Shown: piece by piece, positions 1-20,000 of the stretch | How the letters are laid out: every line of letters begins with the position of its first letter | Numbering within the stretch: the first letter of the stretch is position 1 | Virus record (IMG/VR): IMGVR_UViG_3300028809_000010 | Direction: 5' to 3' (one strand) | Source: an uncultured virus (IMG/VR IMGVR_UViG_3300028809_000010) | Taxonomy: Duplodnaviria; Heunggongvirae; Uroviricota; Caudoviricetes | Length of the DNA: 20,000 bases | The notes under the pieces: generated by a model | Told to the model about the DNA's origin: nothing | What the model saw: the letters and a program-made list of their open reading frames with translations, nothing else | Databases searched by the model: none | Position numbers and translations under genes: made by a program

Positions 1-1
1 A

Positions 2-649
2 GCACTTCAGCACGTCACCGGTGGACATTCGATGCCGGGGGTCGTCGGTGCCCTGCTCTGAATAAGGGTGGGGCACCGGCGATCTCGCCATTTCAACGAA
101 ATGATCTCGGCCGCAATCCAAATGGCCGGTGACCTGATCGCAGCAATGATCGGCGTTCCCCCCGTTGGCGGTGCTGCGGACGCAATTCTGAAACCCCTTT
201 ATACAGACGTCTTTTTAGCATTTATGCACTGGAAAGACTTGGGGCGCAAGGCAACTCTCGGCGACTTCTGCTACCAGGAGCGCTGGGCCGAAGGTAGCGA
301 CAGGGCCTATACGTTATCCGCCATTGTCGCACTCAGGACGTCTATCTGGGCGACCAGGCAGACTTTCACGCATCGACTGGAAGTGGCAGACGGTGCGCCG
401 TGGCTGGTGGGTCAGCGCGGGCGCGGCCATTTCTACCTCGGCCACCGCGTCGGCTCCGTCCCCAAGGGCACGCCCAAGGGGAAGATCTACGTCGACCGCG
501 TCACCGAAATCGGCCTCACCTGGGACCGGCAGACAACGCCTACGTGGCAGGTAATTATCGGCGAGCGCGTCATGGAAGATCCAATCCTCAAGGCGCTCAA
601 GAAGGTCAAGGAAATCGCGGGTATCGCCCGTGACCTCGGCGTGCTCTGA
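2..649 (+). CDS. Minor tail protein (mycobacteriophage D29/L5 gp28-like, Gp37-like family), 5' truncated by the window and interrupted by a 51-nt stop-containing insert at 44-94
   Basis: Frame starting at 2 reads ALQHVTGGHSMPGV (to 43), then TGA at 59-61; the same frame continues NEMISAAIQMAGDLIAAMIGVPPVGGAADAILKPLYTD...GAPWLVGQRGRGHFYLGHRVG from 95 to the stop at 649. Recalled homologs carry GGxSMPGVNExISAA contiguously. Followed by a DUF2744 gene, as in actinophage tail modules. Confidence 0.85.
44..94 (+). other. 51-nt in-frame intervening element with a 16-bp hairpin and an internal TGA
   Basis: GTCGGTGCCCTGCTCT (44-59) pairs with AGGGTGGGGCACCGGC (65-80) including 4 G-U pairs, loop GAATA. 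The stem can extend via 38-43/81-86. Both junctions follow TC (42-43 and 93-94). Removing 44-94 restores PGV-NE. Confidence 0.8.
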
Positions 650-664
650 CGAAGGAGGCCCGCA

Positions 665-1159
665 ATGCCCAAGAAGAACTTCGCCCGGCAAGAGGATTGT
701 GATCCGGCGAATCCGGACGAGCATTTCCTGTGGGCGCTGATGACGATTCCATACGGCCCGAAGCAGACTCAGCCGATTCAGCAGAACATCGCGCGCACCA
801 TGAGTCGGCATCTGCACGAGCTCGGGTTTCGTCATCACCCCAAACTCCAGACCAAGACGCTCCAGATGCCCCTGCGGGGTGACAAGACCAACCTCAACGG
901 CTCGGCCATCTGGGTGCCCATCGGTACCGAGGTGCCGGAGCCGATCGAGGATTCGCTGCCCAACGTCGATTCGATGACCCCGCAGGAGCGCGAACACCTG
1001 GACAGGGAGCTCGACAAGTACCGCAAGATCCAGTCGAACCCTGTGCCGGAGCACGCCCGCGCGAGGGAGACCAGCTGGAAAGAGGTCCGCTCGAGGCACG
1101 TGAAGAAGGCGAGCGAGGTGATCAATGGGACTGACACCGGGACAGGACCAGCCGAGTAA
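665..1159 (+). CDS. Minor tail region protein, DUF2744 / phage gp29-like
   Basis: SD GAAGGAGG; motifs EHFLWAL, SRHLHELGFRHHP, LNGSAIWVP typical of this family; directly follows the gp28-like gene. Confidence 0.8.
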   Translation: MPKKNFARQEDCDPANPDEHFLWALMTIPYGPKQTQPIQQNIARTMSRHLHELGFRHHPKLQTKTLQMPLRGDKTNLNGSAIWVPIGTEVPEPIEDSLPNVDSMTPQEREHLDRELDKYRKIQSNPVPEHARARETSWKEVRSRHVKKASEVINGTDTGTGPAE

Positions 1160-1856
1160 TTCCTACGGCACCAACAACTTCAACACCGCCGACAACTGGA
1201 CCGAAGCCAGTATCCGTAGTTTCGGCAAGGCCGACGTACTCGACTCCTACGAGGGTGGCGAGACCGAGCTGGACATCCAGATCAAGCAGCCTATCCAGGA
1301 CTTGATTGATGACGTCGACCTGCTCAACGGTGTTTCCGCTTACGGCGCCGCCTACATGAGCGCGAATATCTGGAACATCAACAACGAGCCGATCCTGCCC
1401 TACTCCACGCAGATCGGCCCGAACAAGCTGGTGGATATCGCTCCCGACAGCCCGGGGTCACTGACCTACGGAGAGCTTCGTGGCTACGACCCGGGTCTGT
1501 GGCAGGTGCATTTCGCGACCCGCGCCGAGGGGACTCCGTACTCCGGGGACGACTGGGCCGGGGTCAACATGTACATCGACATCTACGACAGCCCGAGCCA
1601 CATCCTCTTCTCGTACAACCCGAAAACGGTACAGAGTCCGGGCACTTCCGAGGCCACGCTCTGCAATACGTACTCCTTCGTGGTGCCGGAGGTCGTGGAC
1701 CACTTCGACGTGTGGATGACCTGCTTCTCCCACAAGTGGAGGAAATTCACCGGCGGGGCGGCCTGGTCGATTCTCGCGCTGCGGCGCATTTCCATCGACG
1801 TAGATCACGACGACGACCCCGACGACACCGTCCCAGATGGGAATGATCCGCCGTGA
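1125..1856 (+). CDS. Probable minor tail protein (243 aa)
   Basis: SD GAGGT; N-terminal TP motif, beta-rich acidic C-terminal region with LPYSTQIGP; tail-module position. Confidence 0.65.
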   Translation: MGLTPGQDQPSNSYGTNNFNTADNWTEASIRSFGKADVLDSYEGGETELDIQIKQPIQDLIDDVDLLNGVSAYGAAYMSANIWNINNEPILPYSTQIGPNKLVDIAPDSPGSLTYGELRGYDPGLWQVHFATRAEGTPYSGDDWAGVNMYIDIYDSPSHILFSYNPKTVQSPGTSEATLCNTYSFVVPEVVDHFDVWMTCFSHKWRKFTGGAAWSILALRRISIDVDHDDDPDDTVPDGNDPP

Positions 1857-2476
1857 CACCTATCGAGGAATGCCGCGCGCTGCCGGAGAACGACTGGCTG
1901 GGGGAGCAGGAGGGGCGTGAGTATCCGCGTGACCGTGGTGGCAGCTTCGCCAGGTACGTCCACGGCGACATCTACTTTCATCCCGAGTACGGCACGCAGA
2001 CCATCGGCGACCCGTTTCGTCTGGTCTGGGCACAGCACGGGTACGAAAAGGGCTGGCTCGGATACCCGCTCACCGGCCACAACTTCTACAGCAACTCCGG
2101 CCGCCGACTGCAAGAGTTCGAACACGGCTGGCTTACCCAGATCAGTGAGGGCGCACCGGTTTACGCGACCTGGATCGACCCTGAGCTGTACGGCTGGCCT
2201 ACGGAGACGGCGGTGGGGCTGACGGGTGGCCACATCATCCAGCGGACCACCGAGGGCAAGATGCTCCGTTCGCCGGACGGCACCGTCACCCGATACGAGC
2301 TCGACGAGCTGACCCCGCCGGAGATCGCCTACCGAGAGCGGCCGAAGCACTTCCCGACCTACGCCCAGCGCGAGGAGCAGTGGCTACATCCGGCGCTTCC
2401 CGAGGGGTGGGAGCCGGAGCCGGAATTCCCGGACGGCCTCGACTACGACCCGGACGAGATTCCGGAATACGACTGA
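1853..2476 (+). CDS. LGFP-repeat-containing protein (207 aa)
   Basis: GTGA overlap; GDIYFHPEYGTQTIGDPFRLVWAQHGYEKGWLGYPLT..RLQEFEHG matches the LGFP repeat pattern. Confidence 0.75.
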   Translation: MTPIEECRALPENDWLGEQEGREYPRDRGGSFARYVHGDIYFHPEYGTQTIGDPFRLVWAQHGYEKGWLGYPLTGHNFYSNSGRRLQEFEHGWLTQISEGAPVYATWIDPELYGWPTETAVGLTGGHIIQRTTEGKMLRSPDGTVTRYELDELTPPEIAYRERPKHFPTYAQREEQWLHPALPEGWEPEPEFPDGLDYDPDEIPEYD

Positions 2477-2492
2477 AAACGAAAGGCCCGCA

Positions 2493-2813
2493 ATGGCAAA
2501 GAAGGTAGCGCGCAGCGCACGAATCGAGATCCGAGAGTCCACCGAACACGAGTGGGTCGACATCTCCGACCACGTCACCGGATGGGATTGGATTGTCCGC
2601 GCGGGGGCTCTGTACGTCCTCAAGCTGCATCTGACATACGACCCGGCCGAGCACGACCTGAACAACAAGAAGGTCACCATCTCCAGCGTCCGGATTTCCG
2701 ACTACCTCCAGGCGTACCAGTTCGATGCGTCCGATCACCTGACCCTAGACCTGTACTGCGACGCAGACCGTCTCCGCATCAACGGCACAGCGCCTTGGGA
2801 GGAGCCGAGGTGA
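2493..2813 (+). CDS. Hypothetical protein (106 aa)
   Basis: SD GAAAGG, GC3-rich codons, tight packing. Confidence 0.7.
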   Translation: MAKKVARSARIEIRESTEHEWVDISDHVTGWDWIVRAGALYVLKLHLTYDPAEHDLNNKKVTISSVRISDYLQAYQFDASDHLTLDLYCDADRLRINGTAPWEEPR

Positions 2814-2974
2814 ACGAATGTGAATGCCCGCATCCGGACCTCTGCACTCACCCGAGTCACGACCTGCTCCGCTTCCGGAACGACAAGGTCACCCTGGAGC
2901 GAGTGCTGGATTCCATCGAGTCGGACTACGAGAAGCTCCGGCAGATCGAGAAGATCGTGGAGGCCATGCCATGA
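2810..2974 (+). CDS. Small hypothetical protein (54 aa, Cys/His-rich N-terminus)
   Basis: GTGA and ATGA overlaps at both ends; MNECECPHPDLCTHPSH...EKIVEAMP. Confidence 0.6.
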   Translation: MNECECPHPDLCTHPSHDLLRFRNDKVTLERVLDSIESDYEKLRQIEKIVEAMP

Positions 2975-4692
2975 CCCGCACCACAGTAGATTTCGCTGCC
3001 AAGCTGATATCGCCGCAAGCCATCAAGGACGCCGGGCACGAGGGCGTGATGGTCTACGTCTCGCCGAGTCGGCCCGGGTCGAACTTCGCGGCCAAGCCGA
3101 TCCAGCGGGCGTTCACTAATGAGTGCCGTTCAATCGGATTGAACATCGTCTCGATCTGGCAGTTCGGCAAGCCCGGCAACGCCCAGGCCCCGAGCGACTG
3201 GACCACCGGTTTCGAGGGCGGCCAGCGGATGGCGACCGAAGCTCAGGCCCGGCACCTCCAGGCAGGCGGACCCGATCACGCACCGATCTTCTTCGCCGTC
3301 GACGAGGACTTGAGCATCGACAACTGGAACCGGACGGCCGTCGAGTTCTTCCGGGGCGTCAACAGCGTCCTGGGCGTGCAGCGGACCGGCGTCTACGGAT
3401 CGTCGAAGGTGTGCTCCTGGGCGGTGGAGGACGGCGTCATCGGACGTAGCCGTACCCACGGGCGCTTCTGGGCGTGGCAGACGCGGGCGTGGTCCGGAGG
3501 GGAGCTCTCGCCCGAGGCCGTCCTGTTCCAGCGCGTCATCGACACACCCTCCAACCCCGGCCCCTTGATCGACGGCGCCTCCGTGGACGTCAACGACATC
3601 TGGGCCGACGACTACGGACAGTGGAGCGACAAGGCTCCGGAAGGCCCTTCCATGGCACAGAAACCCGACTTCCAAGAGATCGACCGCTTCGGCAATTCCC
3701 GCTCCAACCGCTTCAACGCACGCGTCACCAACTGGCTGATCCACACCCAGGAGGGCAACGGCACTGCGGAGTCGCTGGCGGGCTACCTCAACAACCAGGC
3801 CAACGGCGTCTCCTACCACTACACGGTCCGCGACGGCGTGGTTGTGAATGTGGTCGACACCGACTACGCCAGCTGGTCCGTCCTGGACGCCAACAGCTAC
3901 ACGATCAACCTCTGTTTCGCGGGCAGCTACGCCAGCTGGACTCGGGAGCAGTGGCTCGAGCGTGAACACGACATCCGGATCGCGGCGTGGCTGGCGGTGC
4001 AGGACGCGAAGAAGTACGGCTTCTCCGTCGAGGTCATCGCGCCCCCGTACCACCAGGCGCCGGGCATCTCCGATCACCGCTACGTCACCGAGGAGCTGGG
4101 GATCGGCACGCACACCGACGTCGGCCGCAACTTCCCGTGGGATGTGCTGGCGCGGTTCGTCGCGGAGTACACCGAGGCCGGTCCGATCCGGGTTCCGAAC
4201 GCGATCAACGACTGCGAGGCCGCCAACGCCTGGCTGGGGGAGCGGTTCACCAAGGAGGAGCTGCGCACGCCCGACGGCAAGGGCCGCTTCGTCCAGTACG
4301 ACAACGGCTTCATCTACTGGTCTCCGGACTCGGGCGCGCACCCCATCCCGAAGGATCTGTTCCCGAAGTTCGGTGATCTCGGCTGGGAGGTCGGTCCGCT
4401 GGGTTACCCGACGACCGATCCGACGAAGCTCACCGATGGTTGGGTCCAGGGCTTCCAGGGCGGCGCGCTCTACAAGAAGCTCGACCAGCCCGCCCGGTGG
4501 GTGCACGGCGAGATCCGCAACCGCTGGAACCGGACCGGCTTCGAGAACGGCCCGCTGGGTTGGCCCACCTCCGACGAGTTCCCCTTCGGCGACGGTGCCG
4601 CGCAGGACTTCGAGAAGGGCCGCATCTACTGGGCCCCGAAGCCGACTGTCGTGGTCCTGGCCGACGGCTCGGGGCTCAAGGACGCGGCATGA
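2971..4692 (+). CDS. lysA: Endolysin (lysin A): DUF1906/Rv2525c-like glycoside hydrolase + Amidase_2 + C-terminal LGFP repeats
   Basis: Start re-assigned to ATG 2971 (SD GGAGG, ATGA overlap). DUF1906 motifs PIFFAVD, GVYG, WAWQT; amidase motifs LIHTQEG, VSYHY, SWSVLDAN, HTDVGRNFPW; LGYP/LGWP repeats. Confidence 0.92.
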   Translation: MTRTTVDFAAKLISPQAIKDAGHEGVMVYVSPSRPGSNFAAKPIQRAFTNECRSIGLNIVSIWQFGKPGNAQAPSDWTTGFEGGQRMATEAQARHLQAGGPDHAPIFFAVDEDLSIDNWNRTAVEFFRGVNSVLGVQRTGVYGSSKVCSWAVEDGVIGRSRTHGRFWAWQTRAWSGGELSPEAVLFQRVIDTPSNPGPLIDGASVDVNDIWADDYGQWSDKAPEGPSMAQKPDFQEIDRFGNSRSNRFNARVTNWLIHTQEGNGTAESLAGYLNNQANGVSYHYTVRDGVVVNVVDTDYASWSVLDANSYTINLCFAGSYASWTREQWLEREHDIRIAAWLAVQDAKKYGFSVEVIAPPYHQAPGISDHRYVTEELGIGTHTDVGRNFPWDVLARFVAEYTEAGPIRVPNAINDCEAANAWLGERFTKEELRTPDGKGRFVQYDNGFIYWSPDSGAHPIPKDLFPKFGDLGWEVGPLGYPTTDPTKLTDGWVQGFQGGALYKKLDQPARWVHGEIRNRWNRTGFENGPLGWPTSDEFPFGDGAAQDFEKGRIYWAPKPTVVVLADGSGLKDAA

Positions 4693-4775
4693 ACTTCTCG
4701 GCCGAAACCCTGGCCCTGATGAACACCTGGCTCGCAAATCACAAGAAGGACAACGAAAATGAAGCATCTCCGTAA
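4689..4775 (+). CDS. Possible 28-aa peptide in the lysis cassette
   Basis: ATGA overlap with lysA; MNFSAETLALMNTWLANHKKDNENEASP fills the gap before the holin. Confidence 0.4.
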   Translation: MNFSAETLALMNTWLANHKKDNENEASP

Positions 4776-4974
4776 TCTCGGCGCCTACAACAAGGCTCTG
4801 GCGGCCGGTGTCGGCTCGCTGGCAACCGTGCTCTCGGCCAACGAGGTATTTCTGCCGGGCGGCTGGGTGACCACTGCTCTCGGCGTCGCCACCGTCATCG
4901 CGACCTTCCTGGTGACCAACCAGGACCGGGTCGACGCTTTCGGTGACGATCTGGCCGACGCGCTGGAGAAGTAG
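4759..4974 (+). CDS. Holin (71 aa, two predicted TM helices)
   Basis: SD AAGGA; YNKALAAGVGSLATVL and WVTTALGVATVIATFLVTN hydrophobic segments; follows lysA. Confidence 0.75.
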   Translation: MKHLRNLGAYNKALAAGVGSLATVLSANEVFLPGGWVTTALGVATVIATFLVTNQDRVDAFGDDLADALEK

Positions 4975-4977
4975 ACC

Positions 4978-5265
4978 ATGGCCTGGCCCGAGCTGATCAT
5001 GACGGCGCTCGGCTCGGGCGTGGCGGTCCAGGGCATGAACTGGTTGGCCAACCGAGGCAAGAACAAGGCCGATGCCAGTGCGACACAGGTGGATTCGATG
5101 CTCAAGCAGCTCGAACGACTCCAGAAAGAGCACGACGACCTCAAGGACGAACTGAAAGCGTTCCGCAAGGCCCTCTACCCTCACCAGAGGTGGGACTTGC
5201 TGGCCTGGAAGCGAATCCTCGAGGTCGATCCCGAGTTCCCTCCGCCCCCCGATCTCTACATCTGA
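4978..5265 (+). CDS. Membrane-anchored coiled-coil lysis accessory protein (second holin-like)
   Basis: SD GGAG; N-terminal hydrophobic segment, heptad region, proline-rich end, as in actinophage lysis cassettes. Confidence 0.65.
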   Translation: MAWPELIMTALGSGVAVQGMNWLANRGKNKADASATQVDSMLKQLERLQKEHDDLKDELKAFRKALYPHQRWDLLAWKRILEVDPEFPPPPDLYI

Positions 5266-5312
5266 AGACCCCCCTGCTCGATGGCTCCGGCTGTCGGGTG
5301 GGGGTCTTTTTT
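5265..5312 (+). terminator. Intrinsic terminator ending the late/lysis transcript
   Basis: AAGACCCCCCTGCTCGATGGC-TCCG-GCTGTCGGGTGGGGGTCTT ending in a T6 run. Confidence 0.9.
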
Positions 5313-5317
5313 GTGCC

Positions 5318-5346
5318 TTGACCGTTTAAACGCTGTCCCGTACTGT
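5318..5346 (+). promoter_or_regulatory. SigA-type promoter
   Basis: TTGACC (5318-5323), 17-nt spacer, TACTGT (5341-5346). Confidence 0.8.
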
Positions 5347-5370
5347 GGCTCCTGTCACCGTTTAAACGCT
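5321..5370. repeat. Two identical 14-bp operator-like sites ACCGTTTAAACGCT
   Basis: Exact copies at 5321-5334 and 5357-5370; core CGTTTAAACG is a perfect palindrome. Confidence 0.85.
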
Positions 5371-5389
5371 ACCGACGAAGGCAGGGCCG

Positions 5390-5902
5390 ATGACCGCGTT
5401 CGCCCCCCGGGTTTCCGCAGTACTCAGGTCCGCTGGCCTGCCCGTCATCCGCTACGGCACGCACCCCGGCAACTGGCTGGGCATCCGCGTCGGCAACGAA
5501 GGCAATGTCGGGGGCCGGGCTCAATGTTCCGTGCACTTCCACATGGACGGCGAGCTGGAGTGGTCGGACCAGGCGATGGCTGTCCTGCTGGCGAAGGGGT
5601 TTCAGGTCGAGCGACTGCCGGGGATGTCCATGCTCACCGTCCGCGCCAGCAGCCCCGGTCAGCAGGAGGACATCGCCGGGGTGGTCGCCGCCAGTGGTCT
5701 CGACATGGTCCAGCCGACCCGCAGCGAGTGGTTGGTCAATCTCCCTGGTCGACGCGGCGCCTACTCGATCCGACAGGCCGGGCAGGGTGACAGGGCCCGC
5801 TTCTCCGTCCAGGGCCATCCGGCGCGAGCCCTCGGCAAGAATCTACGGACCATGCGCTCGGCCATCGACATCATCGAAAACGACATCAAGGAGCAATCAT
5901 GA
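5390..5902 (+). CDS. Hypothetical protein (170 aa)
   Basis: First ORF after the promoter, SD GAAGG, ATGA-coupled to the next gene. Confidence 0.7.
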   Translation: MTAFAPRVSAVLRSAGLPVIRYGTHPGNWLGIRVGNEGNVGGRAQCSVHFHMDGELEWSDQAMAVLLAKGFQVERLPGMSMLTVRASSPGQQEDIAGVVAASGLDMVQPTRSEWLVNLPGRRGAYSIRQAGQGDRARFSVQGHPARALGKNLRTMRSAIDIIENDIKEQS

Positions 5903-6072
5903 TCGCTGTCATCCTGCGCCCGCACAGCAACACCAACCCGTCGGAGAAGTTCCGCGTCGTCGATTCGGAGGTGTGGATCAAAAAGCAGGCTGCCACCCCC
6001 ATTCTCGGCGAGTGCGACACCTTCTTCGACGCCATCACCCTGCGCGATCAGCTCAACGCAGCGGAGGCGTAA
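5899..6072 (+). CDS. Hypothetical protein (57 aa)
   Basis: SD AAGGAG, ATGA overlap; MIAVILRPHSNTN...QLNAAEA. Confidence 0.7.
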   Translation: MIAVILRPHSNTNPSEKFRVVDSEVWIKKQAATPILGECDTFFDAITLRDQLNAAEA

Positions 6073-6198
6073 ATGGCCCAGCAACTGACTGACGACGAGA
6101 AGAACATCCACCCCGACTCGGACCTGGTCGAAGGGCGCTGCATCACCTGTGGCGACTACTCCGGCATCGACGAGTTCTGCCCCGACTGCGAGGAATGA
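6073..6198 (+). CDS. Small zinc-ribbon peptide (41 aa)
   Basis: SD GGAGG; CITC and CPDC pairs. Confidence 0.65.
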   Translation: MAQQLTDDEKNIHPDSDLVEGRCITCGDYSGIDEFCPDCEE

Positions 6199-6199
6199 C

Positions 6200-6430
6200 A
6201 TGACCGCACCGATCGCCCGCTACCGACAGTTCCATGAGATCGCCGCGTCCCAGCCCGACAACCCACTGTCCCCGGTCCTCCAGGAGGCTCTGCGCACGCT
6301 CGACATCATCCAAAACGGCCGCGCGACAGGCGAAGAGGAGGATTGGAGCGGCGATGCGATGCGCAGGATGATCGACTGGGCCGTCGGGGGAATGGCCGAC
6401 TTCGCCGACGAGAAGGTGGCACGGAAGTGA
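6200..6430 (+). CDS. Hypothetical protein (76 aa)
   Basis: SD GAGGA; starts MTAPIARYRQF; tight packing. Confidence 0.65.
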   Translation: MTAPIARYRQFHEIAASQPDNPLSPVLQEALRTLDIIQNGRATGEEEDWSGDAMRRMIDWAVGGMADFADEKVARK

Positions 6431-6717
6431 TCAGGATGCATAGCGAGGCTCTGGACGCGGTCGTCCGCGAGAAGCTGGGCGCCACGTGGACCCGGCTCAC
6501 TCCCCGGGGAATCGTCATCTCCGAACTCCACGATCTGGCCGGGATGATCGAGGCGGTGTCGGAACTGGCCGCGCAGTGGTGCTTCGACGAATACGGCGGC
6601 GTCCAGGCCGAGGAGCTCCAGGACGCCATCACGAAGGTATCGGCGGATATTCAGCTGCTGGACAGTGCCGCCGGTGTATCGGTACGGCTGCCCGAGCTGA
6701 AGGCGGTGGCGGGATGA
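6427..6717 (+). CDS. Hypothetical protein (96 aa)
   Basis: GTGA overlap upstream and ATGA overlap downstream. Confidence 0.65.
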   Translation: MIRMHSEALDAVVREKLGATWTRLTPRGIVISELHDLAGMIEAVSELAAQWCFDEYGGVQAEELQDAITKVSADIQLLDSAAGVSVRLPELKAVAG

Positions 6718-7109
6718 GTGCCATGCTGATCCGCCCCGACGGCACCCGCGAGATCGTCCAGATCCCCAAGGGCACTCTCGGCCAGGAGCTCCTGGGCTGC
6801 CGCATGACCGAGATCGTCCCTGTCGGCGCCTCTCTCGAAATGTGGTGCGACGAGGAGGGGTTGATGACGGCGGACCCCCAGCTCAACATCGTCGCGACCA
6901 TGATGCGCTGGGAACTCTCCGGCGGCCCCGAGAACAAGCTGGACCCCAACGACTTCACCGTGGTCGGCAACGCTCTGTTTGTGGACACGGTCATCGACGG
7001 GGACGGCCACATGGTCCACCGGCAGACGATGGAAGGCTCGGTGCTGCTGGACCGGCTGAACCGCGCTGCCGACCGTGGCCTCCGCGTCAAGGAGAGGATG
7101 GGCCGATGA
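6714..7109 (+). CDS. DUF3846-like protein
   Basis: MLIRPDG...MWCDEEGL...N.VAT...VVGNALF pattern. Confidence 0.7.
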   Translation: MSAMLIRPDGTREIVQIPKGTLGQELLGCRMTEIVPVGASLEMWCDEEGLMTADPQLNIVATMMRWELSGGPENKLDPNDFTVVGNALFVDTVIDGDGHMVHRQTMEGSVLLDRLNRAADRGLRVKERMGR

Positions 7110-7303
7110 GCTATCTGGAGATGACCACCGAGGACGGCCTGCACATCCAGATCCCGGGGACAACCGCCGACGGCAGGGTTGCCATGGACGTGCACTTCGA
7201 CGACGGCTCCATCGGGGAGATCCTGCTGACGAACGAGGAGGTGCTTCGACTCCAGAAGGGACTGTCGGAGGCACGAGCAGGGGCCAAGCGTCATGGCAAC
7301 TAG
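7106..7303 (+). CDS. Hypothetical protein (65 aa)
   Basis: ATGA overlap, SD GAGGA. Confidence 0.65.
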   Translation: MSYLEMTTEDGLHIQIPGTTADGRVAMDVHFDDGSIGEILLTNEEVLRLQKGLSEARAGAKRHGN

Positions 7304-7451
7304 GACGACGCGGCTGCTGAAGCTGGAGTGCGCCTGCCCGAGAATCATCCGCGCCAGCCAGTTGGTGAGCGAGACCGGCGCCATTGTCTGCGAGGTGTGC
7401 GGGCAGAGGTTCGAACTGTCGGAGGCCGAGGAAGAGGTACGGGATGCCTGA
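7293..7451 (+). CDS. Small zinc-binding protein (52 aa)
   Basis: MATRTTRLLKLECACPRIIRAS...IVCEVCGQRF; CxC plus CxxC; overlaps both neighbours. Confidence 0.65.
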   Translation: MATRTTRLLKLECACPRIIRASQLVSETGAIVCEVCGQRFELSEAEEEVRDA

Positions 7452-7761
7452 GAAGAGCGTGCGAGCCAGCAAGACCCAGGAGGCACTGACGGTCTGGCTC
7501 GCGCTGGAAGATGCCCCCGTCTTCGATCTCCCGTATACCTCGCCGCAGCAGCAACTCGTCCCCTCCGGGGTTACCGTCTTGTACGAACGCTCCGGCGGCG
7601 AGGTCGGGTGGGGCCTGCGGAAATTCGATGTGATAGGCAACCGGGTCAACAAGAACGGGTCGCCCAGCCGGGTGGAGTCGTACTACCCCTTCACCGACAT
7701 CGACCTGGCGCCCGGCTGGCTACAGGAATTGATCGAGGAGAACCGGCCACCGGTGGGATAG
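7444..7761 (+). CDS. Hypothetical protein (105 aa)
   Basis: SD GAGGT before ATG 7444; ends before the terminator. Confidence 0.65.
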   Translation: MPEKSVRASKTQEALTVWLALEDAPVFDLPYTSPQQQLVPSGVTVLYERSGGEVGWGLRKFDVIGNRVNKNGSPSRVESYYPFTDIDLAPGWLQELIEENRPPVG

Positions 7762-7812
7762 AGTCCTTCTCGGCAAGATAAACCGAAGTCGAGCCACGGA
7801 TACCCATCCATA

Positions 7813-7860
7813 GAAAAGCCCCCGGACCCTCTCGCCAAGGAGGTCACTCCGGGGGCTTTC
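7813..7860. terminator. Probable bidirectional terminator
   Basis: AAAGCCCCCGGA (7815-7826) / TCCGGGGGCTTT (7848-7859) between convergent genes. Confidence 0.8.
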
Positions 7861-7875
7861 CTGTTCCCGGGCCTC

Positions 7876-8100
7876 TCAACCGGGAAGCATCTCAGGCGCT
7901 ATCTGCGCGAATTTCAGTCCGTGCCTGCGCATGTGGGACTTCAGCAACTCCAGGGACTGCTTCCGGGGGCATTCACCGACCCGGCAAAGACCGTGCAGCG
8001 TCTGGTACGTCAGCGACCGCAGCACCTCTTCCCATTCGTAGGTGGTGCCGACCTCGGGGGCTGCGTGGCTCACTTGTAGAGCGGGGACGGGGCTTGCCAT
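7876..8100 (-). CDS. Hypothetical protein (74 aa, H/C motif HGLCRVGECPRK)
   Basis: SD GAAAGGAAGG upstream on the minus strand; last gene of a leftward operon. Confidence 0.65.
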   Translation of the reverse strand: MASPVPALQVSHAAPEVGTTYEWEEVLRSLTYQTLHGLCRVGECPRKQSLELLKSHMRRHGLKFAQIAPEMLPG

Positions 8101-8351
8101 TCCACGGCCTTCCTTTCACTGTCCGGGGGTGGAATCGGGAAGTCCCATCCCTTGTCGCGGCAGATCTCCAGTAGCTGCCAGCGGCGCAGACACGAGCTGC
8201 GGCAGTTACCAGGCCCGGCCTCGCAGTTTCGATGCGACCACAGCCAAGTCCGGACCTGCTCTGGCCACTCGGCGAGGTAGTGCATCGACTCGGGCAGCGC
8301 ATCGTGCTCCAGAACGGAGGGGTTGTACGCGCGGGGGGTGCGGTCCTTCAT
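8070..8351 (-). CDS. Hypothetical protein (93 aa, H/C motif HRNC..C..C)
   Basis: ATGA-coupled to the upstream minus-strand ORF. Confidence 0.6.
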   Translation of the reverse strand: MKDRTPRAYNPSVLEHDALPESMHYLAEWPEQVRTWLWSHRNCEAGPGNCRSSCLRRWQLLEICRDKGWDFPIPPPDSERKAVEWQAPSPLYK

Positions 8352-8497
8352 GACAGATCCTTGAGGTGGAGACCCGTCGCGCCGGAGAGCGCATCATCCG
8401 GCACGACGGGGGTTTCGGGGGCGCCGGGGAGCAGTAGGCACAGCGCGATCACGGCCAGGCTCGGCGACAGGGGTACCAGCAGTGAGACAGTCCACAT
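8348..8497 (-). CDS. Small hydrophobic/membrane peptide (49 aa)
   Basis: Strong SD GAAAGGGAG; MWTVSLLVPLSPSLAVIALCLLLPG...; not in the ORF track because of its size. Confidence 0.6.
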   Translation of the reverse strand: MWTVSLLVPLSPSLAVIALCLLLPGAPETPVVPDDALSGATGLHLKDLS

Positions 8498-8601
8498 CGC
8501 TCTCCCTTTCGATGAGGCAGACTAGTAAGTCCGGTCACCAGACCATCCCACCCGGCCTAGAATTTTGTCCAGAGGGACACGCCAGAGGAGATGGACAACC
8601 C

Positions 8602-9207
8602 ATGCCGACCGTTGGACAGATCATTGCCTCGCGCCGCAAGCAACTCGGATTGAGTCAACCGGAGCTCGCCAAGCTGGTCGGCATATCAGAACGCCAGGTC
8701 AGCCGCTACGAGACCGACGATCAGAAGCTCAGCTTCGAAGGCGCGATAGCCATGTCCGACGCCTTGCAGATCAGCCTCGGAGAGCTCGCTGGACAGCTGG
8801 CAATGGGGGTTGACCTCGGAGGGCCCTGGCACGCGTGCTGGCAGACAACTCGCGAGGGTCTGGAGCAGATCAACCGCCATCAGGTCTCGGTGACGCACAC
8901 AACGGATTTCGTGACGCTGCGCGCTGGTGGCGACTACTCGTGGGCTGCGGAATTCCGGGTGGTAGACGACACGATGGGCGGCAGGTACTCAGCCCTCGAG
9001 CGCAACGAAAGGTCCTTGGGGCAGATGTTCTTCCACATACACCCCAACGGCGACGCCGCGATCGGGCGCTGGACAGGCCGCTGGGTGGACGGGATCGTCG
9101 GTGACGGTTGGGGAACTCTTGCCCGCACAGCTAGTCGGGCGGATAGACTCATGGGACTGGTACGCGATCTGCCCTATCTGACTGCCTGGCCCCTGGAGGA
9201 CTCGTGA
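8602..9207 (+). CDS. XRE-family HTH regulator with a C-terminal beta-rich domain
   Basis: IIASRRKQLGLSQPELAKLVGISERQVSRYE HTH; Trp/Gly-rich beta strands afterwards; start set at ATG 8602 with GAGGAG upstream. Confidence 0.85.
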   Translation: MPTVGQIIASRRKQLGLSQPELAKLVGISERQVSRYETDDQKLSFEGAIAMSDALQISLGELAGQLAMGVDLGGPWHACWQTTREGLEQINRHQVSVTHTTDFVTLRAGGDYSWAAEFRVVDDTMGGRYSALERNERSLGQMFFHIHPNGDAAIGRWTGRWVDGIVGDGWGTLARTASRADRLMGLVRDLPYLTAWPLEDS

Positions 9208-9491
9208 GGATCTACGCACCGTTCGATCGCGAAGAGACTTGGCACAGGACTAGTGCTGACGGCGTCGATGTCACCTGGAAGATAGCCGGTGGGGAAGCTC
9301 GGGTGATGTTCGTCCAGCCCGGCGATCACTGCTTCCCCGCCGACGCCTACCCCACCCTGACCGAGGCGAGGGAGCGCTTACCCGAGTTCGGTCACCACTG
9401 GGACCTGATTCACCAGGAGCTCGTCGACAATCTCGGCTCCCCGTCGTCGGCGACACGCCAGCACGCGGAGTTCTTCAGCCTGCCGCACTGA
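9204..9491 (+). CDS. Hypothetical protein (95 aa)
   Basis: GTGA overlap with the XRE gene, SD GGAGGA. Confidence 0.7.
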   Translation: MRIYAPFDREETWHRTSADGVDVTWKIAGGEARVMFVQPGDHCFPADAYPTLTEARERLPEFGHHWDLIHQELVDNLGSPSSATRQHAEFFSLPH

Positions 9492-9503
9492 CCCCCCCAC
9501 GAG

Positions 9504-9544
9504 AGAAGCCCCCACCTGGAGTCGCATCCGGGTCGGGGGCTTCT
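9504..9544. terminator. Terminator-like hairpin between convergent genes
   Basis: AGAAGCCCCCACCTGGA / TCCGGGTCGGGGGCTTCT. Confidence 0.75.
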
Positions 9545-9612
9545 GTGCTCTGCTAGGGCCTTAGGTCACCTACTGTTGAGTACATCCTAAATTGAAGGAC
9601 AAGAGTTCCGGT

Positions 9613-10035
9613 TTAGTCGCGCATCCCTTCGATCAGGCGGAGCTGCATGTCGGCGGCCTGATCGGTGAGCTCGGTGAGGGCTTCGTGGACGTCGGGAGGT
9701 AGTTCCACGGGTCGGGTGAGGCGTCGCAGCAGCTCGATCTGGGTGAGCATGGCCTTGACTTCGCTGGGGAGTCCCTGGCCGGGCTTCGGTGTACTGGGTG
9801 GCTCAAAGCCCTGTGCCAGGCGTTCCACAGTCCCTTCGGGCCACTTGAGCCCCTTGTCGAGTTTGCGCAGCGTGCCGGTCTGGGTCTTCTCGCTCAGGCG
9901 CCCGGCCTCGATGTTGATGATCGTGGGCTCACTAGCCTCCCCACGCTCCGCGACCTCTTTCTGGGTTAGCCCGAGCTCATCCCGACGAGCGCGCACATGA
10001 CGTGCGACATGGTCTGCGTACGGGTGCGAGTTCAT
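9613..10035 (-). CDS. Immunity repressor-like XRE HTH protein (140 aa)
   Basis: VRARRDELGLTQKEVAERGEASEPTIINIEAG...TLRKLDKGLKWPEG; divergent from a Cro-like gene. Confidence 0.8.
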   Translation of the reverse strand: MNSHPYADHVARHVRARRDELGLTQKEVAERGEASEPTIINIEAGRLSEKTQTGTLRKLDKGLKWPEGTVERLAQGFEPPSTPKPGQGLPSEVKAMLTQIELLRRLTRPVELPPDVHEALTELTDQAADMQLRLIEGMRD

Positions 10036-10041
10036 ACACAG

Positions 10042-10070
10042 ATCATGCCGTGTATAACTTTTTGAGGCAA
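10042..10070 (-). promoter_or_regulatory. Probable leaderless promoter of the repressor
   Basis: Minus strand TTGCCT-N17-CATGAT-N6-ATG; no SD. Confidence 0.6.
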
Positions 10071-10116
10071 GAGGCGATGCCCATGTCCGCCGGATGTCCC
10101 CTCTGACCTGGGAGTT

Positions 10117-10144
10117 TGCGACTTCTTAGCTGCGACTAAAAAGT
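10117..10144. repeat. Tandem 14-bp imperfect repeat, candidate operators
   Basis: TGCGACTTCTTAGC (10117-10130) and TGCGACTAAAAAGT (10131-10144) in the AT-rich switch region. Confidence 0.5.
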
Positions 10145-10171
10145 TCCTAAAAAATACATGCCCGCTAGGTC

Positions 10172-10201
10172 TTGGCAACTAAAGACTGCTTGTGATGTAG
10201 T
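10172..10201 (+). promoter_or_regulatory. Possible leaderless rightward early promoter
   Basis: TTGGCA-N18-TGTAGT-N6-ATG(10208); the -10 is imperfect. Confidence 0.4.
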
Positions 10202-10207
10202 TCATAT

Positions 10208-10444
10208 ATGCAACGACCGATTCGCACCAATGGCACACAGATTCCTGTACCGATTGAGTGGGTACGGAAGCACATGAATCTCACCCAGAAGGAGCTATAC
10301 GACCTGCTCCAACAGATGGGGGTCGAGTGTTCGCTATCGACGTTGTCCCACGTAGAGACCGGCAAGAGAGACTTCTCCGCTGAGATGGCCCGCAACGTCG
10401 GCACCGCGATCTCCAGGATCATCGCCCAGCGGGAGCAGTCGTGA
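10208..10444 (+). CDS. Cro-like XRE HTH protein (78 aa)
   Basis: VRKHMNLTQKEL...SLSTLSHVETGKR; first gene of the rightward operon. Confidence 0.8.
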   Translation: MQRPIRTNGTQIPVPIEWVRKHMNLTQKELYDLLQQMGVECSLSTLSHVETGKRDFSAEMARNVGTAISRIIAQREQS

Positions 10445-10587
10445 TCACCCCCGAAGTAGTAGCCGACAAGGCTCGCAAGCTGGGTCCGATGCCAGCCCAT
10501 ATCGAGCACCTTCTGCTCTCTCGCTTCTCAGAAGCTATCTGCCAGCAATTCGAAGCTGGAGAATCCGTCAATACCCCTGCCGCATAA
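10441..10587 (+). CDS. Hypothetical protein (48 aa)
   Basis: GTGA overlap, SD GGGAG. Confidence 0.55.
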   Translation: MITPEVVADKARKLGPMPAHIEHLLLSRFSEAICQQFEAGESVNTPAA

Positions 10588-10637
10588 GCGGTTTCGCCTC
10601 CACGGCTGGTCCGTCGAGCCACCCTGTACCCGTCTTT

Positions 10638-10693
10638 GCCTCCAGCGGCTATGCAGCGGTGATCGCGCCTGGGTTCGAGTCCCGGGGGAGGCC
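10638..10693 (+). ncRNA. Minimal tRNA-like element (acceptor stem + T arm, no normal D or anticodon arm)
   Basis: GCCTCC/GGAGGC stacked on CCTGGG-TTCGAGT-CCCGGG; only 24 nt between them; ends C-CTA rather than CCA. Confidence 0.6.
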
Positions 10694-10699
10694 CTAAAT

Positions 10700-10932
10700 C
10701 CAACGGCTACGGCTGGTTGGCGTGCGCAAGCACGGGTTCGGCAGCACCTTGGCAGCTGCACGGTTCGACCCACACCTACAAACGCGAGCTCCGGTTCGTG
10801 GAAGTGGGTCACCTTAACGTGCATGTATGCGAATACGTGCATGAGATGTGGGCGTATACGGGAGGCCCGACAGTCCCGGTAAGACCAACGGCCACCTACA
10901 CCTTCGTGACGCGAAGAGGTAAGGCCCACATC
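10700..10932 (+). ncRNA. Multi-hairpin structured RNA of unknown class
   Basis: Hairpins with C(UACG)G 10700-10720, GCAA 10721-10734, C(UCCG)G 10783-10800, GCGA 10818-10843; enclosing stems 10767-10773/10804-10810 and 10845-10853/10924-10932. Confidence 0.7.
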
Positions 10933-10936
10933 CCCT

Positions 10937-11019
10937 GGACCGGTAGCTCAACGGAAGAGCACTGCCGCGCGGATCAACAGGTACAGAAGACGCAGGTTCG
11001 AATCCTGCCCGGTCCCCCA
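10937..11019 (+). tRNA. tRNA-like gene with an aberrant, expanded anticodon arm (isotype undetermined)
   Basis: GGACCGG/CCGGTCC acceptor, TA, GCTC-AACGGAA-GAGC D arm, GCAGG-TTCGAAT-CCTGC T arm, C discriminator, encoded CCA; anticodon arm 8 nt too long with a 13-nt loop. Confidence 0.8.
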
Positions 11020-11055
11020 ATCCGATTCCACCCCAACATCTTTCAAGGAGGCATC

Positions 11056-11178
11056 ATGCCCAGACTCACCAGCCAACAGGTCGCCGACGTTCTGATGCGG
11101 CACAGCCGGTACTTCTCCCACTCCGGCTACGGCCAGGACCCCAATGTCAGCGCCCAGCTCGTCGAGGTTCTGCCGTGA
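11056..11178 (+). CDS. Small hypothetical protein (40 aa)
   Basis: SD AAGGAGG; GTGA-coupled to the next gene. Confidence 0.6.
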   Translation: MPRLTSQQVADVLMRHSRYFSHSGYGQDPNVSAQLVEVLP

Positions 11179-11474
11179 CGGCGTCGGTGGAGGACTTCGA
11201 GATGACCCGCCACGCCCTCGAGCGAGTTCAGGACATGCTGGTCACCCCGGAGGAGATCCGGCAGGCGATGCTGAACCCCATCAAGATCAAGCCTCACTAC
11301 AGCCAGAAGCACGGCCTCGGTGAGTACTACTTCAGCGGGCGGATAGCACTGGTAGTCGTCACCGACGCCGAGACCCGTAAGCGCCGCGTCATCACCGTCG
11401 TCTGGCGGCGAGACCGGATGTGGGCCAAGGACTTCCGGCAGTTCGGACCGTACGGCGACAGGGCCCCCCGATGA
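11175..11474 (+). CDS. DUF4258-like protein (putative BECR/RelE-like RNase fold)
   Basis: MTRHALERV...TPEEIRQAMLNP...IALVV...VITV pattern. Confidence 0.65.
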   Translation: MTASVEDFEMTRHALERVQDMLVTPEEIRQAMLNPIKIKPHYSQKHGLGEYYFSGRIALVVVTDAETRKRRVITVVWRRDRMWAKDFRQFGPYGDRAPR

Positions 11475-11776
11475 ACGAGGTCCGAGAGCTGCTCGAAAGC
11501 CTGCTGACGCATGAAGGCTGGATGACCCACGGTAAATGCCGGGGAGCCAATCCGGACCGTTACCTCTCCGACAAGCTCCCGCCGTTCCCCCCGGCCGCTC
11601 GCGAAGCCCGGCTGGAGGAGCTGTGCGGCGGCTGTCCGGTGAGGCGGCAATGCGCCGGATACGCCCTCCGCGTCGAACTGACCCAGGTCATCGTCTGCGG
11701 AATCCCCCTCACCGCACACCCCGACAAGGCCCAAAAGGATGCACTCAGGGCCATCAAGGACGGAAAGAAGCCTTGA
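11471..11776 (+). CDS. whiB: WhiB-family transcription factor
   Basis: W....C.G..P, CGGCPVRRQC..YAL; turn motif diverged to VIVCG. Confidence 0.8.
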   Translation: MNEVRELLESLLTHEGWMTHGKCRGANPDRYLSDKLPPFPPAAREARLEELCGGCPVRRQCAGYALRVELTQVIVCGIPLTAHPDKAQKDALRAIKDGKKP

Positions 11777-12033
11777 GTACAGACCCCGAAATCCACACCG
11801 AATCGGTCGAGCATCTGGACTTCGAAGTGACGTGCTGCGGATGCGATAAGCCCGCCTCGGCATTGCTGTGCTGGCACGGCCACAACCCCGAATTCATCTG
11901 CCCGACCCATCACCGAATGGTCCGCGACAAGGGCGAAGGGGTTCTGGAACAGCTCGGCTCCATCTCCTGCGCGTGGTGCGGAAAGACCTTCCCGACTGTC
12001 GACGGATTCACAGAACCGAGGTACCTGAAATGA
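11773..12033 (+). CDS. Zinc-binding hypothetical protein (86 aa)
   Basis: TTGA overlap; CCGC, H, CPTH, CAWC ligands. Confidence 0.65.
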   Translation: MSTDPEIHTESVEHLDFEVTCCGCDKPASALLCWHGHNPEFICPTHHRMVRDKGEGVLEQLGSISCAWCGKTFPTVDGFTEPRYLK

Positions 12034-12194
12034 ACTTCAACCCCTACGAGCAGGTCGAATCACCGGCCGACGCTCGAGTATTCGCCAAGACGGTCCGGAG
12101 TCACTGGGTCGCTCTGGTCCAGGAGGGGTTCACCGAGGACGAGGCGTTCCGCATCATTCGGGACCTGTTCGCCGCTAACCGAGGGGGTGAGTGA
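12030..12194 (+). CDS. Hypothetical protein (54 aa)
   Basis: ATGA overlap, SD GAGGT; ALVQEGFTEDEAF motif common in small actinophage proteins. Confidence 0.7.
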   Translation: MNFNPYEQVESPADARVFAKTVRSHWVALVQEGFTEDEAFRIIRDLFAANRGGE

Positions 12195-12705
12195 GGTGCT
12201 AGTGGCCTCCGGTTTCGTTGTCGGCGTCGGTCTCTGCTTCATCGCTGTAGCCATCTTCGGGTGGAAAGAGTCGCGAGCCGAGAAGAAGAAGCCCGACAAC
12301 TTCGGTCGCCCTATCGCCGTCAAGCTCGACGCAAACCCGCATGACCGCCGCGCCGACGAACTCCGCCGAAAAGGTCTCGAGGCCGAGAACAAGGAACTCG
12401 AGGAAGAGGCCAGGCGGACCGCCTTGGAAAAGCTGGCGGAAGTGCCCGCATTCAAAAGCACTCGCTATTGCCCGAAGTGCGACAGTGAGGATCTGAATCG
12501 CCGCCATGACAAAGACTTCCGGCTCGGCTACTTCAAGCGCGTCGAGGACCCAGCGACGCGGAGCGAATTCTTCATCTCTTCCCGCTACATCAAACTGCGC
12601 GGTGAAGTACTCGCCGTCAGCTGCAACGGCTGTGGTTTCGCGATCGGCCCCGAACGCACGGCCGACTTTAGCGACAAGATCCGGCTGGTCCGCGAGGGCT
12701 GGTGA
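12187..12705 (+). CDS. Membrane-anchored protein with coiled coil and split zinc ribbon (172 aa)
   Basis: N-terminal TM helix; CPKC and CNGC. Confidence 0.7.
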   Translation: MSEVLVASGFVVGVGLCFIAVAIFGWKESRAEKKKPDNFGRPIAVKLDANPHDRRADELRRKGLEAENKELEEEARRTALEKLAEVPAFKSTRYCPKCDSEDLNRRHDKDFRLGYFKRVEDPATRSEFFISSRYIKLRGEVLAVSCNGCGFAIGPERTADFSDKIRLVREGW

Positions 12706-12716
12706 AAGGAATACCC

Positions 12717-13007
12717 ATGAACAGCAAAGAAGAACTGATCCGTCATCAATACAAGGTGCTGGCTCACGTGAAGTCCGAACGCAACCGTCTGAAAGAGATG
12801 GAGGCGGCAGCAAAGGAAGCCCTACTCGATCTGATCGGCGACGACTACACCGGTGTCTACGTGGCCCCTGACGGCGAGCTCCTGTTCCGTCGAGACTACT
12901 ACGCCTCCAGCAACTTCGACATCAAAGCCTTCCGCGAGAAGCACCCGGAGCTGGCCGAGGAGTTCACCCGCCGCAGCTCCGCGTACAAGCTGACGATCGG
13001 GGAGTGA
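12717..13007 (+). CDS. Hypothetical protein resembling the C-terminal domain of YqaJ-type exonucleases
   Basis: SD GAAAGGA; coiled coil then FDIKAFREKHPELAEEFTR. Confidence 0.6.
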   Translation: MNSKEELIRHQYKVLAHVKSERNRLKEMEAAAKEALLDLIGDDYTGVYVAPDGELLFRRDYYASSNFDIKAFREKHPELAEEFTRRSSAYKLTIGE

Positions 13008-13008
13008 C

Positions 13009-13377
13009 ATGGGCGACGTACTCGTGCTGAAAGCGGCGATCGACTACCAGATCACGATGTCCCTCGGTCAGATCGCGGGATTCACCTCGTCCACCCCGAT
13101 GCTGGCAAAAGCGCGCACTGTCTATCTCGCGCTGCTGTCGGAGCTGTCGTCGATGGCCGAGATGGACGACCCCGCAACGCATCTCCAAGGAATGATCCGG
13201 CGCACCCGAGATGACCTGGAGGGCGTGGACATCCCCAGCGAGGCCGAAATCGTCAGCCGGGGTACCGCCGCCGACTGGAACGACCTGCCTCGCTTCATCG
13301 CCGCCATCAAGGACACCTACGTCAAGTCGATGGGCGCGATGCTCGTTTACGCCGGATACGAAGTCGAAACCGAATGA
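13009..13377 (+). CDS. Hypothetical protein (122 aa)
   Basis: SD GGGGAG; tight packing. Confidence 0.7.
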   Translation: MGDVLVLKAAIDYQITMSLGQIAGFTSSTPMLAKARTVYLALLSELSSMAEMDDPATHLQGMIRRTRDDLEGVDIPSEAEIVSRGTAADWNDLPRFIAAIKDTYVKSMGAMLVYAGYEVETE

Positions 13378-13592
13378 AGAACTACGCCGGTGTTTTTTGG
13401 AAGACCCGAAGTGGCATAGGCGTCTACATTCCCGAGCTTCATGCCTACACGGAAGTCCCGGCGAACGGCAATGTCGATGCCCGCGTCCGCGATCTGATCG
13501 TCCTGAACTGCCCGAAAGATTCGTGGTGGTCCTGGAATTCGACTTTCACCCTCCAGCGTCTCAACGAGCCCCCGAAAGGATTCATGCGATGA
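13374..13592 (+). CDS. Hypothetical protein (72 aa), possibly HicB N-terminal-like
   Basis: ATGA overlaps at both ends; GVYIPELHAYTE...VDARVRDLI pattern. Confidence 0.55.
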   Translation: MKNYAGVFWKTRSGIGVYIPELHAYTEVPANGNVDARVRDLIVLNCPKDSWWSWNSTFTLQRLNEPPKGFMR

Positions 13593-14005
13593 CCGACATC
13601 AACTGGCCGCTCATGACGGAAACCCTCGACCACATCCACAAGAACCCGCACCTCTGGAACCAGGGGCTGTGGGCGTGTGGCACCCAGCGCTGCATCGCAG
13701 GCCACGCCGCCGAGCTGTCCGGCAAGATCCCAGCGGACCATGTCGTCGCGAGCGGCGGAATGATTCTCGAGCCCCGATGGCTGCACCGCATCGGCGAGGG
13801 GCTGTATCCGTCCGGCGCCGCTCACTCAGCCATTGACAGCGGTGAGCTGAAGCGGCTGCACGTCGCCGAGGTCGCCCGCGAGGCTCTGGGCCTGCCCGAC
13901 GAAGAGCTCTTCAACGGCGAGAACACCTGGGAAGACGTCATGGCCACGGTGTCGGAGTGGGCCGCCGAGGACGGAATCGACCTGCCGAAGGAGTGGTTCG
14001 CATGA
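13589..14005 (+). CDS. Conserved actinophage hypothetical protein (138 aa)
   Basis: SD GAAAGGA; P..WNQG.W.CGT..CIAGHA and A..ALGL...LF...NT motifs. Confidence 0.7.
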   Translation: MTDINWPLMTETLDHIHKNPHLWNQGLWACGTQRCIAGHAAELSGKIPADHVVASGGMILEPRWLHRIGEGLYPSGAAHSAIDSGELKRLHVAEVAREALGLPDEELFNGENTWEDVMATVSEWAAEDGIDLPKEWFA

Positions 14006-14289
14006 CCCCGCTCGAGCAGCTGGTGGGGGCCCGGGAGCTTATCGCCGAGCACGGCTGGGTCAGGGGAAACTACGGGGACCGGAACGTCGGCTTCTGCGCG
14101 CTCGGAGCACTCCACGTGGCGAGCAAGAGCTGGACCAGCTGGGGCGCCCAGAACCTCCTGGTCAAGGCGGGTGGCGCTGGAGCTCTTGGCGTGATCAGCC
14201 ACAACGACATCCACATCCAGTCCAAGCAGGAAGCCCTGGAGTGGTTCGACAAGGCGATCCGGCTGGCCCAGGCGGAGGTGGCGGCATGA
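14002..14289 (+). CDS. DUF6197-like protein
   Basis: ARELIAEHGW..G...G.FCALGAL...HND...S..EALEWFDKAI. Confidence 0.7.
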   Translation: MTPLEQLVGARELIAEHGWVRGNYGDRNVGFCALGALHVASKSWTSWGAQNLLVKAGGAGALGVISHNDIHIQSKQEALEWFDKAIRLAQAEVAA

Positions 14290-14477
14290 GCGGGCGGATC
14301 AAGATCGTCAACGACCGCGTTCTTCTCGGCGGCGAGGAGCTGACCGAAACCGACGCCAGAGACCTGATTGCCGAGCTCGAGGTCACGCTCAGCCTTCTCG
14401 AGCAGTGGCGCTACGACAAGTGGCGGCGGGAGGTCCGGGAGCGCTACGGGCCGAAGGAGGTGACTGATGGCGCGTAA
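14286..14477 (+). CDS. Hypothetical protein (63 aa)
   Basis: ATGA overlap, SD GGAGGT. Confidence 0.65.
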   Translation: MSGRIKIVNDRVLLGGEELTETDARDLIAELEVTLSLLEQWRYDKWRREVRERYGPKEVTDGA

Positions 14478-14691
14478 ACGCAACGACCGCAAAGGAACCC
14501 GCCAGACCGAGGCACGGGAGCGGCAGCTGGCCAGGGATCTCCGTACCACCGAGGAGCAGCTGGACGAGCTCAATGTCCGCTCCGGCCTGGACCGCGATGC
14601 CTGCCGCGAACGTGCCCGCCTCTACCTGCGTTCGGAGCTGGAGGAGCTGCACTTCGAAGCATGGGAGGGAGCCCTCGATGTCCATTCCTGA
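14467..14691 (+). CDS. Hypothetical protein (74 aa, charged coiled coil)
   Basis: SD AAGGAGGT. Confidence 0.7.
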   Translation: MARKRNDRKGTRQTEARERQLARDLRTTEEQLDELNVRSGLDRDACRERARLYLRSELEELHFEAWEGALDVHS

Positions 14692-15124
14692 CATGTCCTG
14701 GATGGATCGGGCCAGCTGCATCGGCCGGGCAGGGGAATTCGACGCAGAACGGCTCAACGATCTCGGCATCCGCAGCCGCCGGTATCAGGCTCAGCTCCTC
14801 TGCAATGGCTGCCCGGTCATGCGGCAATGCAACCTCCAGGCCCAAGAGCAAGGCGCGCGAGGAGTGGTCCGGGGCGGTCGCACATACACCGACGACCGGG
14901 TCAGGCCCAAGGATGATCGCTGGACGTATCCGGTGCCGACGGCCAAGGTGCTCGACGACCGCCGGACCGAGCAGTACGAAGCCCGCTACACCCGGATCTC
15001 CTCGGCGAAGTGGGAAGTCGACGGCGAGGAGATCCGGGCGGAGGAAGCGTTGGCAGCTGCCAGTCGGCGTCGCCCGTACAGCAGCCAAGCCGCTATCTAC
15101 CGATACGCATTGGAGCAGCGATGA
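14678..15124 (+). CDS. whiB: Second WhiB-family protein with C-terminal extension (148 aa)
   Basis: SD GGAGG; WMDRASC, CNGCPVMRQC, GVVRGG. Confidence 0.75.
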   Translation: MSIPDMSWMDRASCIGRAGEFDAERLNDLGIRSRRYQAQLLCNGCPVMRQCNLQAQEQGARGVVRGGRTYTDDRVRPKDDRWTYPVPTAKVLDDRRTEQYEARYTRISSAKWEVDGEEIRAEEALAAASRRRPYSSQAAIYRYALEQR

Positions 15125-15137
15125 GGGGCCTTCTCCG

Positions 15138-15551
15138 GTGAGGTATCAGGCCCTGTCCGGCGAGTGGCTGGAAGGGTCTCCGGTCGGCCCCGGTCCGAAA
15201 GCCAGGACTGTCTGGGTGATGCGGCCGGATCAGACCTTCGCTGTGGTACAGCCTGCGACCGGCGCCAACCACGGAACCGAAGTCGAGTGGGATCAGCCGC
15301 AGTTCCTCGAGCCGGTGCCCAGGCAGGTGGAGGACTTCGCCCGGGAGATCGTCGACCGCCACCGCGAACTGGTGCTGACCTTCCGGCAATGCGGCATCGA
15401 GACCACCCCGGCCGGACCGGAATACGAAGCGGCCGTAGCCATTCTGAAGCAAGCCGAAGCCGCCAGGGCCAGCCGGACCCCGTTCATCAACGCCCACGGC
15501 GGCAACAAAGCCATATCCGACAAACGATTCAAAGAGCTATCAGGAGAGTGA
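15138..15551 (+). CDS. Hypothetical protein (137 aa)
   Basis: GTG start with GAGGGG upstream; fills the gap in the operon. Confidence 0.6.
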   Translation: MRYQALSGEWLEGSPVGPGPKARTVWVMRPDQTFAVVQPATGANHGTEVEWDQPQFLEPVPRQVEDFAREIVDRHRELVLTFRQCGIETTPAGPEYEAAVAILKQAEAARASRTPFINAHGGNKAISDKRFKELSGE

Positions 15552-15552
15552 C

Positions 15553-15810
15553 ATGAGCAAATTCGAACTCGTCGCCGAACTTCCCTCGAAGGGTCCGCGC
15601 GGCCGTAAGCCCGATCCGCTGCTGCTGGAGTTCGCCGACTTCCTCCGCGAGAACAAGGGCCAGTGGGGCAAGTGGCCGATCGACCACAAACCGTCGACAC
15701 TGGCGACCCGGGTCAACCGCATCAACAAAGGTCGAGATCCGATCTTCTACGCCGAGGAGTTCGAAGCGACCGTGCGTAACGGCGTGCTGTACGTGAGGAC
15801 GCTGGCGTGA
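15553..15810 (+). CDS. Small basic hypothetical protein, possibly DNA-binding (85 aa)
   Basis: SD AGGAG; ELP..GRK, LREN.GQW, FEATVRNGVLYVR. Confidence 0.7.
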   Translation: MSKFELVAELPSKGPRGRKPDPLLLEFADFLRENKGQWGKWPIDHKPSTLATRVNRINKGRDPIFYAEEFEATVRNGVLYVRTLA

Positions 15811-16214
15811 GCGAGACACTGCGGAACCTGCGCAAAGCGAAGAAACTGCTGGCACTCGGCGGCGTCGGCGACGGGGCGCTATACAGGCGGCCGTGGCGCG
15901 AGGGTCTGCAAGACTACGGCCCCGGTCAGTACTGCTCGGTCGGGGCTGTCGCGGCGGTGAAGCTGGGCCTGCGGGGCTCCCACCTGAACGAGCGGAACGA
16001 CAAGATCGACATCATCGACACGGTATCGGCGACGTGGCCGGAGATTCGGGAGCTGGCCGAGACCGTCAGCCAGCGGACCGGCCACGAGTTCATCGACCCC
16101 GCGTCCGAAACCGTCTACGACTACAACGACAACTGGCCGGATCAGGGGGAGCGCACCCGGGAAATGCTCAGTGTCTTCCAGGAGACGATCGAGCGACTGG
16201 AGGCGCAGTCATGA
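15807..16214 (+). CDS. Second DUF6197-like protein
   Basis: LRKAKKLL..GG...YCSVGAV...YND...EMLSVFQETI. Confidence 0.65.
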   Translation: MSETLRNLRKAKKLLALGGVGDGALYRRPWREGLQDYGPGQYCSVGAVAAVKLGLRGSHLNERNDKIDIIDTVSATWPEIRELAETVSQRTGHEFIDPASETVYDYNDNWPDQGERTREMLSVFQETIERLEAQS

Positions 16215-16600
16215 AGGTTTGGGCGGTATACGACTACAGCGAACCCGGCGAGCCCGACCTCTACGACAACCAAGAGTCCGCCGTGACGCACGCCGAGATC
16301 GAGGGGCTGGAGGTGTCCGAGGTCGAGGTGAAATCCGCGTACGAGGCCGAGATCGTGTGGACGACGTCGTTCGCAATCGTCGGACGTTTCTCTTCGGACG
16401 GCGTCCGGGCGGAAGTCCACCCGAGCCCGCCGTATCGGTCCAGGGGCTTCCGAGGCAAGCCTGTCGAACTCCGCGAACAGGAGCAGTGGAACAGCGGCGG
16501 GAGCTACACCTGCCACGTCTACGGCCCGACCGAGCAGAGTGTTGTCGAGGCCCGGGACCGCAAGATCGAAGAGATGAAGCAGGCGTTCGGGATCTCATGA
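16211..16600 (+). CDS. Hypothetical protein (129 aa)
   Basis: ATGA overlap, SD GGAGG. Confidence 0.7.
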   Translation: MKVWAVYDYSEPGEPDLYDNQESAVTHAEIEGLEVSEVEVKSAYEAEIVWTTSFAIVGRFSSDGVRAEVHPSPPYRSRGFRGKPVELREQEQWNSGGSYTCHVYGPTEQSVVEARDRKIEEMKQAFGIS

Positions 16601-16830
16601 AATCGAACTGGCACGTAATCGCCAACACTTTCGGGTCCTACTGCTCCTTCGTCTCCAATGTCGACGGGGACGGAAACACGCTGTTCGTCCAAAAGAGGCT
16701 CGAGGAACCGGGAGTCTGGGCCGTCGACATGGGCACCAACTCCCCCCTTCGCGACCGGCGGTTCCTCACCCAGCCCGAGGCCGAGAAGTACGCGGCGGAA
16801 ATGAGAGCTGCGGACGCGGCTTCTTCGTAA
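16597..16830 (+). CDS. Hypothetical protein (77 aa)
   Basis: ATGA overlap; ends at TAA 16830. Confidence 0.65.
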   Translation: MKSNWHVIANTFGSYCSFVSNVDGDGNTLFVQKRLEEPGVWAVDMGTNSPLRDRRFLTQPEAEKYAAEMRAADAASS

Positions 16831-16834
16831 CTGA

Positions 16835-16946
16835 TTTCTCCGATGGTCGGCAGGACTGGTAACACCGCTCTCTGAAAGCGCAAGGGCTGCTGGGCGCTAA
16901 TTCATCGACCAAATGGCGTGGGTTGGCAGCGGAGACGGGACCATCG
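16835..16946 (+). ncRNA. Structured intergenic RNA, candidate guide for the tail-gene insert
   Basis: 145-nt gap in an otherwise overlapping operon; closing stem CGATGGTC (16841-16848)/GACCATCG (16939-16946); hairpin GCTGCTG/TGGCAGC; 16903-16925 is antisense to 44-50 and 80-93. Confidence 0.6.
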
Positions 16947-16975
16947 CAAACCCCGAAAGAAAGGGTGTATTCGGC

Positions 16976-17236
16976 ATGTCCGAAACAGAAAATCCCGAGC
17001 CGATTCCCAAGGCCGCGTTGAAGATCCGGCATCTCGAGGGTGAGGAGGACGAGGTCATCGAAATCCACTCCTCCCGAGGCTGGTGGGTCCGCGTGACCGA
17101 TCCTCTCGACTTCAACCCCGAAGACGCCTGGGGAGACAAGCCGAAGATCGAATTCGCCGGGGCGCCAAGATGGTCCGAGATTTACCTCCTGGATCGTGAT
17201 GGCATCAGGAACAACTCGGTCAGGTACAGCGTTTGA
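16976..17236 (+). CDS. Hypothetical protein (86 aa)
   Basis: SD GAAAGGGT before ATG 16976; TTGA-coupled to the exonuclease. Confidence 0.7.
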   Translation: MSETENPEPIPKAALKIRHLEGEEDEVIEIHSSRGWWVRVTDPLDFNPEDAWGDKPKIEFAGAPRWSEIYLLDRDGIRNNSVRYSV

Positions 17237-18042
17237 GCTCGGCCGACGACATCCTGGACGTAGACGGGTACTGGAAGCGCGAACTCGAGGATGACCTGCG
17301 GGAGCTGCTGACGATCGCGGAGTCACAGCGACCGAGAAATCTCCAGCGCGCGTTGGGGCCTTCGGAGGTCGGTCATATGTGTAAGCCCCGGTTGGCGAGA
17401 GGGTTGGTCTCGGCGCGCCAGCCACTTCTCGGCGGGGGGATCAACACCAAGTCCGATCCGCTGGCCTCGATCATGGGGACGGCGATGCATGGTGTGGCCG
17501 AGCAAGGGGCGATTCTCAAGAACGAGGCGCTCAAAGCTCAGGGCGAGAAGACGCGGTGGATTCCGGAAACGAAAGTCACTGTCCGAGAGGGCTTGACGGG
17601 TACGGCCGATCTGTACGACCTGCTCTACCAAGCCGTCATCGACTGGAAGTTCCCCGGGACCACGGCCTTCAAGAAGTACTCCACCCACGGCCCGAGTGAT
17701 ATCTACCGGGGCCAAGCGCACATGTACGGCAGGGGCTACAAGAACCTCGGCTTCCCGGTGAAGTACGTCGGGAACATGTACGTCTGCCGCTCCGGGACGA
17801 TGCGCATGACCAAGCTCTGGATCGAACCGTATTCGGACGAGGTTGTCGACGAGATCCTGGCCAAGCTCGACCGGGTGGAAATGCTGATCGACGAGTACGG
17901 CTGCGAGCGAGATCCCGAGGGCTTCTTGCGTATCCCGATCAGCCCCGGCGACGACTGCCATTTCTGCAACTTCTATTCCCCCGTTCCTGAAGGGCCGTGG
18001 CAGTGCGGTGGCAAGGACGAGAAAAGGGTTCCCCATGAGTAA
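17233..18042 (+). CDS. Cas4/RecB-like PD-(D/E)XK exonuclease
   Basis: GPSEVGHMC, GTAMH, E..V, GTADL, IDWK, QAHMY and C-terminal CHFC..C Fe-S ligands. Confidence 0.88.
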   Translation: MSSADDILDVDGYWKRELEDDLRELLTIAESQRPRNLQRALGPSEVGHMCKPRLARGLVSARQPLLGGGINTKSDPLASIMGTAMHGVAEQGAILKNEALKAQGEKTRWIPETKVTVREGLTGTADLYDLLYQAVIDWKFPGTTAFKKYSTHGPSDIYRGQAHMYGRGYKNLGFPVKYVGNMYVCRSGTMRMTKLWIEPYSDEVVDEILAKLDRVEMLIDEYGCERDPEGFLRIPISPGDDCHFCNFYSPVPEGPWQCGGKDEKRVPHE

Positions 18043-18370
18043 GTGGAAGAAGCTCAACCGCCACGGCACCAAAGAGAAGTCCGACTGGCTGACCCAGCTG
18101 TGGTTCCACGGGACGGAAAAGCAGTTCTCGAAGTGGATCGACGACATCTGTCTCCTCAAGAGCAGCAAGGGCTTCGAGCTCGGGACGCATCAGCAGATCC
18201 GGGAAGGCGTGGGGGATTACCTCGACCCGGCCGAACGGGCGCTGAAAGAGATCGAGGCACTGATCCAGCGAGCCAACCAGGACAGCGAAGTCCACAAGGC
18301 GTATATCTCCGGCCTCGGCACGGCCCGAACGATGCTGCGCAAAGAAATCAACAGCAGACACGGATTCTAG
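18035..18370 (+). CDS. Hypothetical protein (111 aa)
   Basis: SD AAAGGG, overlaps the exonuclease end. Confidence 0.65.
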   Translation: MSKWKKLNRHGTKEKSDWLTQLWFHGTEKQFSKWIDDICLLKSSKGFELGTHQQIREGVGDYLDPAERALKEIEALIQRANQDSEVHKAYISGLGTARTMLRKEINSRHGF

Positions 18371-18378
18371 GAGAAGCA

Positions 18379-18897
18379 ATGTCAGACATCGACTTCGACC
18401 GCCTTCAGCCCCTGCGGGTAGCGGTCGGATCGCACCAAGAGGGTTCGGGCCGAGGCTGCGCGATGAACGTAGTCAGCTACGTCACCGGCGACACCAAGAT
18501 CACCGACTACCCCGAGTGCAGCCACTCATATCTGTCCAACATCGTTCAAAAGGTCAACGACACCCTCGGGAGGCGACGAGGGCGGAGCGAGATCAGCGAG
18601 CAGGGCGACGCCACCTACCTCACCCCCGAGGACGCACTCACAGTTATCGAGCTGGGTCTGCTGACTGTCGATACGGCCGGGAAAGAAGATCTGTTCGGCC
18701 CAGGTCAATTCACGCATGCCCAGAAGCTCGCAGCGGCGTGGACCCGTCTCCGCACCAACTCGCAATCTGTGCCCGACGAAGTTCTCGACATGTACATCAG
18801 GGAGACGCGACAACTCCTGCTGGACATCCGTGAACACCTCGGCCTCGCGGAAGCACCGAAAGCCGATCGGGTGGCCGAAAAGCTGGTGACGGCATGA
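18379..18897 (+). CDS. Conserved actinophage hypothetical protein (172 aa)
   Basis: SD AGGAG; GSHQEGSGRGCAMNVVSY..GD.KITDYPEC...VND motif. Confidence 0.75.
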   Translation: MSDIDFDRLQPLRVAVGSHQEGSGRGCAMNVVSYVTGDTKITDYPECSHSYLSNIVQKVNDTLGRRRGRSEISEQGDATYLTPEDALTVIELGLLTVDTAGKEDLFGPGQFTHAQKLAAAWTRLRTNSQSVPDEVLDMYIRETRQLLLDIREHLGLAEAPKADRVAEKLVTA

Positions 18898-19379
18898 CCT
18901 CTCTGGCCGAGCTGAAGCTTAAGAAGACACGTTGCGAGGAACAGATCACCAAATCGCGGCACTTCATCGAATCCCTGGAGCGGTGGATCGAGTCGGAGGA
19001 GCTCGACCTCGAAGCCCGGCAGGCGCGACTCGAACGACAGCAAGGGGCCCTGAGCGTCCGCCAGACGGATCTCGACCGTGCCCAGAGCAGGTTGCGGGAG
19101 GTCGAGGCCGCCATCGCCGCCGAGAAGATTCCGCCGGAGCCGGACGTCGATTTGATCCGGTGGTCGAAGCGGTTTTCCTTCTCAGGCACTCGATACGACT
19201 ACGCCGCGCTCAAGGCTGGGGGCCATTGGTACGTGACTCGCTCGGCCATGTCCTACACCTGGGAAGAACTGGTCAAGCGGATCAGCAAAGGATCGGCAGA
19301 TCCCGTCGTCGTCTTCTCCGGCAACAACCGCCCCTTTCTGACTATCGAGCCCGGCACCCCCACAGACCCATTCAAGTAA
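18894..19379 (+). CDS. Coiled-coil hypothetical protein (161 aa)
   Basis: ATGA overlap; long heptad region then YDYAALKAGGHWYVT domain. Confidence 0.7.
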   Translation: MTSLAELKLKKTRCEEQITKSRHFIESLERWIESEELDLEARQARLERQQGALSVRQTDLDRAQSRLREVEAAIAAEKIPPEPDVDLIRWSKRFSFSGTRYDYAALKAGGHWYVTRSAMSYTWEELVKRISKGSADPVVVFSGNNRPFLTIEPGTPTDPFK

Positions 19380-19397
19380 GGGAATAGGAACCAAGGA

Positions 19398-20000
19398 ATG
19401 ACAGAACAGCAGCAGCGCACAGCCGACGATCTCCTCTTCGGAGGAAGTGGTCCGGCCGCATGGAAATTCGATGCACCGGGGGCCTATCACGAAGGCATCG
19501 TCGTCCAGAAGGACACCCAGCCCGCGCGGGAGTACAACCCGAACCCACAGGCGCCGGTCGTCTACAAGAAGTACCCCGGAACGGACACGGTCATCGAGGA
19601 GATCGTGCTGACTCTCCAGACCGAGGAACGAGATCCCGCCAAGCCCGGTGACACGGGTCTGCGCCGGTGGTTCATCAACTCGCTCGACCAGAAGCAGAAG
19701 CTGGCGGCGGCGATCAAGGCCACGGGCGGTAAGTCCATCGACCTCGGTGGCAAGGTCGGGGTCCGCTTCACCCACGAGGAGGGCGCCAACCGCAAGAAGA
19801 TCTACGACGTCACCTGGGCCCCGGCGGCGGATGTGGCACTGTCCAAGCCCGCCCCCGCCCCCGCCGTCCAGTCGGCCCCGGCCGCTCAGGCGGCGGCTCC
19901 GGTGACCCAGGCGGCTCAGCCCGTCGACGTCACCAATCTCAAGACCCTGGCACAGGCGATGTTCGACCAGGGTGTCCCGATCAAGGAATCGGTCAAGGCC
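19398..20000 (+). CDS. Actinophage single-stranded DNA-binding protein-like, 3' truncated
   Basis: Open from ATG 19398 to the window end: LLFGGSGPAAWKF, IVLTLQTEERDP..DTGLRRWFI, AAIKATGGKSIDLGG.V.VRF, KIY; near the Cas4-like gene. Confidence 0.7.
   Translation, partial: MTEQQQRTADDLLFGGSGPAAWKFDAPGAYHEGIVVQKDTQPAREYNPNPQAPVVYKKYPGTDTVIEEIVLTLQTEERDPAKPGDTGLRRWFINSLDQKQKLAAAIKATGGKSIDLGGKVGVRFTHEEGANRKKIYDVTWAPAADVALSKPAPAPAVQSAPAAQAAAPVTQAAQPVDVTNLKTLAQAMFDQGVPIKESVKA

What the first reader, a model, noticed from the sequence alone, without database searches (positions are those of the whole stretch)
44..94. Minor tail gene is split by a 51-nt hairpin insert containing an in-frame TGA
Seen: frame 2 reads GGHSMPGV, then 17 extra codons including TGA (59-61) at the top of a 16-bp hairpin, then NEMISAAIQMAG. 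Both junctions follow TC. Knowledge (recalled): D29 gp28-like proteins have PGVNE contiguous, and T4 gene 60 has a 50-nt coding gap with a stop inside a stem-loop. Inference: the rest of the gene shows no decay and the stem is held by G-U pairs, so the insert looks selected as RNA and must be spliced, bypassed or read through. It is too short for a self-splicing intron and has no exactly matched take-off/landing codon pair (GTC or CTC versus TTC).
Basis: partly seen in the sequence, partly recalled or inferred. Interest (0 to 1): 0.9.

Follow-up and report, generated by a model that had tools for sequence, protein, structure and literature searches.

The report
Hairpin coding gap in phage tail-hub gene
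The only tail-hub gene of this soil actinobacterial phage is cut by 51 untranslatable bases that fold into a long RNA hairpin, and related prophages keep similar gaps under selection, so the gap must be skipped during expression, most likely by ribosomes hopping over it.

Summary
Window 44-94 is a 51-nt insert carrying TGA (59-61). It lies between the invariant motifs GGHSMPGV and NE.IS of a Sipho_Gp37 baseplate-hub gene. The hairpin has 22 bp (38-59/65-86), not 16.

It is not a one-off. I found 23 distinct gaps of 48-72 nt at five conserved sites of this gene family, in Nocardia and Rhodococcus genomes, viral contigs and metagenomes.
- Only 8 of 23 lengths are multiples of three.
- 14 of 23 hold an in-frame stop.
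- 8 of 15 site-D gaps hold no start codon for the downstream part.
- All checked exons stay open.
- Gene pairs that share related gaps show dN/dS of 0.06-0.25 in both halves, although their gap lengths differ modulo 3.
- The hairpin covaries: 11 of 19 pairs show compensatory changes, including a pair with the last exon base.
- The last gap triplet resembles the last exon codon.

Read-through, reinitiation and gene decay therefore fail as general explanations. My best reading (confidence about 0.55) is a mobile hairpin "coding gap" crossed by translational bypassing. It works like T4 gene 60 or yeast mitochondrial byps but is not a member of either. RNA-level excision is not excluded. No RNA or protein data exist, and I found no published description.

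The parts
1..43 (+). Last 14 codons of exon 1 of the Sipho_Gp37 / baseplate-hub (Tal-like) minor tail gene. The gene starts upstream of the window, at G001 24774. Exon 1 is 366 codons up to Val GTC.
   Evidence: The fold of an intact homologue matches the Bxb1 tail tip chain 9d93_Oa (E 1.7e-51, 41% identity) and gp27/VgrG-like hubs.
41..43 (+). GTC (Val366), the last exon-1 codon and putative take-off codon. It lies inside the base of the hairpin.
   Evidence: In relatives its third base covaries with the 3' arm (C-G 7, U-A 7, C-A 1 of 15). In L267 the codon is GTG and the arm ends CAC.
44..94 (+). The 51-nt coding gap, absent from intact homologues.
   Evidence: Related gaps of 48-72 nt occur in 22 other distinct loci.
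38..86 (+). RNA hairpin: 5' arm 38-59, loop 60-64 (GAATA), 3' arm 65-86. It has 22 bp, 6 of them G-U.
59..61 (+). In-frame TGA at the tip of the hairpin. It ends the 371-codon upstream ORF.
   Evidence: An in-frame stop inside the gap is present in 14 of 23 related gaps, in all 8 whose length is a multiple of 3.
87..91 (+). Unpaired tail GCCAT between the hairpin foot and the last gap triplet.
   Evidence: tails are mostly 4-7 nt in relatives when only the main hairpin is counted.
92..94 (+). TTC, the last triplet of the gap and putative landing codon. It matches take-off GTC at positions 2 and 3.
95..649 (+). Exon 2: 184 codons, NEMISAAIQMAGD...ARDLGVL, plus stop TGA at 647-649.

Best explanation
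The 51 bases are one copy of a family of small, mobile, self-contained RNA hairpin 'coding gaps'. They lodge in conserved motifs of the baseplate-hub gene of Nocardiaceae phages and prophages. The hub protein is still made as one chain, because translating ribosomes skip the gap (programmed translational bypassing).

Proposed mechanism:
1. Peptidyl-tRNA-Val leaves the last exon codon (GTC 41-43), which sits in the foot of the hairpin.
2. The mRNA slides through the ribosome.
3. The 22-bp hairpin refolds behind the ribosome.
4. Decoding resumes at AAC 95, with the tRNA sitting on the near-matching triplet TTC 92-94, a few bases 3' of the hairpin foot.

Shown here: the gap, its hairpin, its recurrence, its covariation, the frame-independence of gap lengths, and purifying selection on both exons.

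Inferred: that the skipping is done by the ribosome rather than at the RNA level, the take-off and landing points, and the role of hairpin refolding.
For: (1) The gene is single-copy and apparently needed. PF14594 occurs once in G001. It is the hub/Tal of the tail tip. The rest of the virion module is intact: terminase large subunit, portal, protease-capsid fusion, adaptor, terminator, major tail protein, chaperones, a 1830-codon ORF I take by size and position to be the tape measure (not scanned), distal tail protein and lysin.

(2) The gap recurs.
- 9 of 80 genome loci carry gaps.
- 5 of 80 viral homologue loci carry gaps.
- 11 of 125 loci from a junction pattern scan carry gaps.
- Together these give 23 distinct gaps at five sites: LCW|, NPF|, RIW|, LLF| and PGV|.

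(3) The gaps are frame-independent. Lengths are 48-72 nt, and only 8 of 23 are multiples of 3. Within clades that share related gaps the length changes (51, 52, 53) while dN/dS stays at 0.06-0.25 in both exons, with dS 0.18-0.79. All 14 site-D genes tested, and all 9 loci re-checked at sites A-E (8 distinct genes, one of them site-D L267; L244 repeats L015), have both exons open to the family C-terminus.

(4) The RNA structure is selected. Of 19 consensus pairs, 11 show compensatory changes. 99.3% of cells are paired against 76.5% in shuffles (0 of 500 shuffles reach it) and 42-50% when the pairing is slid. There are 26 G-U cells against 1 A-C. The last exon base is itself in a covarying pair.

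(5) There is a take-off/landing signature. The last gap triplet shares at least 2 letters with the last exon codon in 16 of 19 gaps, against 0-3 of 19 at 18 other offsets. It follows the exon codon at each site (TGG..TGG/TGA/TGC/TGT, TTT..TTC/CTC, GTY..GTC/TTC/GCC/GTG, GTG..TTG). 9 of 23 pairs are readable by one tRNA.

(6) Precedents exist. T4 gene 60 has a 50-nt gap with its take-off codon in a stem. Yeast mitochondrial byps tolerate two-out-of-three landing matches (review PMC5009743, passages read). Pairing of mRNA leaving the ribosome has been proposed as a driver of forward bypassing (bioRxiv 10.1101/2024.12.09.627546, abstract read).
Against: - There are no RNA or protein data. No RNA run holds the locus.
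- The A-site codon after the putative take-off is an ordinary Val or Ala codon (GTC/GTG/GTT/GCC), not a stop or hungry codon as in gene 60 and the byps.
- In this window the stop lies 5 codons further on.
- 14 of 23 landing triplets are not cognate, and 3 mismatch at the middle position (GTY..GCC).
- The triplet likeness could equally be a decayed 2-3-bp target-site duplication.
- A 20-29-bp G+C-rich hairpin is far larger than the gene 60 take-off stem-loop, and a ribosome would normally unwind it and read on.
- No nascent-peptide motif is shared among the five sites.
- No Shine-Dalgarno-like run lies just 5' of the landing triplet; the tails are A/C/T-rich.
- No isolated, plaque-forming phage in the INPHARED collection matched any of 4 gap queries, so the viability of gap-bearing phages is not shown.
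Confidence: 0.55

Rival explanations
1. The gap is removed from the mRNA (an unconventional small intron). A host or phage endonuclease plus an RNA ligase, or an unknown ribozyme activity, would recognise the hairpin that pairs the exon end with the gap, cut on both sides and join the exons.
For: Removal must be exact and frame-independent. The last 4-7 exon bases pair with the far end of the gap and covary with it, like an internal guide. With splicing, the imperfect landing triplets would not matter.
Against: No Rfam family matches. The best hits are generic hairpin models far below their gathering scores. At 48-72 nt the gap is far below group I/II intron size. No bacterial system that excises such hairpins from mRNA is known to me (recalled). 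The 3' boundary lies a variable 4-14 nt beyond the hairpin foot, with no second structure to mark it. Splicing does not explain why the last triplet mimics the last exon codon at every site.
Confidence: 0.15
2. The gene is expressed as two polypeptides, an N-terminal part of 371 aa and a C-terminal part of about 190 aa, that assemble non-covalently. The C part would start by reinitiation, in this window at GTG 68.
For: The window has GTG 68 in frame, 2 codons after the TGA, preceded by AAGG. Purifying selection on exon 2 would also fit a separate protein. Split homing-endonuclease targets can work as two chains (bioRxiv 10.1101/2022.08.31.505936, discussion read).
Against: 8 of 15 site-D gaps have no ATG/GTG/TTG in the exon-2 frame inside the gap. 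Where one exists it lies in the 3' arm of the hairpin. The next start inside exon 2 would remove the invariant N and E. The AAGG in the window abuts GTG with no spacing. The break sits inside the most conserved motif of the family.
Confidence: 0.1
3. In this phage the in-frame UGA is simply read through, for example by tRNA-Trp, of which the phage carries its own copy. That gives a hub with a 17-residue insertion.
For: The window's gap is 51 nt and in frame, with a single UGA. G001 encodes a tRNA-Trp(CCA) just before the 1830-codon ORF (G001 18262-23754) that I take, by size and position, to be the tape-measure gene.
Against: 15 of 23 related gaps shift the frame. L068 has two in-frame stops, and others use TAA or TAG. 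All 8 in-frame gaps keep an in-frame stop, which looks like selection against translating the gap (Fisher 0.006, though the cases are not independent). The UGA lies in the loop, not upstream of a hairpin as in bacterial SECIS elements. An insertion would split a motif that is invariant in 18 of 18 homologues.
Confidence: 0.07
4. The insert is a selfish palindromic repeat (MITE/REP-like) that has simply knocked out the hub gene of a defunct prophage. Nothing rescues expression.
For: The hairpin looks like two terminal inverted repeats with a 2-3-bp duplication. Gaps are scattered over the gene tree: at least 4 changes are forced and parsimony gives 11. They occur at five sites, so the element moves. 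Host genomes hold similar G+C-rich terminator-like hairpins. No isolated phage with a gap was found.
Against: dN/dS is 0.06-0.25 in both exons among genes that share related gaps. No second lesion was found in any of 14 + 9 genes checked. The rest of G001 is intact. The gap is more conserved than synonymous sites in some pairs. The covariance model found no copies outside this gene in 629 kb of loci. In 5 host genomes it found only the gene's own copy plus 2 weak terminator-like hits, but only 150 of about 4,500-6,900 first-look candidates per genome were scored.
Confidence: 0.08

Closest known systems
Phage T4 gene 60 translational bypass (50-nt coding gap) and its homologues in myovirus topoisomerase genes
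   Same: A gap of about 50 nt sits inside a conserved motif of an essential gene. The take-off codon is embedded in a stem. The last gap triplet resembles the take-off codon. The gap is carried by, or behaves as, a mobile insert that recurs at one site. It lies in a region also targeted by other selfish elements (here inteins; bioRxiv 10.1101/2022.08.31.505936, abstract and discussion read).
   Different: There is no sequence or gene-context homology: this is a tail hub gene of actinobacterial siphophages and has no MobA. There is no stop or hungry codon next to the take-off codon. The hairpin is 20-29 bp instead of a small take-off stem-loop. Only 9 of 23 codon pairs are cognate. There is no Shine-Dalgarno-like element near the landing point and no shared nascent-peptide signal. 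Five insertion sites exist rather than one.
byp elements of Magnusiomyces capitatus mitochondria
   Same: Many short inserts of tens of nt sit inside coding sequences, both in-frame and frame-shifting. They behave as mobile elements. Landing with two-out-of-three pairing is accepted (PMC5009743, passages read).
   Different: The byps are mitochondrial and A+T-rich, and rely on an unused A-site codon. They occur in many genes. Here I found gaps in only one gene family, with ordinary A-site codons and bacterial ribosomes.
Candidate bypassing in Streptomyces phage phiHau3 large terminase
   Same: It is an actinobacterial phage. A conserved junction of an essential virion-assembly gene is interrupted, with secondary structure around the gap (PMC10732093, passages read).
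   Different: The phiHau3 gaps are about 10 nt and are triggered by the rare UUA codon. Here the gaps are 48-72 nt, there is no rare codon, and the hairpin fills the gap.
Inteins in the same gene family (PF14890 in Nocardia homologues)
   Same: They sit in the same conserved motifs: at LWF|CFGPAKW, and 6, 9 and 36-38 codons downstream of site D. They are scattered over the tree.
   Different: Inteins are translated and removed at the protein level. The gap cannot be, because of its stops and frame shifts, and it has no Hint domain.
MITE / REP-like palindromic repeats
   Same: A short hairpin made of two inverted arms, a possible 2-3-bp duplication, and evidence of movement.
   Different: No multi-copy family was found in the host genomes (limited sensitivity). 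The stem includes host-gene bases that covary with it. The interrupted gene stays under selection.

Membership tests
Sipho_Gp37 (PF14594) / phrog_110 baseplate hub (Tal-like) minor tail protein (the interrupted gene) | Full-length match to the family profile above the curated cut-off | tested here: met
   The two ORFs together cover profile positions 2-370 of 370 (179 and 104 bits, cut-off 26.2). PHROG 110 is covered over 36-579. Read through in G001 the match scores 274.6 bits.
Sipho_Gp37 (PF14594) / phrog_110 baseplate hub (Tal-like) minor tail protein (the interrupted gene) | Hub fold like solved siphophage tail tips | tested here: met
   An AF2 model of intact homologue P0001 (pLDDT 71) matches Bxb1 tail tip 9d93_Oa (E 1.7e-51) and Douge baseplate 8zdo_s (E 1e-40), followed by gp27/VgrG-like hubs. 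The model is of a 68%-identical homologue, not of the window's protein.
T4 gene 60-type bypass cassette | Non-coding gap of about 50 nt joining two parts of one protein | tested here: met
   The gap is 51 nt, and the flanks abut in 18 of 18 homologues.
T4 gene 60-type bypass cassette | Matched (same-tRNA) take-off and landing codons | tested here: not met
   The window has GTC versus TTC. Across the family, 9 of 23 are cognate and 14 of 23 match two of three positions, counting third-position pyrimidines as equivalent.
T4 gene 60-type bypass cassette | [quoted passage not shown] | tested here: not met
   The next codon is GTC (Val), and the TGA comes 5 codons later. In relatives the next codon is GTC/GTG/GTT/GCC, and only L085 and L127 have a stop one codon on.
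T4 gene 60-type bypass cassette | Take-off codon within a stem-loop | tested here: met
   GTC 41-43 pairs with 81-83. The pair at its third base covaries. The stem is much longer than in gene 60.
T4 gene 60-type bypass cassette | Nascent-peptide signal upstream of take-off | not testable with these tools
   The upstream peptides differ among the five sites (LCW, NPF, RIW, LLF, GGHSMPGV). Their function cannot be judged from sequence.
T4 gene 60-type bypass cassette | Homology and context: topoisomerase II large subunit, MobA element | tested here: not met
   The gene is a tail hub gene of an actinobacterial siphophage, with no endonuclease gene beside it. Published homologues occur only in myovirus Topo2L (bioRxiv 10.1101/2022.08.31.505936, abstract and discussion).
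T4 gene 60-type bypass cassette | Single full-length protein shown experimentally | not testable with these tools
   No RNA run is listed and no proteome is available.
Self-splicing intron (group I/II) or known ribozyme | Match to a curated RNA family, and sufficient size | tested here: not met
   Rfam 15 at E <= 10 returns only generic hairpin models at 13-17 bits, against gathering scores of 36-100. The gap is 51 nt.
Intein | In-frame, translatable Hint domain | tested here: not met
   The gap contains a stop, and in relatives it shifts the frame. Genuine inteins (PF14890) lie at other points of the family.
MITE / REP-type interspersed repeat | Many copies dispersed in the genome | tested here: inconclusive
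   Covariance model R1 hit only the tail-gene gaps in 629 kb. In 5 host genomes it hit only the own copy plus 2 weak terminator-like hairpins, with 150 of about 4,500-6,900 candidates per genome scored. A loose palindrome pattern gave 24-41 hits per genome against 8-14 for the control, mostly generic hairpins.
Bacterial SECIS / programmed UGA read-through | UGA followed by a downstream hairpin; in-frame continuation conserved | tested here: not met
   The UGA is in the apical loop. Relatives use TAA or TAG, or no stop, and 15 of 23 shift the frame.

The most novel reading that the evidence does not exclude
A self-contained, mobile RNA hairpin of about 50 nt makes ordinary bacterial ribosomes hop over it. 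It needs no stop or hungry codon at take-off, no dedicated nascent peptide and only a two-of-three landing match. The landing register would be set sterically by the 20-29-bp hairpin refolding at the mRNA exit, a few bases upstream of the resume codon. Such a 'plug-in' bypass module could enter any conserved motif. Here it may spread, or be kept, because it breaks the DNA target of the inteins or homing elements that invade the same motifs of the tail-hub gene.
Probability: 0.35. Interest if true: 0.95.

Novelty: new variant of a known kind. Interest (0 to 1): 0.85.

Why it matters
Long-range translational bypassing is known from one phage gene family (T4 gene 60 and its relatives) and from yeast mitochondria. 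It is also proposed for a 10-nt case in a Streptomyces phage.

This finding adds an unrelated, G+C-rich family of 23 natural variants at five sites of one essential gene. The variants differ in length, frame, loop type (UGAAAA or GNRA), stop content and landing triplet. That makes a ready-made mutational series for asking what a ribosome needs in order to skip 50 bases.

If the gap is instead cut out of the RNA, it would be a new kind of bacterial mRNA processing. Either way there is a practical consequence: gene callers split or truncate these hub genes (one is deposited as a 370-aa fragment, P0023), so such prophages are at risk of being scored as defective.

The co-location with inteins also offers a test of the idea that coding gaps protect against homing elements.

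Tried and rejected
- Own-genome search: the window's assembly is not held. I used the nearest record, G001, instead.
- Megablast of window 1-700 against isolated phages found no match.
- An exact 31-mer of the hairpin was not found in viral contigs.
- A single-protein search for relatives in viral contigs found none. The alignment-based search worked.
- Other copies in the window: none within 3 mismatches.
- RNA evidence: no RNA holder is listed for window 1-1200. Only contigs could be laid, so splicing, transcript ends and rare gapless DNA could not be examined.
- Rfam: nothing beyond a tRNA.
- Isolated phages carrying such a gap: 4 blastn queries (the window, L068, L014 and L090 junctions) matched only short exon stretches or nothing. 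This does not exclude diverged gaps there.
- Host-genome copies: the loose palindrome pattern was too unspecific. The CM search scored only 150 candidates per genome and missed the known L052 gap in G005, so its sensitivity is limited.
- Take-off at the codon before the stop (CTC, ACC, GGA, CGT and others) was rejected. These codons do not match the landing triplets, and 9 of 23 gaps have no in-gap stop.
- Take-off at GGG with the last gap triplet decoded was rejected, because no GGN lies before it.
- RNase III-type staggered cutting plus ligation was rejected. The register would not restore the frame, and the tail would remain (my reasoning).
- A cruciform or DNA-level reading was rejected. 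G-U pairs occur only on the sense strand (26 against 1), and removing the palindrome alone does not restore the gene.
- The hairpin at window 5271-5304 turned out to be an ordinary terminator with a T-run.
- Literature: five searches found no description of such gaps in actinophage tail genes. The Cluster O paper's 'coding gap' (PMC4351075, passages read) concerns the tape-measure start and is unrelated. Supplements were not consulted.
Full report
**What is there.** Frame 2 of the window reads ...GGHSMPGV, then 17 extra codons (VGALL-TGA-IRVGHRRSRHF), then NEMISAAIQMAGD... and runs on to a stop at 647-649. Bases 38-59 pair with 65-86 in an unbroken 22-bp stem with six G-U pairs and the loop GAATA. 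The fold has dG -45.6 kcal/mol and z -6.7, and 0 of 200 shuffles fold as well. The stem starts six bases before the insert, inside the exon (GGGGTC). It is the longest hairpin of the phage, and all hairpins of at least 12 bp that allow G-U pairs lie on the + strand.

**The gene.** The window begins inside the gene. The nearest held record, G001, is an IMG/VR contig of 45,310 bp. It is 99.897% identical to the window over 19,483 bases and supplies the upstream part.
- The upstream ORF has 371 codons and ends at the TGA. The downstream ORF is listed from GTG 68.
- Pfam Sipho_Gp37 covers profile positions 2-249 in the first ORF and 249-370 in the second. PHROG 110 (minor tail protein) covers 36-399 and 400-579. 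The break falls exactly between V366 and N.
- In an alignment with 18 homologues of 51-68% identity, all 18 have GGHS(M/A)PGV|NE(L/A)IS contiguous. G, G, H, S, G, V, N and E are invariant.
- An AlphaFold model of the closest intact homologue (pLDDT 71) matches the Bxb1 tail-tip chain 9d93_Oa (E 1.7e-51, 41% identity), the Douge baseplate, and then gp27/VgrG-like hubs. The gene is therefore the baseplate hub (Tal-like).
- G001 has only this one copy.
- Its other virion genes are found whole at the level of PHROG matches: terminase large subunit, portal, protease-capsid fusion, adaptor, tail terminator, major tail protein, chaperone pair, distal tail protein and a 622-aa lysin. A 1830-codon ORF at the tape-measure position was not scanned and is named by size and position only.

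**Artefact check.** The insert is identical in G001, in a contig of run X2 (depth 141, possibly the source sample), and in a 173-nt contig of run X4 from another study. No contig lacks it. Contigs cannot show rare variants, and no RNA run was listed.

**It is a family.** I fetched DNA around relatives from GTDB genomes, which gave 80 loci, almost all titled Nocardia, Rhodococcus or allied actinobacteria.
- 70 hub genes are uninterrupted, 5 of them carrying inteins. 9 are interrupted by short hairpin inserts. 1 locus is cut by a contig end.
- A scan with the junction pattern returned 9 viral and 116 metagenome loci. 11 of these 125 are hub genes with a gap at the same site. The rest are chance matches.
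- A homologue fetch from viral contigs gave 5 interrupted genes of 80. One of its two seed patterns favours intact site D.
- After removing identical copies there are 23 distinct gaps.

| Site | Position in the protein | Distinct gaps | Loci |
|---|---|---|---|
| D | PGV\|NE | 16 | window, L068, L014, L033, L017, L019, L087, L091, L127, L147, L167, L085, L088, L089, L090, L267 |
| A | LCW\|(A/S)NPF | 3 | L065, L015, L233 |
| B | NPF\|LP | 2 | L029, L232 |
| C | LLF\|GPA | 1 | L052 |
| E | RIW\|ILFGP | 1 | L236 |

**Common anatomy.**
- Total length is 48-72 nt.
- The hairpin has 20-29 bp, and its foot includes the last 4-7 exon bases.
- The 5' arm begins G(T/C)N and holds a C-run. The 3' arm holds the matching G-run.
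- Loops are UGAAAA/UGAAUA-like or GNRA/UUCG-like.
- An unpaired A/C/T-rich tail, mostly 4-7 nt, leads to a last triplet that resembles the last exon codon.
- A covariance model built from 15 site-D gaps also picks up the gaps at sites A, B and C (E 4e-5 to 2e-3). It finds nothing else in 629 kb of loci, the window and G001.

**Evidence that the gap is skipped and the gene works.**
- Only 8 of 23 lengths are multiples of three, about the one third expected if frame does not matter.
- All 14 site-D genes examined have at least 362 open codons upstream and 182-186 downstream, ending in the family's ...DLGV(L) terminus. The 9 loci re-checked (8 distinct genes at sites A, B, C and E plus site-D L267; L244 repeats L015) are open in the same way.
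- Genes that share related gaps (79-89% gap identity) show strong purifying selection in both halves, although gap lengths within these groups are 51, 52 and 53:

| Pair | dN/dS exon 1 | dN/dS exon 2 |
|---|---|---|
| L088/L090 | 0.06 | 0.13 |
| L088/L089 | 0.15 | 0.15 |
| L089/L090 | 0.14 | 0.13 |
| L033/L091 | 0.21 | 0.17 |
| L014/L033 | 0.25 | 0.24 |
| L014/L091 | 0.22 | 0.15 |

- dS for these pairs is 0.18-0.79. More distant pairs are saturated and uninformative, and I show them as such.
- Exon 2 is therefore translated in its own frame whatever the gap length.
- A start codon for exon 2 is not a conserved feature. 8 of 15 site-D gaps have none in frame, and the others have a GTG or TTG buried in the 3' arm.
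- An in-frame stop inside the gap is present in 14 of 23 gaps. All 8 in-frame gaps have one, against 6 of 15 others (one-sided Fisher 0.006; the cases are related, so this is only a hint).

**Evidence that the hairpin acts as sense-strand RNA.** RNAalifold on 15 site-D gaps gives 19 pairs, 11 of them with compensatory double changes.
- 99.3% of cells pair, against 76.5% in 500 shuffles (0 reach the observed value) and 42-50% when the partner is slid by 1-3 columns.
- The third base of the last exon codon pairs with the 3' arm and covaries: C-G 7, U-A 7, C-A 1. In L267, where the exon codon is GTG, the arm ends CAC.
- There are 26 G-U cells against one A-C cell. This fits RNA of the coding strand, not a DNA cruciform or the opposite strand.

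**Take-off and landing.** The last gap triplet shares at least two letters with the last exon codon in 16 of 19 gaps. At 18 other offsets the count is 0-3 of 19.

| Exon codon to last gap triplet | Count |
|---|---|
| GTT to GTC | 5 |
| GTC to GTC | 1 |
| GTC to TTC (including the window) | 5 |
| GTG to TTG | 1 |
| GTC to GTG | 1 |
| GTY to GCC | 3 |
| TGG to TGG, TGA, TGC or TGT | 4 |
| TTT to TTC | 2 |
| TTT to CTC | 1 |

Nine of the 23 pairs can be read by one tRNA. This is the signature expected of peptidyl-tRNA re-pairing, with the relaxed two-of-three matching reported for yeast mitochondrial byps (PMC5009743, passages read). It could also be a decayed 2-3-bp target duplication. The two readings are compatible: a duplication made on insertion would itself supply a matched pair.

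**Mobility and neighbours.** On a tree of an uninterrupted 213-column segment (89 rows, quick search), site-D gaps are scattered.
- At least 4 changes are forced by well-supported branches, and parsimony gives 11.
- Sister genes carry gaps at different sites (L033 D with L052 C; L014 D with L029 B).
- Gapless genes sit next to gapped ones (L011 with L091; L076 with L088-L090).
- One host genome holds two prophages with different gaps at different sites (L017 and L052).
- Inteins of the family lie at LWF|CFGPAKW, one codon after site E and two before site C. Others lie 6, 9 and 36-38 codons after site D.
- In five host genomes the model found only each genome's own site-D gap plus two weak, ordinary terminator-like hairpins. 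Only 150 of about 4,500-6,900 candidates per genome were scored, and a known gap (L052) was missed.

**Mechanism.** Decay, read-through and reinitiation each fail on the family data. What remains is exact, frame-independent skipping. I favour ribosomal bypassing (0.55) for these reasons:
- The element must work wherever it lands and in different phages.
- The take-off codon sits in the stem.
- The last triplet mimics the take-off codon.
- The gap length is that of gene 60.

I infer, and have not shown, that refolding of the long hairpin behind the ribosome drives the slide, and that its foot sets the resume point a few bases downstream. This follows the idea that pairing of exiting mRNA drives forward bypassing (bioRxiv 10.1101/2024.12.09.627546, abstract read).

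Points against this reading:
- The A-site codon at take-off is an ordinary Val or Ala codon.
- 14 of 23 landing triplets are not cognate, and three mismatch in the middle position.
- The hairpin is far larger than any known take-off stem-loop.
- No shared nascent peptide or Shine-Dalgarno-like element is seen.
- There are no RNA or protein data.

RNA-level excision (0.15) would explain the indifference to landing mismatches, but it has no known machinery, no Rfam match and no marker for the 3' cut. The other rivals are two polypeptides (0.10), UGA read-through in this phage alone (0.07; the phage does carry a tRNA-Trp) and a dead gene (0.08).

**Comparison with what is known.** The gap works like T4 gene 60 or the byps but is not a member of either. 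It fails the matched-codon, adjacent-stop and homology/context features of the gene 60 cassette, whose published homologues are confined to myovirus topoisomerase genes (bioRxiv 10.1101/2022.08.31.505936, abstract and discussion read). The Streptomyces phage phiHau3 case involves 10-nt gaps triggered by UUA (PMC10732093, passages read). Five full-text searches found no description of hairpin gaps in actinophage tail genes. Earlier AI notes of this scan list similar hairpin gaps in terminase and polymerase genes of unrelated uncultured phages. I did not test them, and they are not independent support.

**Verdict.** This is a real, recurrent and selected feature: a new variant of the coding-gap / bypass kind, with the mechanism still to be shown at the bench.

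Noticed in passing
Homologues P0077, P0081, P0098, P0104, P0113, P0114, P0116, P0119; loci L028, L042-L044, L083: Mini-inteins (PF14890, about 130-170 aa) interrupt the same hub gene at four points. One is at LWF|CFGPAKW. The others lie after NELISA, after NELISAAIQ and after KPLY(TD), that is at or within 17 codons of the hairpin-gap sites.
   Followed up: partly
window 10937-11019; G001 5094-5654, 18163-18236, 36764-36846: The phage carries seven tRNA genes: Arg-ACG, Ser-CGA, Ser-GCT, Tyr, His, Trp-CCA and Pro-CGG. The codons just before the gap (CAT TCG ATG CCG) include three read by phage tRNAs (His, Ser-CGA, Pro-CGG). The tRNA-Trp sits directly before the 1830-codon ORF taken to be the tape-measure gene. 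This may be coincidence.
   Followed up: no
window 5271-5304: A 15-bp G+C-rich hairpin followed by TCTTTTTTG, just after the 4978-5265 ORF downstream of the lysin gene. It is an ordinary intrinsic terminator, not a member of the gap family.
   Followed up: yes
G001 23765-23802; L006 1478-1521, L015 1379-1420, L017 1486-1529: A 17-20-bp hairpin fills the short spacer between the tape-measure gene and the distal tail protein gene in G001. Similar hairpins (AAAAGG...CCTTTT type) lie about 1 kb upstream of the hub gene in relatives. They may be read-through terminators or RNA processing sites.
   Followed up: no
G001 196-1656 (-) and 1882-2667 (+): A 486-aa serine integrase sits next to a 261-aa ORF that matches only the middle of the same integrase family (phrog_95 positions 245-445). 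This is a possible recombinase fragment or a recombination directionality partner.
   Followed up: no
G001 12084-14438: A single 784-aa ORF matches both the head maturation protease and the major head protein families, so it appears to be a protease-capsid fusion.
   Followed up: no
L046 (record titled Staphylococcus chromogenes): A hub gene of the actinobacterial type (40% identity) lies on a 456-kb contig labelled Staphylococcus. This may be contamination or mislabelling of that assembly.
   Followed up: no
Gaps of L029, L236, L267, L015, L052, L088-L091, L167: Read in the exon-1 frame, the C-run of the 5' arm often encodes Pro-Pro (CPP, APP, PPG), motifs known to stall ribosomes without EF-P (recalled). 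This could supply the pause that a stop codon supplies in gene 60.
   Followed up: no
P0023 / L015: The deposited annotation of the Nocardia jiangxiensis prophage hub is a 370-aa C-terminal fragment, because the 72-nt gap splits the gene. Automatic annotation therefore truncates these genes.
   Followed up: partly

Follow-up and report, generated by a model that had tools for sequence, protein, structure and literature searches.

The 20,000-nucleotide stretch of DNA that we analyzed (here called the window) comes from an uncultured high-GC siphovirus of Actinomycetota, that is, an actinophage. Pfam and PHROGs matches located minor tail proteins at positions 68 to 2476, a lysin A with LGFP repeats at 2824 to 4692, an HTH repressor-like gene on the minus strand at 9613 to 10035, and, divergent from the latter, a cro-like HTH gene on the plus strand at 10208 to 10444. 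The early genes farther downstream include those for a DUF4258 protein, two WhiB-like regulators, and an exonuclease (Pfam/PHROGs). The closest cultured relatives of the repressor are Gordonia phage genes annotated as immunity repressors. The cro-like gene is followed by a 48-codon ORF, a 468-nt gap (10588 to 11055), a 40-codon ORF, the DUF4258 gene, and WhiB, in this order. The gap has the orientation of its flanking genes and extends from the stop of the 48-codon ORF (10587) to an ATG at 11056. This ATG belongs to the 40-codon ORF (11045 to 11178 with its RBS, plus strand), the first protein gene past the gap, which carries a ribosome-binding site (RBS; AAGGAGG, 11045 to 11051) and has GC contents of 0.66/0.41/0.85 by codon position, and which thus sets the 3′ limit of the gap. 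Neither a sigma-70-like promoter nor a U-tract terminator was found on the plus strand of 9500 to 11600. An IMG/VR record of 45.3 kb (G001) is 100% identical to positions 10400 to 11200, and the stretch is present, as contigs, in seven public soil metagenome runs, all of them DNA. In the four soil runs that were compared, the fragments were identical and represented the same phage, with zero variants within the gap.

The gap is noncoding. Open frames span it on both strands, but GC content by codon position is flat in the gap frames (0.58/0.58/0.69 and 0.63/0.59/0.61), whereas neighboring real genes show values of approximately 0.64/0.42/0.85. None of the three ORFs across the gap had a Pfam match at an E value of ≤1. 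An earlier reading of this DNA, made from its letters (the sequence-only reading), had described a structured RNA here and had named an ORF starting at TTG 10717 as its possible refutation. No homolog of that frame was found among 5.8 billion protein clusters; the frame has no coding signal and continues straight across the tRNA-like gene described below.

Two tRNA-related elements lie in the gap on the plus strand. The upstream one is a 56-nt tRNA-derived acceptor/T-arm minihelix (10638 to 10693), recognized by a subthreshold Rfam match, by its fold, and by family model R1. It consists of a 6-bp acceptor stem (GCCUCC/GGAGGC), two tiny 3-bp arms, and a T arm with a 6-bp stem and a canonical T loop (GGUUCGAGUCC); the discriminator is C, and CCA is not encoded. 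When folded in isolation, the minihelix adopts this arrangement of acceptor, two 3-bp arms, and T arm (−26.1 kcal/mol), and its pair probability falls to 0.16 to 0.18 in the context of 10560 to 11060. The top Rfam match was mascRNA-menRNA (RF01684; 24.4 bits, with an E value of 0.018 in a search of 801 bases), a score below the gathering score of 42.5 for that family. Model R1 aligned with the acceptor and T arm alone (10.3 bits; E value, 0.24). Upstream of the minihelix, at 10593 to 10621 on the plus strand, direct repeats D7 and D9 reveal a partial copy of its 5′ end (TTCGCCTCCA-CGGCTGG), of which 10593 to 10610 is the duplicated part, together with a D-arm-like GGCU/AGCC hairpin. At the setting -ps80 -i, and at this setting only, ARAGORN joined the partial copy to the T arm of the minihelix as a "tRNA-Gly with 9-nt intron" (10596 to 10694); this candidate was rejected, as the same setting gave 15 extra calls (3-kb control locus).

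The downstream element is an 83-nt tRNA-like gene with an encoded CCA (10937 to 11019, CCA at 11017 to 11019), which was detected by ARAGORN, the Rfam tRNA model, and family model R1 (86.3 bits). It belongs to the Rfam tRNA family (RF00005) with 51.7 bits, above the gathering score of 29, and it has a 7-bp acceptor stem, a GCUC/GAGC D stem, and a GCAGG/CCUGC T stem. ARAGORN called it tRNA-Pro(cgg), a call that leaves two C/A mismatches in the stem of the anticodon arm. The anticodon region is 19 nt long, compared with 11 nt in the Rfam model, an excess of 8 to 9 nt, and the anticodon arm is replaced by CUG, the palindrome CCGCGCGG, the tail AUCAACAGGUA, and CAG. The gene does not have the anticodon arm of a decoding tRNA (a 5-bp stem closing a 7-nt loop that contains U33 and a readable triplet): its stem is mismatched, and its anticodon region is 19 nt rather than 11 nt long. 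Both elements have a U at position −1 and a G at position +1. The expectation of the sequence-only reading that both tRNA mimics keep the acceptor/T-arm surface was thus borne out, with a U at −1 in each and an encoded CCA in the tRNA-like gene.

Between these two elements lies a 243-nt hairpin-rich spacer (10694 to 10936), which stands out on the plus strand by its fold z score and its tetraloop count. Hairpin H1 (10700 to 10720; pair probability, 0.88 to 0.96) is formed by the tandem ACGGCT ACGGCT and has a UACG loop and one bulged G. It is followed by H2 (10721 to 10734; 0.85 to 0.87), with 5 bp and a GCAA loop, and by H3 (10741 to 10759), with 5 bp and a 9-nt loop, which is context dependent (0.95 in the spacer alone and 0.03 in 10560 to 11060). 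An enclosing stem (GACCCAC/GUGGGUC, 10767 to 10773 and 10804 to 10810; 0.94 to 0.96) surrounds H4 (10783 to 10800; 0.74 to 0.75), a 7-bp hairpin with a UCCG loop and two G-U pairs. H5 (10818 to 10843; 0.99) has 11 bp, a GCGA loop, and two G-U pairs. A second enclosing stem (AUGUGGGC/GCCCACAU, 10846 to 10853 and 10924 to 10931; 0.98 to 1.0) surrounds a multibranch domain that includes H6 (10902 to 10916; 0.97). All of these helices are on the plus strand, and their pair probabilities range from 0.74 to 1.0, except for H3.

When hairpins were counted as stems of at least 4 bp closed by a GNRA or UNCG loop, the spacer contained five on the plus strand and zero on the minus strand. Two of the five, with UCCG at 10790 and GGAA at 10800, are mutually exclusive. 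Dinucleotide shuffles contained 0.25 such hairpins on average and reached five in 0 of 2,000 cases, and five were reached by 0.4% of 488 windows of 243 nt over the 20 kb. The minimum free energy on the plus strand was −101.3 kcal/mol (z score, −2.85), with 1 of 200 shuffles as good; on the minus strand, the z score was −1.42, with 20 of 200 shuffles as good. By itself the fold energy is unexceptional, because the spacer ranked third among 82 windows of the same size over the 20 kb, behind two coding windows. G-U pairs account for 6 of the 57 listed helix pairs and become A-C mismatches if read on the other strand; these pairs and the strand asymmetry of the hairpins point to an RNA rather than a DNA element. 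We conclude that a structured RNA on the plus strand is the right description of the spacer. A region of about 240 nt that is structured by a run of UNCG and GNRA hairpins plus two enclosing stems and bracketed by two tRNA mimics, as described in the sequence-only reading, is therefore present with all three of its components. The extra-stable GNRA and UNCG loops suggest selection for structure and leave room for a real function.

The gap is also rich in short repeats. Direct repeats D1 to D10 occur in it, and Tandem Repeats Finder found no array in the region. The motif CCARCGGCYA has exactly three copies in the window and GGGAGGCCC has exactly two, all within the gap. GGTTCG occurs five times within 329 nt on the plus strand, compared with 14 times in both strands of the window (40 kb). 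Three of these motifs are in the spacer, where they are 27 and 31 nt apart and fall outside T-arm hairpins; at the RNA level, they make up three additional GGUUCG T-loop-like motifs within 64 nt. The region looks as if it had been assembled by local duplication of tRNA-like sequence and is now dominated by stable hairpins. No decayed tRNA-like copy was detected in 10694 to 10936 by model R1 (E value of ≤10, filters off) or by the Rfam tRNA model (E value of ≤10).

Relatives of the spacer and the minihelix were sought in several collections. A blastn search in distant mode of 10400 to 11200 against 50,697 phage records gave a sole match, to a tRNA-like gene of Eggerthella phage LE2-3, and a megablast search of the whole window against cultured phages matched lysin A alone (approximately 72% identity). 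An exact 26-nt hairpin sequence had 0 matches in IMG/VR. Against 301 Actinomycetes genomes, the gap gave 13 weak short matches, the best of which (E value of 5e−5; 79% identity over 57 nt) was within an open frame; the T-arm/acceptor segment had no exact match in these genomes, its best match being 90% identity over 29 nt in one genome. Likewise, blastn of the gap against 168 loci fetched for other reasons revealed no relative of the spacer or the minihelix. Searches through neighboring proteins were similarly unproductive: the DUF4258 neighbor found only itself among the 5.8 billion protein clusters, and protein-seeded synteny searches of IMG/VR gave one 30-residue match, and the searches seeded with cro and with the exonuclease each gave zero; these neighbors are themselves orphans. 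In Gordonia phages that carry a related repressor, cro is not followed by a gap. No Rfam family matched the plus strand of the spacer at an E value of ≤10, and the homolog collection proposed in the sequence-only reading yielded no second member in any database searched. The spacer is an orphan, statistically solid structured RNA and is probably not a member of a conserved noncoding RNA class.

The tRNA-like gene, by comparison with its relatives, proved to be one member of a recurrent family. We defined the family by tRNA acceptor, D, and T arms and by an anticodon arm composed of CUG, 0 to 3 nt, a palindrome, an A/C-rich tail, and CAG, where the palindrome must be perfect, 8 to 12 nt long, and start 0 to 3 nt past CUG. 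The gene at 10937 to 11019 fits this definition (CUG-CCGCGCGG-AUCAACAGGUA-CAG), as does the LE2-3 gene, which is annotated as tRNA-Cys in a cultured phage. These two genes share the D arm, GAGCACUG, an 8-nt palindrome, and AACAGGUACAG, and their acceptor and T stems differ through compensatory changes. Scans with a sequence pattern retrieved 23 loci from IMG/VR and 95 from metagenomes, corresponding to 87 unique sequences, 53 of which passed a test for tRNA likeness (at least 6 of 7 acceptor pairs and at least 4 of 5 T-stem pairs). A perfect GC-rich palindrome of 8 to 12 nt was present in 28 of these 53 sequences, compared with a chance expectation of 1.7% per sequence; most of the remaining 25 were tRNAs containing small introns of the ordinary kind or long-armed tRNA-like sequences of other types. 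A further member, with a 10-nt palindrome, was found in an Actinomycetales metagenome-assembled genome (MAG). In total, the family sources comprise soil, gut, and bioreactor metagenomes and one cultured Eggerthella phage.

The palindromes observed were GCGCGCGC, GGCGCGCC, CCGCGCGG, GCGGCCGC, GUGCGCAC, GGACGUCC, GAGGCCUC, GGCGGCCGCC, GUGUGCGCACAC, and UGGUGGCCACCA. Covariation was evaluated in an alignment of 30 sequences (A3), composed of the window gene, the MAG copy, and the 28 palindrome-bearing sequences, with duplicates, L144, and the 6-nt case (L063/L124) left out. In this alignment, 97.2% of cells pair, compared with 83.7% in shuffles (0 of 500 as high) and 34 to 49% in slid controls. 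Eight pairs changed on both sides. Covariation is strong in the acceptor and T stems; the search pattern fixed the D stem and CUG, which are uninformative in this respect. What is kept of the anticodon stem across the family is CUG/CAG (3 bp) only. The palindromes covary at all positions, including the central four bases (compare CCGCGCGG, GGCGCGCC, GCGGCCGC, GUGCGCAC, and GGACGUCC; up to 12 nt). As these four bases would be free in a simple hairpin, their covariation fits the prediction for a duplex between two molecules or for a symmetric recognition site in DNA or RNA. The covarying tRNA body speaks against dead genes; the family members are genuine RNAs under selection, in which a tRNA body is combined with an anticodon arm that cannot be used as such. 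Their genes are probably misannotated as tRNAs with odd or undetermined anticodons, and the RNAs may be nondecoding. It is conceivable, though improbable, that two molecules pair loop to loop through the palindrome, by analogy with a retroviral dimerization loop, and that the resulting dimer distracts host factors that bind or cleave the anticodon arms of tRNAs, as a decoy or sponge would.

The genomic contexts of the family loci differ from that in the window. At the loci examined, the tRNA-like gene is solitary, with open frames ending 30 to 250 nt upstream, and neither a minihelix nor a spacer was found beside the tRNA-like relatives (28 palindrome-bearing; loci examined). A GTTCRA motif occurred within 500 nt upstream in 2 of 20 family loci, both in long open frames; no family locus aligned with the gap of the window by blastn; and an Rfam search of four family loci found no minihelix. 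Among seven annotated loci, five have terminase genes 0.2 to 2.3 kb downstream of the tRNA-like gene, not after cro, one locus has an adjacent HNH nuclease gene, and one has a transposase. The position of the tRNA-like gene is therefore not conserved, which argues for a trans-acting RNA over a DNA site. No ORF family was common to more than 6 of 24 family loci, and no conserved neighbor gene was found. The cassette of spacer and minihelix is not conserved among the family loci. The relatives, which at the loci examined stand alone, with neither minihelix nor spacer, speak against a conserved tRNA-punctuation cassette. The partnership with an insert-removal system that the sequence-only reading had raised found no support: RtcB and TROVE are lacking in G001, and the family loci have no widely shared ORF family. 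Taken together, the observation made in that reading was confirmed and its interpretation partly supported.

Searches of full-text literature found no description of palindrome-bearing tRNA-like genes. In the portion of PMC10690425 that we consulted, two viral candidate RNAs (DNAVirus_8881 and DNAVirus_215) overlap ARAGORN predictions of tRNA-Cys, and these candidates might belong to the palindrome family. The consulted portion of a review (PMC7609411) mentions neither phages nor palindromes.

How the spacer arises, and whether it acts, can be approached through its tRNA-like flanks. RNase P and RNase Z recognize mainly the acceptor/T-arm surface. The reading that we tentatively put ahead of the others is that the spacer is a structured segment of the early transcript, excised incidentally by these two enzymes, and that it is a lineage-specific spacer or leader, because the examined relatives of the tRNA-like gene lack it. 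The gap would be transcribed rightward within the early operon, from the cro promoter. Host RNase P would cut 5′ of both tRNA-like elements, at 10637/10638 and 10936/10937, and RNase Z or 3′ trimming would cut past the discriminator of the minihelix, at approximately 10693/10694. The 243-nt piece would then be set free as a by-product of the maturation of the tRNA-like RNA, and its closed hairpins would make it likely to persist. The noncoding status of the gap, the excess of plus-strand structure, the tRNA-like flanks, and the absence from relatives are direct observations; we infer from them the cro-promoter transcription, the cleavage sites, the stability, and the role. If the spacer has a job, it would probably be a local one, such as insulating or stabilizing the processed early transcript. 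This reading leaves the extra-stable loops on four or five of the hairpins unexplained.

The strand-specific surplus of extra-stable tetraloop hairpins and the two closed domains would suit a discrete trans-acting noncoding RNA of a new class, released by the two tRNA mimics and possibly cooperating with the palindrome-bearing tRNA-like RNA; the canonical-looking RNase P contexts at both flanks and the three further T-loop-like motifs within 64 nt also point that way. We nevertheless regard such an RNA as unlikely, given that no homolog was found among cultured phages, IMG/VR, the 301 Actinomycetes genomes, or the 168 loci, and that the cassette is missing from the examined relatives of the tRNA-like gene. 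Nor did complementarity between the gap and the conserved tail of the tRNA-like gene exceed chance: a 7-nt complement at 10624 to 10630 was rejected, since 8 of 31 family loci contain similar 7-mers, at inconsistent positions. A more elaborate scheme, in which host tRNA-processing enzymes turn the early transcript into two cooperating noncoding RNAs, the 243-nt tetraloop-rich RNA of a new kind and the palindrome-bearing tRNA-like RNA with its dimer as decoy or sponge, is speculative and in our judgment decidedly improbable. The location of the gap, 50 to 350 nt past the cro-like gene and the 48-codon ORF and ahead of the other early genes, raises the prospect of a control region that acts in cis within the early transcript, similar to nutR-tR1 or putR, in which hairpins pause, terminate, or modify RNA polymerase (antitermination) and so gate the downstream early genes. 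Several strong hairpins do lie on the transcribed strand, and the segment 10844 to 10855 is able to pair with 11030 to 11041, beside the RBS (inverted repeat I4). This view is doubtful, as the plus strand has no U-tract terminator, no N- or Q-type antiterminator was recognized in the Pfam/PHROGs matches, no such gap exists in the Gordonia phages whose repressor is related, and the downstream tRNA-like gene requires read-through.

Two explanations without a functional RNA were also weighed. Nonfunctional debris, left by tRNA or tRNA-like genes after duplication and decay, would account for the internal direct repeats, which include pieces of the minihelix, for the partial duplication of its 5′ end at 10593 to 10610, and for an orphan region in a phage that has six ordinary tRNAs elsewhere. 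This is quite unlikely: decay of this kind would not be expected to leave five stable tetraloop hairpins on a single strand, R1 and the Rfam tRNA model detected zero decayed copies in the spacer, and the GGTTCG motifs, 27 and 31 nt apart, are too close together for tRNA units. It is extremely improbable that the gap is a DNA-level element (attP, a replication origin, or protein-binding repeats) or a protein-coding ORF. The 9- to 10-nt motifs repeated exclusively in the gap would suit a DNA element, and the attP sites of tyrosine integrases contain look-alikes of tRNA 3′ ends; yet the G-U pairs and strand-asymmetric hairpins indicate RNA, G001 has two serine-recombinase genes approximately 34 kb away and no tyrosine integrase that we could find, and the T-arm/acceptor segment is without an exact match in the 301 Actinomycetes genomes. 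As for a coding ORF, the open frames on both strands are outweighed by the absence of a coding signal, and coding is already largely refuted.

If it is released and stable, the spacer would represent an actinophage structured RNA made by tRNA-type punctuation at the head of an early operon, a place where regulatory RNAs of better-known phages settle lysis versus lysogeny. More secure is the result on the tRNA-like gene, which belongs to a recurrent phage family with a covarying tRNA body and a palindrome in place of the anticodon. This family is the more remarkable by-product of the analysis, and it bears on counts of phage "tRNA" genes and on work on phage tRNAs and anticodon-directed host defenses.

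Several known RNAs invite comparison with the locus. GOLLD and ROOL are ornate phage RNAs that neighbor tRNAs, but at 500 to 800 nt they are several times larger than the spacer; neither had a match in Rfam at an E value of ≤10 in 10400 to 11200, and the gap is just 468 nt long. Their models and that of YrlA are presumably present in Rfam 15. The bacterial Y RNA YrlA is described, in the consulted part of PMC4201824, as a structured noncoding RNA that mimics tRNA. Y RNAs of this type combine a Ro-binding stem with a tRNA-like domain and are encoded close to a Ro60 (TROVE) gene. There was no YrlA match at an E value of ≤10, and TROVE was absent from G001 and from the 38 window ORFs. For tmRNA, whose two ends build a tRNA-like domain and which also contains a tag reading frame, ARAGORN -m (also with -ps80) gave no call in 10401 to 11200, and Rfam gave none at an E value of ≤10.

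Closer parallels exist in the way the RNA would be produced. The tRNA cluster of phage T4 encodes two stable small RNAs of unknown function, species 1 and species 2, which are structured, are transcribed together with tRNAs, and are set free by the enzymes that process tRNA. They have no sequence or Rfam relation to the spacer, and the phages infect hosts of different phyla; unlike species 1 and 2, the spacer is flanked by a minihelix and a tRNA-like RNA that is nondecoding. Bacterial tRNA precursors also yield spacer small RNAs (3′ETS-leuZ and internal spacers), approximately 50-nt sponges that act by base pairing. These likewise are stable or functional RNAs from between tRNA-type processing sites, whereas the spacer measures 243 nt, is almost fully folded, and has no identified target. 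In mitochondrial tRNA punctuation, tRNA-shaped elements mark where a polycistronic transcript is cut, and they do so throughout the genome, between mRNAs and rRNAs; the layout described here concerns a single locus and is not shared by relatives of the tRNA-like gene. Structured RNAs just past cro also head the delayed-early genes in lambda (nutR-tR1) and HK022 (put, putR); the spacer has no known sequence similarity to them and differs in having no U-tract terminator and no recognized antiterminator protein. Finally, the minihelix resembles mascRNA and MEN-beta (MALAT1 and NEAT1; RF01684), which are likewise small, keep an acceptor and a T arm with no proper anticodon arm, and lie inside a longer transcript as possible cutting signals for RNase P and RNase Z, a role that is predicted for the minihelix. 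Those RNAs are vertebrate and nuclear, and the resemblance is one of convergent architecture, not of homology.

The tRNA-like gene at window 10937-11019 belongs to a family of RNAs in which the anticodon arm is replaced by a GC-rich palindrome. Further members were located at the loci L010:595-678 and L042:670-755 and at 28 unique loci among L047-L175. The acceptor, D, and T arms of these genes are normal and covarying, and the family is recurrent in phages. In place of the anticodon arm, members carry CUG, 0 to 3 nt, a perfect GC-rich palindrome of 8 to 12 nt, and an A/C-rich tail (about RYAACARGURCAG). The palindromes are perfect even in their central four bases, which is more than a hairpin loop needs; this suggests that the palindrome may form an intermolecular duplex or serve as a symmetric recognition site. 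Labels for these genes were varied: ARAGORN called them Pro, Val, Ala, or "???," and one is labeled Cys in GenBank.

Ordinary tRNAs are encoded elsewhere in the same phage. In the near-identical record G001, outside the window, we found a cluster comprising Arg(acg), Ser(cga), Ser(gct), Tyr(gta), and His(gtg) at G001:C1:5094-5651 and a lone Trp(cca) at 18163-18235. The tRNA-like gene after cro is thus separate from the decoding tRNA set of the phage.

The pattern scans of IMG/VR and metagenomes also returned a second odd tRNA-like type (L055, L056, L062, L128, L150, and L152), with the acceptor AAUCAGG. In its anticodon arm, a GUUC/GAAC helix with a tetraloop continues a 7-bp stem (CUGCAAG/CUUGCAG). 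An anticodon loop is missing, and the "anticodon" in the ARAGORN call is 2 nt long. In a human gut metagenome contig (L087), the anticodon arm of a tRNA-like gene is a single long AU-rich palindromic hairpin (CUGGU-U-AAUAUAUAUAUAUU-ACCAG), and the gene looks like an AT-rich counterpart to the GC-rich palindrome family. Seven Microbacterium genomes (L021, L023, L024, L025, L030, L035, and L043) share an intergenic inverted repeat with the pattern ACCTGTCATAACAGGTACAGTRARCYTGTCATTACAGGT, which has the appearance of a conserved operator and bears no relation to the tRNA-like family.

In actinophages, the stretch that separates the lysis cassette from the immunity region usually contains an integrase. 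The sizeable ORFs at this location (window 6629-7652, minus strand, and 5390-5902) had no match in Pfam, PHROGs, or NCBIfam; the two serine-recombinase genes of G001 lie at its far end instead. The early region encodes two WhiB-like regulators (11420-11776 and 14573-15124). It also holds, at 11056-11474, a 40-codon ORF with a strong ribosome-binding site and the gene for a 99-aa protein, which overlap by 4 nt at an ATGA-type junction (11175-11178). A search of 5.8 billion clusters returned no relatives of either product, and the 99-aa protein scored 24.9 bits against Pfam DUF4258, just below the 25-bit cutoff. The layout of the pair resembles that of small modules of two genes, of which toxin-antitoxin pairs are an example.
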